A stretch of 64,000 nucleotides of DNA, taken from positions 800,001-864,000 of the forward strand of contig OZ219858.1 in NCBI GenBank assembly GCA_964291395.2, read 5' to 3'. Within the stretch, counting starts at the first letter, position 1. Each line of letters opens with the position of its first letter. Under the pieces are notes generated by a model, which did not search any database, was not told the origin of the DNA, and saw nothing but the letters and a program-made list of their open reading frames with translations. A program made the position numbers and the translations under genes. This stretch comes from Alphaproteobacteria bacterium. Its GTDB lineage: Bacteria; Pseudomonadota; Alphaproteobacteria; UBA2966. Shown here in pieces: positions 1 through 64,000 of this stretch.

Positions 1-67
1 CCCTCTCCTCGACGCGAAGCGAGTCGACGGTGCGCTTGGTGATCCTGAGTTCGCTTCGCCTCGGCAC
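1..67 (-). mobile_element. 5' end of a tyrosine integrase with arm-type DNA-binding N-terminus; runs off the left edge
   Basis: Manual translation from GTG at 67 gives VPRRSELRITKRTVDSLRVEER, resembling the (I/L)TKRTVDxL start of arm-binding (DUF4102-type) integrases. GGGAG SD lies upstream. Not in the ORF track. Confidence 0.6.
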
Positions 68-548
68 GGCGCCCCCGGCTCCCATAACCGACGACGGGCG
101 GCGCGATCCGTCATCAAACCGCACACGCCCGGCATAAAATCGGGGCGCATCCAAGCGCATGCGCGATGGGAACACAAGCGGCGCGAACGGAGGATGAGGC
201 AAAAAATATAGTGAATATAATGCGTTATACGCACCCGAGCGCAGTCCGTGCAGGGCCGGCGTTCGGCGGCATCGACAGCCCATGCGCAGTCGAATAGGAA
301 TCGTTCCGCGCGACCGACGACGCATCCGCTTCGTGTGGACCGGCCGGGGACCGGCGGACGCCGAGATCTTGAGCTGGCGGGACCGGAAGGCCGAGAGCAG
401 GCCATGTGTTCAGGGCGGCCTTACTTGTCGCCGAGTCGCGATTGCGATAGATACCGGTCCGGCAGCCCGAGAACCGACGGTAAGCTGCCCTGGCATAACC
501 CGAAGGCGCGGGTTCGGAATTCGCGCCGCCGGAAACCGAGGAAGAGCC

Positions 549-1472
549 GTGCCTGGCGTTCTGTGGCTCGCGTCGTACCCCAAGTCCGGCAACACGTGGG
601 TTCGCGCCTTCATCGCGAACTACCTGGTGAACGCCGATTCACCCGTCCCGATCAACGATCTTCCCGAATTCGTCAAGGGCGACGGCCCCAAGCACTTCTA
701 CGAAGAAGTTCTCGGATTCCCCATAACCAAACCGCTGTCCCCGAAGGAGACCCAGGAGCTGCGGCTTCTCGTGCACAAGAAATTCGCATACGAGAGCCAG
801 AACACGACGATCGTCAAGACCCATAACGCGATCGCATACCTCGACGACATCCCGACCATCAATCCCGAGGCTACCGAGGGCGCCGTGTACATCATGCGCA
901 ATCCGCTCGACGTCGTGCTGAGCTATGCGCATCACTACGGCATGACCCACGACGAGGCGATCGAGAGGCTGGGTTCTGAGGAAAACGCCCTGGGCGGAAC
1001 GGAACGGCAGGTCCTGCAGTTCCTGGGAAGCTGGAGCCAGCATGTCCGGAGCTGGGTCGAGGCTCCGGGCCTCAAGGTCCACGTCATGCGTTACGAGGAC
1101 ATGCTTCTCGGACCCTCCGACTCGTTCTCCGGACTCGTCAAGTTCCTGGAGCTTCCCGAAGAGCCCGAGCGGCGCGAGAGGGCCATCGAATTCAGCTCGT
1201 TCAAAACGCTGGCGGGCCAGGAGAGGTCCCAAGGGTTCATCGAGGCCGTTCCCGCCAGGGAGCATGCGGCATTTCGGGGCAAGAGCGTGGAAACGGTGCC
1301 GCAAACCGCCAGGTTCCAGGGCGAGAACCGGGTTCGCTTTTTCCGTTCGGGGAAACTGGGGGCCTGGCGCGACCAGCTCACCGAGGAACAGGTATCCCGC
1401 GTCGTCGACGATCACCGGGAGGTGATGGAGGCGCACGGCTATCTCGATGAACGGGGCGCACCGGTATTCTGA
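549..1472 (+). CDS. PAPS-dependent sulfotransferase
   Basis: WLASYPKSGNTW (5'-PSB loop), YIMRNPLDVVLS (3'-PB), RYED and FFRSGKLGAWR motifs. GTG at 549 follows GAGGAAG; the track start at 282 is over-extended. Confidence 0.9.
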   Translation: MPGVLWLASYPKSGNTWVRAFIANYLVNADSPVPINDLPEFVKGDGPKHFYEEVLGFPITKPLSPKETQELRLLVHKKFAYESQNTTIVKTHNAIAYLDDIPTINPEATEGAVYIMRNPLDVVLSYAHHYGMTHDEAIERLGSEENALGGTERQVLQFLGSWSQHVRSWVEAPGLKVHVMRYEDMLLGPSDSFSGLVKFLELPEEPERRERAIEFSSFKTLAGQERSQGFIEAVPAREHAAFRGKSVETVPQTARFQGENRVRFFRSGKLGAWRDQLTEEQVSRVVDDHREVMEAHGYLDERGAPVF

Positions 1473-1538
1473 GCGCCGGCCGGGACCGGACCCGGGGTCC
1501 GAATTGCTCCGGAGCCCGCCGGCCGGCCCCCTGATGTC

Positions 1539-3293
1539 ATGGAAACGCGGCGCCCGCTCCTGAACCTGTTGCTCGCCGGTCCGGCGAATGCCGGGGTCAC
1601 GGCGCTCACGCGCCGTCTCGCCGGCGAGGATGACAGTCCGTTCCCGACCGGGGACAACGACTGCGTCGCGATCGACGCCTCGGCCGACTCCGCCGGGATC
1701 CTGCAACGGGTGATGCGGGAAACCGTCGTCGCGGATGGCCTCGTACTGGTGTGCGACGCTGCCGACCGGCGTTTCGAGCGTTTCGAGAGCGCCGCGCGGC
1801 TGGCCTCGGTGCTGGGCATCGACCAGGTCGTGGTCGCACTCAACAAAGTAGACCGCCTCGCGACCCCGGACGAACTGGACGAGGCGCGGGAGCGCGTCCG
1901 GCGGACGATCGTCCGGACCGGGGTGGAATGCCCGGCGATCGTGCCCCTGTCGGCGCGGACGGGCGGGAACGTCCGGGACTCCGCTGACGGGGTCCTCGGA
2001 AACGACGGCCCCTCGCTCACCGACATCATCAGCGGCTTCGAGGCGCCGCCGACGCCGTCCGACCAGCCGCTGCGCCTCCCCCTGACGGGAACCGCCGACG
2101 ATGGCGGGCCGCGTTTCCACGAAGGCCGGCTGAAGAGCGGCGTGCTCGTGGAAGGGGACCGGGTCATCCTTTCCCCGTCCAACGTGGCGGCGCGCGCCGC
2201 TCGCCTGCGGATCCCGGATGGCGGCCGCGACACCCGGACCGCGCGCGCGGGCGACCGCGTGTCGTTGCTGCTGGATGCCGAAGCGGACGTCGCGCCGGGC
2301 CAGCTTCTCAGCCACGCCGAAAACCCTCCGGTGGAGTCGGACGTGTTTCGCGCCAAGGTTTGGTGGCGGCGGCGTCAGCCGCTGATCCCCGGTTCACGGA
2401 TCGGCGCGGACATCGGAGACCGGGTGGTGGACGCCGAGGTTCAGTCCATAGACCACGTCATCGATCCTTCCGAAATCGCGAACGTGGATGCCGACAGGCT
2501 GTCCCGCGGCCACATCGGCGAAGTCGTGGTGCGGGCCCCGGGGATGCTCGCGCTCGATACGCCGGCAACCTGTCCGGCGAATTCACGAGTCAGGTTCCTG
2601 GACGACGACGGCGTATCGGCCTGGGGCTTCATCGGCATGGAAGGCTACGCCGACCAGCGGAACGTCGTAACGGTCCGGGCGACGAACGTGACGCGGGTGG
2701 CTCACCACGTCTGGACCGACGCGCGCGTCGCAAGGCACAGGCACCGCGGGGGCGTGCTCTGGTTCACCGGCCTCTCCGGCGCCGGCAAGTCCACGCTGGC
2801 CGTCGAGGTCGAACGGTCGCTGTTCGACAAGGGGTACGAGGTCTACGTGCTGGACGGCGACAACGTGCGCCACGGGCTCAACGCGGACCTCGGGTTCTCC
2901 CCCGAGGACCGTTCCGAGAACATCCGACGGGTGGGGGAGGTCGCGGCGCTGTTTTCCCGCGCCGGCATCGTCGCCATCTCGGCGTTCATCTCGCCGTACC
3001 GTTCCGACCGCGCGCGCGCGCGCGCCGCGGCCGGAGACGGCTTCCACGAGATCCACATCAAGGCGCCGCTCGAAGTCTGCGAACGCCGGGATCCCAAGGG
3101 TCTCTATGCGCGGGCGCGAAGCGGCGAGATCAGGGACTTCACGGGAATCTCGGCTCCCTACGAGTCGCCCGAAGCGCCCGACCTCGTCGTCGACACGGCG
3201 GCGAACGACGTCGCGTCTTGCGTCGGACGGGTGGTGGCCTACGTCGAGACCGTCTTGTCGGTGGACGGCGGGCCGGGCGCCCCTAAGCCTTAG
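1539..3293 (+). CDS. cysC: CysNC/NodQ-like protein: degenerate EF-Tu-like GTPase region fused to adenylyl-sulfate kinase
   Basis: C-terminal WFTGLSGAGKST, LDGDNVRHGL, DRSENIRR, RDPKGLY and FTGISAPYE. The N-terminus keeps NKVD and PLSA, but the G1 position reads GPANAGVTA. Confidence 0.85.
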   Translation: METRRPLLNLLLAGPANAGVTALTRRLAGEDDSPFPTGDNDCVAIDASADSAGILQRVMRETVVADGLVLVCDAADRRFERFESAARLASVLGIDQVVVALNKVDRLATPDELDEARERVRRTIVRTGVECPAIVPLSARTGGNVRDSADGVLGNDGPSLTDIISGFEAPPTPSDQPLRLPLTGTADDGGPRFHEGRLKSGVLVEGDRVILSPSNVAARAARLRIPDGGRDTRTARAGDRVSLLLDAEADVAPGQLLSHAENPPVESDVFRAKVWWRRRQPLIPGSRIGADIGDRVVDAEVQSIDHVIDPSEIANVDADRLSRGHIGEVVVRAPGMLALDTPATCPANSRVRFLDDDGVSAWGFIGMEGYADQRNVVTVRATNVTRVAHHVWTDARVARHRHRGGVLWFTGLSGAGKSTLAVEVERSLFDKGYEVYVLDGDNVRHGLNADLGFSPEDRSENIRRVGEVAALFSRAGIVAISAFISPYRSDRARARAAAGDGFHEIHIKAPLEVCERRDPKGLYARARSGEIRDFTGISAPYESPEAPDLVVDTAANDVASCVGRVVAYVETVLSVDGGPGAPKP

Positions 3294-3906
3294 GGGCGGA
3301 GAGACCGGCGATCGCGGCAAGCCCCGCCGCCCCGCAGTTCAAAAGGCGGGGGGCCGTGTCGGACGTCAGGCCTCCGAGGGCGTAGACGGGGAAGTCCCGG
3401 AGCATCCGTCTCGCCGCCCGGTTGAGCGCGGAGAACCGGACCGCTCCGAGCGGCCGCACGTCCGGATGGCTTTCGGTGGCGAACACCGGTCCGAGCAGCG
3501 CGGCGTCCGATCCGGCGCGCCACGCCGCCACGAGCCCCCGCCGTGAATGAGCGGCCGCCGTGATGATCCATTGGGGACGGTGTCGCCGCCATCGCCGCGC
3601 TTCCGCCGACCGTCTCTCGGGGAAATGCACTCCCTCGGCGGAAACGCGCATGGCCAGGGGGCCGTCGCCGCCGATGAGCAATCGCAGGCCGCGATGCCGG
3701 CACAGGCTGGCCAGTTCCCGCGCGAGAGCGGGTCGATCCGGATCGTCGTAGTGGCGCAGGATCACTCCGGCGCCGCGGGGGAGCGTCGCCGCGGCGGGCA
3801 GCGGGTCGGGCAGGCGCACGCCGTCCGTCAGCAACAGGATCGGAGGCAGTTTGCCCCCGCCGGGATGCCGCGAATTGAGGCGCGTGGCGAGCTCTGTTAG
3901 GGTCAT
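3283..3906 (-). CDS. Thiamine-phosphate synthase ThiE/TenI family
   Basis: GVHFPE, AAHS, GPVFATESHP and PVYALGG motifs. Confidence 0.85.
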   Translation of the reverse strand: MTLTELATRLNSRHPGGGKLPPILLLTDGVRLPDPLPAAATLPRGAGVILRHYDDPDRPALARELASLCRHRGLRLLIGGDGPLAMRVSAEGVHFPERRSAEARRWRRHRPQWIITAAAHSRRGLVAAWRAGSDAALLGPVFATESHPDVRPLGAVRFSALNRAARRMLRDFPVYALGGLTSDTAPRLLNCGAAGLAAIAGLSAPKA

Positions 3907-3960
3907 GCGTCGGAGTCGAAGAGCTCCCGCGACAGTGCCACGAGCGCGGAGTCACCGCAA

Positions 3961-4653
3961 TTGGCGGATCGCCATCAGGATGCCGTCGATGTCGCGGCCA
4001 ATCTTCGAGCGGTACAGGAGCGAATCGCCGGGGCCGCCCGGGAATCCCGCCGGGAGGCGCCGGACGTAAGCCTGATCGCGGTCTCCAAGACCCACGGCGC
4101 CGAACGCATCGCGCCGGCGCTGGACGCGGGCCACCGGATATTCGGGGAGAATCGGGTCCAGGAAGCGGAGGCGAAGTGGCCGCCGCTCAGGCAGGCCTTC
4201 CCCTCGGTGGAGCTCCATCTCATCGGCCCGCTGCAGACCAACAAGGCGAAAGCGGCCGTCGCGTTGTTCGACGTCATCCAGACGGTCGACCGGCCGAAGC
4301 TCGCCGGGGTCCTGTCGGACGAGATGTCGCGTACGGGCCGGCGACGGGAATGCTACGTCGAGGTGAACATCGGCGAGGAATCCCGGAAGGCGGGCGTGCC
4401 GCCGATGGAGGCCGACCGGTTCATCGCGGAATGCCGGGAACGGTATCAGCTGCCGGTGCGGGGCGTGATGTGCATCCCCCCGTTCGATCAGGAGCCCTCC
4501 CCCTATTTTGCGCTGTTGGCGAAGATCGCGGAACGGAACGGTCTCCCTTCGATCAGCATGGGGATGAGCGGCGACTACGAAATTGCCGTCGCTTTCGGCG
4601 CCACCCACGTCCGGGTCGGCACCGCCATCTTCGGCCCCCGCGAGCCACGGTGA
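3961..4653 (+). CDS. yggS: YggS family PLP-binding protein
   Basis: LIAVSKT, FGENRVQE, HLIGPLQTNK, SMGMSGDY, VRVGTAIFG. Confidence 0.95.
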   Translation: MADRHQDAVDVAANLRAVQERIAGAARESRREAPDVSLIAVSKTHGAERIAPALDAGHRIFGENRVQEAEAKWPPLRQAFPSVELHLIGPLQTNKAKAAVALFDVIQTVDRPKLAGVLSDEMSRTGRRRECYVEVNIGEESRKAGVPPMEADRFIAECRERYQLPVRGVMCIPPFDQEPSPYFALLAKIAERNGLPSISMGMSGDYEIAVAFGATHVRVGTAIFGPREPR

Positions 4654-4675
4654 TGCGCCGCGGACCGCCGCCGAT

Positions 4676-5176
4676 TCATCCCCGTATGTCGATTTCCGTA
4701 TCTCGATCGCAGTCCCTCAGTACGGCGAGAAGATCGTCCATCGCGAGCGCGACGCATCCCGCCGTCGGGGCGAACCGGTCGCGCGCGACGTGCAGAAAGA
4801 TCGCGCTGCCCCGGCCCGGCGACGGCGGCCGGTCGTTGTAGCCGATCACCAAGACGACGTCGTAGACGTGATCGTCACGCCACAGCCGTTCGGCGCTGCA
4901 GACGTGGGGCAGGGACACCAGCCGGTTGTAGGACGGGTCCCGCGGATCGTCGCACCAGCCGTCGTGCATCCGGATCGGCCGGACAGGGAGGCCGGTCTCC
5001 GGGCGGGATACGCGGTCCTGCCGGTAGAGCACCTGCCGCAAGGGGTGGACACCGGCCGGCGTCGCGCCGTCGCCCTCCCGTTTTTCCGCGGTCACGCCGC
5101 CCCACCCGAGAGCGCAAGGATAGACGGCCCCTTGGAAGGCGAGCGCCGCTTCCGCGCTAACGACGATGCGGTTCAG
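4676..5176 (-). CDS. L,D-transpeptidase family protein
   Basis: KREGDGATP, WCDDP and GSAIFLH...PTAGCVA. The frame stays open upstream of the track start through YPCALGWGG to a CTG at 5176; start uncertain. Confidence 0.8.
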   Translation of the reverse strand: MNRIVVSAEAALAFQGAVYPCALGWGGVTAEKREGDGATPAGVHPLRQVLYRQDRVSRPETGLPVRPIRMHDGWCDDPRDPSYNRLVSLPHVCSAERLWRDDHVYDVVLVIGYNDRPPSPGRGSAIFLHVARDRFAPTAGCVALAMDDLLAVLRDCDRDTEIDIRG

Positions 5177-5300
5177 TTTGAAATCTCATGGCGCCGGTAA
5201 CGGCCCTGCCTGTCGTATCGACGAGGGCCTCGGCCTGCTTGTCGTCGAACCCGGCGCCCTTGAGTTCCTCGACCGCTGCAGGCGTATCGAAGTTGCTCAT
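5157..5300 (-). pseudogene. Truncated DUF1640/CCDC90-like remnant (47 aa)
   Basis: MSNFDTPAAVEELKGAGFDDKQAEALV resembles the FDT...L..AGF...QAEA family N-terminus; the coiled-coil and TM tail are missing. Confidence 0.55.
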
Positions 5301-5371
5301 GTCCCGGATCATAGTGCCGGAACGAATTTTGACAATCGGGCGCACGCCGGAGTGACGTACGGGAGTTCGTG

Positions 5372-6043
5372 TCAGTGGGCGAGGCGAAACAGCAGCCGAT
5401 ATAAGCCGTAATTCAGCTCGGACCCGGTTCCCTGGGCCCGAATCACGGATTCTTTCAGGAGCGCCGCCCGCGCCGCCTGCAGATCCTCGGGCCGCGTGCC
5501 CTCCCAGGCGATGAGCCAGTCGATCGCAGCCGTCGTCGTGGGCACGAACCCCCGGGACCCCGCCGCGAGCGCCTCGGCGTTCGTCTCCCACAAGTGCGCC
5601 GACACCACACCGTGCTGGTTCACGAGTCGGGGCAGCGCCACGTGGGTGATCCAGGCGCGCAGGTCTTCCTGGCGGCCGGCCTCCGGTCTCAGCGCCAGAA
5701 ATCCCATGACTCCGCCCTCGCCCTCGCCGGCGCTCGCCGTGACGGAACAGATGGTGCGCCGCGTGTTGTAGAACTTGGGCACGTTCTCCCGCTCCGCCAG
5801 GTCCGGGTTGCCGCCCGCGTCGAGATAGTCCTGGGAGGCGAGCACCGACACGTCGTCCGTGCCGTAGACCGCCGCGTAGCGCGGCGACCCCAGGATCGCC
5901 TCGTAGCGCTTGCCCCACTGGAAGCCGTCGACGATCACGCGGCTCTTCACGTGCTCGCGGGTGTACCATTCGTCGACCGCGTCGTCTTCGTCGAGCGGGA
6001 AGTCCGTAAAGATGATGAGTATGCCCTTCGGCGCCGCGGCCAT
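5372..6043 (-). CDS. Hypothetical protein, tandem dimeric alpha-beta barrel (DUF4286/EthD-like)
   Basis: DEWYTREHV...GFQWGKRY...PRYAAVY and a second repeat LRAWITHVALP. Confidence 0.65.
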   Translation of the reverse strand: MAAAPKGILIIFTDFPLDEDDAVDEWYTREHVKSRVIVDGFQWGKRYEAILGSPRYAAVYGTDDVSVLASQDYLDAGGNPDLAERENVPKFYNTRRTICSVTASAGEGEGGVMGFLALRPEAGRQEDLRAWITHVALPRLVNQHGVVSAHLWETNAEALAAGSRGFVPTTTAAIDWLIAWEGTRPEDLQAARAALLKESVIRAQGTGSELNYGLYRLLFRLAH

Positions 6044-6066
6044 GATACGACCCCTTCCCCGCCCGG

Positions 6067-6309
6067 CTACGAGACCCGCCTGATCAGGAATTCGTAGACC
6101 CCGGCGTCGTCACGCCATTCCGTGAGCTCGTTTGCCGAGGCATCACAGTAGGCCTGGAAATCGGCGATCGAACCGGGATCCGTCGCCAGAACGCGCAGCA
6201 GTCCGCCCGGCGGCACGTCCCGCAGCGCCTTGCGGGCCCTGAGCACGGGCAGCGGGCATTTCAACCCCTTGGCGTCGAGGACGACCTCGGCGGCGGCGTG
6301 TTCGCTCAC
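6067..6309 (-). CDS. tusA: TusA/SirA family sulfur carrier
   Basis: LDAKGLKCPLPVL...VLATDPGS; GGGAGG SD. Confidence 0.9.
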   Translation of the reverse strand: MSEHAAAEVVLDAKGLKCPLPVLRARKALRDVPPGGLLRVLATDPGSIADFQAYCDASANELTEWRDDAGVYEFLIRRVS

Positions 6310-6518
6310 TCGCGCGACCTCCCTTCGATTGGTTTCGCTCGATGGTATGCCGGTCCCGGCCGCGGAACAATCGTTCGAAGTCCGACAAGTGAGGATGCGG
6401 GTTGCCCCGGGCCTTGACGCGGCGGGGACGAGGTCCTATGGCGCTTCAGGTCGGGCCTGAACCGCTCCGACGGTCGACGCGGGGCGGAGGGCCGCCACCA
6501 TGCTTCGGGGAGAAGACG

Positions 6519-7335
6519 ATGAAAGCGAAATCCAACGGCATCGAGATCAACTATGCGGTCGAAGGGCCCGAGGACGCGCCCGTCGTGGTCATGAGCCATT
6601 CGCTGGCCTCGAGCCATCGCATGTGGGACTCCCAGATGCCGGTCCTGTCGGATTACCGGGTCTACCGGTTCGACACGCGCGGCCACGGCGGCACCGACGC
6701 GCCGGACGGTCCCTACGACCTCGATATGCTGGCTGGCGGACGACGCGCGCGGCTTGCTCGATGCCCTGGGCCTCGGCGCGGTCCATTTCGTGGGCCTGTC
6801 GATGGGCGGCATGATCGGCCAGATGCTGGCGATCAAGTATCCCGAGGTCCTGCTCTCCGCAACGCTCTGCGCGACCTCGAGCCGCATGCCCGAGGAAGCC
6901 TGGCCAGCCTGGCGGGAACGTATCGACACGGCGAAGGCGCATGGTATGGGAGCGCTCGTCGAAGCCACCATCGAACGCTGGTTCACGCGAAACTTCATCG
7001 CCTCGAACGAGAACGCCGTCGGCCCGATCCGCGATCTGGTGCGGTCGACTCCCGTGCAGGGCTATACCAGTTGCATCGAGGCCATCATGAAGCTCGACAT
7101 CACCGACCGCCTGAGATCGGTGAACCTGCCGACCTTGATCATCGCCGGCGAAGACGACGAGTCCACGCCGGTGGCGGCTCACGAGGCCATCCACGCGGCC
7201 GTCTCCGGCTCCGAACTGGTGGTGGTGCCGACGGCCAAGCACTTCGTCAACGTCGAGCAGAGCGGACCCGTCAACGACGCCCTGAGCCGCTTCCTGGCTC
7301 GGCACGCGGGCGGACGGGCTCGGGCGGCGGAGTAG
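6519..7335 (+). pseudogene. 3-oxoadipate enol-lactonase-like alpha/beta hydrolase, frameshifted
   Basis: N-half (MKAKSNGIEINY...SHSL...DTRGHG) and C-half (GLSMGG...GEDD...H) lie in different frames, joined by a CTGG-CTGG duplication at 6729-6736. Confidence 0.85.
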
Positions 7336-7523
7336 GCGATACGGTTGGACGGTTCCGTGGTCCAAGCCGTATTGACTCGGTGGGGAGAAGACCACCACGT
7401 GAAGTTGGTCGATGCCGGGGAGTCGTCTTCAACCTCCTGAAATCGCCACCACTCCAGAAGGGTCTACGTCCATCATTCGCACAATGTTGGGGAGCGCGCT
7501 ATACGGCCCGTATCGGGCCACAT

Positions 7524-7542
7524 TATGAGAATTATTCGCATT
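7524..7542. promoter_or_regulatory. Fur-type box upstream of hemP
   Basis: TATGAGAATTATTCGCATT, an imperfect 9-1-9 palindrome matching the other sites in the cluster. Confidence 0.75.
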
Positions 7543-7623
7543 TGCATTTACAATCCAAATCCTTTGCGCTATAGAAGGACGGTGTCGAACGTCGTTCGAG
7601 CTTGAGCGACGGGAGACGCGTCC

Positions 7624-7854
7624 GTGACGAGCGAGGCGGAGGAGATGGACAAATCTCTTCTCGAATCGATGTTCCGCGAACACTGGCGATCCCCTCGGAC
7701 AGAACACGCAACCGTGTCCGAACGGGGCGCCGGGACGCGGGAGATCACCAGCCGGGATCTGCTGGGCGACGGCCGCGAAGTCATCATCCGGCATGGCGCG
7801 GAAGCCTACCGACTCAAGCTGACCAACAGCGGCAAGCTGCTGCTGACGAAATGA
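7624..7854 (+). CDS. hemP: Hemin uptake protein HemP
   Basis: SRDLLGDGREVIIRHGAEAYRLKLTNSGKLLLTK; alternative ATG at 7645 follows GGAGG. Confidence 0.9.
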   Translation: MTSEAEEMDKSLLESMFREHWRSPRTEHATVSERGAGTREITSRDLLGDGREVIIRHGAEAYRLKLTNSGKLLLTK

Positions 7855-7985
7855 ACCGCAGAGAGGTGCGATCTCTCCACCGCCTCCAACGACGCATCGA
7901 ACCAAGCCAGCCAACGGCGCGCGACCGCGACACCAGCCAGCCAGGTTCCCAACCCAATGAGGACCGACAAGGGAGCCAGACCGCA

Positions 7986-8801
7986 GTGTCACGCCACAAC
8001 ACCGATCACTACCACACACCGAACCCGGCCGACGGGTCCGAAGCCGCGTCGAAGGACGCCGGTACGTCCGTCGTCTACGTCCGCCCGAAGGACGTTCACC
8101 TGACCCTCGCCGACCTGACGGAAGCGGAGAGCCTCGTCCTGTGGGCCATCAGGACCTGGGTTCGAGGTTTCATGCGGGATATTCCCGTTGCCAAGAGCAT
8201 CGTCAACGGATTGCGCCGCGCGCACGCCGAGAAGATCTTTATGGAACTCGACGGACTCATGTCGCTCTTCGGACGCAACGCGCGACGGCGTCTCGACGTT
8301 CGGTGCCCCGCGTGCGGCTCTCTGAGCCCTGACGAGTACGGCTTTCTGCTGCTCATCGGAGCGGCCCAAGCCGGGCTGAAGGACCTGGTCCAAGCAGTCG
8401 CACGGGAAGGGCTGGAACCTCCGGCTCCGTCATATGGTGCCCTACAGGCCGATCGACTGGCGGCGAATCTGCGCGCCGGTGGGATTGAGCTGCCGCTGCG
8501 GACTCCCAAGGTTGCCGAGAATTCCTCCATGCACGCAATGGCACCCCTTCCGGGCAACCGTACCGTTCGTCTCGGGGTGACAGGACGCGCCGTGGCGGCT
8601 CGGCGGGAGGAGCGGATTGTTTCATGGCCTGCACTCGCCCCGCCACTTGAACTGAACCTGGGAATTGGGGACGGCACCGTGGGCCGAGGGCCTCGGACGC
8701 CGGGTCTCCCGACCGTCGACCTGCGGTGCCCCGTGTCGTTCCTGTGGCGTTGGTGGGCTCAAACCGCCGGCGAGTATCGACCGACGATTTGCCGCTATTG
8801 A
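7986..8801 (+). CDS. Hypothetical protein with CPAC motif, probably iron-regulated
   Basis: Protein-like core LVLWAIRTW...RRLDVRCPACGSLSPDE. GTG at 7986 follows GGGAG; the last ~80 aa look non-coding-like. Confidence 0.6.
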   Translation: MSRHNTDHYHTPNPADGSEAASKDAGTSVVYVRPKDVHLTLADLTEAESLVLWAIRTWVRGFMRDIPVAKSIVNGLRRAHAEKIFMELDGLMSLFGRNARRRLDVRCPACGSLSPDEYGFLLLIGAAQAGLKDLVQAVAREGLEPPAPSYGALQADRLAANLRAGGIELPLRTPKVAENSSMHAMAPLPGNRTVRLGVTGRAVAARREERIVSWPALAPPLELNLGIGDGTVGRGPRTPGLPTVDLRCPVSFLWRWWAQTAGEYRPTICRY

Positions 8802-8837
8802 AAATCATTCGTAAAGGTATTGACAATCATTCTTATT
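8797..8837. promoter_or_regulatory. Two Fur-type boxes upstream of bfd
   Basis: ATTGAAAATCATTCGTAAA (8797-8815) and ATTGACAATCATTCTTATT (8819-8837), the second containing TTGACA. Confidence 0.7.
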
Positions 8838-8888
8838 TGCACCAAAAAGGGGCTGCAACAGGACACCGACAGGACGGCGCCACGAGCC

Positions 8889-9080
8889 ATGTACGTTTGC
8901 ATCTGTAATCGTTACCGGGACAGCGACCTCCGCGACCTCGCGGCTGACGGCGCCCGCTCGGCGGAAGAAGCGTATTCCGTGCTCGGAAACGGTCCGCAGT
9001 GCGGCCGCTGCCTTCAATTCGCCCAGGCCCTGATGGACGAAGTGACGGCGGCGGCGGTCGCGGAATCGACCGTGGGCTGA
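8889..9080 (+). CDS. bfd: Bacterioferritin-associated ferredoxin
   Basis: MYVCIC...CGRC [2Fe-2S] pattern, 63 aa. Confidence 0.9.
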   Translation: MYVCICNRYRDSDLRDLAADGARSAEEAYSVLGNGPQCGRCLQFAQALMDEVTAAAVAESTVG

Positions 9081-9281
9081 CGAGTTCGGGACGGGAAATC
9101 CCGGCGATGTTCTGTTGGCCCCGACTTCGTTCAAAAAACCTTCTGGCGGCCGCGCGCTATGTCTCGGGCGCGCTGTCGGCGGGCCAACCGCGCCCCCGGG
9201 ACCCGCAAGCGGGTTTGGCGGGATCGGCCGGCATGAAAATCGAGGACCCGGGCTCCGGGGTGACGGGACGGGTCCGGCCGG

Positions 9282-9752
9282 TCACTCGCCGCTCTGAAAC
9301 TGAACAAAGTTCTCCAGACCCATTGTATCTATGAGCCCGAGCTGGGTTTCCAGCCAGTCGACGTGCTCCTCTTCCCCTTCCAGAATGTCCTCGAGCAGTT
9401 CGCGGGTCACGTAGTCCGACTGCTGCTCGGAGCATGCAATGGCCTCCCGAACCAGCGGGATCGCCTCGTGTTCCAGCCTGAGATCGCAGTCCAGAACCTC
9501 CTTCACGGTTTCTCCGATCAGGAGCTTGTTGAGGTCCTGGAGGTTCGGCAGACCCTCGAGAAACAGAATCCGCTCGACCAACCTGTCCGCGTGCTTCATC
9601 TCGTCCACCGATTCCTCGTACTCGTGTTTGGCCAGACGAGACACACCCCAATTCTTCAACATGCGTGAATGCAGGAAGTATTGATTGATCGCCGTCAACT
9701 CGTTCCTCAGGACACGATTGAGGAAATCGACAACCTTCGCGTCACCTTGCAC
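9282..9752 (-). CDS. bfr: Bacterioferritin
   Basis: NELTAINQYFLH, DEMKHAD, RILFLEGLPN, EEEHVDWLE; GTG at 9752 follows AAGGAG. Confidence 0.95.
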   Translation of the reverse strand: MQGDAKVVDFLNRVLRNELTAINQYFLHSRMLKNWGVSRLAKHEYEESVDEMKHADRLVERILFLEGLPNLQDLNKLLIGETVKEVLDCDLRLEHEAIPLVREAIACSEQQSDYVTRELLEDILEGEEEHVDWLETQLGLIDTMGLENFVQFQSGE

Positions 9753-9852
9753 GGCACTCTCCTTCGCTGATCGATCGGATACCACCGGTGCGGATCCGAT
9801 GATTCCGCATCATGTCGCAAGAACTTTCGCCTGACCACGGCAACGACTCGCT

Positions 9853-9890
9853 TGACGCAATTCTGCGATTGATTATCATTATTATATAAT
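9853..9890. promoter_or_regulatory. sigma70-like promoter overlapped by a Fur box between bfr and the DUF4856 gene
   Basis: TTGACG...TATCAT on the + strand. The minus strand reads AATAATGATAATCAATCGC, 15/19 to GATAATGATAATCATTATC. Confidence 0.6.
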
Positions 9891-10014
9891 CGCGGGTACT
9901 CACACACCGTCGGCCGGGCGCCCGACCCGTTCCTGACGCGCCTCAGATGGGATAGCCACCCCACACGGGCGCCGAATCATACAAGAGATCCAAGGGCTTG
10001 GAATATGTATTGCG

Positions 10015-10064
10015 AGTGTGAATTATTCGCATTGATCAATGTGCAATTGTGAATTATTCTCAAT
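10015..10064. promoter_or_regulatory. Two Fur-type boxes upstream of the DUF4856 gene
   Basis: AGTGTGAATTATTCGCATT (10015-10033) and ATTGTGAATTATTCTCAAT (10046-10064). Confidence 0.75.
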
Positions 10065-10099
10065 ATCATGAATCAGCGACGAACGCGAGGACGAGTCAA

Positions 10100-11524
10100 A
10101 TGAGCAAAGCAATCACCGCGGGGACCGCGGCGGTCACTTTGGCGCTGCTTTCCGGCGCGGCGCTGGCCGACGACATGGTCTACGCCGGCTTCCCCGTGAC
10201 CGTGAAAGGGTACAGCGGCAGTAAAACGACGTCGGTCTCCTACACCGGGCAGGTCGCCCGTCACGTTCTTCACGATTCGCTGAAGAAACTCGCCGGCTCC
10301 GGCAACGGAAAGCCCAATCCGGAACTGAAGGCCAAGATGATGGCCTACTTCGGCGGGAAGGACGCCGGACGCGAGATCATCGCGCCGGCGACCAAGGGGC
10401 CGTTCGCGATCTCCCAGTCGGCGGTCGACGAGATCAGCAAGGGGAAGAACCTGTCCGGCAAGACGTTCAAGGCCGCCGTCACGGGCATGCCGAACGGCAT
10501 GATCGGCCCGGAGCTGGTCGAATTCTGGATCGACAAGGCGTCGTCCGCCAACAAGGGATTCGACAAGGACAACGGTTACGATTATCCGCAACTGATCTCC
10601 AAGTACGTCATGGGCGCGGTGTTCTACAACCAGGCCGCCGACGGCTATCTGGACGAGTATCTCAGCGCGGACAAAAAGCCCAACGACAAGCCCTACAAGG
10701 ATGGAGCGGCCTACACCGGGAAAGAGCACTCTTGGGACGAGGCCTTCGGCTATTTCGGGACGCCGGCCCACACGCTGAAGCTCACGCCGAAGCAGGTCTA
10801 CGGCATCGCGAAGCGCAAGTCCGAGGCTTTCGCGGACGCCGACTACAACAAGGACGGGAAGGTGGATCTGAGAACCGAAATGACGTTCGGTCCGGCCTAT
10901 TACGCCGCGGGGTTCGACGCCTCCGTCTACGACAAGAGCAACGGAACCAGCTACCTGCACACGATCACGAAGGCCTTCCTCGACGGCCGCAAGCTGCTCA
11001 CGGACGCCAAGGGCGAGAAGCTGACGGACGAACAGCGCGACCAGCTGAAGCGCCATGCTTCGGTCATCACGCGGAATTGGGAGAAGGTCCTGGCCGAGGC
11101 AACCTTCAAGTATGCGGGTTCGGTCTACAAGGACATGGTGAAGCTCCAGACCATCGTGGACTCCGGCGGAGACCCGAGCAAGGCGTTCCGCGCGTACGCG
11201 AAGCACTGGGGAGAGCTCAAGGGCTTCGCCCTCGCGTTGCAGTCCGGCAAGGACAACCTCGGCGAGACGGCGACGAGGCTGAACCGGATGATCGGCGCCG
11301 GCCCGCTGCTGCTCAACGCCAGCCAGGTCGTCGACATCGACAGCCAGGGCAACTACGTTCGCGACCAGGGACCGGACTGGGGCGAGTACATGCTCCACAT
11401 GGCCAAGGTGCAGAAGCTGATGATCGACCAGTTCGGCGTCCAGGCGCGCAACAACGACGTGACGGGAGAGATGGCGGCGTTGGCCGGCCAGCTCGGCGAC
11501 AAGGCGTCCGCCGAAAACGACTAG
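10100..11524 (+). CDS. Secreted DUF4856-like iron-regulated protein
   Basis: Sec signal peptide ending ALA-D. SYTGQ, QLISK..MGAVFYNQA, EHSWDEAFGYFG and KHWGELKGFAL motifs recalled for DUF4856. Confidence 0.75.
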   Translation: MSKAITAGTAAVTLALLSGAALADDMVYAGFPVTVKGYSGSKTTSVSYTGQVARHVLHDSLKKLAGSGNGKPNPELKAKMMAYFGGKDAGREIIAPATKGPFAISQSAVDEISKGKNLSGKTFKAAVTGMPNGMIGPELVEFWIDKASSANKGFDKDNGYDYPQLISKYVMGAVFYNQAADGYLDEYLSADKKPNDKPYKDGAAYTGKEHSWDEAFGYFGTPAHTLKLTPKQVYGIAKRKSEAFADADYNKDGKVDLRTEMTFGPAYYAAGFDASVYDKSNGTSYLHTITKAFLDGRKLLTDAKGEKLTDEQRDQLKRHASVITRNWEKVLAEATFKYAGSVYKDMVKLQTIVDSGGDPSKAFRAYAKHWGELKGFALALQSGKDNLGETATRLNRMIGAGPLLLNASQVVDIDSQGNYVRDQGPDWGEYMLHMAKVQKLMIDQFGVQARNNDVTGEMAALAGQLGDKASAEND

Positions 11525-11696
11525 GACGGTTCCGGTTTGACCGGAAGCGCCAGGGAACAGGTGTCGGACCCGGACGAGCGATAATGCGGGGTCCGACACC
11601 GATCCCTGCACCAGCTTCCCGCCGTAAGAAACCGCGGGCAGGGGCCGGAACGACGGCGTCCCGGCCCCCGTGGTTTTTCCCGGGGATAGGTTGATC

Positions 11697-13712
11697 ATGG
11701 ACGCCCTGTTCGTCGATTACGTCGACCGTCTGGCCGACCAGCTCCTCAACCCGCAGAAGCGGGTTTTCATCGGCTACCTGGCAAGCGCTTTGGTTCTGGC
11801 ACTCGGAGTCCGGGTGTTCGCCGCCAGAACGACGCTCCTTCGAGCGCCGGCCCGGATATTCAGCGCCAGGGTCTGGTGGTCCCGGTCGGCGAAGGCGGAC
11901 TACAAGATCGCCGCCCTCAATCAGGCGATCATGATGGGCGTGGCCCCGCGCCTGATTTCCCAACTGGCGGTGGCCACCCTCCTGTTCGAAGCCATGCACG
12001 TTTGGTTCGGCGGGCGTCCCCTCGTCTGGCTCGAAGTGCCCGGCTGGGCGGTTGCCGGCGTGTTTACCGTCGTGCTTTTCCTCCTCGATGACGCGACCAA
12101 GTATCTGCTCCACCGATGCCTCCACGCATCGCCCGTCCTGTGGTGTTTCCACAAGGTTCACCACACGGCGGAGACGATGACTCCGTTCACGGTGTATCGC
12201 ACCCACCCGGTCGAGGCCGTGCTCTTCGCCTTGCGCGCCACCTTGGTGCAGGCGGTCGCCATGGCGGCGTTCTTCTTCTTTCTGGGCGACCGCGTGGAGC
12301 TGATGACGGTATTCGGAGCCAACGTGATCCTGTTCGTGTTCAACGTCGCCGGATCGAATCTCCGTCACTCCCACGTATGGATCTCCTATGGACGCGTCAT
12401 CGAGCACGTCCTGATCTCGCCGGCACAGCACCAGATCCACCACTCCGTCGATCCGCGGCACCACGATCGGAACTTCGGAACCGTGCTGGCGATTTGGGAT
12501 TGGATGGGGCATAGCCTGTGTCTTGCCGAACGCGGGCATGAAATCCGCTATGGGGTGACGGGCGCCGCGCCCGAGCCTCACGGTTTGAAGGCCGTCTATC
12601 TCGAACCCTTTCGGGAAGCCGTCGCGGGCTTGTCCGGACTACGATGCTGGAGACCTGTCAAGATGTTTTCCTCGCTGAATTCCCGGCCGCTCCGCCGGAG
12701 CGGTATCGCCATCCTCGCCGCCGCGCTGGCAACCGTGCTCGAAGCGGCCGCGTCCGGCGCTTCGTCGCAGGACCTCAACATCTATTCGCACCGCCAACCG
12801 TTCCTGATCAACCCGTTCATCGAGGCGTACGAGGAGCGGACCGATGTGACGATCAACATCGTCTTCGCCTCCAAGGGACTGGCGCAGCGCCTTCAGGCGG
12901 AGGGACCGCGGAGCCCGGCGGACGTCGTGCTGACGGTCGATATCGCCCGTCTCCATACGTACGCCGACAAGGACCTCCTGGCGCCCGTCGAGTCGGCCGT
13001 TCTGACGAAGAACATCCCGCCTCATCTGCGCGATCCCGGCAACCGTTGGTTCGCCTTTTCCAAGCGGGCCCGCGTGATCGTCGTCTCGAAAAAGGCGGAG
13101 GACGGCTTCTCGATCAAGAGCTATGAGGATCTGACGGATCCCAAGTGGAAAGGCCGCATCTGCGCGCGGCCGGGCAGTCACGTGTACAACAGGGCCCTGA
13201 TCGCCTCCTTGATCGAATCCCGGGGCGAGGAAGGGGCACAGGCCTGGGCGCAGGGCCTGTTCGACAACCTGGCGCGACGGCCGCAAGGCAACGACCGGGC
13301 GCAGGTGAAGGCGATCTACGAGGGCGTGTGCGACGTCGCCATCATCAACAACTACTATTACGGAAAACTGAAGCGGTCCGACGTACCCGAACAACGCGAG
13401 TGGGCGGCGGCCGTGCGCCTGATCTTTCCAAATCAGGACGGCCGCGGAACGCATGTCAATATTTCGGGCGGAGGCGTCGCCAAGCATTCCAAGAACAAGG
13501 AACGAGCGGTTCACTTCCTGGAGTTCTTGACATCCGAGACCGCTCAGAAGCTGTATGGCTCCATCAATTACGAGTATCCGGTGAATCCGGCCGTCGAGCC
13601 GTCGGACGAGCTGAAGTCCTGGGGAGCGTTCAAGGAAGATCAGATGCCCATCGCCCGTATCGCCGAATTGGCCCCACAGGCGCAGCGCGTCATCGACCGC
13701 GTGGGATGGTGA
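11697..13712 (+). CDS. Sterol desaturase/fatty-acid hydroxylase membrane domain fused in frame to an Fe(III) ABC substrate-binding protein (FutA/FbpA)
   Basis: His boxes HRCLH, HKVHH, RHSH and HQIHH. No stop before the internal signal peptide (ATG 12663) and LNIYSHRQ, SPADVVLTVD, GNDRAQVKAI, NNYYYG, NYEYPV. Confidence 0.9.
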   Translation: MDALFVDYVDRLADQLLNPQKRVFIGYLASALVLALGVRVFAARTTLLRAPARIFSARVWWSRSAKADYKIAALNQAIMMGVAPRLISQLAVATLLFEAMHVWFGGRPLVWLEVPGWAVAGVFTVVLFLLDDATKYLLHRCLHASPVLWCFHKVHHTAETMTPFTVYRTHPVEAVLFALRATLVQAVAMAAFFFFLGDRVELMTVFGANVILFVFNVAGSNLRHSHVWISYGRVIEHVLISPAQHQIHHSVDPRHHDRNFGTVLAIWDWMGHSLCLAERGHEIRYGVTGAAPEPHGLKAVYLEPFREAVAGLSGLRCWRPVKMFSSLNSRPLRRSGIAILAAALATVLEAAASGASSQDLNIYSHRQPFLINPFIEAYEERTDVTINIVFASKGLAQRLQAEGPRSPADVVLTVDIARLHTYADKDLLAPVESAVLTKNIPPHLRDPGNRWFAFSKRARVIVVSKKAEDGFSIKSYEDLTDPKWKGRICARPGSHVYNRALIASLIESRGEEGAQAWAQGLFDNLARRPQGNDRAQVKAIYEGVCDVAIINNYYYGKLKRSDVPEQREWAAAVRLIFPNQDGRGTHVNISGGGVAKHSKNKERAVHFLEFLTSETAQKLYGSINYEYPVNPAVEPSDELKSWGAFKEDQMPIARIAELAPQAQRVIDRVGW

Positions 13713-15385
13713 GCCAAGCCGCTCTCGGCGGCGCCACGAAGGCCGGAAATCGGGTTACGCCCTGGACCCTCGCGGCGGTCGCCCTCGCGCTCGTATTCTT
13801 CGCGCCGATTCTCTCGGTGTTCGCCGCCGCGACGGGCGATAGCGGCGGGCTGTGGGATCATCTGTTCCGGACCGTGTTCCCGCGCTACGTGGCCAACACG
13901 TTGACCCTGATGGCCGGAGTCGGCTCCGTCAGCCTGTTGTTCGGAGTGGCGGCCGCGTGGGTGGTTCACCGATACGCGTTCCCGGGCAGAGCGATCCTGC
14001 AATGGATGCTGCTGCTGCCCGCCGCGGTCCCGACCTACCTCATCGCCTATACCTACACGGACTTTCTCGAGTATGCCGGGCCCCTGCAACAGGTGCTGCG
14101 CGACATGTTCGGATGGCGAAATGCCCGAGACTACTGGTTCCCGGAAATCCGTTCCATGGGGGGCGCCTCGCTCGTGCTCGGCGCGGTTCTCTATCCCTAC
14201 GTCTACATGATGGCCCGCACGGCATTCCTGTTGACGCCGGCCGGGCTGTTCGAGGTCGGAATGCTCGCCAAGCGAAATCTCTTCTTCAACGTCGCGCTGC
14301 CGCTGGCCCGGCCGGCCATCGTCGCGGGGTTGGCTTTGGTGTTGATGGAGACGATCTCGGAGTTCGGCGCCGTCGAGTACTTTGCCATCGAGACCATCAC
14401 GCTGGGCATCTTCAACGTCTGGCTCGGCATGAACAGCCTGCCCGCGGCCGCCCAAATCGCCTCCGTCTCCACGCTCTTCATCGTCGCCCTCCTGTGCGTC
14501 GAGCTGCTGGCGCGCTCCCGCAGACGGTTTACCAACACCAGCCGGAAGACCATGCCGCTGGCCGCGACCCCAGTGGGCGGATTGAAGGCTCTCGCCTGCG
14601 CCGCCGTGTGCCTGACGCCCGTGGTGGTCGGTTTCGTGATTCCCGCCGGACTCCTGTCGGGCTTCGTCCTTCAGGGACACTCGCTCGAATTCGACAGCGG
14701 CGTGGTGACCGCGTCCCTCAACTCCATCGCCCTTGCCGGGGCCGTGGCGTTCTTCGTCATCGCGTCGGCGGCGTTCATGGGACTCGTCGCCCACTACCAG
14801 GGCGGCGTCCCGCTGAAGCGCCTGACCGCCCTCGCCTCGGTCGGCTACGCATTCCCCGGCACGATCCTCGCCATCGGCGTGATCACGGTGGGCGGAGCGA
14901 TCGACGACGGCATCGGCGCGTTCGTCGAGAACACCCTGGGCCTGTCCTATCAGGGCTGGTTGACCGGGGGCATCGGCCTCGTCGCCATTGCCTGCACCGT
15001 TCGATTTCAGGCCGTCGGCTACGGGGCGATTACGACGGGGCTCCAGCGGCTGCCGCCCAACATGATGGAAGCCAGCCGCTCTCTGGGACACACGTTCGCG
15101 CAGAGCCTGCGCGACGTCATCCTGCCGCTGCTCCGTCTCCCCCTGATCACGGGAGGGTTGCTGGTGTTCGTCGACGTGATGAAAGAGCTGCCCATGACGC
15201 TTCTGCTGCGGCCGTTCAATTACGAGACGCTGGCCACGTACGTGTATCAGTTCGCCAAGGACGAGTTGCTGGAAGAGGCGGCCCTGCCGGCGCTCTTCAT
15301 CGTCATCGTCGGCATCCTGCCGGTCATCGCGATGAACGCCATGCTGCGCAGGATCGCCCGGCAGGACACGTCCGCGCCCCGCTGA
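13706..15385 (+). CDS. fbpB: Fe(III) ABC transporter permease (FbpB/FutB)
   Basis: LYPYVY..AR, LPLARPAI, EASRSLG, FVDVMKELP.TLLLRPFNYETLA; overlaps the upstream stop. Confidence 0.92.
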   Translation: MVSQAALGGATKAGNRVTPWTLAAVALALVFFAPILSVFAAATGDSGGLWDHLFRTVFPRYVANTLTLMAGVGSVSLLFGVAAAWVVHRYAFPGRAILQWMLLLPAAVPTYLIAYTYTDFLEYAGPLQQVLRDMFGWRNARDYWFPEIRSMGGASLVLGAVLYPYVYMMARTAFLLTPAGLFEVGMLAKRNLFFNVALPLARPAIVAGLALVLMETISEFGAVEYFAIETITLGIFNVWLGMNSLPAAAQIASVSTLFIVALLCVELLARSRRRFTNTSRKTMPLAATPVGGLKALACAAVCLTPVVVGFVIPAGLLSGFVLQGHSLEFDSGVVTASLNSIALAGAVAFFVIASAAFMGLVAHYQGGVPLKRLTALASVGYAFPGTILAIGVITVGGAIDDGIGAFVENTLGLSYQGWLTGGIGLVAIACTVRFQAVGYGAITTGLQRLPPNMMEASRSLGHTFAQSLRDVILPLLRLPLITGGLLVFVDVMKELPMTLLLRPFNYETLATYVYQFAKDELLEEAALPALFIVIVGILPVIAMNAMLRRIARQDTSAPR

Positions 15386-15457
15386 CCGGTCATCCCGTAC
15401 GGATACGTCTCTCCAAGCGGTCGAGACCGTTCTCCCGAAATCCGTCCTGGGAGTCCC

Positions 15458-15500
15458 GTCCTGGAACGCCGTTGGTGTCACACCGACGACGCTCCAGGAC
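15458..15500. repeat. 20-bp-stem inverted repeat
   Basis: GTCCTGGAACGCCGTTGGTG-TCA-CACCGACGACGCTCCAGGAC, 17/20 Watson-Crick pairs. Confidence 0.7.
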
Positions 15501-15698
15501 TCGCTCCAGGCTCAGGGAGGCGAGCACCCGGCAAGGAGCACGACCAGTCGGCCGGCAACCACCATTGAGGTCAGTGATCCGAGAATGCTCGCTCTGGAGT
15601 GGGACAAACGCCGCAGGCACGAGGCCGTCGGCGGAGGACATGACCCGCTCGCCCTTCGTCACGGATCGGAAGACATTCCCGCGATCCGTGCGCATTAT

Positions 15699-15784
15699 AT
15701 TGCGAATTAGTCTTAATCGCATGATGCGTCATTCATGCGGGAAACGAGACCCCGAGTCAAGTGTTAATGCGAACTATTCGCAAA
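15699..15784. promoter_or_regulatory. Two Fur-type boxes flanking a minus-strand sigma70-like promoter; target unknown
   Basis: ATTGCGAATTAGTCTTAAT (15699-15717) and AATGCGAACTATTCGCAAA (15766-15784), with minus-strand TTGACT-N17-CATGAA between them. Confidence 0.65.
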
Positions 15785-15954
15785 TTTTGTCGCATCCCGC
15801 CAGCCACTTGGATGACGGAGATCGGAAAGCCCCGCCCGCCGTCCTCGGTCCATAAGAATCGGTTATCCGGCTCCGAGGAAATCGGTATTGGTGGTCGTAC
15901 CGCGTCCTCCCCACGTCAATTCTAGAAAGTCCTCAGCAGATCGGGAGCAATCCG

Positions 15955-16173
15955 ATGTTGGACAGACGCAGAGGCCTCAGAAAAATCATCACCACGGTCG
16001 GTCACATCGTGGGGAATTTCGTGTCCCGAGCCGGTGTGGAGACCCCGAAGAAGAGGCCACCCTCACGGCAGCAGGGCGAGGCACCGGACGGCGAGCATCG
16101 CCGGCGGGTGATCTATCGCTGCACCCTCTCGACGCCGCACCGCCTTAGCGGCTTCAGAATCTGGGACGCATAG
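15955..16173 (+). CDS. Possible small hypothetical protein (72 aa)
   Basis: GGGAG SD 7 nt before the ATG; no recognisable domain. Confidence 0.3.
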   Translation: MLDRRRGLRKIITTVGHIVGNFVSRAGVETPKKRPPSRQQGEAPDGEHRRRVIYRCTLSTPHRLSGFRIWDA

Positions 16174-16201
16174 GAGGACCCCTCGCAATAGGCCTCGACG
16201 A

Positions 16202-17032
16202 TCAGACCGGCCGATCACCCGCGACAGTGAACCTGTAGCCGTGCCGCACCTCGGGATGGTAGTCGAACATGGCGTAGTGCTGGGCGCAACGGTTGTCCCA
16301 GAACGCCACTGAATTCGCTCGCCATCTAAAGCGGCAATGGTACTTCGGCTGGCGGATGTGTTCGTAAAGCATCCCGAGGACGGCGTCGCTTTCGGCGGCA
16401 GTCACATCCTTGATGTGTGAGGTGAAGATCTCGTTCACGAACAAGGCCTTGCGCCCGGTCACAGGGTGGGTGCGCACAACCGGATGCTCCGAAACCGGCG
16501 GTGTCTCGTCCCGGAGCTGCGGGCTCTGCTCCTGGCGACCGTCGTAGACCTGTGGCGCGCTGTGCACCGCAGTGAGACCCGAGAGGAACTGTTGCATGGT
16601 GTCCGACAGATCCTCGTGAGCCGCATACATGCTGGCGAAAAGAGTGTCGCCGCCGGTGCTTGGCGCTTCCGTCAGGTAGAGGATGCTGCCCATCGGCGGC
16701 TCAGGGTCGCAGGACACGTCCGAGTGCCAGCCGCCGCTCCCCGCCGCGAATTTGGTCGTCTCGTCGGCGCGGATGATCAGCAGTTCGGGATGCCCCAGGT
16801 CTCCCGACCCGAACATGGGATGGATGTGCAATTCGCCGAACTGCCGTGCGAACACCTTGTGCTGATCGATGGTCATGTGCTGGTCACGGAAGAAGATGAC
16901 CTGATGCTCCATGAGAGCGTCGTGGACCTCCTTGAAGGTCTGGTTACCCAACGGCTTCGATAGGTCGATACCGCCGATCTCGGCACCGATGCGGGGGGTT
17001 ACGGGCTCGACGTGAATCGTCTCATAGGTCAT
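16202..17032 (-). CDS. TauD/TfdA Fe(II)/2-oxoglutarate dioxygenase
   Basis: WHSDVS, GGDTLFASM, HPVVRTHP, FWDNRCAQH. Confidence 0.93.
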   Translation of the reverse strand: MTYETIHVEPVTPRIGAEIGGIDLSKPLGNQTFKEVHDALMEHQVIFFRDQHMTIDQHKVFARQFGELHIHPMFGSGDLGHPELLIIRADETTKFAAGSGGWHSDVSCDPEPPMGSILYLTEAPSTGGDTLFASMYAAHEDLSDTMQQFLSGLTAVHSAPQVYDGRQEQSPQLRDETPPVSEHPVVRTHPVTGRKALFVNEIFTSHIKDVTAAESDAVLGMLYEHIRQPKYHCRFRWRANSVAFWDNRCAQHYAMFDYHPEVRHGYRFTVAGDRPV

Positions 17033-17229
17033 GGCACACCCTTCCGAACGTTCGTTCGCGGCTGAGCGAACTACCCACCCACCGGTACAGCATACTACGC
17101 GGCTTTCGGGCACTGCTCGATAAACGACCGTTTTTTCCAGCACGACGAGAGAGCGCATCCCGGCGATGCTTTCGACCCCCACCTGACAACGATATGCTTG
17201 CGCGGCGCATCGGAAATCGAGAACCTGTC

Positions 17230-17865
17230 ATGATGAAACTGCTGAGCGCGAGTCCCAGCCCCTACGCCCGCAAGGTCCGGATCGTACTGGCCGAGAAAGG
17301 GCTCCCGTTCGAACTGCTCACCGAAGTGCCCTGGAACGCCGATACCACGACGCCGCGATACAATCCGCTCGAGAAGCTGCCGGTCCTGATCCTCGAGGAC
17401 GGAACGACGGTATACGAGTCGCGGCACATACTCGAATACCTGGAGGTCAAGTTTCCCCACCCGCCGATGTTTCCAGAGGCTCCAGACGACTTCCTGGCGG
17501 CCAAGCGGCTCGAAGTGCTGGCGGACGGCATCTGCGACGCCGCGGTGCTCGTCATTTTCGAACGTATGCGGCCCCAAGACAGTCGCAGCGTGCCTTGGGA
17601 GGCGCGTCAACGACGCAAGATCGAGGGCGGGTTCACGGAAGTCGCGCGCCTGGTTCCGGCCGACGGCTACTGCGTGGGTGGCGCCTTCGGCCTGGGCGAC
17701 ATCGCCGTCGGCGCGCTGCTCGACTACATCTCGTTGCGCTTGCCGGAGATCGATTGGTCCGACAAGTACGCGAATCTGGCCGGATTGCGCGAACGGTTGT
17801 CGCAACGGCCATCCTTTCAGGACACCGCACCGCGAGTCCAGCAGATCGACCCCGCGGTGGTCTAG
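17230..17865 (+). CDS. Glutathione S-transferase
   Basis: SPYARKVRI, NPLEKLPVL, YESRHILEYL. Confidence 0.92.
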   Translation: MMKLLSASPSPYARKVRIVLAEKGLPFELLTEVPWNADTTTPRYNPLEKLPVLILEDGTTVYESRHILEYLEVKFPHPPMFPEAPDDFLAAKRLEVLADGICDAAVLVIFERMRPQDSRSVPWEARQRRKIEGGFTEVARLVPADGYCVGGAFGLGDIAVGALLDYISLRLPEIDWSDKYANLAGLRERLSQRPSFQDTAPRVQQIDPAVV

Positions 17866-18049
17866 AATCCCGGCTTTCGGTATCCGGGACTCAAATACGG
17901 TCGTGGTCCTCTCCGAGTTGGAAGGGCCGGGAGAGAAGTTGTGCGATCTATACCCATCCCCATGACAGCGACCACAGGGGGCTTGGTCTGCGCGTCCACC
18001 TCGAAGCTGCGGCCGCTCCGCACGATACAAGAAAACGACGGAGGCCTGG

Positions 18050-18817
18050 GTGACTGACAAAGACCTTTCAGGGCGTGTCGCTCTGGTGACAGGCGGCTCG
18101 CGGGGCATCGGCCGCGCGATCTGCCGGCGGCTCGCGCGGGCCGGTGCATGGGTGGCAATCAACCACTCGTCGAGCGACGAGGCCGCAGCGGAAACGCTAG
18201 CGCTGATCAGGGCCGGCGGCGGCGAAGGAGGCGTTTACAGGGCCGATGTATCGTCGTTTGAGGCGACCGATGCGATGTTCCAGAGCATCGAGGCCGACAA
18301 AGGCCCCGTCGATCTTCTGGTCACCAACGCCGGGATCGCCTCGTTTCAGGACGATGTCGACATGCCCGTCGATCTCTGGCGCCGCATCCTGTCCGTGAAT
18401 CTGGACGGCACGTTTCACTGCGTGTGGCGCGCCAAGGAGGGCATGCTGGCCCGCGGCGACGGGCGTATCGTCTGCATCTCCTCGGCCAACGGCCTGGCGC
18501 CGTCCAAGATCCGGCCGGACAGGCTGATCGCCTACGGCACGTCGAAATCCGCCGTCATCGGGTTCTCGCGCAACTGCGCGACCGCGTTGGGCCCCGCGAT
18601 CCGCGTCAACTGCGTCGCGCCGGGTCTGATCGACACGGATATGACAAGCGGCATGAGCGACGAGATGCGCCAGCGCATCATCGCGAGCACTCCCGCGGGC
18701 CGGACCGGCACGCCGGATGACATCGCCGGGCTCACCTACTTCTTGCTCAGCGACGCCGCAAGCTTCATCACAGGCCAAACCTATGTCGCCTCCGGCGGAC
18801 TGGTCACACTACCCTGA
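18050..18817 (+). CDS. SDR family oxidoreductase (FabG-like)
   Basis: TGGSRGIG, NAG, YGTSK, VNCVAPG. Confidence 0.92.
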   Translation: MTDKDLSGRVALVTGGSRGIGRAICRRLARAGAWVAINHSSSDEAAAETLALIRAGGGEGGVYRADVSSFEATDAMFQSIEADKGPVDLLVTNAGIASFQDDVDMPVDLWRRILSVNLDGTFHCVWRAKEGMLARGDGRIVCISSANGLAPSKIRPDRLIAYGTSKSAVIGFSRNCATALGPAIRVNCVAPGLIDTDMTSGMSDEMRQRIIASTPAGRTGTPDDIAGLTYFLLSDAASFITGQTYVASGGLVTLP

Positions 18818-18940
18818 CGTGTTTGAGGGCTTCCCTTTTTCAGAGTTCGTTTGCCGGGATAACGTTTCCCTTCGATCACGATAAACGTCGGCAAACCCAT
18901 GGTACACGCACCGGGAACGGTCGACCGGCCGGCCCAAGGG

Positions 18941-19220
18941 CTAGTGAGCCTGCGCCGCGACCGCCGCGACGCGAGACGAGTTGACACGCAGATAGACGGC
19001 CATCAGCGCCGGGACGAGCAATATCAGTATCGCTGTCGCATGATGCCGACACCGAGCGACGCGGCGAAGGGGACAAGGAACTGGCCTGAATGGCCCGTTC
19101 GAGAATGAGGGGCGAAACCGAGGAAGGTGGTAAGCGAGGTCAGGGCGATGGGGCGAAAACGCGCCTCGGCGCCTTCGACGATGGCCGCCCCCGCGCCCAC
19201 CACCGCGCGGTTGATCCGTC
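18941..19220 (-). pseudogene. C-terminal remnant of an RND (AcrB-family) permease
   Basis: AIVEGAEARFRPIALTSLTTFLGFAP...QFLVPFAASLGVGI, then a frameshift to ATAILILLVPALMAVY. Confidence 0.75.
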
Positions 19221-19221
19221 G

Positions 19222-19350
19222 CGAACCGCAGCGCATCGACGACGAAGCCTTCGTGACCGGTGCTCTCCAGGATGGGCAGTTGGTGGTTACCGGCGGCATT
19301 CAGTTTGTCACGGAAGGCATGGTCGTACGAACCGGAGCCGACACTGCGGG
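19222..19350 (+). pseudogene. C-terminal remnant of an RND membrane fusion protein
   Basis: QRIDDEAFVTGALQDGQLVVTGGIQFVTEGMVVR resembles MFP C-termini. Confidence 0.6.
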
Positions 19351-19356
19351 ACGAAT

Positions 19357-20430
19357 TCAAGCGAGAAGTCGCGGGGAGAAGCCCGCGGGCCGATCGTCAT
19401 CCCGGCGGTCTGGATAGAACTGTTCGCAATAGCGCCGATACCTCCCGATTTCGCCGTCGGAGCCGCTCAGACGGGGACGGGGTCGATACCGCTTCCGGCT
19501 CCATATCACGACGTCCTGCAACACGTCCCGCTTTTGCGCGGCCATGGTGATTTTCCTCATGATCGTGGTGCGCAGGCGCGGAGGAAGGAATCGCATACCG
19601 ACGATGGGCCGTTTCGGTGCGCGGATTTCCCGCACCTGCCCGACCAGCACCATTTCGATGAGCGTACCGTCCACGGGCGTTGCGAGCACCCACAGACGTG
19701 TTTCCATGTCGAAAAAACGTTCGTGAACCTCGACGAACGAATAGCCCAGCCCGTACACGTGGGTCACGGCGGAGACATCGTACGCAAAGCTGGCGATTCC
19801 GGCGATAGTCTGGGTTCGCTTGAAATCGAAACAGCTTCTTAAATAGACGCCGTCCACCGACATGGTTCCTACCCGGTTCACGCCGCCGTAGCCGTGCACG
19901 TACCGCAGGTGCGCGAGGTCCACGGCGTTCTCGGTCGTTTCCTGGGGATGGCCGGGGAACTGGACCGTCCAGAATTCCATTTCGCCCCAGTCGGCCCCGC
20001 CCGGCGGATCTTTGGGAAGGCTCCATTGCGGAGGCCGCCCGCCGCTTCCCCACCAAGCGAAAACCAGGCCGAGAATCTCCCGTGTCTGGAACACCTTCAG
20101 TCTGGCTGCTCGGGGTGCCGGGGCAAAGGGCGTGGCGACGCATTGGCCGGTTGCATCGTATTCGAATCCGTGGAACGGGCAGACCAGGCGGCCGTTGCGT
20201 ACTTTCCCCCCCGCTTCCGGGCCCAGCTCGGCACCCAGATGCGCACATACCGCCTCTGCCACGCAGACGCGCCCCTCTTCGTCGCACCAGGCGACGACTT
20301 GCCGACCCAGCCAGCATTTCTGGATCAGCTTCCGCTTCGATATCGCTTGACGACTGGCGACGAAATACCAGCCTTCGGGAAACGGAGAAAGCGAGGAGAG
20401 GTCATCACTCTCGCTTTGACTTGCCTGCAT
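19357..20430 (-). CDS. Rieske non-heme iron oxygenase, Neverland/KshA-like
   Basis: CAHLG...CPFHG Rieske site, ENAVDLAHLRYVH mononuclear Fe site, C-terminal QDVVIWSRK...DGEIGRYRRYCEQFY. Confidence 0.85.
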   Translation of the reverse strand: MQASQSESDDLSSLSPFPEGWYFVASRQAISKRKLIQKCWLGRQVVAWCDEEGRVCVAEAVCAHLGAELGPEAGGKVRNGRLVCPFHGFEYDATGQCVATPFAPAPRAARLKVFQTREILGLVFAWWGSGGRPPQWSLPKDPPGGADWGEMEFWTVQFPGHPQETTENAVDLAHLRYVHGYGGVNRVGTMSVDGVYLRSCFDFKRTQTIAGIASFAYDVSAVTHVYGLGYSFVEVHERFFDMETRLWVLATPVDGTLIEMVLVGQVREIRAPKRPIVGMRFLPPRLRTTIMRKITMAAQKRDVLQDVVIWSRKRYRPRPRLSGSDGEIGRYRRYCEQFYPDRRDDDRPAGFSPRLLA

Positions 20431-20653
20431 TTCTCGCCGGCATCCCTTGTTCTGACGGCCACGAGTCCGCCCGGGTCGGGCAGCCGACGCGAAAGTACCA
20501 GAATGCTGCTGTTCGCGGTATCGGGAGATGCAGGAAGCGGTACTCTGCCGGGGGCGGCGATTCCAGCATTTTTGCAGCGCCGACAACGGTCCATGTGGCA
20601 CGATAGCGCCGATATCGTCCTCACTCCCATTCCTTCAAGAGGCAACACCCGAC

Positions 20654-21097
20654 ATGGAACAAGCGCCCTACATCACCCTCGATCAGTGTCAGGCCGCCAT
20701 GGCCGCCATGCTCGAAGCCGCGCGGAAGAAGCCCGAGCATCCCGTGGCCATGGCCATCGTCGACGACGGCGGCGTTCTGCTCGCCTACCAGCAGATGGAC
20801 CGGTTGCGCATGTTCACCCGCACCCACGCCATCCGCAAGGCCTACACGGCGGCGATCACCGGCATGAACAGCGGTGCGCACGGCGAGTGGATGGCCGAGC
20901 GCGGGCTCACCGTTCGGGAGCTCGGCGGCGATCTTCAACTCACCCCGGGCTTCGGCGGCGTGGTGGTACGCTCGAGCATCCATGATCCGGACGATTTCCA
21001 CACCAATGTCATGGGCGGGATCGGCGTTGGCGGCTACCTTTCCGGCAAGGAGGACGAGGAGCTCGCCCTGATCGGGCTCAAGGCGATGAACGCATAG
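20654..21097 (+). CDS. GlcG/HbpS family heme-binding protein
   Basis: AIVDDGG, AIRKAYTA, FGGVVV, GGIGVGG. Confidence 0.85.
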   Translation: MEQAPYITLDQCQAAMAAMLEAARKKPEHPVAMAIVDDGGVLLAYQQMDRLRMFTRTHAIRKAYTAAITGMNSGAHGEWMAERGLTVRELGGDLQLTPGFGGVVVRSSIHDPDDFHTNVMGGIGVGGYLSGKEDEELALIGLKAMNA

Positions 21098-21341
21098 CCG
21101 GTGCGACGGGTGCGCCGCGGAGTCCAAGCAGCCGGTTGAAACGTAAGGACTTATCGGGAATCTGCCGGAAATTCGCACCCCCCAGACATCATGCGAATTG
21201 CGCGAACTTCCTCGATTGTTAACGAGCCGCGAGCCGCGCTATGTTTGGCGGAGGGACCGCCGTGCGGGTAGCGTGGAGGCAGACCTCACCGGCCGACGCT
21301 TCGGCGGCCCCGACGCACTCCACCAGGGAGGTGACGGGATC

Positions 21342-22811
21342 ATGTCATCAGGTTTGAGCGCCGCGGAGATCCGCGGGAAATTCGATCATCCGGTCATCGA
21401 CGCGGACGGGCATATCGTCGAAATCGCTCCGGTCTACGAGGAATACATTGCCAAGGCGGCCGGGCCGGAGGTCCGCGACCGCGCGGTCGACAGCATGAAG
21501 GCCCCCCTCCGCCTCTGGTATGACCTGAGCGAGGAGGAGCGCTTCCAGCGCCATCTCACCCGCCCGCCGTTCTGGGTGCATCCGGCGTCCAACAGCTACG
21601 ACCTGGCCACCGCCGTGCTGCCGAGCCTCATGCGTGCGCGCATGGACGAGATCGGCGTCGACCTCAGCATCGTCTACCCGACCTTCGGGCTGCAGGTGCC
21701 CCGTATCCAGGACGACGAGATCCGCCGCGCCATGTGCCGGGCGCTGAACCTCATGCATCACGAGCTGTTCTCGGATCACGCCGATCGCCTGATCCCGGCG
21801 GCGACGATCCCGATGCAGACTCCCGACGAGGCGCTCGACGAGATCAGGTACGCCTGCGACGAGCTCGGCTACAAGGTGGTCATGCTCCAGGGCATCGTCC
21901 GCCGGCCGTTCCTCGACCAGGACGGCAAGCCCGTGCCCGGCAACCCGGTGTGGGTCGACCCCCTGGGCATCGACAGCCTCTACGACTACGACCCGCTGTG
22001 GCAGGCGCTGGTCGACCGGGGCATCCCGGCGAACATGCACACGGGCGCCATGAGCGTCGGCATGCGCGCCTCGCCGAGCAACTACGTCTACAACCACATC
22101 GGTCACTTCGCCTCGGCGCACGAGGCCTGCTGCAAGGCCCTGCTGCTCGGCGGCGTGACCCGGCGGTTTCCGGAGCTGGCCTTCGGATTCCTGGAGGGCG
22201 GCGTGGGTTGGGCGACGACGCTCTACGGCGACCTCATCGCCCATTGGGAGAAGCGCAACGGCGACGCCATCCAGGACCTGAATCCGAAGACCATAGATTT
22301 CGCGCGCTTCCGCGAGCTCTGCGACGAATATGCCGTGCCGGACCATCGCGCCGCGCTGGAGCCCTTCACCGAGAACTGCCACTGGTTCTTCGCCGCCGAT
22401 CTCGAGCAGGCGCCCGAGGCCGAGGACGAATGGGCCAAGAGCGGCATCCGCACCGACGAGGACTTCGCCAGGATCTTCTCCCGTCATTTCTACTTCGGCT
22501 GCGAGGCCGACGACCGGGCCGTCGCCGGCGCCTTCAACACCAAGGCCAATCCGTTCGGCGCCCGCCTCAACGCGCTGTTCAGCTCCGACATCGGCCACTG
22601 GGACGTGCCCGACATCGCCGGGGTGCTGGCCGAGGCCTACGAGCTGGTCGACGACGAGTTGATCGACGAAGCCGATTTCCGGGACTTCGTGTTCACGAAC
22701 ACGGTCCGCCTGCAGACCCTGAACCGGCCCGACTTCTTCGAGGGCACCGCCGTCGAGGATGCGGTGAACGAGTTTCTGGCGGCGGAGTCCCGGGCTCAGG
22801 CCGCGGAATAG
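21342..22811 (+). CDS. Amidohydrolase family (Amidohydro_2) protein
   Basis: VIDADGH, YDPLW, FLEGGVGW, FGCEADD, FSSDIGHWD. Confidence 0.85.
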   Translation: MSSGLSAAEIRGKFDHPVIDADGHIVEIAPVYEEYIAKAAGPEVRDRAVDSMKAPLRLWYDLSEEERFQRHLTRPPFWVHPASNSYDLATAVLPSLMRARMDEIGVDLSIVYPTFGLQVPRIQDDEIRRAMCRALNLMHHELFSDHADRLIPAATIPMQTPDEALDEIRYACDELGYKVVMLQGIVRRPFLDQDGKPVPGNPVWVDPLGIDSLYDYDPLWQALVDRGIPANMHTGAMSVGMRASPSNYVYNHIGHFASAHEACCKALLLGGVTRRFPELAFGFLEGGVGWATTLYGDLIAHWEKRNGDAIQDLNPKTIDFARFRELCDEYAVPDHRAALEPFTENCHWFFAADLEQAPEAEDEWAKSGIRTDEDFARIFSRHFYFGCEADDRAVAGAFNTKANPFGARLNALFSSDIGHWDVPDIAGVLAEAYELVDDELIDEADFRDFVFTNTVRLQTLNRPDFFEGTAVEDAVNEFLAAESRAQAAE

Positions 22812-22846
22812 AGCCGACGGTCGACTCGTCCCGATCCGATGGGACC

Positions 22847-23491
22847 ATGAAGCTCTACAACACGTACATCTCGTCCGCGAGCTACCGCGTCCGCATCGCC
22901 CTGAACCTCAAGGGGTTGGAGTACGAGTTCGTCAGCGTGAACCCGTTCAAGGGCGACAACCTCAAGCCCGAGTATCTGGCGGTGAACCCGCAGGGCGTGG
23001 TGCCGACCCTGGTCGACGGCCGTCACACGTTGACCCAGAGCCTAGCGATCATCGAGTACCTCGAGGAGACCCGCCCCGATCCGCCGCTGCTGCCGACGGA
23101 CCCGCTGGGGCGGGCCCGGGTGCGGGCGCTGGCGCTCGTGCCCGCCTGCGAGATGCATCCCATCAACACGCCCCGCGTCCGGAAGCATCTCACCAACGAT
23201 CTCGGCCTCGACCAGGAGACGTCGATCGCCTGGGGCGGTCACTGGAACGGGCTGGGATTCGGCACCCTGGAGGCCCTGCTCAACGACAGTCCACACACCG
23301 GCACGTTCTGCCACGGCGACAGCCCGACCCTGGCCGATCTCTGCCTCGTGCCGCAACTCTTCGTCGCGCGGATCGTGCAGACCGACGTCTCGTCCTATCC
23401 GACGCTGCTCAGGATCGAGGAGGCTTGCCTAGCGTTGCCCGAGTTTCGGGCCGCCATGCCCGAGAACCAGCCGGATTCACCTTCCTCCTGA
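22847..23491 (+). CDS. maiA: Maleylacetoacetate isomerase (GST zeta)
   Basis: [46 protein letters not shown]. Confidence 0.9.
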
Positions 23492-23630
23492 CCCCCGCCT
23501 CTGTCGCCGGGAGCGGCCGACTCCGGATCTCGGCGGCGCCGAACGGCGTCACACGTTGGTCACAATGGCCGCGCATTTCTGTATGGTCCCCCGATCGGCA
23601 AACAAGGGATTCGTCGGGAAACGCGGTCGA

Positions 23631-24701
23631 ATGGCAACTCGCATCGGTATCAACGGCATGGGCCGCATCGGCCGCCTGGTGCTTCGCGCCATCCTGGGTG
23701 GGGTGCGGGACTACACGCTGCCCGGCTCCGAGCCCCTGGAGGTCGTGCACCTGAATGAGATCGCCGGCGACGCCGCGACGATCGCCCATCTGCTGGAGTT
23801 CGACAGCGTCCACGGCCGCTGGCGCGAACGCATCGCGTCGTCGGACCGGTCCGTCACCGTCGGCGGCGTCGAGATCGGACACTCGTCCGAAGCCGCGCCG
23901 GGCGACGTCGACTGGGGTGCGCTGGGAGTCGAGATGGTCCTCGAGTGCACGGGCAAATTCCGCACGCCCGCTTTGCTGGCGCCCTATTTCGAGAGGGACG
24001 TGAGCAAGGTGATCGTGGCCGCGCCGGTGAAGGAAGGCGCCCTGAACATCGTCATGGGGGTCAACGATCACCTCTACGACCCCGATCGGCACGACATCCT
24101 CACCGCCGCATCCTGCACGACCAACTGCCTGGCACCGGTGGTCAAGGTGATCCATGAAACCCTCGGCATCCGCCACGGCGTCATCACCACAATCCACGAC
24201 GTGACCAACACGCAGGTCGTCATCGACGCCCCGCACAAGGACTTGCGCCGGGCCCGATCGTCGCTGTCGTCGCTCATTCCGACGACCACGGGTTCGGCCA
24301 CGGCGATCGGCCTCATCTATCCCGAGCTCCGGGGCAAGCTGAACGGAATCGCCGTACGGGTGCCGCTTCTGAACGCCTCACTGACCGATTGCGTGTTCGA
24401 GGTGTCGACCCCGACCGCCGTCGACGAGGTGAACAGCCGGTTGCGCGAGGCGGCCGGCGGGCCGCTTTCCGGTATTCTGGGGTTCGAGGATCGGCCCCTG
24501 GTCTCGGCCGATTACGTGGACGACGTCCGGTCATCGATCGTCGACGGGCCGGCGACGATGGTGGTGGACGACACACAGGTGAAAATATTGGCCTGGTACG
24601 ACAACGAGATGGGCTACGCCTGCCGCATGGCCGAGCTGGCCGTGAAGGCCGCCGTCGGGCTCGCGGCGTCCGCAAGCCCGACGGCGGCGGCTGCGCAATG
24701 A
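23631..24701 (+). CDS. ArsJ-associated glyceraldehyde-3-phosphate dehydrogenase
   Basis: [38 protein letters not shown]; ATGA overlap with arsJ. Confidence 0.92.
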
Positions 24702-25954
24702 CGGATCTGCGCAACTACGCAGTGGTGACCGCGGCCTATTGGACGTTCACGCTGTCCGACGGCGCGTTGCGCATGCTCGTGCTGCTTCACTTCTACACGC
24801 TCGGATTCACACCCTTTCAGCTCGCCTTCCTGTTCCTGCTCTACGAGTTCTTCGGCGTCGTCACCAACCTGCTCGGCGGCTGGGTCGGTTCGCGGGTCGG
24901 CATCAAGGTCACGCTTTGCGCCGGGCTCGCCCTGCAGGTCCTGGCGCTGCTCATGCTCTCGGGTCTCGATGACCGTTGGGCGTTGCTGCTCTCCATCGCC
25001 TACGTCGTGGTGGCACAGGGACTCTCGGGCATCGCCAAGGATCTCACCAAGATGAGCTCCAAGAGCGCCATCAAGCTGGTCGTGCCCGAGGATGCCCATG
25101 GCGCGCTGTTCAAGTGGGTGGCGCTGCTCACCGGCTCGAAGAACGCCCTCAAGGGCGTCGGCTTCTTTCTCGGGGGTCTGCTCCTCGGGACCCTCGGCTT
25201 CGTCGCCGCGCTCTGGGCGATGGCGGCCGTTCTGGGGCTGGCGCTGGCCTCTACGGCGGGCATGCTGCCGGGGACCCTGGGCCAAGCCAAGGAGAAGGAG
25301 AAGTTCAGCCGAATCTTCTCCAAGACCCCGGAGATCAACCTGCTGTCGGGCGCGCGATTCTTTCTGTTCGGTGCCCGGGACGTGTGGTTCGTCGTCGGGG
25401 TCCCGATCTTTCTCTACGGAACGCTGAACTGGACCTTCACGCAGGTGGGGACGTTCCTCGCCGCGTGGGTCATCGGTTACGGCGTGGTTCAGGCGGCCGC
25501 GCCGGGGTTCGTGCGCCGGTCGGCGGACGGGCGGTCGGCCGAGACCCGGGCCGCGCGTCTGTGGGCGTTCGTGCTGGCGCTGGTCCCGATCGCTATGGTG
25601 CTGGTCCTGTCCCTGGAAGGCCGGGTCGGAGCCGCCTGGCCGGCGCCGGGGTGGACGATCATCGTCGGCCTGGGAGTTTTCGGGTTCGTCTTCGCGGTCA
25701 ATTCATCGGTGCACTCCTATCTGATCCTGGCGTACACCGAGTCGGACAACGTCGCCCTCAACGTCGGTTTCTACTATATGGCCAACGCGGGCGGACGTCT
25801 GGTCGGGACGTTGCTGTCGGGACTGACGTACCAGTTCGCGGGATTGACGGGATGCCTGCTGACGGCATCCGCCATGGTGGCGCTAAGCTGGCTGATCGCG
25901 CTCGCCCTGCCCGCCGCATCCGCCGACGTCGACGCCGCGGTGCCCGCGGACTGA
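24698..25954 (+). CDS. arsJ: Organoarsenical efflux MFS transporter ArsJ
   Basis: [56 protein letters not shown]. Confidence 0.93.
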
Positions 25955-26101
25955 TCGCCCACTCTCTCCAGACGACCGCTTCCCCCAAGAATCGACCGCG
26001 GTTTCCGGGCGCTGAAACGCCTCGGCAACCCACGCTATTATTCCCGCTGACGCGCCGCGGGCGTTGCGCTCTCCGGAGCGTCACCATGAGGGAGGAATTC
26101 G

Positions 26102-27139
26102 ATGATTTTCCGGCAGCTGTTCGATGCCACTTCGAGCACCTATACCTACATCCTGGCGAGCCGCCGGGGCGGCGAAGCCATGATCATCGATCCCGTCCTC
26201 GAACGGGTGGATCAGTACCTTCGCGTCCTCGACGAGCTCGGCTGCCGGCTCGTGAAAGCTGTGGACACCCACGTGCACGCGGACCACATCACGGGCCTCG
26301 GCGCGCTGCGGGACAAAACCCGGTGCATCACGGTCATGGGGGACCAGAGCTCGGCCGACGTCGTGTCCATGCGCGTTCGAGAAGGCGAGACCATCGACGT
26401 GGACGGGATATCACTGGAGGTGTTGTACACCCCGGGTCACACGGACGATTCCTACAGCTTCGTTCTGGACGATCGCGTCTTCACGGGAGACACGTTGCTC
26501 ATCCGAGGCACGGGCCGCACCGATTTCCAGCACGGGGATCCCCGCGCCCAATACGATTCCATCTTCAACAAGCTGCTGAAGCTTCCGGCCGAGACGCTGG
26601 TATATCCCGCACACGACTACAAGGGAGAGACGGTCAGCACCATCGGCGAGGAGGCGATTCACAACCCCCGACTGCAGGTGTCTTCCATCGAGGAATACGT
26701 CGACGTCATGAACGGATTGAACCTGGCCCACCCGAAGATGATCGACGTCGCGGTTCCGGCCAACCGGCAGATCGGCGCCCCGCAGGAAGACGACGAGGAT
26801 ACGTCCTGGGCGCTGACTCCCGGGGACGCGATGACCCTGATCGCCAAGCCCGACACGTTGCTGGTCGATCTCCGGGAGGACGTCGAGCGGACACGGGATG
26901 GTGTGATCCCCAATTCCGTCCGCGCGCCCTACAAGGCCCTCGACGACCTCGTCCGGCCCGGCGGCATGCTGCGTTACGAGACCGCCCAAGGCGGCAAGCG
27001 GATCGTCTTCTACTGCGCCTTCGGCGAGCGCTCCACGCTCGCCGTCAAGACCGCGCGAGAGGCCGGGCTCGACAACGTGTGCCACGTCGTCGGCGGCATC
27101 GATGCGTGGGCTTCCGCGGGCGGAACGCTCGAACGCTGA
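26102..27139 (+). CDS. Persulfide dioxygenase (ETHE1-like MBL) fused to rhodanese
   Basis: THVHADHITG, TPGHT, GTGRTDF, PAHDY; C-terminal VFYCAFGERS. Confidence 0.9.
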   Translation: MIFRQLFDATSSTYTYILASRRGGEAMIIDPVLERVDQYLRVLDELGCRLVKAVDTHVHADHITGLGALRDKTRCITVMGDQSSADVVSMRVREGETIDVDGISLEVLYTPGHTDDSYSFVLDDRVFTGDTLLIRGTGRTDFQHGDPRAQYDSIFNKLLKLPAETLVYPAHDYKGETVSTIGEEAIHNPRLQVSSIEEYVDVMNGLNLAHPKMIDVAVPANRQIGAPQEDDEDTSWALTPGDAMTLIAKPDTLLVDLREDVERTRDGVIPNSVRAPYKALDDLVRPGGMLRYETAQGGKRIVFYCAFGERSTLAVKTAREAGLDNVCHVVGGIDAWASAGGTLER

Positions 27140-27160
27140 TCGACCGCCGGGGGAAGCGGA

Positions 27161-27913
27161 TCAAAGCCCTCGCGCACACGGCCGAGGGCTCGAAGCAGGC
27201 GCGTCGACTGTCGCCGCGGCGCTGTCGGCCGACCCGCCGCCAATCCAAGTCCCGAGGAACTCGCGCGCCCAGCGCACGACGCCCGGCTCGTAGCGGCGCC
27301 GACCTCGCAGCTGCTCTTCCGGCGACTGAGCGCCGAGCCGCTTTTTCCAGGTGTCGCCGGACATCCAGCGGCGCTGGATCCCGTACGTCACTTCGGGATG
27401 GAACTGCAGCGCGTAAGCGTTGCCGAACCGATACGCCTGGTTCTCGAACCGCTCACTGCTGGCGAGGCGTTCCGCGCCACGGGGCAGATCCATGCCTTCG
27501 CGATGCCATTGATACATGTGGGTGACGCCCCCGAAGAGGGAAGCGCCCGCTTCCGTGGGCCGGACACGATAGTAGCCGACCTCGGACAGACCCTGCGGAT
27601 GAGTCCACACGGCGCCCCCGAGCGCGCGGGTGAGCAGTTGGGCGCCGAGGCAGATGCCGAGAAACGGCTTGTCCGAATCCAGGACCGTCGGAATCCAGTC
27701 GATCTCCGCACGGATGAAGTCGGTGTCGTCGTTGGCGCTCATCGGTCCGCCGAAGACGACCGCGCCCGCATGCCCGTCCATCGTCTGGGGGAGCGGGTCG
27801 CCCCCGCTGGGGCGCCGGATGTCGAGGTCGTGGCCCATCGCTCGGAGAATGCGCGCTACTCGGCCGGGATCGGATCTCCTTTGGTGGACGACGAGCAGTA
27901 CGGGATCGGCCAT
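27161..27913 (-). CDS. Type 1 glutamine amidotransferase
   Basis: FGGPMSAND, GICLGAQ, QWH, LQFHPE. Confidence 0.9.
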   Translation of the reverse strand: MADPVLLVVHQRRSDPGRVARILRAMGHDLDIRRPSGGDPLPQTMDGHAGAVVFGGPMSANDDTDFIRAEIDWIPTVLDSDKPFLGICLGAQLLTRALGGAVWTHPQGLSEVGYYRVRPTEAGASLFGGVTHMYQWHREGMDLPRGAERLASSERFENQAYRFGNAYALQFHPEVTYGIQRRWMSGDTWKKRLGAQSPEEQLRGRRRYEPGVVRWAREFLGTWIGGGSADSAAATVDAPASSPRPCARGL

Positions 27914-27962
27914 GGCGCCGAGACCATATAGGGCGAGGCGGACGGACCGCAACCTCTTCCAC

Positions 27963-28730
27963 TCATTGTGCCGTGACTCCGCCGTCGACGACGAATTCGG
28001 CGCCGGTGACGAACTTCGATTCATCGGAGGCGAGATAGACGATCATGTGCGCCACGTCGTCAGGCTCCCCGATTTCGCCGAGGGGAATCTGCCGCGCGAG
28101 CTTTTGGCGCGTCCGCTCGGGATCGTCCGACGCGTCGATCATCGACCGCACCATGGCCGTCTCGATGAAGGTGGGATGAACCGAGTTGCAGCGAATGCCG
28201 TAGCCTGCCCGCGCGCAGTGGAGCGCGACGGATTTGGTCAACAGGCGGACACCCCCCTTCGAGGAATTATAGGCCGCCAGGTTGTGACCGCCGATCAGCC
28301 CGGAAACCGACGACAGGTTGATGATCGACCCGCCGCCGCGCTTCATCACCTCGACCCCGTGCCGACAGCCGAGGAAGACTCCATCGAGATTCACGGCGTG
28401 GACGTGCCGCCACGCCGCGAGCGACAGCGACTCGACGTCCCCCAAGACCACCACGCCGGCATTGTTGACGAGCACGTCGAGCCGACCGAAGGCCTCCAGC
28501 GTGGCCTCCATGGCGCGGGACCAGTCTTCCGGTCGCGTGACGTCGAGCCGCTCGAAGCGCCCGGACGCGCCGATTTCCGAGGCAACGTCGTCTCCCGCCT
28601 CGTCCAGGATATCCGTGACCACGACCCGCGCGCCCTGTTCCGCCATACGGATAGCGGCGGCCCGGCCGAGGCCGGCGGCCGCGCCCGTCACCAGGGCGAC
28701 CTTGCCGTCGAGCCTGCCGGTCGAGGCCAT
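27963..28730 (-). CDS. SDR oxidoreductase (3beta-HSD/cyclopentanol dehydrogenase-like)
   Basis: TGAAAGLG, NNAG, YNSSK, LLTKSVALHCA..GYGIRCNSVHP. Confidence 0.9.
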   Translation of the reverse strand: MASTGRLDGKVALVTGAAAGLGRAAAIRMAEQGARVVVTDILDEAGDDVASEIGASGRFERLDVTRPEDWSRAMEATLEAFGRLDVLVNNAGVVVLGDVESLSLAAWRHVHAVNLDGVFLGCRHGVEVMKRGGGSIINLSSVSGLIGGHNLAAYNSSKGGVRLLTKSVALHCARAGYGIRCNSVHPTFIETAMVRSMIDASDDPERTRQKLARQIPLGEIGEPDDVAHMIVYLASDESKFVTGAEFVVDGGVTAQ

Positions 28731-28849
28731 GTCATGCCGTTCCGTACGACGTGCCGTTCATCGTCCAACTGTGCGGCTGTCGACCGGCGGGAATCAAGGG
28801 TGAATCCCTCTGGAGCACAGCACAGGGGCCGATCGACTCGCCGGAGCGG

Positions 28850-29340
28850 GGCGGCGACAAAGAGGCGTTCCTTCGCGGCCTCGTCCGTCCCCACGGTCTC
28901 GCCATTCACGACGGATATCTCTACATCGGAGAGCCTAGTCGGATCGTCCGGGTTCCCTACGAACCCGGAGACCTCAAGACCGGCGGCAATACGGAAACGG
29001 TCGGCGGAAACCGCTCGCTCGGCAGCGGTGGCGGACACTGGACGCGGAACATCGCCTTCGCTCCGGACCATAAGACCTTCTACGTCGCGGTCGGCAGCGC
29101 CGGCAACACCAACCCGGAGGACCCGCCCCGGGTGACCGTCCAGCGCTTCGACGCCGACGGCGCCGGGCAGTCCACCTTCGCAACGGGCCTGCGCAATCCG
29201 GTCGGTATCGCCTTCCACCCGGATACGGACGAGCTCTACGTCGTGGTCAACGAGCGGGACGGGTTGGGCGACGATCTCGTACCCGACTATCTCACCCGCG
29301 TACGCGAGAGGGACTTCTTCGGCTGGCCCTACGCCTATCG
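28850..29340 (+). pseudogene. Internal fragment of a sorbosone/PQQ-dependent sugar dehydrogenase
   Basis: GHWTRNIAF, VAVGS, GLRNPVG, VNERDGLGDDLVPDYLT, FGWPYAY. No signal peptide; similarity ends just before the tRNA. Confidence 0.8.
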
Positions 29341-29374
29341 GCGGAACTGGACCCGCGCCGCGGCCCGCGGAAGC

Positions 29375-29450
29375 TGGTGGAGCCGAGGGGAATCGAACCC
29401 CTGACCTCGACATTGCGAACGTCGCGCTCTCCCAACTGAGCTACGGCCCC
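29375..29450 (-). tRNA. tRNA-Ala(CGC)
   Basis: GGGGCCGTAGCTCAGTTGGGAGAGCGCGACGTT-CGC-AATGTCGAGGTCAGGGGTTCGATTCCCCTCGGCTCCACCA; G3:U70 pair, CCA encoded. Confidence 0.97.
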
Positions 29451-29584
29451 AAACGTCGTGCTTTCGCCCGCGGTGTGGCGGGAGGCGCGGGGATAATGGG
29501 TAGGGCCCCGAATGCTGTCAAGGCGTGTGGCGAGGTGCTATAGATTATGCCGATCGCCGAGACGCAGAGGCTCGGAGCCGGGTT

Positions 29585-29878
29585 ATGTATTCGCTTCTCC
29601 AACTCATCAGCACCGTCATCACGCTTTACATATGGGCGCTCATCATCTCAGCGGTGCTGAGTTGGCTGGTCGCATTCAACGTGATCAACACCGGGAACCG
29701 ATTCGTCTACATGGTGGGCGACTTCCTGTATCGCATCACCGAACCGGCGCTGAGGCCCATCCGCAGGTTCATCCCTCTTCTGGGCGGGATCGATATCTCA
29801 CCGGTGGTGCTCATCCTCATCCTGATCTTCTTGCGCAACTTCATGTTCGAGATTTTCCTGGGCCAGGGTGGCTTCTGA
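29585..29878 (+). CDS. yggT: YggT family membrane protein
   Basis: LSWLVAFNVIN, TEPALRPIRR, GGIDISP. Confidence 0.93.
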   Translation: MYSLLQLISTVITLYIWALIISAVLSWLVAFNVINTGNRFVYMVGDFLYRITEPALRPIRRFIPLLGGIDISPVVLILILIFLRNFMFEIFLGQGGF

Positions 29879-29879
29879 G

Positions 29880-30020
29880 GCGTCGACGTCCCGCGCGGAC
29901 CGAATATTCTCGACGACCGGGGAGAGAAGCCGCCGGAAATCGATGCTGGTCGAAGGAGACTCGTCAGCCCTGTTGAGCGCGCCTCGGGGATGGGCTAAGC
30001 ACGCACTGGGAGGAGATTGA
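29880..30020 (+). pseudogene. Eroded C-terminal remnant of DUF167/YggU
   Basis: One frame reads TTGERSRRKSMLVEGDSSALL...W, like the G.TSR.K...V.G end of YggU, in the usual yggT-yggU-folD slot. Confidence 0.5.
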
Positions 30021-30021
30021 C

Positions 30022-30930
30022 ATGGCGGAGTCCGGATCGGACACGGGCACGGCCCGGATTATCGACGGCAAGGCGTTCGCCGCGGGGATTCGCGAGAAGG
30101 TGGCGCGGCGCGTCACGCACCTGAAGGCCGAGCACGGCGTAACCCCAGGCTTGGCGGTCGTGCTTGTGGGCGAGAACCCCGCGAGCCAAGTCTATACGCG
30201 CAACAAGTCGAAACAGACCGTCGAAGTGGGGATGGAGTCGTTCAAGTTCGACCTCCCGGCGGAAACGACCCAGGACGAGGTGCTCGGCAGGGTCTCCGAA
30301 CTCAACGAGGACTCCAGGGTAAACGGCATCCTCGTACAGCTACCGCTTCCCGATCAGATCGAGGAACACGCCGTCATCAACGCCATCGATCCCGCCAAGG
30401 ACGTCGACGGCTTCCACGTGATCAACACCGGACGGCTGGCGACGGGCCAGGACGCGCTCGTGCCGTGCACCCCGCTCGGCTGCCTGATGATGCTCAAGGA
30501 CGCACTGGGGGATCTGCAGGGGCGGAAGGCCCTGGTCTTGGGCCGCTCCAACATCGTCGGCAAGCCGATGGCCATGTTGCTCATCAAGGAAAGCTGCACC
30601 GTCACCGTGGCGCATTCACGAACTCAGGACCTTCCGGCGGAGGCCCGGGAAGCGGACATTCTGGTCGCCGCGGTCGGCCGTCCCCGGATGGTCAAGGGAG
30701 ACTGGATCAAACCGGGCGCCACGGTGATCGACGTCGGCATCAACCGAGTGCCGGCGGGAGAGGGAAAGGCCCGGCTTGTCGGCGACGTCGATTTCGATGA
30801 AGCGGTGAAGATCGCGGGCGCCATCACGCCGGTTCCCGGCGGGGTCGGCCCCATGACGATCGCCTGCCTCCTGCACAACACCGTGACGGCCTGCGGCCGC
30901 CAGAACGGGCTCGACGTCCCTGTCGACTAA
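30022..30930 (+). CDS. folD: Methylenetetrahydrofolate dehydrogenase/cyclohydrolase
   Basis: [40 protein letters not shown]. Confidence 0.97.
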
Positions 30931-31048
30931 CGAATTGACAAAAAAGGAAAATTCACAGGATCGTGGTGGCGGTAGCTAGGAACGGATCATCCCGTCCTCG
31001 GCCGAACGCCCGCCGGTGACGGAAGCGGCAGGGCGCCGCACGGTCCAT

Positions 31049-31954
31049 TCAGAAGGGTCTCGACATGGACGTCTCTTCGTGATGACACAGGCGTCTGCAT
31101 ACCTCATCCAACTGCTCGAGCGTCTTGTACCCGATATTGACCGTCCCTCCCGTCTCTCCCTTGTGGCGGATGTCGACGTGAAGACCGAGAGCCTCGGAAA
31201 GATCGCGCTCCAGCGCGAGCGTGTCCGCATCCTTGTCGGCGACGCCCCGCTTCCTGCCGTTCCCCGAACCCGTTTCCTTCGCCAGGGTTTCCACCTCTCG
31301 AACCGTAAGACCCTGATTTATAATACGTTTTGCGAGTCCTTCCGGATCTTCCGTCCCCAACAAAGCTCTCGCATGCCCTGCCGACAGCTGCCCGTCTTCC
31401 ACCAACCGCTTCACCGAGTCGGGTAGGTTCAACAAGCGTACGGCGTTCGCAACATGGCTGCGACTCCTGCCGATGGCGAGGGAAACGGCCTCTTGCGTGA
31501 GTCCGAATTCTTCCATGAGGCGGCTGTACCCCTCCGCCTCCTCGATCGCGCTCAGGTCTTCGCGTTGAATGTTCTCCACGAGCGCGATCTTCAACGATTG
31601 GGCGTCATCGAGGTCCTTGACGACAACGGGTACCCGGTGCAATTGCGCCCGCTGAGCGGCACGCCAACGACGCTCCCCGGCAACGATTTCGAATTCCTCT
31701 TTCCGATCGCCCGCGCGTCGCACGAGTATCGGCTGCAGCATGCCGACTTCCTTGACGGACTCGACCAGGGTTTCCATCTCCGCCTCGTCGAACCGCCGCC
31801 TCGGCTGAAAGGCACTGGGCCGGAGCCGTTCGATCGGAACCGTCTTCGACGATCGGGTCTGATCCAGACGCGCATAGTCTTCCGCGTCGTCACCGAGAAG
31901 CGCGGATAGTCCCCGGCCCAGGCCGCGCCGCCGGCCCTGGGTTTCCTCGATCAT
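31049..31954 (-). CDS. parB: Chromosome partitioning protein ParB
   Basis: RGLGRGLSALL, AGERRWRAA, ENIQREDL, HTH; ATGA overlap with parA. Confidence 0.96.
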   Translation of the reverse strand: MIEETQGRRRGLGRGLSALLGDDAEDYARLDQTRSSKTVPIERLRPSAFQPRRRFDEAEMETLVESVKEVGMLQPILVRRAGDRKEEFEIVAGERRWRAAQRAQLHRVPVVVKDLDDAQSLKIALVENIQREDLSAIEEAEGYSRLMEEFGLTQEAVSLAIGRSRSHVANAVRLLNLPDSVKRLVEDGQLSAGHARALLGTEDPEGLAKRIINQGLTVREVETLAKETGSGNGRKRGVADKDADTLALERDLSEALGLHVDIRHKGETGGTVNIGYKTLEQLDEVCRRLCHHEETSMSRPF

Positions 31955-32775
31955 GCCGCGATGGCCCCCTCGCGCCGAAGCACCTCTCCGGCGAGGCTGA
32001 TGTAAGCCCGGCTGCCGGCGCACCGAAAATCGTAGAGAAGAGCGGGCTTTCCGTGAGACGGCGCTTCGGAGACCCGGACGTTCCTCGGAATCACCGTCTC
32101 GTACACCTTGTCACCCAACACGCTGCGAACATCCGTCGCCACCTGATCCGACAGATTGTTCCGTCGATCGAACATGGTGAGGACGACGCCCTGGATTTCC
32201 AGCCCCGGATTGAACCCGACCCGAACCCGCTCGATCGTTCGCATGAGCTGGCTCAACCCCTCGAGCGGGAAGAACTCGCATTGCAGCGGCACGAGTACGG
32301 CGTCCGCCGCGACCAGGGCATTCAACGTCAGGAGCCCGAGAGAGGGGGGACAATCGATCAGAACGTAATCATAGCCGGCAACCGTTCCGCCGACGGCATC
32401 CCGCAACCGGCGGCTGCGCCGCTCCGTATCCACGAGTTCCAATTCGGCTCCGGAGAGGTCGGCCGTCGACGGAACAATATCGAGTCCGGGGATATCGCTC
32501 GCGACCGCTGCTTCCTTCACTGTCGCCGCACCCGCCAGGACGTCATAGCTGCTCAGGAGCCGATTCCCCCGGTCGATCCCGATCCCGGTGCTCGCATTGC
32601 CCTGGGGGTCCAGGTCGATGATGAGCACTCGACGGCCCACCGCGGCAAGGGCGGTGGCCAAATTTATGACGGTCGTCGTCTTGCCGACGCCGCCCTTCTG
32701 GTTTGCCACCGCGATGACCCTGCTCTCATTCGAGCGGCGCGCATGCTCCTCCTGCCTTTCAACCCCGGTTCCCAT
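31951..32775 (-). CDS. parA: Chromosome partitioning ATPase ParA
   Basis: NQKGGVGKTT, DLDPQGNA, IDCPPSL, IPRNVRVSEAPSHG. Confidence 0.96.
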   Translation of the reverse strand: MGTGVERQEEHARRSNESRVIAVANQKGGVGKTTTVINLATALAAVGRRVLIIDLDPQGNASTGIGIDRGNRLLSSYDVLAGAATVKEAAVASDIPGLDIVPSTADLSGAELELVDTERRSRRLRDAVGGTVAGYDYVLIDCPPSLGLLTLNALVAADAVLVPLQCEFFPLEGLSQLMRTIERVRVGFNPGLEIQGVVLTMFDRRNNLSDQVATDVRSVLGDKVYETVIPRNVRVSEAPSHGKPALLYDFRCAGSRAYISLAGEVLRREGAIAA

Positions 32776-33409
32776 CCGCCAATCCTCTGATCCGCAGGAT
32801 CGCCGCGCGCGCCGCCGTACGGCTCGGCAACTCATCCACAGTGAGTTTGGTATATTTTGCGATTGTCGTCAATTCACGCCCAACATCTAGTCCTTTCGGG
32901 AAAAGGCACACCGTTTCCGTACCGCATAGCGGTGCCACCATGGCCAGTAGCCTGTCCAGTGGTGCCAGGGCTCTCGCCGTAATTACCTGTGGCGGCGGAA
33001 AGGGCCGGTCCTCCTGGCGCGATTCGCCGATCTCCTCTATTCGAGACTCCACCACCTCGGCATCCGCTTCCAGCAGCCGAACGGCCTCCCGCAGAAAGAC
33101 GCACTTCCGCGCATCCTTCTCGACGAGAAAGACCTTGCCGCAGCCGAGAGCGGCCAGTACCAAGCCCGGAAATCCCGCGCCACTGCCCACATCGACCCAG
33201 ACACGCGCGCCCGCCGGGCCCAGATCCAACAGTTGGGCGGAGTCCAGCATATGGCGGCGCCAAACGTCCCCGAGCGATCGGGAGCCGACGAGGTTCATCC
33301 TTCGTTGCCACTTGGTCAGGAGTGCCACGTACGCCTCCAGGCGCCCCAATGTTTCACGTGAAACACCGGTGTCGCTCTGAAAGGCGTCGGCGGTGTACTT
33401 CCCGGCCAC
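32759..33409 (-). CDS. rsmG: 16S rRNA m7G527 methyltransferase
   Basis: VSRET, WRRHMLDS, DVGSGAGFPG, TARALAPL, FPKG; start approximate. Confidence 0.93.
   Translation of the reverse strand: MAGKYTADAFQSDTGVSRETLGRLEAYVALLTKWQRRMNLVGSRSLGDVWRRHMLDSAQLLDLGPAGARVWVDVGSGAGFPGLVLAALGCGKVFLVEKDARKCVFLREAVRLLEADAEVVESRIEEIGESRQEDRPFPPPQVITARALAPLDRLLAMVAPLCGTETVCLFPKGLDVGRELTTIAKYTKLTVDELPSRTAARAAILRIRGLADGNRG
33350..33365. other. parS site within the rsmG 5' end
   Basis: TGTTTCACGTGAAACA, perfect consensus. Confidence 0.93.
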
Positions 33410-33426
33410 GGTCCTGCACCGTCGAC

Positions 33427-35367
33427 TCAGGCGCTCTTCAGCGACTTCCGGCCGGCCGTCTCGCCGCGGCGAATATGAATGAGAAGCAGGTTCACCGCCG
33501 CCGGCGTGACGCCCGGCACCCGGGCGGCTGCGCCGAGCGTCGTCGGTTGAACGGCCGCCAACTTCTGGCGCTGCTCGTTCGACAGGCCGTCCACCCGGTG
33601 AAAGTCGAAGTCCAGGGGAATGCGCAGTGCCTCGTCGCGCCGGAAGGCTCGGATGTCCGCATCCTGTCGAGCCAAATATCCGCGGTAATGAGCCTCGCAT
33701 TCCAGTTGTTCGGAGACATCGGCCGACATCTCCCCGAGCTCGGGCCAGATGGGCACCAGGTCGCTGACCGTCATCCGGTAGCCTCCGAGCAGATCGAACG
33801 CGCTCCGCCGCGAACCATCCCGGTTCATCGCGATCCCATGCCGGCGGGCCTCGCCCGGAGCCAACGACAGCGTTTCCAACCGCACGCGGGCCGCCTCGAG
33901 CGCTTGCGATTTGGCCTCGAACGCCGCGGCCCTCTCGGCCCCGACGAACCCCCTCTCGATTCCCAACGGCGTCAACCGCCGGTCCGCGTTGTCGGCCCGC
34001 AGGGTCAGACGGTATTCCGCCCTTGAGGTGAACATCCGGTAGGGCTCGTCCACGCCACGGGTGATCAGGTCGTCGACCAACACGCCGATATAGCCGTCGG
34101 CGCGGTCGATCGTGACGGCGTCCGCGCCGGACACCCGGCAGGCCGCGTTCAGCCCGGCCATCAGTCCCTGAGCGGCGGCCTCCTCGTAGCCGGTGGTGCC
34201 GTTGATCTGGCCCGCGAGGAACAGACGTTTCACCTTTCGGGTCTCCAGGGCCGGAGAGAGTTCTCGCGGATCGACGAAATCGTACTCGATGGCATATCCG
34301 GGCCGCACCATCTCCGCTCTTTCGAGTCCCGGAACGGTTGCCAACAGCGCCAATTGCACGTCCCTCGGAAGGGAGGTGGAAATCCCGTTGGGATAGACCG
34401 TATCGTCGTCCAATCCCTCCGGCTCGAGGAAAATCTGATGCGACCGCCGATCGACGAAGCGCACGACCTTGTCTTCGATGGAGGGGCAATACCGGGGACC
34501 CACGCTCGCGATCTGACCCGAGTACATGGGAGATCTACCCAGATTGGCGCGGATCAGCTCATGGGAGGCCTCCGTCGTCGCGGTGATGTGACAACTCACC
34601 TGGGGCGTGGTTATCTCCCCGGTCAGATAGGAGAACGGCACCGGCGGCTCGTCGCCCGGCTGCATCTCCAGTCGGGCGTAGTCGATGCTCCTGCCGTCGA
34701 GGCGCGGCGGCGTGCCCGTCTTCAGGCGCCCCCGACGAAATCCCAACCGCTGAAGCGTATGAGCCAAACCCAGAGCCGGCGCCTCGCCGACGCGCCCCGC
34801 CGGCACCTGCTCCTCGCCTACATGAATCAAGCCCCGCAGGAACGTCCCGGTCGTCAGGACCACCGCTCCCGTCCGAATCCGCCGTCCGTCGGCGAGGACG
34901 ACCCATCGCGCTTCGGAGGCCCGACCTTGGCCCTGGCCGACGATTCCGAGGTCCTCGACCGATGCCTCGGCGACGGTCAGGTTTTCGACCCTGCTCAACG
35001 CCAGCTGCATCGCCTGCCGATAGAGGGCCCGGTCCGCCTGGGCTCTAGGGCCCCGAACCGCCGGACCTTTCCGCCGGTTCAGGAGACGGAATTGTATTCC
35101 GGCGGCGTCCGCCACCCGGCCCATGAGTCCGTCCAGCGCGTCGATTTCCCGGACGAGGTGTCCTTTTCCGAGACCGCCGATCGCCGGATTGCACGACATC
35201 TCGCCGATGGTGCGCACCTCGTGGGTCACGAGCAGGGTCTCCGCGCCCATGCGCGCGGCCGCAGCCGCGGCCTCGCACCCGGCGTGGCCACCGCCGATCA
35301 CGACGACATCGAAGCCGACGCCGTCAGACAGTCGCGCGGCTTCGATCATCTCGGCCGCGTGGGACAC
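33427..35367 (-). CDS. mnmG: tRNA modification enzyme MnmG/GidA
   Basis: [44 protein letters not shown]. Confidence 0.97.
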
Positions 35368-35372
35368 GGTTA

Positions 35373-35388
35373 CGTTTCACGTGAAACA
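35373..35388. other. parS site between mnmE and mnmG
   Basis: CGTTTCACGTGAAACA. Confidence 0.92.
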
Positions 35389-35418
35389 CTCCCTCGCTTC
35401 GTGTCGAACCCCAACCGA

Positions 35419-36765
35419 TCATTTCCCGATGCAGAAATCCCGAAACACGACATCCAAAAGTTCCTCGACGCCGATCTTCCCGGTGACCCGACCGAGCGTC
35501 CGCGCCGCGAGTCTCAGGTCCTCCGCCACGAGCTCAAGACGGGCGTTCGTCATTTCGCCGTTTTCCGACCCAGCCATGAACCTCCGCAGACACGCCGCGG
35601 TTTCCTCGATCGACGATCGATGGCGCTCCCGCGTGATGACCGGTGACTCGCCGCGGCCCATGCGCCGCTCGACCCTCTTTTCGAGCGCATCCAGAAAACT
35701 GTCAAGCCCCGTGCCGGCGGTCACGGACATGGGCCACACTTGGCGGTCCTCGACACGGGTTCCCGGCGCGACCTCATGCAGGTCGATCTTGTTGACGACG
35801 ACCATGGCGTCTTCGTCCAGCAGGGACCTGATCCGCGAGTCCGGCTTGATGGCCGGCGACGCTTCCACCATGACGATCCTGAGATCTGCCATCTCCGCCC
35901 GCGCCAACGCGCGCCGAATCCCTTCGCTCTCGATCTCGTCGCGGCCTTCCCGCAGGCCCGCCGTGTCCGCGACGATTACCGGAAGGCCTCCGAGGTCGAG
36001 GCGCACCTCCACCACATCCCGCGTAGTTCCAGCACGTTCCGATACGATTGCCGCGTCCCGCCGCGCCAAGGCATTCAGCAAGCTCGACTTGCCCACGTTG
36101 GGAGCGCCGGCGATGACGACGTAGAGCCCGTCGCGCAGGCGTTCGCCTCGCCGCCCATCCTCGAGGTGCGCGGTCAGTTCGCCAAGCAACTCGCCCAAGT
36201 CCTGACGGATAGAGGAGATCAAATCCTCGGGCAATTCTTCGTCCGGAAAATCGATGACAGCCTCCAAGTGCGCCAAAGCATCCCGCAAACGGACTCGCCA
36301 CGAGTCGTAAACGACACTGAGCCGCCCCTCGAGTTGACCCACGGCCTGCCGACGCTGCTCTTCCGTCTCGGCGTCGACGAGGTCGGCCACCGCTTCGGCC
36401 TGAACGAGATCCAGTTTGCCGTTGAGGAACGCGCGACGCGTGAACTCTCCCGGCTCCGCGATGCGGACGCCCTGCCGGGCACACAACGCGCTCAGCACGA
36501 CGGACACCACTGCCGCGCCGCCGTGGACATGCAACTCAGCGACATCTTCCCCGGTATAGCTGGCCGGCGCCGGAAACCACAGGATCAAGCCATCATCGAG
36601 CACCTGTCCGCTCCGCGGATCCCGCAGCGCCGCACGAGCCGCCACGCGAGGCGCCGGTATCACGCCGGCCATCTGTTCCAACAGGCTTCCGGCGGCCGGT
36701 CCGGAGATTCGAATGACGGCGACCCCCGCCCGGCCGCGACCACTCGCGAGCGCGACAATCGTCAT
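35419..36765 (-). CDS. mnmE: tRNA modification GTPase MnmE/TrmE
   Basis: SYTGEDVAE, GAPNVGKSS, GTTRD, DTAG, NKID, FCIGK. Confidence 0.97.
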   Translation of the reverse strand: MTIVALASGRGRAGVAVIRISGPAAGSLLEQMAGVIPAPRVAARAALRDPRSGQVLDDGLILWFPAPASYTGEDVAELHVHGGAAVVSVVLSALCARQGVRIAEPGEFTRRAFLNGKLDLVQAEAVADLVDAETEEQRRQAVGQLEGRLSVVYDSWRVRLRDALAHLEAVIDFPDEELPEDLISSIRQDLGELLGELTAHLEDGRRGERLRDGLYVVIAGAPNVGKSSLLNALARRDAAIVSERAGTTRDVVEVRLDLGGLPVIVADTAGLREGRDEIESEGIRRALARAEMADLRIVMVEASPAIKPDSRIRSLLDEDAMVVVNKIDLHEVAPGTRVEDRQVWPMSVTAGTGLDSFLDALEKRVERRMGRGESPVITRERHRSSIEETAACLRRFMAGSENGEMTNARLELVAEDLRLAARTLGRVTGKIGVEELLDVVFRDFCIGK

Positions 36766-36883
36766 GGCAGGAAGGTGGCAGGCAACCCCCATTCGCACAA
36801 GCGGACCAATTCCCATTCCGCGTTTCTCAAGCTACATTCGCGGGTCGACGCCAGCACACCCATTGACTGGATGGCCTCTTTTT

Positions 36884-36930
36884 ACACAATATTTAGTATA
36901 AAAATTATTCATATATACTATATATTGTAG
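36884..36930. promoter_or_regulatory. Tandem NrdR-box pair
   Basis: ACACAATATTTAGTAT (36884-36899) and ATACTATATATTGTAG (36915-36930) versus consensus acaCwAtATaTwGtgt, 31 bp apart start to start. Confidence 0.7.
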
Positions 36931-36944
36931 TCAACACTGGAGAC

Positions 36945-37538
36945 GTGATGCCGATACCGGATACCCGGCAATCCACCCCGCCCATCGCGCAATCACGCGA
37001 CCGCCTGATCCAGATCGTGTCCGAAAGATCACTGCTCCGGGACACGAACGTCAAACTCGCCTCCGGGGCCAGCAGCGCGTTCTATTTCGACATGAAACGC
37101 ACCGCCTTCCACCCGGAGGGCGCGAACCTGATGGCCCAGCTCATCCTCCATGAGCTCGCGGACGTCGACGTCGATTACGTAGGCGGCCTCGAGATGGGCG
37201 CCGTACCGCTCGTCGCCAGCGTGATCCAGCAGAGTTTTCCCCACCGCCCGCTCGGCGGATTTTTCGTCCGCAAGCAACCGAAGGACCATGGCACGCGCCG
37301 CCTCATCGAGGGACTGGGTCGGGAGGACTCCCTCGCCGGCAAGACAGTTGTGTTGCTCGAAGACGTCACGACCACCGGGAGCTCGGTGCTCAATGCGGTG
37401 TCTGCCGTGCGCGCCGAAAGCGCGTCCGTGCCTTCGGTCGTCACCGTCCTCGATCGCCTAGAAGGAGCCTCGGACAATCTGAAGAGAGAAAACGTCGCCC
37501 TGCGAGCCGTCCTGACGTCCCGGGATTTCGAGCTGTAG
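36945..37538 (+). CDS. pyrE: Orotate phosphoribosyltransferase
   Basis: LASGASSAFYFD, GGLEMGAVP, FVRKQPKDHG, LLEDVTTTG. Confidence 0.93.
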   Translation: MMPIPDTRQSTPPIAQSRDRLIQIVSERSLLRDTNVKLASGASSAFYFDMKRTAFHPEGANLMAQLILHELADVDVDYVGGLEMGAVPLVASVIQQSFPHRPLGGFFVRKQPKDHGTRRLIEGLGREDSLAGKTVVLLEDVTTTGSSVLNAVSAVRAESASVPSVVTVLDRLEGASDNLKRENVALRAVLTSRDFEL

Positions 37539-37567
37539 AGCGGTTCCGGCAATACCGGAACCGCTCA
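37538..37567. terminator. Hairpin between convergent pyrE and ferredoxin genes
   Basis: GAGCGGTTCCGG-CAATA-CCGGAACCGCTC, perfect 12-bp stem. Confidence 0.7.
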
Positions 37568-37581
37568 AGAATTCCTCACCG

Positions 37582-37947
37582 CTACCCTTCCGGCTTTCCA
37601 CGCTCCAACTGACCCGGCCGCAGTTGGAGTCGTTCGACGCGCCCCCCTTCGATCAGATGGGTCCGCAACACCTCATCGATCTCTTCTTCGCTCGTACAGC
37701 TGTACCAGACGCCCTCTGGATAAATAACCATGGTCGGGCCCAACTCGCATCGGTCGAGACAACCCGAATTATTGATGCGCACGCGCTTGATACCGAGCTC
37801 CTTCGCCCGATCCTTCATGTAGTTGCGCAACTCCTGAGCACCCTTCGCCTTGCAACACCCTCGCGGATGATCCTCTGCCCGCTCGTTGACGCAACAGAAC
37901 ACGTGACGCTGATAAAACAGGGGTGGATCGCCATTCACATCGTTCAT
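37582..37947 (-). CDS. Thioredoxin-like [2Fe-2S] ferredoxin
   Basis: HVFCC...RGCC...SGCLDRCELGP..VIYPEGVWY. Confidence 0.92.
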   Translation of the reverse strand: MNDVNGDPPLFYQRHVFCCVNERAEDHPRGCCKAKGAQELRNYMKDRAKELGIKRVRINNSGCLDRCELGPTMVIYPEGVWYSCTSEEEIDEVLRTHLIEGGRVERLQLRPGQLERGKPEG

Positions 37948-38198
37948 CCGGTTCCGAACCTCGTCCTCACTACCGCCCTCGCGGGCCGTCGCAGATTATG
38001 AGCCCGCACCGCATTGCGCCAGCCAGAAACACCATACCGCCACTGGCGCGCGGACGATATCGCCGTGTATCCTGTGTCGCGGATACGCGGGCTTACCACG
38101 GGACCCGGAAAAGTAGGTCAGCCACGACTCGAGCGCAATGCGTCCCCTTCTCTTGAGCCGTCTCCTCCCACCGCCATAAACCTCATAAGGGAACGCGC

Positions 38199-40247
38199 AT
38201 GCGCAACGCCCTCCACGCCGCTGCCAGCCCCTACCTCATCCAGCACAAGGACAATCCCGTGCACTGGCAGGTATGGGGACCTGAAGCTTTCGAAGAAGCG
38301 GCTCGGCACGACAAACCCATCCTCCTCAGCGTTGGGTATGCAGCGTGCCACTGGTGCCATGTCATGGCCCACGAAAGCTTCGAGAACGGCGACATCGCGG
38401 CACTCATGAACGAGTTATTCGTCAACATCAAGGTCGACCGGGAGGAACGCCCCGACGTCGACGCCATCTACCAGCAAACGTTGCAGCTTCTGGGCCAACA
38501 CGGCGGCTGGCCCCTGACCATGTTCCTCACGCCGCAGGGCGAGCCCTTCTGGGGTGGCACCTACTTTCCACCGGACTCCCGGTACGGACGGCCGGGATTT
38601 CCGGACGTCCTGCGGCAAATGCATGCGATCTACAAGAATCAGCGCGACAAGGTCACGGAGAACTCCGAGGCCATCAAGGCCGCCCTCGAAAAACTCTCCC
38701 AACCACCCGATGTCGATGGCCCCATTCAGTTGTCCACAGCGGTTCTCGACCAGGCCGCCACCCAATTCCTCCGCGCCCTCGATCCCGTCAACGGCGGCCT
38801 TGTCGGTGCCCCGAAATTTCCCCAGCCATCGATCTTCGATTTTCTTTGGCGAGCGCACATGCGCGGCGGCGAGAAGATCTTCGGACACTCCGTCTCGCTG
38901 ACCCTCGACCGCATGTGCCAGGGTGGCATCTACGATCACCTCGGCGGGGGATTCGCCCGCTATTCGACGGACGAGGTGTGGTTGGTGCCGCACTTCGAGA
39001 AGATGCTCTACGACAACGCGCAGTTGGTCGAGCTGATGACGCACGTCTGGCGCAAGACGGGCAACCCGCTCTACGCCGGCCGTATCCGTGAAACCGTCGA
39101 TTGGACGCTGCGTGAGATGCTGGCGGCTGGCGATGCGTTTGCCGCCTCACAGGACGCTGACTCGGAGGGCGAGGAAGGGCGGTACTACGTCTGGACCGAG
39201 CAGGAAATCGACTCGCTCCTCGACGATCCGTCCCTGTTCAAGAACATCTACGACGTCTCACCAGACGGCAATTGGGAAGGGCACAACATCCTCAACCGCT
39301 CTGCCCATCCCGACCCTCTCGACGACACGGCCGAGGCAAGCTTGGCGCGAGCGCGCAAAATCCTGTTCGACGTACGCGACAAGAGGATCAAGCCCGGATG
39401 GGATGACAAAGTCCTGGCCGACTGGAACGGCTTGATGATCTCGGCGCTCGCCGGCGCCGGCGGCGCACTCCGCGTGCCGGAATGGATCGCGGCGGCGGAA
39501 CGCGCCTTCGCCTTCGTCAACGACAACATGAGCGCAGATGACCGGCTCTTTCATTGCTTCCGCGCCGGTCGCGTGACCAAAGCAGGGTTCCTGGACGACT
39601 ACGCCAACATGTCGAAGGGCGCCCTTGCGTTGTTCGAGGTCACCGGCAACCCCCTCTACATAGAGCGCGCCCGCGCGTGGGCAGATACGGTCGAGACCTA
39701 CTATCTGGATACCAACAACGGCGGTTACTTCTTCACAGCCGACGATGCCGAAGCCCTGATCACCCGACCGCGAAACGCTGCCGACAATGCGACGCCAGCA
39801 GGAAACGGCGTCATGGCGAACGTTCTGGCCCGCCTTTATCACCTCACGGGAGATGACACGTATCGGCGGCGCGCCGAAGCCATCTGTCTGGCCTTCTCGG
39901 GAGAAATTCAACGGAATTTCATGGGCATCACGTCGCTGCTCAGCGGTTTCGAACTCCTGACGGCGGCCGTTCAGGTCTCTGTGATCGGAGAGCGCAAGAA
40001 CGACGAGACCCAAGCTCTAACCCAAACGTACTTCGAAAGTCCCGTGCCGACCGGTGTGCTGCAGGTGGTCGAACCAAGTGCCGACCTCCCGGAGAGTCAT
40101 CCGGCGTCCGGCAAAAGCCAGATCGACGGAAAAGCCACCGCCTATGTCTGTGTGGGAACTTCTTGCTCCCTGCCCATCACGGATCCCGTAAGCCTGCGCG
40201 CCGCCCTGGCCGATCCCGTCGGGGCATCGACCGCGGCGGCATCTTAG
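38199..40247 (+). CDS. YyaL/SSP411-like thioredoxin-domain protein
   Basis: [52 protein letters not shown]. Confidence 0.93.
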
Positions 40248-40324
40248 GACAAACTCCCGGCCGAACCAGTCAGGACGCCACTCTCGGCGAAGCCCGCAAC
40301 CTCCCAGCGAACAGGAAGGAACCC

Positions 40325-41299
40325 ATGGTCAAAGCGATTCGGATCAAGAAGACCGGTGGACCGGCGGTCATGAAATGGCAGGATATAGATCTCCCCGCCC
40401 CGGAGCGCGGAGAAGTCCAGATCAAGCACACTTACGTGGGGCTCAACTACATCGACTGCTATTTCCGCTCCGGCCTATACCCCTTGGATGGCTTCCCGGC
40501 AACCATCGGCATGGAAGGTGCCGGTGTCGTCGAAGCCGTCGGTCCCGGGGTCAGGAAGTTCGAAGAGGGCAATCGGGTCGCCTATGCGCCGACGCTGGGC
40601 GCCTATGCCCAGAAACGCAATATCCCGGCCGACAAGATTGTCAAGGTCCCCGGACAGGTCTCCGACAAAGAGGCGGCCGCGGTGATGTTGAAAGGGACGA
40701 CTACGGAGTACCTCATCCGCCGCACATACCGCGTGAAACGGGGCGATACCGTTCTCTTCCATGCGGCCGCGGGCGGGGTCGGTCTCATCGCCTGCCAGTG
40801 GTTGAAGCATTTGGGAGCGACGGTGATCGGCACCGTGGGTTCGGACGCCAAGGCGCGCCTCGCCAAGCGTCACGGCTGCGACCATCCGATCAATTACAAC
40901 AAGGAAGACTTCAAAGAGGCGGTGATGGACATCACCAACGGGGAGGGCGTCCCCGTCGTTTACGATTCGGTAGGTAAATCGACCTTCAGTGCGTCCCTTG
41001 ACTGCCTTCGCCCACGCGGCATCATGGTGCTGTTCGGGCAATCTTCCGGACCCGTACCGACGTTCAACCTGGCGGAGCTCGGCGCCAAGGGATCGCTCTA
41101 CGTCACCCGCCCGTCCTTGATGGTCTACAACGCGTCGCGGCGCGAATACGAAGCGAGTGCCAAAGCACTCTTCGACGTGGTCGGATCGGGTGCCGTCAAA
41201 ATCAAGGTCAACCAGACCTACCGCCTCAAGGATGCCGTCCGCGCGCACAAGGATCTGGAGGGACGCAAGACGACCGGCTCCACGGTATTTCGGGTCTAG
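40325..41299 (+). CDS. qor: Quinone oxidoreductase (zeta-crystallin type)
   Basis: [36 protein letters not shown]. Confidence 0.92.
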
Positions 41300-42552
41300 G
41301 TATTCATCGAGTCGAAGAAGTCCGAATTGTTCTTCGTCGACTTGAGCTTCTCAAGCAGGAATTCCATGGCATCCGTAACGCCCATCGGCATCAGGATGCG
41401 CCGCAGCACCCACATCTTCGAGAGCGTCGCCTTGTCGACGAGCAGTTCTTCCTTGCGGGTGCCGGACTTCGTGATGTCCATCGCCGGCCACGTCCGCTTA
41501 TCGGAGAGCTTACGGTCGAGGAGGATCTCGGAGTTGCCCGTTCCCTTGAACTCCTCGAAGATGACCTCGTCCATTCGGCTCCCCGTATCGACCAGCGCGG
41601 TGGCGATGATGGTCAGAGAACCGCCCTGCTCGATGTTGCGGGCCGCGCCGAAGAACCGCTTCGGCCGCTGCAGGGCGTTGGCATCCACGCCGCCCGTCAA
41701 CACCTTGCCCGACGAGGGAACGACTGTGTTGTAGGCACGAGCCAGTCGGGTGATCGAGTCCAGCAGGATCACCACGTCCCGCTTGTGCTCTACCAAACGC
41801 TTGGCCTTGGCGATCACCATCTCCGTGACCTGCACATGCCGGGACGCCGGCTCGTCGAAGGTCGAACTGATGACCTCGCCGTCGACCGACCGCTGCATAT
41901 CCGTCACCTCCTCGGGCCGCTCGTCGATAAGAAGAACGATAAGATAGACCTCCGGATGGTTGGCCGTGACCGAGTGCGCGATGTTCTGCAGCATCATCGT
42001 CTTGCCCGTCCGGGGCGGTGCCACGATGAGTGCCCGCTGTCCCTTTCCCAACGGCGTGATCAGATCGATCACTCGTGAACTCAGATCCTGACCCGTGGGG
42101 TCGTCGATCTCCAGATTGAGCTTTTCTTCCGGATAGAGCGGCGTGAGATTGTCGAAATTGACTTTGTGCCGACTCTTCTCCGGAGCCTCGAAGTTGACTT
42201 CGTTAACCTTCAGCAGAGCGAAATAGCGCTCGCCGTCCTTCGGAGCTCTGATGGGCCCCGTCACCGTGTCTCCCGTCCGAAGGGCAAACCGCCGGATCTG
42301 GCTGGGTGAGACATAGATATCGTCAGGGCCAGGAAGATAATTGGCTTCAGGCGATCTCAAGAACCCAAAACCGTCTTGCAGGATCTCGAGCACTCCGCCG
42401 CCGGAAATCTCTTCGTTCTTGTCCGCAAGCTGCTTAAGGATCGCGAACATCATGTCCTGCGTCCGCATCGCGCTCGCGTTTTCGACTTCGAGCTCTTCCG
42501 CGAACGCAAGCAGATCGGTGGGCGACTTCTTTTTCAGCTCCTGGAGATGCAT
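41296..42552 (-). CDS. rho: Transcription termination factor Rho
   Basis: [33 protein letters not shown]. Confidence 0.98.
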
Positions 42553-42773
42553 AGCCAGCCTACTTGGACTCGATAATCGGTGAATAAAGCTTCAGGTTCG
42601 ATGACAGGATACGCGCCAGTCGACGCGAAGACGGGGCGAAACCTGCTGCTGTCGTGAGAGACTCGGGGCGGGAGCGGACTTCCTAAACATCCCGCTGAAG
42701 ATCAGCCTCGATAGGGTTACTCAAACAGATATGGAAGTCAAACGAAGATTTTGCAAGGTTAGTCCTTAAAACT

Positions 42774-43220
42774 TCATGTCGGTTTGACGACGACAACTAT
42801 GACAATCGCGACCAGAAGTACTGTCGGCACCTCGTTCATCGCGCGGTAAAAGTTCCGTGAGTGACGGTTCGCATCATTGGCGAAATGTCTCCGCCACCTG
42901 GCAAAGAACCCATGAATGGCCGCCATGGCAAAGACCAATGCGGTCTTCAACCAGGGCCAAGTATCGGACCAATCGACAACTCCCGGGGTCACGACGAGCA
43001 GGATGCCGAACAAGAAAGCGGCGAACATCGCCGGGTTTATGATGCCCCGCAGCAACCTCCGCTCCATCACCTTGAAGGTCTCGGACTGCACCGAGCCCGG
43101 TTCCGCATCACAGTGATAGACGTAAAGGCGCGGCAGGTAGAGCGTGCCCGCCATCCACGCGATCACCGAAATAATGTGGAGGGCCTTGATCCACAAGTAA
43201 GCATCTACGAGCCAAGTCAC
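42774..43220 (-). CDS. hemJ: Protoporphyrinogen oxidase HemJ
   Basis: KALHIISVIAWMAG, YLPRLYVYH, MERRL, NEVPT. Confidence 0.95.
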   Translation of the reverse strand: MTWLVDAYLWIKALHIISVIAWMAGTLYLPRLYVYHCDAEPGSVQSETFKVMERRLLRGIINPAMFAAFLFGILLVVTPGVVDWSDTWPWLKTALVFAMAAIHGFFARWRRHFANDANRHSRNFYRAMNEVPTVLLVAIVIVVVVKPT

Positions 43221-43235
43221 GCGCCGACCCTCCTG

Positions 43236-44276
43236 CTAGTCCCCAAGCATGGCGCAACAAGCAAAAACATCGGGGCATTGGCGACCGCCGGTTGATGACC
43301 GTGCCGTGCCGAAGCTCCCTCGTTGTTCGGTGACGAACGCGGCCAGCCCTTCGATGAACCTCGGGTGCGTCCGAACCGTTCCAGCCCGTTCATAAGCCGA
43401 CACGCCGGCGGCCTCGGCGATCCGACGATACCGGATATCAAGCTCCACGAGAGTTTCCGAATGCTCGGAGACGAAGGCAATGGGGACGACGACCACAGGC
43501 AGGCCCTCGGCGCCGGCCCTCGTGATTTCCTCCTCCGTTTCCGGTCCGATCCACTTCAAGGGCCCGACACGGCTCTGATAACAGACGACCCAGGAACTGG
43601 CATCGAGATTCGATTTATCAGCTACCGCCTCCGCCGTCCGTTCGACCTGCCATTGATAAGGATCTCCGTCAGAGACGACCCTTCGAGGCAGGCCATGCGC
43701 CGAGAACAGGACGCGCGGCTTCCGTCCGCCGCTCACCGAGGCACAGCGCGACATTGCCTTCGAGAGGATTTCCGCCTGAGCCGAGACAAAGGACTCATCG
43801 GTCGGATAACAACACACGGCGGTCGTAGGCAGGTCGATCCCCGCGGTCCTCGCCGCCCGTCGCCAGGCGCTCAGCGACGACGCCGTCGTCGTCGTCGAGA
43901 ATTGAGGATAAAGGGGCAGCAGACATATCCGATCGGGTGCGTAGCGTGCGACATTGCGCGCGGCCTCTTCGCTGAAGGGATGCCAATAGCGCATCGCGAT
44001 GAAGACACGGTACTCCCCACGCTCATCGAGAACGTTCTGTAACGCTTCCGCTTGCGCCCGGGTTTCGTCGAGAATCGGAGATGCCCCGCCCAGTTCGGCG
44101 TAGATCCGGGTCGCCTTCAGTGTCCTACGCTTCGCAATCCACCAGGCGAGTAAAGATCGCAGCGGATCTGGTACCCGCAAAATCGCCGGGTCTCTGAAGA
44201 GGTTGGCCAGGAAAGGACGTACGGCCGCTGGACCGTCCGGGCCACCCAAATTGAACAAAACCACCGCCGTCTTCAA
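43236..44276 (-). CDS. hemH: Ferrochelatase
   Basis: NLGGP, MRYWHP, PLYPQFS, FSAHGLP, YQSRVGP, EHSETLVELD. Confidence 0.95.
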   Translation of the reverse strand: MKTAVVLFNLGGPDGPAAVRPFLANLFRDPAILRVPDPLRSLLAWWIAKRRTLKATRIYAELGGASPILDETRAQAEALQNVLDERGEYRVFIAMRYWHPFSEEAARNVARYAPDRICLLPLYPQFSTTTTASSLSAWRRAARTAGIDLPTTAVCCYPTDESFVSAQAEILSKAMSRCASVSGGRKPRVLFSAHGLPRRVVSDGDPYQWQVERTAEAVADKSNLDASSWVVCYQSRVGPLKWIGPETEEEITRAGAEGLPVVVVPIAFVSEHSETLVELDIRYRRIAEAAGVSAYERAGTVRTHPRFIEGLAAFVTEQRGSFGTARSSTGGRQCPDVFACCAMLGD

Positions 44277-45337
44277 AACGAGCGCACCGCCGCCACCAAA
44301 GCGGAGACGTTTTCGGGCGGTGTCGTCCTCAAAATACCATGCCCCAAGTTGAAAACGAACGGTCCTTTCCCGAGAACAGAAACGATTTCCCGAGAGGCCG
44401 AGACCATTGCGTCCCCTCCCACCAGCAAGGAGACGGGGTCAAGATTCCCTTGTACGGCACAAATGCTCTGCAGGTCGCTCGCCGCCCAAAGCAGCGGGAC
44501 CGAGCTGTCGATACTGACCGCGTCGACACCCGTCGCCTTCGCATAGGTCGCGTACCCGACCCCGGCGCCGCGCGGAAACCCTATGATAGGGGTTTCGGGA
44601 TGTTGCCGACGGACGCGCGAGACGATCTCCTTCACCGGCTCCACGCACCAACGAATGAACTGAGCTTCCGGCAAGACACCCGCCCAGGTATCGAAGATCT
44701 GCAAGACATCGGCACCAGCGTTGACCTGAGCGATAAGGTGTTCGGACGTCGCGTCGACAAGGATATCGACGAGTTCCTGAAATCGGGTTTCACCAGAAAA
44801 CGCCCAGCCTTTCACAGCAGAGAAATCACGGCTGCTTCCTCCTTCAACCATATAAGTCGCGACAGTCCAGGGGGCTCCGGCAAACCCGATCAGCGAAACC
44901 TGGTTGGGCAACGCGGAAGAAACCCGTTCCAATGCGACATACGCAGGTGACAGATGCTCGTGAAGGCGGGTTTTGTCGAGGCTCTCCAACTGCTCTCTTG
45001 TGCGGATGGCATCCAGAACCGGGCCTTCCCCTTCTTCGAACCTCACACCCTGTCCCAGGGCATAAGGAATTACCAGGATGTCCGAAAATATGATCGCGGC
45101 ATCCAGCCCGAACCGCCGGACGGGCTGGAGCGTCACTTCGGCCGCGAGATCCGGAGTGCAGCAGAGCGTAAGGAAATCTCCGGCCGACTTCCTGACCTCC
45201 CGATATTCAGGCAGATACCGACCTGCTTGCCGCATCAACCAGATGGGCGGTGGTGAAACGGTCTCACCGCCGACCGCCCTCACGAGTGGTTTGCTCCAGC
45301 CTTTGGCACGCGCGTTCGGATGAACCACCGTGTTCAC
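44273..45337 (-). CDS. hemE: Uroporphyrinogen decarboxylase
   Basis: WLMRQAGRYLPEY, FSDIL, GFAGAPWT, FNLGHG. Confidence 0.96.
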   Translation of the reverse strand: MNTVVHPNARAKGWSKPLVRAVGGETVSPPPIWLMRQAGRYLPEYREVRKSAGDFLTLCCTPDLAAEVTLQPVRRFGLDAAIIFSDILVIPYALGQGVRFEEGEGPVLDAIRTREQLESLDKTRLHEHLSPAYVALERVSSALPNQVSLIGFAGAPWTVATYMVEGGSSRDFSAVKGWAFSGETRFQELVDILVDATSEHLIAQVNAGADVLQIFDTWAGVLPEAQFIRWCVEPVKEIVSRVRRQHPETPIIGFPRGAGVGYATYAKATGVDAVSIDSSVPLLWAASDLQSICAVQGNLDPVSLLVGGDAMVSASREIVSVLGKGPFVFNLGHGILRTTPPENVSALVAAVRSF

Positions 45338-45743
45338 GTATGTCCAGTGAGCAACATATAACTACTTATATAATAGAAATATGTAGTTGTGATTGTACCG
45401 TGACCTACGGGGATTCTTTTTGCTTCACAGTTTATTCAATGTCAGCTTCGGGGCCCAATTCACCACGATAGATTCTGTGTAAGCTTGCTGGCCAATTTAC
45501 GAGAGCCTCGGAATGCATACCGGTAATCGATGAATGAAATACGGTGATAACATGGGCATGGCTTGCGGCCCGATGGATTATTCACGTAGTCGAATGCGTG
45601 CGGGAGGCTTTACTCACAGTCTGATGGATCGCGAAGAGAATCCGAATGTTCGTGGATCGATTCGCCGGTAGATCAACCTCGCGTAGTTATCCAGAGTTCT
45701 GGAGCCGATTATCCCCGGAGAGTCGCATGCATCAGGAGTTTTT
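45338..45743. other. Probable chromosomal origin oriC
   Basis: hemE/ppsR intergenic position typical of alphaproteobacterial origins. AT-rich tract 45352-45396; DnaA-box-like 9-mers at 45578, 45610, 45687 and 45709; five GANTC sites; parS and parAB nearby. Confidence 0.75.
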
Positions 45744-46556
45744 GTGAAAAAGTTTCATCTGCACCTGGTATCCGACGCAACCGGTGAGACGCTCATCGGC
45801 TTGACCCAGGCCGTGATCGCGCAGTTTGATGCCGCGCAGCCGACGCAGCATCTGTGGGCGTTGGTCAGAAGCACCGAACAGGTCGACAAGGTTTTGGCAG
45901 AGGTAGACGCCAATCCGGGGATTGTCCTGTTTACGCTGGTTGACGTCCAAGTGCGGGATGCTCTGACCAGGGGCTGTCGGAAGCTTCAAGTGCCGTGCAT
46001 TCCGGTCCTGGAACCGCTATTTGCGGCGTTCAGTCAGTTCCTCGGCCAGCAACCTCAGCACCTGCCGGGTATTCAGCACGCGCTCGATTCGACCTACTTT
46101 GATCGTATTGAAGCTATGGGCTTCTGTCTCGCGCACGACGACGGACAATCTCTTGAGACGTTGCGGGATGCGGATATCGTTCTGGTTGGCGTTTCACGCA
46201 CCTCCAAGACACCCACGTCGGTGTATCTGGCCAACCGAGGATTGAAGGTCGCCAACGTTCCCTTGGTCCCCGGCTTTCCGGAACCCCAGGAACTCGTCGC
46301 GCTCGATGGACCCGCTGTCATCGGCTTGACGACCAATCCTGATCGTCTTGTTCAGCTGCGTCTGAACCGGCTTTCAGTACTCAATCAGGACGGAGAGACG
46401 GACTATGTCGCGATGGACTCGATTCGAGAGGAGGTGGCACGGGCGCGGAGGGTCTTTGCGCGTTACGACTGGCCGGTTATCGACGTGACGCGAAGGTCCA
46501 TAGAGGAAACGGCGGCTGCAATCCTGAACATCTACAACGAGCGACAGTCGGCGTGA
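45744..46556 (+). CDS. ppsR: PPDK/PEP synthase regulatory kinase-pyrophosphorylase (DUF299)
   Basis: VSDATGET, HDDG, VGVSRTSKTP, DVTRRSIEETA. Confidence 0.94.
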   Translation: MKKFHLHLVSDATGETLIGLTQAVIAQFDAAQPTQHLWALVRSTEQVDKVLAEVDANPGIVLFTLVDVQVRDALTRGCRKLQVPCIPVLEPLFAAFSQFLGQQPQHLPGIQHALDSTYFDRIEAMGFCLAHDDGQSLETLRDADIVLVGVSRTSKTPTSVYLANRGLKVANVPLVPGFPEPQELVALDGPAVIGLTTNPDRLVQLRLNRLSVLNQDGETDYVAMDSIREEVARARRVFARYDWPVIDVTRRSIEETAAAILNIYNERQSA

Positions 46557-47158
46557 GCAAGTCCGGTGTCCTCGTGCTTGCAAGCGCAAGCCCTGTCAGA
46601 AGTTGGGTTCTCAGGAATGCGGGTCTCACCTTCGAGGTCGATGCCGCGGAGATCGATGAATCAGAAATCAAGAAGGACTGTCATGCGGCAGCTATGACTG
46701 CAGAAGACGTCGCGACCACAATTGCTGAAGCCAAGGCGTTAGCTGTGTCGCGACGCCGGCCAGACGCCTGGGTGATCGGGGCTGATCAGGTTTTGGTGTT
46801 CGAAGGGACCATCTTCGACAAACCCATGGATGTCGAGGAAGCCGTGTCCCATTTGCGCCGGTTTCGAGGCCGTTCGCACGACCTCGTCAGCGCGGTCTGT
46901 GTCGCGTTCGGGAGCCGGTCACGGTGGTTGTATTCGGAGGCCGTTACGTTGCATGTCCGGGACTTCTCGAACGCGTTTCTCGACACGTACATCGCCGACG
47001 CGGGCGAGGGCATTCTCGCCTCGGTCGGCGCATATCGACTCGAAGGGTTGGGCGCGCAGTTGTTCTCCAGAATCGAAGGGGATTATTTCGCCGTGTTGGG
47101 ACTTCCGCTCCTGCCGCTGCTCAACTTCCTGCGTGACAGAGAGGTGATCGCGACGTGA
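46553..47158 (+). CDS. maf: Maf family nucleotide pyrophosphatase
   Basis: LASASP, IGADQ, DKP, GAYRLEG, LGLPL. Confidence 0.93.
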   Translation: MSKSGVLVLASASPVRSWVLRNAGLTFEVDAAEIDESEIKKDCHAAAMTAEDVATTIAEAKALAVSRRRPDAWVIGADQVLVFEGTIFDKPMDVEEAVSHLRRFRGRSHDLVSAVCVAFGSRSRWLYSEAVTLHVRDFSNAFLDTYIADAGEGILASVGAYRLEGLGAQLFSRIEGDYFAVLGLPLLPLLNFLRDREVIAT

Positions 47159-48015
47159 GAAATTCGGCTGCGGGGCGGATAGCCGGTATTTTCGGCTGGC
47201 CCGTCGCACACTCACGGTCACCGCTCCTGCATGGATTTTGGTTGGATTTCTACGGCATCGACGGCGCCTACGTGCCGCTCGCCGTCGCTCCCGAGCACTT
47301 CCATCAGGCGCTCCGTACCCTGCCGCGGCTAGGGTTCGTCGGCGCCAATGTCACCGTCCCGCATAAGGAGGCGGCACTGGAAGCCGTGGATGACGCCGAT
47401 GAACTGGCTCAGCGGGTCGGGGCCGTAAACACTGTCGTAGTTCGCGAAGATGGCAGCCTTCATGGATCCAATACCGACGCATTCGGGTTCATTGAGAACC
47501 TTCGCGAATTCGTGCCGGATTGGACGGCAGGCAGCGGTCCAGCGGTTGTCGTTGGCGCTGGCGGCGCCGCGCGGGCCATCGCGTTCGCGCTCGTCGACGC
47601 CGGCGCGCCCGAAATCAGAATCGTCAACCGGACGTCCGCGCGGGCCGACGCCTTGGCCGACGAGTTGGGCCCTGCGGCGAGGACCTGGCCATGGATCGAC
47701 CGTGCCGGATCGTTGAACGAAGCCGGATTACTGGTCAACACCACGAAGCTCGGTATGCAGGGCGAAGCGTCCCTCGACCTGCCGCTCGACGCCCTGCCTC
47801 TGGAAGCCGTCGTCACGGATGCCGTCTACGTACCCTTGGAGACCGCTCTTCTCGCCGAGGCGGCAGAGCGCGGCAATCGCGTCGTTGACGGGTTGGGGAT
47901 GCTGCTGCACCAGGCACGCCCGGGATTCGAAGTCTGGTTTGGGGTGACGCCAGTGGTCACGGAAGAGCTGCGTGCCTATGTTGAAGCGGATCTGAAAGGC
48001 TTGCCGCGAACGTGA
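47155..48015 (+). CDS. aroE: Shikimate dehydrogenase
   Basis: HSRSP, NVTVPHK, GAVNT, NTD, GAGGAARA, DGLGMLLHQA. Confidence 0.96.
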   Translation: MRNSAAGRIAGIFGWPVAHSRSPLLHGFWLDFYGIDGAYVPLAVAPEHFHQALRTLPRLGFVGANVTVPHKEAALEAVDDADELAQRVGAVNTVVVREDGSLHGSNTDAFGFIENLREFVPDWTAGSGPAVVVGAGGAARAIAFALVDAGAPEIRIVNRTSARADALADELGPAARTWPWIDRAGSLNEAGLLVNTTKLGMQGEASLDLPLDALPLEAVVTDAVYVPLETALLAEAAERGNRVVDGLGMLLHQARPGFEVWFGVTPVVTEELRAYVEADLKGLPRT

Positions 48016-48653
48016 TCATACTCGGCCTCACCGGTTCGATCGGCATGGGTAAGACCACCGCCGCCAACGCGTTCCGCCAGATCGGGGTCCCCGTGTTCGA
48101 CGCGGACGCGGAAGTTCATCGTCTGCTGGGCAAAGGCGGTGCGGCTGTGGCAGAGGTGGAGACCGCGTTCTCGGATGTCGTTTGTGGCGGTGCCGTCGAC
48201 CGCGACGCGTTGGGTCGGCGGGTGTTCGGCGATACAGACGCCCTGAGAAAGCTCGAAGGTATACTCCATCCGAAAGTCAGAGCATCGCGGGCCCGGTTCA
48301 TCCGCTTGGCCGAGTCCCGTGGCGAGAGCTTGGTCCTGCTCGACATTCCGTTGTTGTTCGAAACCGCCGGCGAGGCGGAGTGCGACTTTACCTGTGTGGT
48401 GAGTGCCCCACATTTCGTGCAGTCGGACCGTGTGATGAGGCGTCCCGGGATGACACTGGAAAAACTTGCGGGCGTATTGGCGCGCCAGATGCCGGATGCC
48501 GAGAAGCGGAGACAGGCCGACTTTGTCATTCCGACCGGGAACGGAAGGCGCTACTCCTTGCAGCGGATCAAGTCCATTGTCACAATGCTGCGCCGGAGCG
48601 CCAAAGGCAAACGTGCACGGCCGCCAACCCGGTACGGATCAAATTCTTCGTAG
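48012..48653 (+). CDS. coaE: Dephospho-CoA kinase
   Basis: GLTGSIGMGKTT, DAD, LHP, DIPLLFE. Confidence 0.96.
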   Translation: MIILGLTGSIGMGKTTAANAFRQIGVPVFDADAEVHRLLGKGGAAVAEVETAFSDVVCGGAVDRDALGRRVFGDTDALRKLEGILHPKVRASRARFIRLAESRGESLVLLDIPLLFETAGEAECDFTCVVSAPHFVQSDRVMRRPGMTLEKLAGVLARQMPDAEKRRQADFVIPTGNGRRYSLQRIKSIVTMLRRSAKGKRARPPTRYGSNSS

Positions 48654-48672
48654 CGCCGCCTCGCTCAAGTGA

Positions 48673-49338
48673 ATGCGTGAAATCGTCGTCGACACCGAAA
48701 CCACGGGATTGAGCCCTGCGGCCGGACACCGTGTCATCGAGATCGGTTGCCTCGAGCTCGTCAATCATGTGCCCACGGGCTCAATATTCCATGAGTACCT
48801 GAATCCCGAACGGAGCGTGCCGGAAGAAGCCGTGCAAATCCACGGTCTCACGGACGAATTCGTGGCAACAAAGCCGTTATTCGAGTCGGTCGCCGATGCC
48901 TTCCTGGAATTCGTGGCCGAGTCACGGTTGATCATTCACAATGCCGAATTCGATCTCGGCTTCTTGAATGCCGAACTGGCGCGCGCGGGTCGCGGCACCT
49001 TGCGGAACAGCGTGGTCGACACCGTGGCCCTGGCGCGCAAGAAGTATCCCGGTGGGCAAGCCAACCTGGACGCGTTATGCCGGCGCTTCAATATCGACAA
49101 TTCGGAACGGACGAAGCACGGAGCTCTGTTGGATGCCGAACTGCTCGCGGAAGTGTACCTGGAATTGATCGGTGGGCGGCAACCAGGTTTGACATTTGGG
49201 ACCCGCGCGACCGTCATAGAGGATGTCGGCAGTGCCACGTTGGAGCGGGTGCCTCGCCGCCACGAGCCGACGGAAGGGGAACTCGCTGCTCACGAGGCAT
49301 TCGTGGATACGCTGGTAAACCCGATCTGGCGCAGATAG
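48673..49338 (+). CDS. dnaQ: DNA polymerase III epsilon subunit
   Basis: DTETTG, HNAEFD, HGALLDAELLAEVY. Confidence 0.96.
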   Translation: MREIVVDTETTGLSPAAGHRVIEIGCLELVNHVPTGSIFHEYLNPERSVPEEAVQIHGLTDEFVATKPLFESVADAFLEFVAESRLIIHNAEFDLGFLNAELARAGRGTLRNSVVDTVALARKKYPGGQANLDALCRRFNIDNSERTKHGALLDAELLAEVYLELIGGRQPGLTFGTRATVIEDVGSATLERVPRRHEPTEGELAAHEAFVDTLVNPIWRR

Positions 49339-49374
49339 TCCGTCGAACAGGGCACCGCCCGCATCCCGCATCCG

Positions 49375-49869
49375 TCACTCAGGAACGGTGGCGGCCATGT
49401 TGGGGTCTGCTTCGGAGACGTCCCGCTTGGCCCGGTGTTGACGGTAGAGCTCGGAAAAATTGATCGGATCCAGCAACAGGGGTGCGAAACCCCCGTCACG
49501 AGTCGTCTCGGCGATGACGCGCCGGGCGAACGGGAACATAATCCGGGGGCACTCGATCATGCATGCGGACTCGAGTCGTTCGGGCGGGAAGTTCTGAATC
49601 AGAAACACGCCTGAGTACTGAAGCTCGACAACGAACAATGTGCTGCCGTCACGGGACGCATTCGCCGTAATTCTGAGGCCTACTTCGTAGTTGGAGTTTC
49701 CGAGAGACCGCGCGTCGACGTCGACGTCGACGTTGATGACCGGTTGGCTTCGTTCCGATCGTAGACTGCTTGGGGCGTTGGGATTCTCGAACGAGAGATC
49801 CTTGACGTACTGCGCCCTGATACTCAGCCGCGGCGCCGCCCGCGTACTGCCGTCAGCGGCATCCGACAT
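49375..49869 (-). CDS. secB: Protein export chaperone SecB
   Basis: QYVKDLSFENPNAP, CPRIMFPFARR, GGFAPLLLDPINF. Confidence 0.95.
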   Translation of the reverse strand: MSDAADGSTRAAPRLSIRAQYVKDLSFENPNAPSSLRSERSQPVINVDVDVDARSLGNSNYEVGLRITANASRDGSTLFVVELQYSGVFLIQNFPPERLESACMIECPRIMFPFARRVIAETTRDGGFAPLLLDPINFSELYRQHRAKRDVSEADPNMAATVPE

Positions 49870-49904
49870 GCTGCGTTCCCTGGCGTTGGACCTTGTTGTA
49901 CCAC

Positions 49905-50432
49905 TCAAGTCCGCGTTCGGCCGGCCGGGCCCTGATTTTCATCGGCGGCATCCCCATTGGCGATCGAAGATTGTTCGTGAGGTTTCCCGTTCGAGCCTGC
50001 AACGGAATATTCCCCTTCGATCGTTGTCGGCTCACCGCCTTTTGCGGAAGCGTCACCATTCTTTCGATCCCCGTGTCTGTCAAGAAATTGCGTGAGCACG
50101 GCCGTTCGTATGAGCCCTCGAATGGTTGGAACGAGGAACAACGCGCCGATGGCGTCGGTCACGAAGCCGGGTGTCAGCAGAAGTGCACCAGCCAGTAGCA
50201 GGCAGATGCCATCGAAGATTTCGCGAACGGGAAGTCGGCCTGCGGCGAAGCTGTCTCGCGCCTGACCAAGGATGGCCAAGCCTTGATGGCGGATAAGCGC
50301 GGAACCTGCTAGGGCCGTCAAGACGATTGCTCCGAGCGTAGGCCAGAGGCCGATGGCCCCGCCCACCTGTATGAACACGCCGATCTCTATCAGCGGAACG
50401 GCGATGAGTACTGACAGCAGAAGGAGTGGCAT
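49905..50432 (-). CDS. fxsA: FxsA family membrane protein
   Basis: PLIEI, LLLTPGFVTD. Confidence 0.92.
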   Translation of the reverse strand: MPLLLLSVLIAVPLIEIGVFIQVGGAIGLWPTLGAIVLTALAGSALIRHQGLAILGQARDSFAAGRLPVREIFDGICLLLAGALLLTPGFVTDAIGALFLVPTIRGLIRTAVLTQFLDRHGDRKNGDASAKGGEPTTIEGEYSVAGSNGKPHEQSSIANGDAADENQGPAGRTRT

Positions 50433-50622
50433 GAATTGCGCTCTTGCGCTGTGTCGCCCGGGGAGGCGATGGGTTACAGAGGTCCTGACTCTGGACCACG
50501 TCCCGACAAGCCGCTAGTGTACCATCTATCGACACGCCCGGAGTTTTGATGCCACGACGGGGATCCGGCATGTCGGACTGGGCCATTGTTGTGGCGTGGC
50601 TTCTTCCACAGGATCGTAGACA

Positions 50623-51303
50623 ATGGGCGAGGGCTTCCCATTTCTTGACATCGTATTGTTCGCCATGGTGGCGGCGTTCATCATTCTGCGCCTGCGGGGT
50701 GTTTTGGGTCGGCGTCCGGGAAATGGTCGGTCCGGTCAAGGTTCCCCGTCGCGCCAGCAAAGCACGGAAGAGAACGTCATCAGTTTGCCGGATCGCGCGC
50801 AGGACACGGCCGAATCGGCCGAACCGGAGTATGCGTCCGAGGAAGAGGCTATCGTTGCGGCGGGCCTCGCCGAGATTCGCCTCGCCGACCCGCGGTTCGA
50901 TGCCGAAGAGTTTCTCCGGGGCGCTCGTATGGCGTACGAGATGATCGTCACCGCGTACGCCGTGGCCGATGATGCGATTCTTCGCCAGCTCCTGTCGGAC
51001 GAGGTCTACGAGAATTTCGCTGGGGCGATCCAGGAGCGGATTGCCGAGGGGCACACGTTGGAAACGACGCTGCTGACCATTCATACCGCGGACATCGTGG
51101 AGGCCCAGGTGTCCGGTGAAGTCGTCGAAATCACCGTCAAGTTCGTCGCCGACGTTATCAATGTGACACGAGAGGAAAACGGAACCGTTGTCACGGGCGA
51201 TCCGGATCAGGCGCAGGACGTAACCGATTTCTGGACGTTTGCGCATGAGATCCGAAGCTCTGATCCGAATTGGCAGTTGGTCGAGACCCGTAGCCCGCAA
51301 TAG
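50623..51303 (+). CDS. Tim44/TimA family adaptor
   Basis: LRGVLGRR, FLRGARMAYEMIV, DFWTF, DPNWQLV. Confidence 0.92.
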   Translation: MGEGFPFLDIVLFAMVAAFIILRLRGVLGRRPGNGRSGQGSPSRQQSTEENVISLPDRAQDTAESAEPEYASEEEAIVAAGLAEIRLADPRFDAEEFLRGARMAYEMIVTAYAVADDAILRQLLSDEVYENFAGAIQERIAEGHTLETTLLTIHTADIVEAQVSGEVVEITVKFVADVINVTREENGTVVTGDPDQAQDVTDFWTFAHEIRSSDPNWQLVETRSPQ

Positions 51304-51306
51304 TCC

Positions 51307-52533
51307 ATGAACGGGCGGCATATCGGAGGGGTCGGTGTCTCTCTCGTCGCGTTGTTCGTTGCGCTGGCAGCCTCGTGGTTGCTGAAGCCATTGCCCGCCA
51401 CTGAGTCGTCCATCGAATTCCGTCCCGTCGGGTTTGACGCCCTGCGCGAGTGGGAGGAGGACGACCCAGGTCCGGCGCTCGAGGCCTTCGTCCGTTCTTG
51501 CGGTCGACTGGGCGGGCTTCCGCCGCAACAACCCGTTGGGTCCAAAACGGTCGGTATCAAGCCGTCGGATTTGCGTGGGGCGTGCCGGCGGGCACGTGAG
51601 GTGGAGAGCGGTGATGCTGCCGAGGTCCGTCGCTATTTTGAGACCGAGTTCGAACCGGTTGCGGTTACTGGCGTCGGCAAGGCCGAGGGCCTATTTACCG
51701 GATATTACGAACCGCTGTTCGAGGGCAGCCGCCAACGGATAGGCCGCTTCAACGTGCCGATTCACGGACGGCCCGAGGATTTGGTCACGGCAAATCTGGG
51801 TGACTTTCGTCCCGAGTGGAACGGGATTCAGTTGGTGGGTCGGTTGAACGATGGGAGGCTCAGACCGTTCGAAACCCGTGCTGCCATCGAACGCGGAGAA
51901 CTGGCAGATCGGGCCAAGCCGATCATCTGGTTGCGAGATGAAGTCGACGCGTTCTTTCTCCACATCCAGGGTACTGGCCGCATAAACCTCAACGATGGTA
52001 CCCAAACCCGTGTCGGTTTCACCGCCAGCAACGGACATCCTTATACGGCGATCGGCAGGGAATTGGTGGAGCGGGGTGCGTTGCCGGAAGATGGCGTCTC
52101 GATGCAGTCGATTCGACAATGGCTCAAATCGAATCCGCGGATGGCGAGGAACGTGATGTCCTCCAATGCGCGGTACATTTTCTTTCGCGAGATCGCCGGC
52201 GAAGGTCCGATCGGTGCGGGACAGGTTGTTCTGACACCTGGCCGTTCGCTTGCGGTCGACACTACGCTGTTGCCGCTTCATGCCCCGGTTTGGCTGGAGA
52301 CGTCAATGCCGTCCACTGCTGACAATCCCGACGGGGCGCCGCTGCGCCGGCTGCTCATTGCGCAGGATACGGGCAGCGCCATTCGCGGAGCGGTGCGGGG
52401 CGACGTTTTCTGGGGTAGCGGACCGGCGGCCGAGGAAGTCGCGGGAAAGATGAGCGAGACGGGGCGCTATTATCTGTTGCTTCCGAAAGGCACGCGCGAA
52501 CGAATTGTCGCCGGTATGCAAAAGGCGAACTGA
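51307..52533 (+). CDS. mltA: Lytic murein transglycosylase A
   Basis: FTGYYEP, FFLHIQG, NGHPY, SLAVD, AQDTGSAIRG..RGDVFWG. Confidence 0.95.
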   Translation: MNGRHIGGVGVSLVALFVALAASWLLKPLPATESSIEFRPVGFDALREWEEDDPGPALEAFVRSCGRLGGLPPQQPVGSKTVGIKPSDLRGACRRAREVESGDAAEVRRYFETEFEPVAVTGVGKAEGLFTGYYEPLFEGSRQRIGRFNVPIHGRPEDLVTANLGDFRPEWNGIQLVGRLNDGRLRPFETRAAIERGELADRAKPIIWLRDEVDAFFLHIQGTGRINLNDGTQTRVGFTASNGHPYTAIGRELVERGALPEDGVSMQSIRQWLKSNPRMARNVMSSNARYIFFREIAGEGPIGAGQVVLTPGRSLAVDTTLLPLHAPVWLETSMPSTADNPDGAPLRRLLIAQDTGSAIRGAVRGDVFWGSGPAAEEVAGKMSETGRYYLLLPKGTRERIVAGMQKAN

Positions 52534-52658
52534 GGGACGGTTTCAGCCGGCGGCGCAGGTGCGTTCGGCTTGCACGGCGGCACGACGTGGGATTTATTGG
52601 GCGACGCGCAAAGAACCCACGCGAGGACCGGCTAGTGAACGCGGGACGGTCTCCAAAG

Positions 52659-53465
52659 ATGCCAAGCATCCCCGACACGGTGGATCCACGGAGGGACGGG
52701 ACTCGACGTGTGGGGTTGTTCGTCACCTGTCTGGTGGATCTGTTTCGCCCGACGGTGGGCTTCGCCGCCGTCAAACTCTTGAAACATGCCGGTTGCGTTG
52801 TCGAAATTCCCGCGACCCAGACCTGCTGCGGACAGCCCGCCTACAACTCGGGGGCACGATCGGAAGCGCAGGCGATCGCCCGGCAAGTTGTCGCGGCCTT
52901 CGACGGGTTCGATTGGGTGGTCGCGCCATCGGGAAGCTGCGCCGGTATGTTGCACCGCCATTATCCAGATCTGCTCAGCGACGACGCCGAATGGGGACCA
53001 CGTGCCGTGGCTCTCGCTGGCCGCGCGCGAGAGCTCATGTCCTTTCTGGTCGATGTTTGTGGCGTCACATCCGTGGAGGCTTCGTTTCGCGGTATCGCGG
53101 CCTATCATGATTCGTGTTCGAGCCTTCGCGAAATGGGCGTCCGGGATCAGCCCCGCGAACTGCTGACCGGCATCAGCGGCCTGGAGTTGCGGGAGGTTCC
53201 CGAAGCCGAAGCCTGTTGCGGTTTCGGCGGCTCCTTCTCCGTGAAATACGGGCCCATATCCACGGATATCGTGAGCCGCAAGACGGATGCCTTGGCTTCG
53301 GTGAAACCGGACATGGTGGTGGGTGGCGATCTCGGTTGCCTGATGAACATTGCAGGCAAGATGCGCCGGGACGGGACTGGTATCGCCGTTCGCCATGCCG
53401 CGGAACTTCTTGCGGACATGACGGAAGATGCCGCGATCGGGGCGCCGGAGCGGGCAGAAGTCTAG
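52659..53465 (+). CDS. lutA: Lactate utilization Fe-S protein LutA/LldE
   Basis: LFVTCLVD, QTCCGQP, SGSC, YHDSC, CCGFGG, DLGCLMNI. Confidence 0.92.
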   Translation: MPSIPDTVDPRRDGTRRVGLFVTCLVDLFRPTVGFAAVKLLKHAGCVVEIPATQTCCGQPAYNSGARSEAQAIARQVVAAFDGFDWVVAPSGSCAGMLHRHYPDLLSDDAEWGPRAVALAGRARELMSFLVDVCGVTSVEASFRGIAAYHDSCSSLREMGVRDQPRELLTGISGLELREVPEAEACCGFGGSFSVKYGPISTDIVSRKTDALASVKPDMVVGGDLGCLMNIAGKMRRDGTGIAVRHAAELLADMTEDAAIGAPERAEV

Positions 53466-54889
53466 TGCAGACGAGCCAGGCCTTTCGCGAAAACGCGGTC
53501 CGGGCGATTGCCGACGATGAACTTCGCGCCGCCCTGGATAAGGTGCGCCGGGGGTTCGGAGGCGCCAGGCGCCAGGCCGCAGTCGACCGTCTCCCGGAAT
53601 TCGAGGCGTTACGGGACGCCGCCCGGGATATCAAGAACCATGCGATCGCGCTTCTCGACATTTATCTGGAGCGATTCGAGCAGCGCGTCGTGGAGAGCGG
53701 TGGGGTGGTTCACTGGTGCGAGACTCCGGGCGAGGCCCGTGACCTGGTGTTGCGCCTTTGCAAGGAGGTCGACGCGCGTACTGTCACCAAAGGCAAGACC
53801 ATGATCGCCGAGGAGATCGGCCTCAACCCGTTTTTGGAATCGCACGGCATCGCGCCGATCGAAACCGACCTGGGCGAGTACATAATCCAGCTCGCTGACG
53901 AACCGCCGAGCCACATCATTGCGCCGGCGATTCACAAGACCAAGAACCAGGTAGCCGATCTGTTCCATGAGCACCACCAGCAGTACGGCAAGACTCAGCG
54001 GCTGGACGATCCGGGCGAACTAGTCGATGAGGCCCGTCAGGTATTGCGCCGAAAGTACATCGAAGCCGATGTCGGCATCACCGGCGCCAACTTCCTGATC
54101 GCCGAGACGGGGAGCACCGTGATCGTGACCAACGAAGGTAACGGTGATCTGACGCAGACGCTCCCCAAGCGACACATCGTGCTGGCGACGCCCGAAAAAA
54201 TCGTCCCAACACTGGAAGACGCGACGACCCTGTTGCGGGTTCTCGCGCGCTCCGCGACCGGGCAGGAGTTCTCCGTCTACACGACGTTCTCCACCGGACC
54301 GCGGCGGTCTGACGACCTCGATGGGCCCGAGAGCTTTCACGTGATCATCTTGGACAACGGCCGAAGTCGGTTGGTCGGGAGTCCCTTTCAGGACATGTTG
54401 CGCTGCATCAAGTGCGGCACGTGCCTGTTTCATTGTCCGGTCTACGCTTCTATCGGGGGTCATGCCTATGGGTCTGTCTATCAGGGTCCCATGGGCGCCG
54501 TGTTGACCCCGAACCTGATCGGGCTGCCGACGACGCGTCACCTGCCCAATGCCTCCAGCCTGTGCGGTCGTTGCGAGGCCGTCTGCCCCGTGCGCATACC
54601 GATTCCCCGCATGCTGCGGCACCTGCGGGAGAAAGGCCTTGGCGAGCGCCTGGTGCCGTTGCGGGAACGCTGGGCGGTTGCGGCTTGGGCATGGATCGCG
54701 CGGCGCCCTCGGGTCTACCGCCTCTGGGCCCGGTTCCTCGTGGGTGTTCTGCGGACCATCGCGGGACGGTCGGGACGGGTGCGTCGGCTGCCATTGTCGA
54801 GGGGCTGGACCGGTGGACGGGACTTTCCGGCGCCTCAGGGAGAGACTTTCATGGATCTCTGGCGGCGTGCTGGACGGGGAAAGACGTGA
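53465..54889 (+). CDS. lutB: Lactate utilization Fe-S protein LutB/LldF
   Basis: ETDLGEYIIQL, TNEGN, RSATGQ, CIKCGTC...CP, SSLCGRC...CP. Confidence 0.93.
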   Translation: MQTSQAFRENAVRAIADDELRAALDKVRRGFGGARRQAAVDRLPEFEALRDAARDIKNHAIALLDIYLERFEQRVVESGGVVHWCETPGEARDLVLRLCKEVDARTVTKGKTMIAEEIGLNPFLESHGIAPIETDLGEYIIQLADEPPSHIIAPAIHKTKNQVADLFHEHHQQYGKTQRLDDPGELVDEARQVLRRKYIEADVGITGANFLIAETGSTVIVTNEGNGDLTQTLPKRHIVLATPEKIVPTLEDATTLLRVLARSATGQEFSVYTTFSTGPRRSDDLDGPESFHVIILDNGRSRLVGSPFQDMLRCIKCGTCLFHCPVYASIGGHAYGSVYQGPMGAVLTPNLIGLPTTRHLPNASSLCGRCEAVCPVRIPIPRMLRHLREKGLGERLVPLRERWAVAAWAWIARRPRVYRLWARFLVGVLRTIAGRSGRVRRLPLSRGWTGGRDFPAPQGETFMDLWRRAGRGKT

Positions 54890-54902
54890 AGGCAGGCGCG
54901 AC

Positions 54903-55592
54903 ATGAGTGCTCGTGACGCCATCCTCGGTCGCATCCGCAGTAACCTCGGTCGGGATGGCACCGGGGAAAGTGCCGCCGACGAGCGGCTCGCGCGGCACCA
55001 GGCAGGTCCGCGCCCGAAGCGGGCCGAACTGCCGCATCCCGATCAGGTGGATTTGTTCTCGACCATGGCGGAAGAGGTCGACGCGACCGTGGCACGGGTG
55101 AGAAGCCTCGGCGAGGTGCCGGAGGCGGTGGCCGAGTATTTGATTGCGCACAACCTGCCTGCGCGCCTGGTCGTCGCGCCTGACGGGCGCCTCGACGACG
55201 TTCCGTGGGAGAGTAAGCCGACGCTCGAGGTTCACCGGGGCGTCGCCGACGAAACGGATGCCGTGTCGGTCACGCCGGCGTTCGCCGGGATCGCCGAAAC
55301 CGGCACCGTGATGGCCACATCCGGAAAGGACACGCCGACCACCCTCAACTTTCTGCCCGAGACTCATGTGATCGTCCTTCGCGAGCGCGAGGTCGTGGGC
55401 ACCTACGAAGACGGCTGGCGGCGACTCCGCGAACAGGCCGCGGCGTCCGGACGTGCCGGAACGATGCCCCGAACCGTGAATTTCATCACCGGTCCGTCGC
55501 GGACCGCGGACATCGCCATGACCCTTTACCTCGGCGCCCACGGGCCTCGGCGCCTTCACATCATCCTGGTTGGTGATGATGACGGGTGGTAG
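54903..55592 (+). CDS. lutC: Lactate utilization protein LutC/LldG
   Basis: MSARDAILGRIR, IAETGT, FLPETH, FITGPSRTADI, GAHGP. Confidence 0.92.
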   Translation: MSARDAILGRIRSNLGRDGTGESAADERLARHQAGPRPKRAELPHPDQVDLFSTMAEEVDATVARVRSLGEVPEAVAEYLIAHNLPARLVVAPDGRLDDVPWESKPTLEVHRGVADETDAVSVTPAFAGIAETGTVMATSGKDTPTTLNFLPETHVIVLREREVVGTYEDGWRRLREQAAASGRAGTMPRTVNFITGPSRTADIAMTLYLGAHGPRRLHIILVGDDDGW

Positions 55593-56184
55593 CCGACCGA
55601 CCGGGAAAGCGTCCCGCCTGGAAGCGGAGAACGACGCAGACCTCTGGCAACGTGCTATGCGGGGCACGGAGCGGCTTTCGCCCGGACGCAGACATTCGGG
55701 GGGTACCGAGGAGCCCGTTGCGGACCGCGATCAATCCGCATCGGAGGCGCCGCAGGGCCGGGCGCGTCCCGCCGACGTCTCGAGTCGAGGCCCGCGGCCA
55801 AAGGAACCGGCAGTGCCAGGGAAGCTCGACAAGCACGTGATCCGTCGCATCAAGCGAAGAGTTCAAGGCGTCGAGGCCCGCCTCGACCTGCACGGTATGA
55901 CCCAGAAGGAAGCGCACGTTGCCTTGCGCCGGTTTATCCGGGATACGGCAGTTCGTGGCTGTAGATGCGTTCTCGTCATTACCGGCAAGGGAAGCCAGTC
56001 GGATACCGAGTCCGAATTTCGCGGCTCGGCGCCTGGCGTTCTGCGCCGGTCCGTGCCGTACTGGCTGAAAGCCCCTGATCTCTCGCGGTACGTTGCCGGG
56101 TTCGAACCGGCCCTGCCGAAGCATGGCGGTGCCGGCGCCCTCTATGTGCAGCTGCGTCGGGGTCAACCCGATGGGCGTGGATGA
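55576..56184 (+). CDS. Smr/MutS2 family protein
   Basis: LDLHG, VITGKG, HGGAGALYV. Confidence 0.92.
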   Translation: MMTGGSRPTGKASRLEAENDADLWQRAMRGTERLSPGRRHSGGTEEPVADRDQSASEAPQGRARPADVSSRGPRPKEPAVPGKLDKHVIRRIKRRVQGVEARLDLHGMTQKEAHVALRRFIRDTAVRGCRCVLVITGKGSQSDTESEFRGSAPGVLRRSVPYWLKAPDLSRYVAGFEPALPKHGGAGALYVQLRRGQPDGRG

Positions 56185-56193
56185 GATTGGGGC

Positions 56194-56784
56194 ATGGAAA
56201 TTCTCCGACAGCAGATCGGTGCTCTTCTCGAGGGATTGCTGCGCCCTGTCGCCCAAACCCTGGCGAGATCGGACATTTCACCCAATCACGTCACGGTGGC
56301 GGGCTTGGTGGTCAACCTCATCGCCGCATGGCTGATAACGCGCGGCGACTTTTTCTTCGCGGGCGTGATGTATCTGCTCGGAGGTGGCTTCGACCTTCTC
56401 GATGGCATGCTCGCCCGGGCGACGAACAAGGTGACTGCCGTCGGCGCCTATCTCGATTCGACGCTTGACCGAATTTCGGAGGGCGTGATCTTTGCGGCGA
56501 TTGCCTATGTATTCGCCCGTGAAGGCCACGCCGTCGATGCCGGCATGGTCTTGTTGGCGTTGCTCGGATCTCTGCTGGTCAGCTATACCCGCGCCCGCGC
56601 CGAAGCCCTCAGCGTCGCCTGCAAGATGGGGATCGCGACCCGGCCGGAACGGGTCGTGCTCATCGCCCTCGGGCTGGTGACCGGATGGTTGGCGCCGGTG
56701 ATCTACCTGTTGGTGGTGCTCACGGGGATTACCGTAATCCAGCGCATTCGCGCCACCGTGGTGGGGTTGTCGGGTCGGGTTTGA
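56194..56784 (+). CDS. CDP-alcohol phosphatidyltransferase (PIP/AIP-synthase-like)
   Basis: SPNHVT, DLLDGMLAR...GAYLDSTLDR, LVSYTRARAE, RPER. Confidence 0.88.
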   Translation: MEILRQQIGALLEGLLRPVAQTLARSDISPNHVTVAGLVVNLIAAWLITRGDFFFAGVMYLLGGGFDLLDGMLARATNKVTAVGAYLDSTLDRISEGVIFAAIAYVFAREGHAVDAGMVLLALLGSLLVSYTRARAEALSVACKMGIATRPERVVLIALGLVTGWLAPVIYLLVVLTGITVIQRIRATVVGLSGRV

Positions 56785-56861
56785 CGGAGACTGGATGCCG
56801 CAGCATTAATGGTTTTTCTGTATTGATGCAGCAATCACCCTCTCTGAATAGCTTTCAGAGA

Positions 56862-58172
56862 CTACAAAATAAACTTGGATAGATCGGCGTTTTTGGCTAG
56901 TTCCGCGACCTGTTCGCGCACGTAAGACGAGTCGATGGTGATCGAATCGCCCGGCCGGTCGGACGCCGTGAAGCTGATCTCTTCCAGAAGTCGCTCGAGT
57001 ATCGTGTGGAGACGCCGGGCGCCGATGTTCTCGACGCCCGAGTTCACTTCCTCGGCCAGGGTCGCGATCTCCTCGACTGCGTCTTCGCTGAACGCCAGCG
57101 TCACGTCCTCTGTGCCCATCAGCGCCGTGTACTGCTTGATGAGGCTGGTTTCGGGTTCCACGAGGATGCGCTTGAAGTCCTCGTGGGTCAGAGCCTGGAG
57201 TTCGACCCGAATGGGAAGCCGCCCCTGAAGTTCGGGCAGGAGGTCGGCGGGTTTCGCCAGGTGAAACGCCCCTGACGCGATGAACAGGACGTGGTCGGTC
57301 TGGACCGTGCCGTGCTTGGTGGCCACCGTCGTGCCTTCGATCAACGGCAGGAGGTCTCGTTGCACACCCTCGCGGCTGACGTCGGCGCCGACGCGTTCCG
57401 AGCGGGCGCAGATCTTGTCGATTTCGTCGAGGAACACGATGCCGTTCTGCTCCACCATGTCGATGGCGTTCTTGACGAGCTTGTCCTGGTCCAGGAGTTT
57501 GTCGCTCTCCTCGGCAATCAGCACATCGTAGGAATCGCCGACCGTCATGCGGCGCTTGGACGTCCTTTGGCCGAAGGCCTTGCCGAAGATGTCGTTGAGA
57601 TTGATCATGCCCATGCTCGCGCCGGGCATGCCGGGGATGTCGAACGTGGGCATCGCGGCTCCGCCGGAGTCCGAAATTTCGAGTTCGACTTCCTTGTCCT
57701 CCAATTCCCCTTCGCGCAACTTCTTCCGGAATGTCTGGCGCGTGCCTTCCGAAGCGTGCTCGCCCACGAGCGCGTCGAGGACGCGGTCCTCTGCCGCAAG
57801 CTCGGCGCGCGCCATCACCTCCTTGCGGCTTTGTTCGCGCTGCATGTGAATCGCGATCTCGACGAGATCGCGAACGATTTGTTCGACGTCGCGGCCGACA
57901 TAGCCGACCTCCGTGAATTTCGTTGCCTCCACCTTGATGAAGGGCGCGTTCGCCAAGCGCGCCAAGCGGCGGGAAATTTCCGTTTTGCCGACGCCCGTGG
58001 GGCCGATCATCAGGATGTTCTTCGGGAGTACGTCGTCGCGCAGGTCATCGGGCAGTTGCTGGCGACGCCAGCGGTTGCGAAGCGCGATGGCGACGGCGCG
58101 CTTGGCGTCGTGCTGCCCGATGATGAAACGGTCGAGTTCGGAGACGATTTCGCGGGGGCTGAACTCGGTCAT
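56862..58172 (-). CDS. hslU: HslU ATPase
   Basis: [27 protein letters not shown]. Confidence 0.97.
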
Positions 58173-58176
58173 GCTG

Positions 58177-58725
58177 TCAAAGGGTCTCGAGGATCACTTG
58201 ATCGTTGGTGTAGATGCAGATGTCGGCGGCGATCTTCATAGCCTGCCGGGCGATTTCTTCGGCGCCCAACTCCTCTCGGCCGACCAGCGCGCGGGCCGCG
58301 GCCAGCGCGTAATTCCCTCCGGATCCGATACCGATGAGCCCGTCGTCCGGCTCCAGAACATCACCGGTCCCGCTCAGAATCAACGAGACCTTGCCGTCGG
58401 CGACGGCCATCATGGCTTCGAGACGGCGAAGGTAGCGATCCGTGCGCCAGTCCTTGGCGAGTTCCACACAGGCGCGTGTGAGCTGGGTCGGGTATTGCTC
58501 CAATTTGGACTCCAGTCGTTCGAACAGGGTGAAGGCGTCGGCCGTCGCACCGGCGAACCCGCCGATGACGGAGCCGTCTCCCAAACGGCGGACCTTCCGC
58601 GCCGAGGACTTGACGACGGTGTCGCCCATTGAGACCTGTCCGTCTCCCGCGATGACGACGGAGTCCGCTTTCCGGACGGAAAGGATCGTGGTGCCGTGCC
58701 AAGTAGTGGTCGACGCCTCGGTCAT
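58177..58725 (-). CDS. hslV: HslV protease
   Basis: [37 protein letters not shown]. Confidence 0.96.
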
Positions 58726-58929
58726 GATCAGCTCCGCAAGCCAGGTCGCAGTGGTGTCCGATCCCGGAATTTCGGGGTGCGGCAAACCATGTGGTGTTTG
58801 CTGCGTTCCGGTCAAGGGGCGTCGGCAGGGTCGAGAGAGGCTCCGTGCCCGCTCCGTCCGAACGGGCTTCTCGACTGGCGCTGAAATCGCGTTGCTGCTA
58901 CAAGGGCGCCGATTCTTGCGGAGGTTGTC

Positions 58930-59523
58930 ATGCGCAAAGCCGTGGTCGAACGCACCACCAAAGAAACGCGCGTTACCGCCGAGGTGAATCTTGACGGAAC
59001 GGGGAAGTACCAGGTCGGCACCGGCATCGGGTTTCTGGACCATATGCTGGAGCAGCTGTCCCGGCACTCGTTGATCGATCTCACCCTTCAGGCCGAGGGT
59101 GATCTTCATATCGACTTCCACCACACCACCGAGGATACGGGAATCGCCATCGGGCAGGCCGTCGCTGAAGCCCTGGGAGACAGGCGCGGCATACGGCGTT
59201 TCGGAAGCGCGACGATTCCCATGGACGAAACGTTGACGCAGGTTTCCGTCGATGTATCCAACCGCCCCTATCTCATTTGGCGTGTAGAATTTTCCCGCCA
59301 GAAGCTGGGCGAGATGGATACGGAGCTCTTCAAGGAATGGTTTCAGGCCTTCGCCCAGAATGCCGGGATCACGTTGCACGTTGAAAACGCCTATGGCCAG
59401 AACAATCATCATATTGTCGAGTCTTGCTACAAGGGCTTGGCGCGCGCATTGCGTGACGCCATCGAGCATGACTCGCGAATTGCGGGGGAAGTCCCGTCGA
59501 CGAAAGGCGTACTGAATGCCTGA
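58930..59523 (+). CDS. hisB: Imidazoleglycerol-phosphate dehydratase
   Basis: RTTKET, FLDHML, HHTTED, NNHHIVE, PSTKG. Confidence 0.97.
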
Positions 59524-59589
59524 GGGCGACGGTCGACTCAGTGTTGGGTCCACGCATGTGCCCGCCTTGATCGGCGCCGGGAAGCGGTC

Positions 59590-60252
59590 ATGACGGTCGC
59601 CATCATTGATTACGGATCCGGAAATCTTCGCTCCGCAGCCAAGGCCTTCGAACGGGCCGTGAGAGAAAGCGGTCGTTCTGACCCCGTCACGGTGACGAGT
59701 TCGGCCGATGACGCGTTGTCCGCGGACCGGATCGTCCTGCCGGGAGTCGGAGCATTCGCGGATTGCCGTAGCGGGCTCCACGGACTTGACGGGATGGTGG
59801 AGGCGCTGGAGGAGGCGGTTATCGTCCGAGGCAAGCCTTTCCTCGGGATCTGCGTCGGTATGCAGTTGATGGCTACGACGGGCCGCGAGCACGGCGCGTA
59901 CCCGGGACTCGGTTGGATCGATGGCGAGGTGACGGCCATCGATGTCCGGCCGACTGCGGAAAAGAATGGAACGGAGTTGAAAATTCCCCATATGGGGTGG
60001 AACGACATGATCCTGGACCGGGCGGATCATCCATTGTTTGCGGGGCTGCAAGACGGGCGCCACGCCTATTTCGTACACAGCTACGCGATGATCTGCCGCC
60101 GATCGGAAGATCAGCTCGCCCATGTGGACTACGGCGGGCCGTTGGTCGCTGCCGTGGGCCGGAACAATCTTGTGGGGACTCAGTTTCATCCGGAAAAGAG
60201 TCAGGCCGTGGGACTGCAAATCATCGGTAATTTTCTGTCATGGCGACCGTAG
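59590..60252 (+). CDS. hisH: Imidazole glycerol phosphate synthase glutaminase subunit
   Basis: DYGSGNL, LPGVG, GICVGMQ, PHMGWN, QFHPEKS. Confidence 0.97.
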
Positions 60253-60782
60253 TGAAACAAACCGGTGTCGAGTGGGTCACCGAGCTCGCGGATCAGGATC
60301 TCGAAGACCTCTGCGAGGCCACGGAGGAAGCCATCCTGGACGGGAACGGCTTTGGTTGGCTGACCCCGCCTCCGCGGCGGGTCCTCGAGTCCTATTGGCG
60401 CGGCGTTATGCTGGTACCCGAGCGAGACCTCATCGTGGCGCGGTTAGAGGGGAGCATCGCCGGGTCCGCCCAACTGTTACGCCCGCCGCCCAACAACGAG
60501 GCCCAATCCTTCGCCGCGCACGTCACGACGTTCTTCCTCGCGCCGTGGGCGCGGGCTCACGGCCTGGGACAAGCGATGCTCGAGTCCATGGAACAGCGGG
60601 CGCGGAGCGCTGGCTTCGGCGTGCTCGATCTTGATGTCCGCGCCACGCAGAAGGCCGCGATTCGCCTGTACGAGCGCGCCGGCTTCAGGAAATGGGCGAC
60701 GAAAGACAAGTACGCCTTCGTCGGCGGTGAGTTCGTGACCGGGTATTTCTTCGAGAAGGATCTCGGAGCTTCGTCCAAGTGA
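60240..60782 (+). CDS. GNAT family N-acetyltransferase
   Basis: ARAHGLG motif [11 protein letters not shown]. Confidence 0.85.
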
Positions 60783-61504
60783 TCCTCTACCCGGCGATCG
60801 ATCTCAAGGATGGTCATTGCGTGCGTCTCCTGCGTGGTGACATGGAGTCGGCCACCGTTTTCAACGACGACCCGGCGGCCCAGGCGCGAGCATTCGAATC
60901 GGCGGGGTTTCAATGGATTCACATCGTCGACCTCGATGGTGCCTTCGCGGGGAGGCCGGTCAACGCGGATGCCGTGGAAGACATCCTCTCTGCCGTCTCG
61001 ATCCCGGTGCAACTTGGCGGTGGCATTCGGGATCTGGAGACCGCCGCCGCGTGGCTCGATCGCGGCGTGCGACGGGTGATATTCGGAACCGCCGCGGTTG
61101 AGAACCCCCACGTTGTGTGTGAGGCCTGCCGCGAATACCCGGGGCGGGTCGTCATCGGTATCGACGCGCGGGACGGCCGAGTCGCCACCGACGGTTGGGC
61201 CGCGGAGGCGATGGTAGCCGCCATTGAGCTGGCTGCGGAATTCGAGAGTGTCGGGGTTTCTGCATTCGTCTATACCGACATCAACCGCGATGGCGCGATG
61301 GCAGGCCCCAACGTGGAGGCCACCGAGGCCTTCGTTCGACAAACGGAAGTGCCCGTAATCGCGAGCGGGGGCGTGTCCTCTCTCGACGATCTGGCGGCTC
61401 TGAAACGTATCGGCCCGTACGGCCTGGACGGTGTGATTTCGGGCCGGGCGCTGTACGACGGCCGCATCGTCCCTGCCGACGCCCTCAAATTGCTGGCCGC
61501 TTGA
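60779..61504 (+). CDS. hisA: HisA isomerase
   Basis: YPAIDL, HIVDLDGA, QLGGGIR, TDINRDG, IASGG. Confidence 0.97.
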   Translation: MILYPAIDLKDGHCVRLLRGDMESATVFNDDPAAQARAFESAGFQWIHIVDLDGAFAGRPVNADAVEDILSAVSIPVQLGGGIRDLETAAAWLDRGVRRVIFGTAAVENPHVVCEACREYPGRVVIGIDARDGRVATDGWAAEAMVAAIELAAEFESVGVSAFVYTDINRDGAMAGPNVEATEAFVRQTEVPVIASGGVSSLDDLAALKRIGPYGLDGVISGRALYDGRIVPADALKLLAA

Positions 61505-61516
61505 GGAGCGGACCCC

Positions 61517-62275
61517 ATGCTGAAGCCACGCATCATCCCCTGCCTCGACGTTCGCGGCGGCCGCGTGGTGAAAGGGATCAACTTCGTGGATTTGGTAGAC
61601 GCCGGGGATCCGGTGGAACAGGCCGGCGTCTATGACTCTCAAGGCGCGGACGAGCTGTGCTTTCTCGATATCACCGCCAGCCATGAAGGCCGCGAGCCGC
61701 TCTTGGATGTCGTCTCGGGGACCGCGGAACAGTGCTTCATGCCACTGACGGTGGGCGGCGGAATTCGCACGCTTGACGATATCCGGGCGTTACTGCTTGC
61801 CGGTGCCGACAAGGTTTCCATCAACACGGCGGCCGTGCACCGACCCGAGTTCGTTTCCGAGGCGGCCCACAAGTTCGGCAGCCAGTGCATCGTCGTGGCG
61901 GTCGATGCCAAGCGGAGTGAAGCCGGGCGGTACGAAATTTTCACGCACGGGGGGCGCGAGGCCACGGGGATCGAGGCGATTTCCTGGTGCCGCCGCATGG
62001 CCGAGCTTGGCGCCGGGGAGATTCTCCTCACGTCTATGGATCGGGATGGTACGCGCGAGGGGTTCGATATCGAACTCACGCGATCCGTCGCAGACTCGGT
62101 GCCCGTACCGGTCGTCGCCAGCGGTGGCGTGGGAACGCTCGAGCATCTGGTCGAGGGTATCCGGTCGGGTCACGCGACGGCAGTCTTGGCCGCTTCCATC
62201 TTCCACTTCGGTATATTCAGCATTCCGCAAGCAAAAGCCTACGTCGGCAAGGCCGGCATTCCCGTTCGGCGATAA
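61517..62275 (+). CDS. hisF: Imidazole glycerol phosphate synthase cyclase
   Basis: [33 protein letters not shown]. Confidence 0.97.
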
Positions 62276-62378
62276 CGTGCTGGCGCTCCGTGTGCATGGC
62301 GGCGATGACACGACCTTTGCGATCTGATACCCAGACGCATTCCGTCGCCGGGGCAACCACTGCGGAGCGGTGAGGCGC

Positions 62379-62744
62379 ATGACCGAGGACACGCTGGATG
62401 GTTCGGCGATCGATCGCCTGTTTGCCACCATCGAAGACCGGAAAGCCGCTGATCCGGAAGAAAGTTACACGGCCAGGCTATACGCACGGGGGCGCGCCAA
62501 GATCGCTCAAAAGACCGGTGAAGAAGCGGTGGAGACGATCATTGCCGCGATGGCGGGAGACGCGGAAGAGGTGGCAAAGGAGAGTGCGGACCTGCTCTAT
62601 CATTTGCTCGTCCTCTGGTCCGAGGCAGGCGTTTGCCCGGCCGACGTTTACGCTCGCCTCGCCAAGCGCGAGGGCATATCAGGCCTGGAGGAGAAGCGGC
62701 GCCGAGGCGGCGGCCGGGACTTTGGCGGCTCGAGTCGGGCTTGA
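62379..62744 (+). CDS. hisE: Phosphoribosyl-ATP diphosphatase
   Basis: SYTARL, KTGEEAVE, ESADLLYH. Confidence 0.95.
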   Translation: MTEDTLDGSAIDRLFATIEDRKAADPEESYTARLYARGRAKIAQKTGEEAVETIIAAMAGDAEEVAKESADLLYHLLVLWSEAGVCPADVYARLAKREGISGLEEKRRRGGGRDFGGSSRA

Positions 62745-62815
62745 ACGGCCATGGAGAGGCCGCCACGCGGTCCGTCGGGTATCCGGCGGGGGATGCATCA
62801 GGCTGGAGGGGTTGA

Positions 62816-63181
62816 ATGGCCTACGACGACGAGAACATTTTCGCCAAGATCCTGCGCGGCGAGATTCCATGCGACAAGGTGTACGAGGACGATCATGCGC
62901 TGGCGTTCAACGACATCAGTCCCCAGCGGCCGGTGCATGTGTTGGTCATTCCCAAAGGCCGGTACGTCGACGCCGATGATTTTGCGGCGAACGCCTCGGA
63001 TGCCGAGATCGCCGGATTGTTCCGGGCCGTCGGTGAGGTCGCGAAGAAGACCGATGTCGCGAAAGATGGCTATCGCATCCTTTCCAATATCGGGGCACAC
63101 GGCCATCAGGAGGTTCCCCACTTCCACATTCATGTGTTTGGGGGCGCCGATACCGGCCCGATGATCAAGCGTCAGGAATAG
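62816..63181 (+). CDS. HIT family nucleotide-binding protein
   Basis: IFAKILRGEIP, QEVPHFHIH. Confidence 0.94.
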   Translation: MAYDDENIFAKILRGEIPCDKVYEDDHALAFNDISPQRPVHVLVIPKGRYVDADDFAANASDAEIAGLFRAVGEVAKKTDVAKDGYRILSNIGAHGHQEVPHFHIHVFGGADTGPMIKRQE

Positions 63182-63192
63182 CGTCGGTCCGG

Positions 63193-64000
63193 TCACGTCG
63201 CCGCGCCGGATCGCGCGGCTTCGCTGTCTTCCAGCATGGTCTCCAAGCCTTCCGATATCAGGTAGACGGCGATCGGCTCCGTGCGCCCGCGCACCTCGAT
63301 ATCCCGGCTGGGAAATCGGGAGAGATCGGCGCCGGCGTGCTCGGCGACGTCGTGACTCGTGAGGAGCTTGCATCGGAACTCCTTGGTCGCGGCTTCGAGG
63401 CGGCTCGCGGTGTTGACGGTATCTCCCATAGCCGTGAGCGACATGATCTCGCCGTATCCCATCTCGCCGACGATGGCCGTTCCGACGTGGATGCCGAGCC
63501 CCATGCGGAGCGGTTCCGTGATCTGATGCCGTAACGTTTCGTTGAGCGTGTTCAGGGCGCGTGCCATGGCCTGAGCCGCCGCCAACGCCTCCCTGCAGCC
63601 TTGTTGGGGTCCGCTCTCGATGCCGAACAAGGCCATGATTCCGTCGCCGATGTACTTGTCTACACGCCCCCCGGCTTCGTCGATCGCCTTGCCCATGACG
63701 TGGAAATACTGGTTGAGAATGAACACCACGTCATAGGGTAACCGCCCGTAGCTGAATTTGGTGAACGCGCGCAGATCGGCGAACAGCACGGCGATCTCGC
63801 GTTCGTCGCCGGCGAGGTACCTGGCGCGGCTGAGGGCGTCCTTGGTTGTTGCCGTTGGCGGCAGCAACGGTGTGACTTGGATATCGACCGCCGGCCGTAG
63901 CTGGCAGGCCAGACGCACCCCCTCCGGCGCCCCGACTCGATGCAAAACCCGGAGTTCGTCGCCGCCTGCGGGCGGCAACTCGCCATCGGTGACCTCGACG
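63193..64000 (-). CDS. Class III adenylate/guanylate cyclase preceded by the end of a 2Fe-2S ferredoxin domain; 5'-truncated by the window edge
   Basis: RLACQ, LFADLRAFT, DKYIGDGIMALFG, GDTVNTASRLE. Confidence 0.9.
   Translation of the reverse strand, partial: VEVTDGELPPAGGDELRVLHRVGAPEGVRLACQLRPAVDIQVTPLLPPTATTKDALSRARYLAGDEREIAVLFADLRAFTKFSYGRLPYDVVFILNQYFHVMGKAIDEAGGRVDKYIGDGIMALFGIESGPQQGCREALAAAQAMARALNTLNETLRHQITEPLRMGLGIHVGTAIVGEMGYGEIMSLTAMGDTVNTASRLEAATKEFRCKLLTSHDVAEHAGADLSRFPSRDIEVRGRTEPIAVYLISEGLETMLEDSEAARSGAAT

Follow-up and report, generated by a model that had tools for sequence, protein, structure and literature searches.

In the 64,000-nucleotide stretch of alphaproteobacterial DNA analysed here (the window), a ferric-binding transport protein is fused in frame to a membrane di-iron oxygenase, and this fusion is genuine. 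It recurs far more often than chance would allow, and it arose when FutA and its coupled neighbour gene became one. It is probably best understood as a maintained fusion in an iron-starvation operon, which would yield two products and would include the oxygenase and a secreted DUF4856 protein as accessories of iron acquisition. The operon encodes the secreted DUF4856 protein, the membrane di-iron oxygenase, the FutA/FbpA-type binding protein and the permease FutB in this order, with the ATPase presumably encoded elsewhere. The fused gene and its parts are as follows:

11697..13712, + strand: hydroxylase::FutA fused gene, 671 aa (ORF, Pfam and homolog clusters)
11697..12662, + strand: FA_hydroxylase-family membrane di-iron domain with predicted cytoplasmic tail, residues 1-322, five TM segments (PF04116)
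12649..12653, + strand: internal Shine-Dalgarno-like GGAGA (from the sequence; the SD core is conserved here)
12663..12665, + strand: internal ATG, Met323, the ancestral FutA start codon (aligns with the starts of free-standing FutA)
12663..12770, + strand: signal-peptide-like segment and predicted sixth TM helix, residues 323-358 (hydropathy, residue conservation and AF2)
12771..13709, + strand: FbpA/FutA-type periplasmic ferric-binding domain, residues 359-671 (1Q35 and 7LI0 matches)

A single open frame on the + strand ends at 13712 and gives 671 aa from the ATG at 11697, or 680 aa from an alternative GTG at 11670. The first-pass annotation had described one ORF of ~670 aa with intact His boxes and an intact FutA domain, and Pfam recognises both of these parts: PF04116 (FA_hydroxylase) covers residues 125-271 (E 3.7e-21, 76.4 bits against a cut-off of 31), and the C-terminal part matches four SBP families, e.g. 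SBP_bac_6 at residues 407-636 (E 1.2e-17). The C-terminal domain matches 1Q35 over residues 358-669 (E 9.5e-88) and 7LI0 over 310 aligned residues (Z 42.2, rmsd 1.5), and its residues R366, R457, Y497, Y553 and Y554 align with Arg10, Arg101, Tyr142, Tyr198 and Tyr199 of 1Q35, the tyrosines of which we take to be iron ligands and the arginines to be anion-binding. The window protein carries the SHR (within YSHRQP) and NNYYYG motifs that had been pointed out, and the consensus of the fused proteins shows YSHRQP, KRARV, VYN and NNYY. The query used here finds no FutA-type match in the window's genome other than the fused gene. An apparent insertion of 130 residues in the FutA domain of two loci (L004, L016) was rejected, being a run of N in the record.

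The N-terminal domain contains the His motifs HRCLH (139), HKVHH (152), HSH (224) and HQIHH (245), and ten histidines (H139, H143, H152, H155, H156, H170, H224, H245, H248 and H249) are the same in all of 117 homologs, fused or free; the oxygenase is most likely catalytically active. The equivalog for the ornithine-lipid hydroxylase OlsE, NF052566, scores 33.1 bits against a cut-off of 475 (E 3.6e-8). No relative of the oxygenase domain was found in the PDB with the single sequence, nor with a 36-sequence profile at E ≤ 1, and a fold search on the whole fused model was taken up by matches to the FbpA domain and is uninformative for the N-terminal one. We know of no member of the FA_hydroxylase/sterol desaturase superfamily with a part in iron uptake. 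A literature search, mostly at the level of abstracts, likewise returned no paper that pairs such a protein with FutA or iron uptake, and the sterol desaturase of PMC8552747 is an unrelated cold-response gene.

Six hydrophobic segments are seen in the fused protein, at residues 23-41, ~80-104, 112-130, 175-193 and 200-218 of the oxygenase and at 337-355 in the junction. The segments at 80-104 and 112-130 precede the first His box and those at 175-193 and 200-218 precede the third, and these hairpins flanking the His boxes are also helices in the AF2 model. The loop at 42-77 holds seven K+R against one D+E. According to the topology derived from hydropathy and charge alone, the oxygenase would have five TM helices, with the di-iron site of the His boxes and the C-terminal tail on the cytoplasmic side, and the old signal peptide of FutA would act as helix six, crossing from inside to outside and so bringing the FutA domain to the periplasm. 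In the AF2 model of the fused protein (pTM 0.56) both domains are confident, while the junction at 317-357 has a pLDDT <50, the helix at 333-352 is likewise of low pLDDT, and neither the sixth helix nor FutA is predicted to dock in a fixed way on the membrane domain. The active site of the oxygenase, on the cytoplasmic side, and DUF4856, in the periplasm, are predicted to lie in different compartments, a counterpoint to any model in which the two act as a pair.

Among the matches listed, 120 of 120 database clusters hold both domains at full length (662-686 aa, 62-98% identity, 99-100% coverage). A search for the same two-domain architecture had been proposed at the outset, together with the remark that the two families are normally separate, which has to be qualified, as the fused architecture is common in the databases and is annotated there only as a solute-binding protein. 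Of the fetched loci, 52 contain both hydroxylase and FutA, and in 33 of these the two share one open frame, which bears out the Rosetta-stone link suggested earlier, as do the other 19: in 17 the two are overlapping neighbour genes in different frames, the tail of the oxygenase gene containing an AGGAG, and in two a common frame is interrupted by a stop. The oxygenase stop of the unfused relatives lies just before, across or up to ~20 nt beyond the FutA ATG. These 17 overlapping and two stop-broken pairs show, at the level of gene arrangement, that the fusion derives from an overlapping, translationally coupled gene pair.

In the FutA tree the fused state is found mostly in one clade of 37 rows (SH-aLRT 98), of which 31 are fused, and at least five changes of fusion state are needed, compared with a mean of 21.4 after shuffling; the hydroxylase tree agrees with this distribution. 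The hydroxylase-linked FutA forms a clade of its own; the ordinary FutA found in genomes of the same family (48% identity) lies outside it. According to the trees, the fused state has reverted at least two to three times (L041, L047/L048), and L045, L054 and L059 kept the oxygenase but no longer have the FutA part. This repeated fission and loss of FutA indicate that the physical linkage is dispensable and may be nearly neutral.

The neighbourhood of the fused gene points to iron, with the following features on either side of it:

8820..9080, + strand: Bfd-like [2Fe-2S] ferredoxin gene (Fer2_BFD, E 1.5e-8), part of a local iron locus
9282..9785, - strand: bacterioferritin gene, bfr (Ferritin, E 1.3e-36; TIGR00754, 237 bits against a cut-off of 125.55)
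9865..9883, no strand assigned: Fur-box-like site between bfr and the DUF4856 gene (15/19, top match of the 64-kb window)
10018..10067, no strand assigned: AT-rich direct repeat with a Fur-box-like site (14/19 at 10049), just upstream of the likely DUF4856 start
10100..11524, + strand: secreted DUF4856 protein, first gene of the module (474 aa from the ATG at 10100; the ORF opens with a GTG at 10049)
13706..15385, + strand: FutB-type fused double permease (BPD_transp_1 in two stretches), its ATG overlapping the FutA stop

The conserved module runs from DUF4856 through the hydroxylase, fused or unfused with FutA, to FutB, behind Fur-like boxes, and FutB lies directly downstream in 46 of 52 loci; the clade that lacks an adjacent FutB has a lone FutB homolog (58-59% identity) elsewhere in the genome. 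The Fur-like site at 9865-9883 overlaps a promoter-like site at 9852-9879, the second site falls in an AT-rich island at 10001-10084, and further Fur-like matches occur at 8794-8834, at the Bfd-like gene, which is found upstream only in the closest relatives (L013, L016). The window sites agree with the Fur-box consensus at only 14-15 of 19 positions, one of the 14/19 matches lying inside a gene; in many loci, the best-matching Fur-like box of the locus lies ahead of the DUF4856 gene. In a scan of 8600-16300 the counts of terminators and promoters were near the shuffled expectation, and no terminator-like site was found on the + strand between the genes of the module. Two distant relatives (L070, L071) show a variant order of DUF4856, imelysin, TonB-dependent receptor and hydroxylase. 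The FutB neighbour, the Fur-like boxes and this variant with receptor and imelysin together make a strong case that the module is tied to iron uptake, as judged from gene content. No ATPase gene was found between positions 1 and 27 kb in the window. Its absence was considered as a special feature of the module and rejected, since an ATPase gene adjoins the module in L017, L033 and L063 and a candidate with 50% identity to the ATPase of L017 is present on another contig (C1) of the window's genome. A di-iron enzyme that is induced under iron starvation itself costs iron, which is a counterpoint to an accessory role in iron acquisition.

The DUF4856 protein, which the first-pass annotation had not mentioned, is a steadier companion of the hydroxylase than FutA. 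In 49 of the 52 loci with hydroxylase and FutA, its gene (DUF4856 Pfam match, E 7.3e-11) immediately precedes that of the hydroxylase, and it also accompanies the hydroxylase in six of 15 loci that have the N-terminal part only; at L034 no DUF4856 match was found in the ~6 kb upstream. All 54 hydroxylases that have a DUF4856 gene close by fall into one group (SH-aLRT 94), with nine that lack such a gene lying outside it. The N-terminus of the protein resembles a signal peptide, and its AF2 model is confident (pLDDT 91.9, pTM 0.89). Comparison with PDB sequences gave nothing better than E 0.16, Foldseek returned no match at E ≤ 0.001, and VIA-align found generic four-helix bundles only (best Z 9.6, below the helical noise level stated for the tool); imelysin is absent from the rows shown by both fold searches. 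Two candidate relationships were considered and not retained, one to imelysin (hhalign gave a probability of 6%, with just two imelysin sequences on the other side) and one to Fea1, the low-iron-inducible periplasmic protein (PF07692), for which 0 of 90 DUF4856 members match at E ≤ 1, the lead having consisted of a language-model score of 0.84 alone, with 191 of 256 features common. A literature search for "DUF4856" by name returned nothing, and with no study found of either partner, the roles of the hydroxylase and of DUF4856 would be new ground.

It has to be asked whether the oxygenase serves iron uptake at all. As an ordinary lipid-modifying enzyme (OlsE-like, or a sphingolipid or fatty-acid hydroxylase) it could be merely co-regulated with iron, either for the iron that it needs or for a remodelling of the membrane under starvation, and the fusion would then be a neutral accident of overlapping genes. 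Membership in PF04116, the weak match to OlsE, the repeated fission, the loss of FutA from loci that keep the oxygenase and the predicted placement of its active site in another compartment than FutA and DUF4856 are all in keeping with such an enzyme. However, the OlsE score remains far under its cut-off, no conserved lipid-synthesis genes occur in the annotated loci, the subfamily occurs beside iron-uptake genes in two kinds of arrangement, one with FutA-FutB and the other with imelysin and a TonB-dependent receptor, and the DUF4856 gene is almost always present, so that we consider chemistry unrelated to iron unlikely.

Under the preferred reading, oxygenase and DUF4856 most likely form an accessory pair for the acquisition of Fe(III). 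As for the oxygenase itself, the chances are about even that it performs an O2-dependent modification of a lipid-soluble ligand or a membrane lipid that aids the capture or release of iron; direct handling of iron at the cytoplasmic face, as acceptor, reductase or sensor, is a good deal less probable, and some other role carries the same smaller weight. The ferric reductase, iron sensor or ligand-modifying enzyme suggested in the first-pass annotation are all conjectural roles, with the evidence pointing to none of them in particular. A more specific proposal, which we offer tentatively and consider less likely than not, is that the oxygenase and DUF4856 together carry out an undescribed step in the acquisition of ferric iron, in which the oxygenase might release iron from a lipid-soluble ligand, build such a ligand, or accept imported Fe(III) on the cytoplasmic side of the transporter, and that, where the genes are fused, part of the FutA may stay attached to the oxygenase as a dedicated iron relay in the membrane beside FutB.

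The second question concerns the junction, at which the start signals of FutA itself have been kept. Met323 aligns with the start of the free-standing FutA genes in unfused loci, and the peptide encoded from this ATG begins MFSSLNSRPLRRSGIAILAA. Of 30 distinct genomes, 28 have ATG as the junction codon and 21 have the SD core, the latter compared with a background of 7.3%; the loci of these genomes are related, so a binomial p overstates the independence of the cases. The SD is conserved although the codons under its core encode differing residues, and Met323 is as well conserved as Met1 (29/30), above any other Met column. Ahead of the mature FutA, inspection of the sequence reveals the features of an export signal, namely a positive n-region, a hydrophobic core at 337-355, which is also a hydropathy peak, and small residues before 356; R333 occurs in 25 of 33 fused proteins and A355 in 24 of 33, and in sequence and structure alignments the solved mature FbpA starts opposite residue 357-358. 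The first-pass annotation had listed the GGAGA at 12649, the ATG at 12663 and a signal peptide containing RR: the first three hold, while the RR, the twin arginine expected of a Tat signal peptide, is found in the window protein and is poorly conserved, with R at both positions in only 14 of 33 fused proteins. Its idea of two isoforms from one gene gains support from the conservation of the internal ATG and SD core. The ribosome binding site, ATG and signal-peptide features of FutA thus appear to be under selection, and because they are retained, free periplasmic FutA is probably still made by initiation at the internal start. The full-length protein is probably also cut by signal peptidase, which would release FutA, and what the fusion would add is that oxygenase and transporter are strictly expressed and inserted together.

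Another role for the fusion would be that it anchors FutA at the inner membrane next to FutB, in the manner of binding proteins that are lipoproteins or fused to a permease, the oxygenase being mainly an anchor, the sixth helix remaining uncleaved and the ATG and SD being relics. The predicted topology allows for this, in 33 loci the frame has stayed open through a linker of variable length and sequence, and the fused gene is the sole FutA-type match of the window's genome with the present query. Yet relics would drift, whereas ATG and SD core are kept in a linker that otherwise drifts freely; small residues typical of a cleavage region persist at A355, all ten His ligands of the supposed anchor are invariant, fission has occurred several times, and neither the sixth helix nor FutA docks onto the membrane domain in the AF2 model, all of which makes pure tethering quite improbable. 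That the open frame is a private stop loss, a frameshift or an assembly artefact of the window's genome, which had been named in advance as the finding that would overturn the fusion, is virtually ruled out: individual records can be imperfect (the in-frame stop inside the oxygenase domain of L023, or the run of N in L004/L016), but the same frame is open in all 120 listed clusters, in 33 loci and in four of the six genomes of the genus (three besides the window's), including same-genus relatives at 83% identity.

Many marine and environmental bacteria take up inorganic Fe(III) chiefly through ABC importers of the FbpA/FutA type. Should two conserved, iron-regulated partners, namely a secreted DUF4856 protein without a known fold and a membrane oxygenase whose di-iron site is intact, indeed act with the importer, the accepted view of ferric uptake as a three-part system would be incomplete. 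The module is also present in SAR11-like marine single-cell genomes, so that, if the tentative proposal of an undescribed step holds, the principal means by which abundant ocean bacteria take up iron would gain a new component. The FbpA/FutA-type binding protein is used to indicate iron stress in the ocean, and in Ca. Pelagibacter ubique the FutA homolog, there called sfuC, is the top responder to iron limitation (PMC2864753). SAR11_1239, an "Unknown protein" that is 2.47-fold up in PMC2864753, is a candidate for one of the two genes that precede FutA in the module. The fusion would furthermore fix the membrane topology of a bacterial FA_hydroxylase-family protein, and it offers a testable case of one gene giving rise to a membrane enzyme and, via an internal start, a secreted binding protein. 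As cultured carriers exist in Nisaea denitrificans DSM 18348 (L033) and N. nitritireducens (L035), the question is directly testable.

Among known systems, the module is closest to the FbpABC, FutABC, SfuABC and HitABC importers, with which it shares the full FbpA/FutA fold, the aligned Tyr/Arg site for iron and carbonate and a FutB-type fused double permease that follows with overlapping start and stop codons. The nearest solved structures are FbpA of Mannheimia (Pasteurella) haemolytica (1Q35), FbpA of Moraxella (7LI0) and cFbpA of Campylobacter (1Y4T), and the nearest solved FutA proteins are those of Trichodesmium and Synechocystis (6G7N, 2PT1). Unlike in these importers, a five-TM di-iron oxygenase precedes the binding protein of the window in the same frame, the operon opens with a secreted DUF4856 protein, and the ATPase lies outside the operon, with the candidate on another contig. 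With the imelysin (Peptidase_M75)/EfeO-type clusters there is a likeness through L070 and L071, in which hydroxylase and DUF4856 stand in an operon with imelysin and a TonB-dependent receptor, whereas the window module has neither. The PF04116 superfamily, which we take to include Scs7p/FA2H, SUR2, ERG3/ERG25, CrtZ and bacterial OlsE, shares the HX3H, HX2HH and HX2HH boxes with extra His residues, several TM helices and a score above the cut-off; the window protein differs by an extra N-terminal helix and TM segment, and by its domain being fused to, or in relatives overlapping with, a transport binding protein. Finally, tethered binding proteins are familiar from OpuA, GlnPQ and lipoprotein SBPs, in which, as here, a periplasmic binding domain is covalently joined to a membrane domain via a TM segment. 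In contrast to these, the membrane partner in the window is a protein of an enzyme family and not the permease, and the original start codon and signal peptide of the binding protein have been kept inside the fusion.

The fused gene lies on the + strand, and the Pfam families found in its product are as follows (residues counted from the ATG at 11697):

11670 (GTG) or 11697 (ATG) to 13712, + strand: fused open reading frame, 671 residues from the ATG
residues 125-271: PF04116, fatty-acid-hydroxylase/sterol-desaturase domain (E 3.7e-21; 76.4 bits against a cut-off of 31)
residues 370-646: matches to four solute-binding-protein families

The first-pass annotation had described a one-frame fusion of a His-box membrane enzyme with a ferric-binding protein, and the reading frame, PF04116, the solute-binding domains and the His boxes are all borne out. 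The hydroxylase domain carries the motifs HRCLH, HKVHH, HSH and HQIHH, while the FutA part is a complete FbpA/FutA ferric-binding protein, with the Mannheimia haemolytica FbpA 1Q35 as its top PDB sequence match (E 9.5e-88) and the Moraxella FbpA 7LI0 as the top structural match of the C-terminal part (Z 42.2, rmsd 1.5 over 310 residues). R366, R457, Y497, Y553 and Y554 align with what we take to be the carbonate and iron site residues of 1Q35. As judged from these motifs and alignments, the ferric-binding site is intact, as is the di-iron site. A whole-protein query of a large protein collection gave 522 matches at E ≤ 0.001 among 8000 candidates scored; the 120 matches listed are all 662-686 residues long with 62-98% identity and 99-100% query coverage, all contain both PF04116 and the solute-binding families, and their sources name them no more specifically than “extracellular solute-binding protein” or “iron(III) transport system substrate-binding protein.” The fused architecture is plainly visible in sequence databases. 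Within 41 related genomes the full-length fused gene is present in four of the six from the same genus and absent from the remaining 35; the record of one related genome (G003) contains a run of N. A scan of species-representative genomes added 69 loci from Rhodospirillales, Defluviicoccus, Nisaea, Hyphomicrobiales MAGs, one Gammaproteobacteria MAG and marine single-cell genomes including a Pelagibacterales SAG. The resulting set of 81 loci (L001, the window, to L081; L013, L016 and L037 duplicate L003, L004 and L002, respectively) comprises 52 with both parts, 15 with the hydroxylase only and 14 with FutA only, and the two parts share a single open frame in 33 of the 52, the other 19 being unfused. 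The stop or frameshift in close relatives that had been considered as a sign of a private fusion was not found; close relatives keep the same frame open, and hydroxylase::FutA is a conserved architecture, not private to the window. A seeming in-frame insertion of 130 residues in the FutA domain of one relative (L016 9843-10235, identical to L004 3343-3735) was rejected as not genuine, since the record consists of N over that stretch.

Within the fused protein, conservation is lowest over the linker (residues about 305-358). The junction features noted earlier are present in the sequence, with GGAGA at 12649-12653, an ATG at 12663-12665 encoding Met323, and a positive, then hydrophobic stretch past this ATG. 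Met323 occurs in 31 of 33 fused proteins, and at the junction 28 of 30 distinct genomes have ATG (the exceptions being L036, with the ATG two codons later, and L039, with ATT), a conservation that matches the true start Met1 (29/30) and exceeds every other methionine column (next best 26/30). A Shine-Dalgarno core (GGAG, GAGG or AGGA) is located 5-16 nt upstream of the junction codon in 21 of 30 genomes, whereas over all in-frame codons of the fused genes its frequency is 7.3%, and over all their internal ATG codons 17.5% (binomial p 9e-18, which is overstated, the loci being kin). The codons overlapped by the core encode W-R-P, R-R-L or K-G-L, depending on the lineage; that the core is kept despite these differing residues suggests that the RNA signal, and not the protein, is what selection acts on. 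Past Met323 follow a basic residue (R333 in 25/33), a hydrophobic core (337-355) and small residues (G354 in 18/33, A355 in 24/33), after which comes the invariant mature FutA N-terminus LNIYSHRQPFLI; solved mature FbpA chains start opposite residue 357-358. At the sequence level the internal start signals of FutA are retained, and we read the start and signal peptide as kept under selection. This supports, short of proof, the suggestion that one gene gives two products, tethered and free FutA: the start, Shine-Dalgarno core and signal peptide on which it drew have all been retained.

Seventeen of the 19 unfused loci have the hydroxylase and FutA in different, overlapping open frames. Within the marine SAG clade, the stop codon of the hydroxylase falls 8-20 nt past the FutA ATG, with AGGAG within the hydroxylase tail, an arrangement that by its sequence is a classic translationally coupled pair; in L041 the stop is followed 12 nt on by an ATG in the same frame. 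These arrangements indicate that the fusion was born from an overlapping gene pair. In a quick IQ-TREE phylogeny of the FutA part (63 rows), hydroxylase-linked FutA forms a group of 56 (SH-aLRT 99), separate from ordinary FutA of same-family genomes. It contains a clade of 14 marine SAG rows, all adjacent, and a clade of 37 (SH-aLRT 98) with all 31 fused rows, three adjacent rows and three without hydroxylase. The fused or unfused state needs at least five changes (two forced by starred branches), compared with a shuffled mean of 21.4. The hydroxylase tree agrees, with the free hydroxylases L045, L054 and L059 nested within the fused clade. The fusion is thus old and mostly kept, yet was undone several times. 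That fission recurred, and that FutA was lost with the oxygenase kept, argues against a strong need for physical linkage of the two domains. In L023 an in-frame stop is found inside the hydroxylase domain (around 5520) though the junction is fused; this locus may be a pseudogene or an assembly error.

The conserved gene order is DUF4856 protein, hydroxylase(::)FutA, FutB permease. The DUF4856 gene is directly upstream in 49 of 52 two-part loci (two of the other three are cut by contig ends, L034 being the genuine exception), and FutB directly downstream in 46, L022 being cut by the contig end. In five loci with the fused gene (L014, L015, L027, L040 and L069) FutB is not adjacent despite room; the L015 and L069 genomes have a lone FutB homolog (58-59% identity) at another place and, a few kb past the fused gene, short FutA-like fragments. 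An ABC ATPase adjoins the module in L017, L033 and L063. L039 and the window have none next to it, and the genome of the window has a candidate ATPase on another contig. Free-standing hydroxylases of the same subfamily are also preceded by a DUF4856 gene (L005, L045, L054, L059), and for the two most distant members the FA_hydroxylase gene comes last in a four-gene operon, after genes for DUF4856, imelysin (Peptidase_M75) and a TonB-dependent receptor, in this order:

L070 100-6281: four-gene operon, Pseudomonadota MAG
L071 2758-8825: four-gene operon, Gayadomonas joobiniege

The L071 DUF4856 protein has an additional N-terminal cadherin-like domain. All 54 hydroxylases with a nearby DUF4856 gene form one group (SH-aLRT 94), outside which fall nine without such a neighbor (32-36% identity). 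This grouping, together with the free-standing cases, indicates that the hydroxylase and DUF4856 are a constant pair, joined to two different iron-uptake routes. In the window the spacer between the DUF4856 and fused genes is unusually long (172 nt, versus about 20-130 nt in related loci) and holds a perfect 11-bp inverted repeat (arms 11561-11571 and 11589-11599, 17-nt loop), which has no T-run after it and might act in mRNA processing or stability. The region 282-3290, with a sulfotransferase gene and, behind it, a fused sulfate adenylyltransferase (GTPase subunit-like)/APS kinase gene, bears no relation to hydroxylase::FutA.

In the window bfd and bacterioferritin genes adjoin the module. 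Scored against the Fur-box consensus, the top match of the whole 64 kb is at 9865 (15/19), and other top matches are at 10049, shortly before the likely DUF4856 ATG (10100), and at 8794-8822 ahead of bfd. Among related loci, many have their locus-best match 10-60 nt upstream of the DUF4856 gene, reaching 16/19 in five (L017, L018, L024, L031, L042) and 17/19 in L038, with a background mean of about 10.7. The module is a conserved, probably Fur-controlled operon. An AT-rich island at 7518-7567, which closely follows an alpha/beta-hydrolase ORF and precedes bfd by about 1.3 kb, holds two 13/19 matches and may be another iron-regulated promoter. In Ca. Pelagibacter ubique the homologous binding protein is the strongest responder to iron limitation, and an adjoining “Unknown protein” is up 2.47-fold (PMC2864753).

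Across 117 fused and free oxygenase homologs His 139, 143, 152, 155, 156, 170, 224, 245, 248 and 249 are invariant, as are several acidic or polar residues, so that the oxygenase is taken to be an active di-iron enzyme. No sequence relatives of its domain were found in the PDB. DUF4856 has 812 homologous cluster representatives (E ≤ 0.001), a signal-peptide-like N-terminus, invariant Q68, K185, Y200, D230, D265, E277, R314 and E389, and nearly invariant E226, H227, W229 and E231. An EF-hand-like loop of the DxNxDGxVD...E type (10823-10876, residues 259-276), which involves the invariant D265 and E277, is a possible site for Ca2+ or another metal; weak EF-hand_5 matches occur in 13 of 90 members. 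The DUF4856 model is very confident (pLDDT 91.9, pTM 0.89), and its comparison with the PDB gave nothing beyond generic four-helix bundles. Likeness to imelysin is not detectable in a profile comparison with two imelysins, and a language-model lead (0.84) to the algal low-iron family Fea1 finds no backing in its profile, which matches 0 of 90 members.

Hydropathy indicates six segments (23-41, about 80-104, 112-130, 175-193, 200-218, 337-355), and loop 42-77 contains seven K+R versus one D+E. Only one arrangement places this loop inside and the FutA domain outside, so that the N-terminus is predicted to be outside, the His boxes and the 219-336 tail cytoplasmic, and the old signal peptide a sixth, in-to-out helix. 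The metal site of the superfamily faces the cytosol, in agreement with this topology. In an AF2 model from a 117-sequence alignment (mean pLDDT 86.2, pTM 0.56) both domains are confident, pLDDT drops below 50 at 317-337 and 346-357, and neither the sixth helix nor FutA takes up a fixed position on the membrane domain; such a junction would fit a flexible tether or a cleaved signal peptide. The full-length protein would then export its FutA domain by the sixth helix, the internal start would also yield free pre-FutA, and signal peptidase would probably free FutA from both. The oxygenase and DUF4856 would serve iron acquisition. Our best guess, to which we give even chances, is that the oxygenase modifies, in an O2-dependent reaction, a lipid-soluble ligand or membrane lipid, thereby aiding Fe(III) capture or release. 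It seems less likely that the oxygenase handles iron directly on the cytoplasmic side, whether as acceptor, reductase or sensor; the ferric reductase proposed earlier is one possible form. Identity with OlsE was rejected (33 bits against a cut-off of 475).

A literature search, with supplementary material outside its scope, found no paper on the two partners or the fusion. That the module adds a new step to ferric-iron uptake of abundant marine bacteria is, in our estimate, rather doubtful. Its transporter part is of the usual FbpABC/FutABC type; compared with these systems, what is added are the hydroxylase and DUF4856 partners, as well as the fusion.
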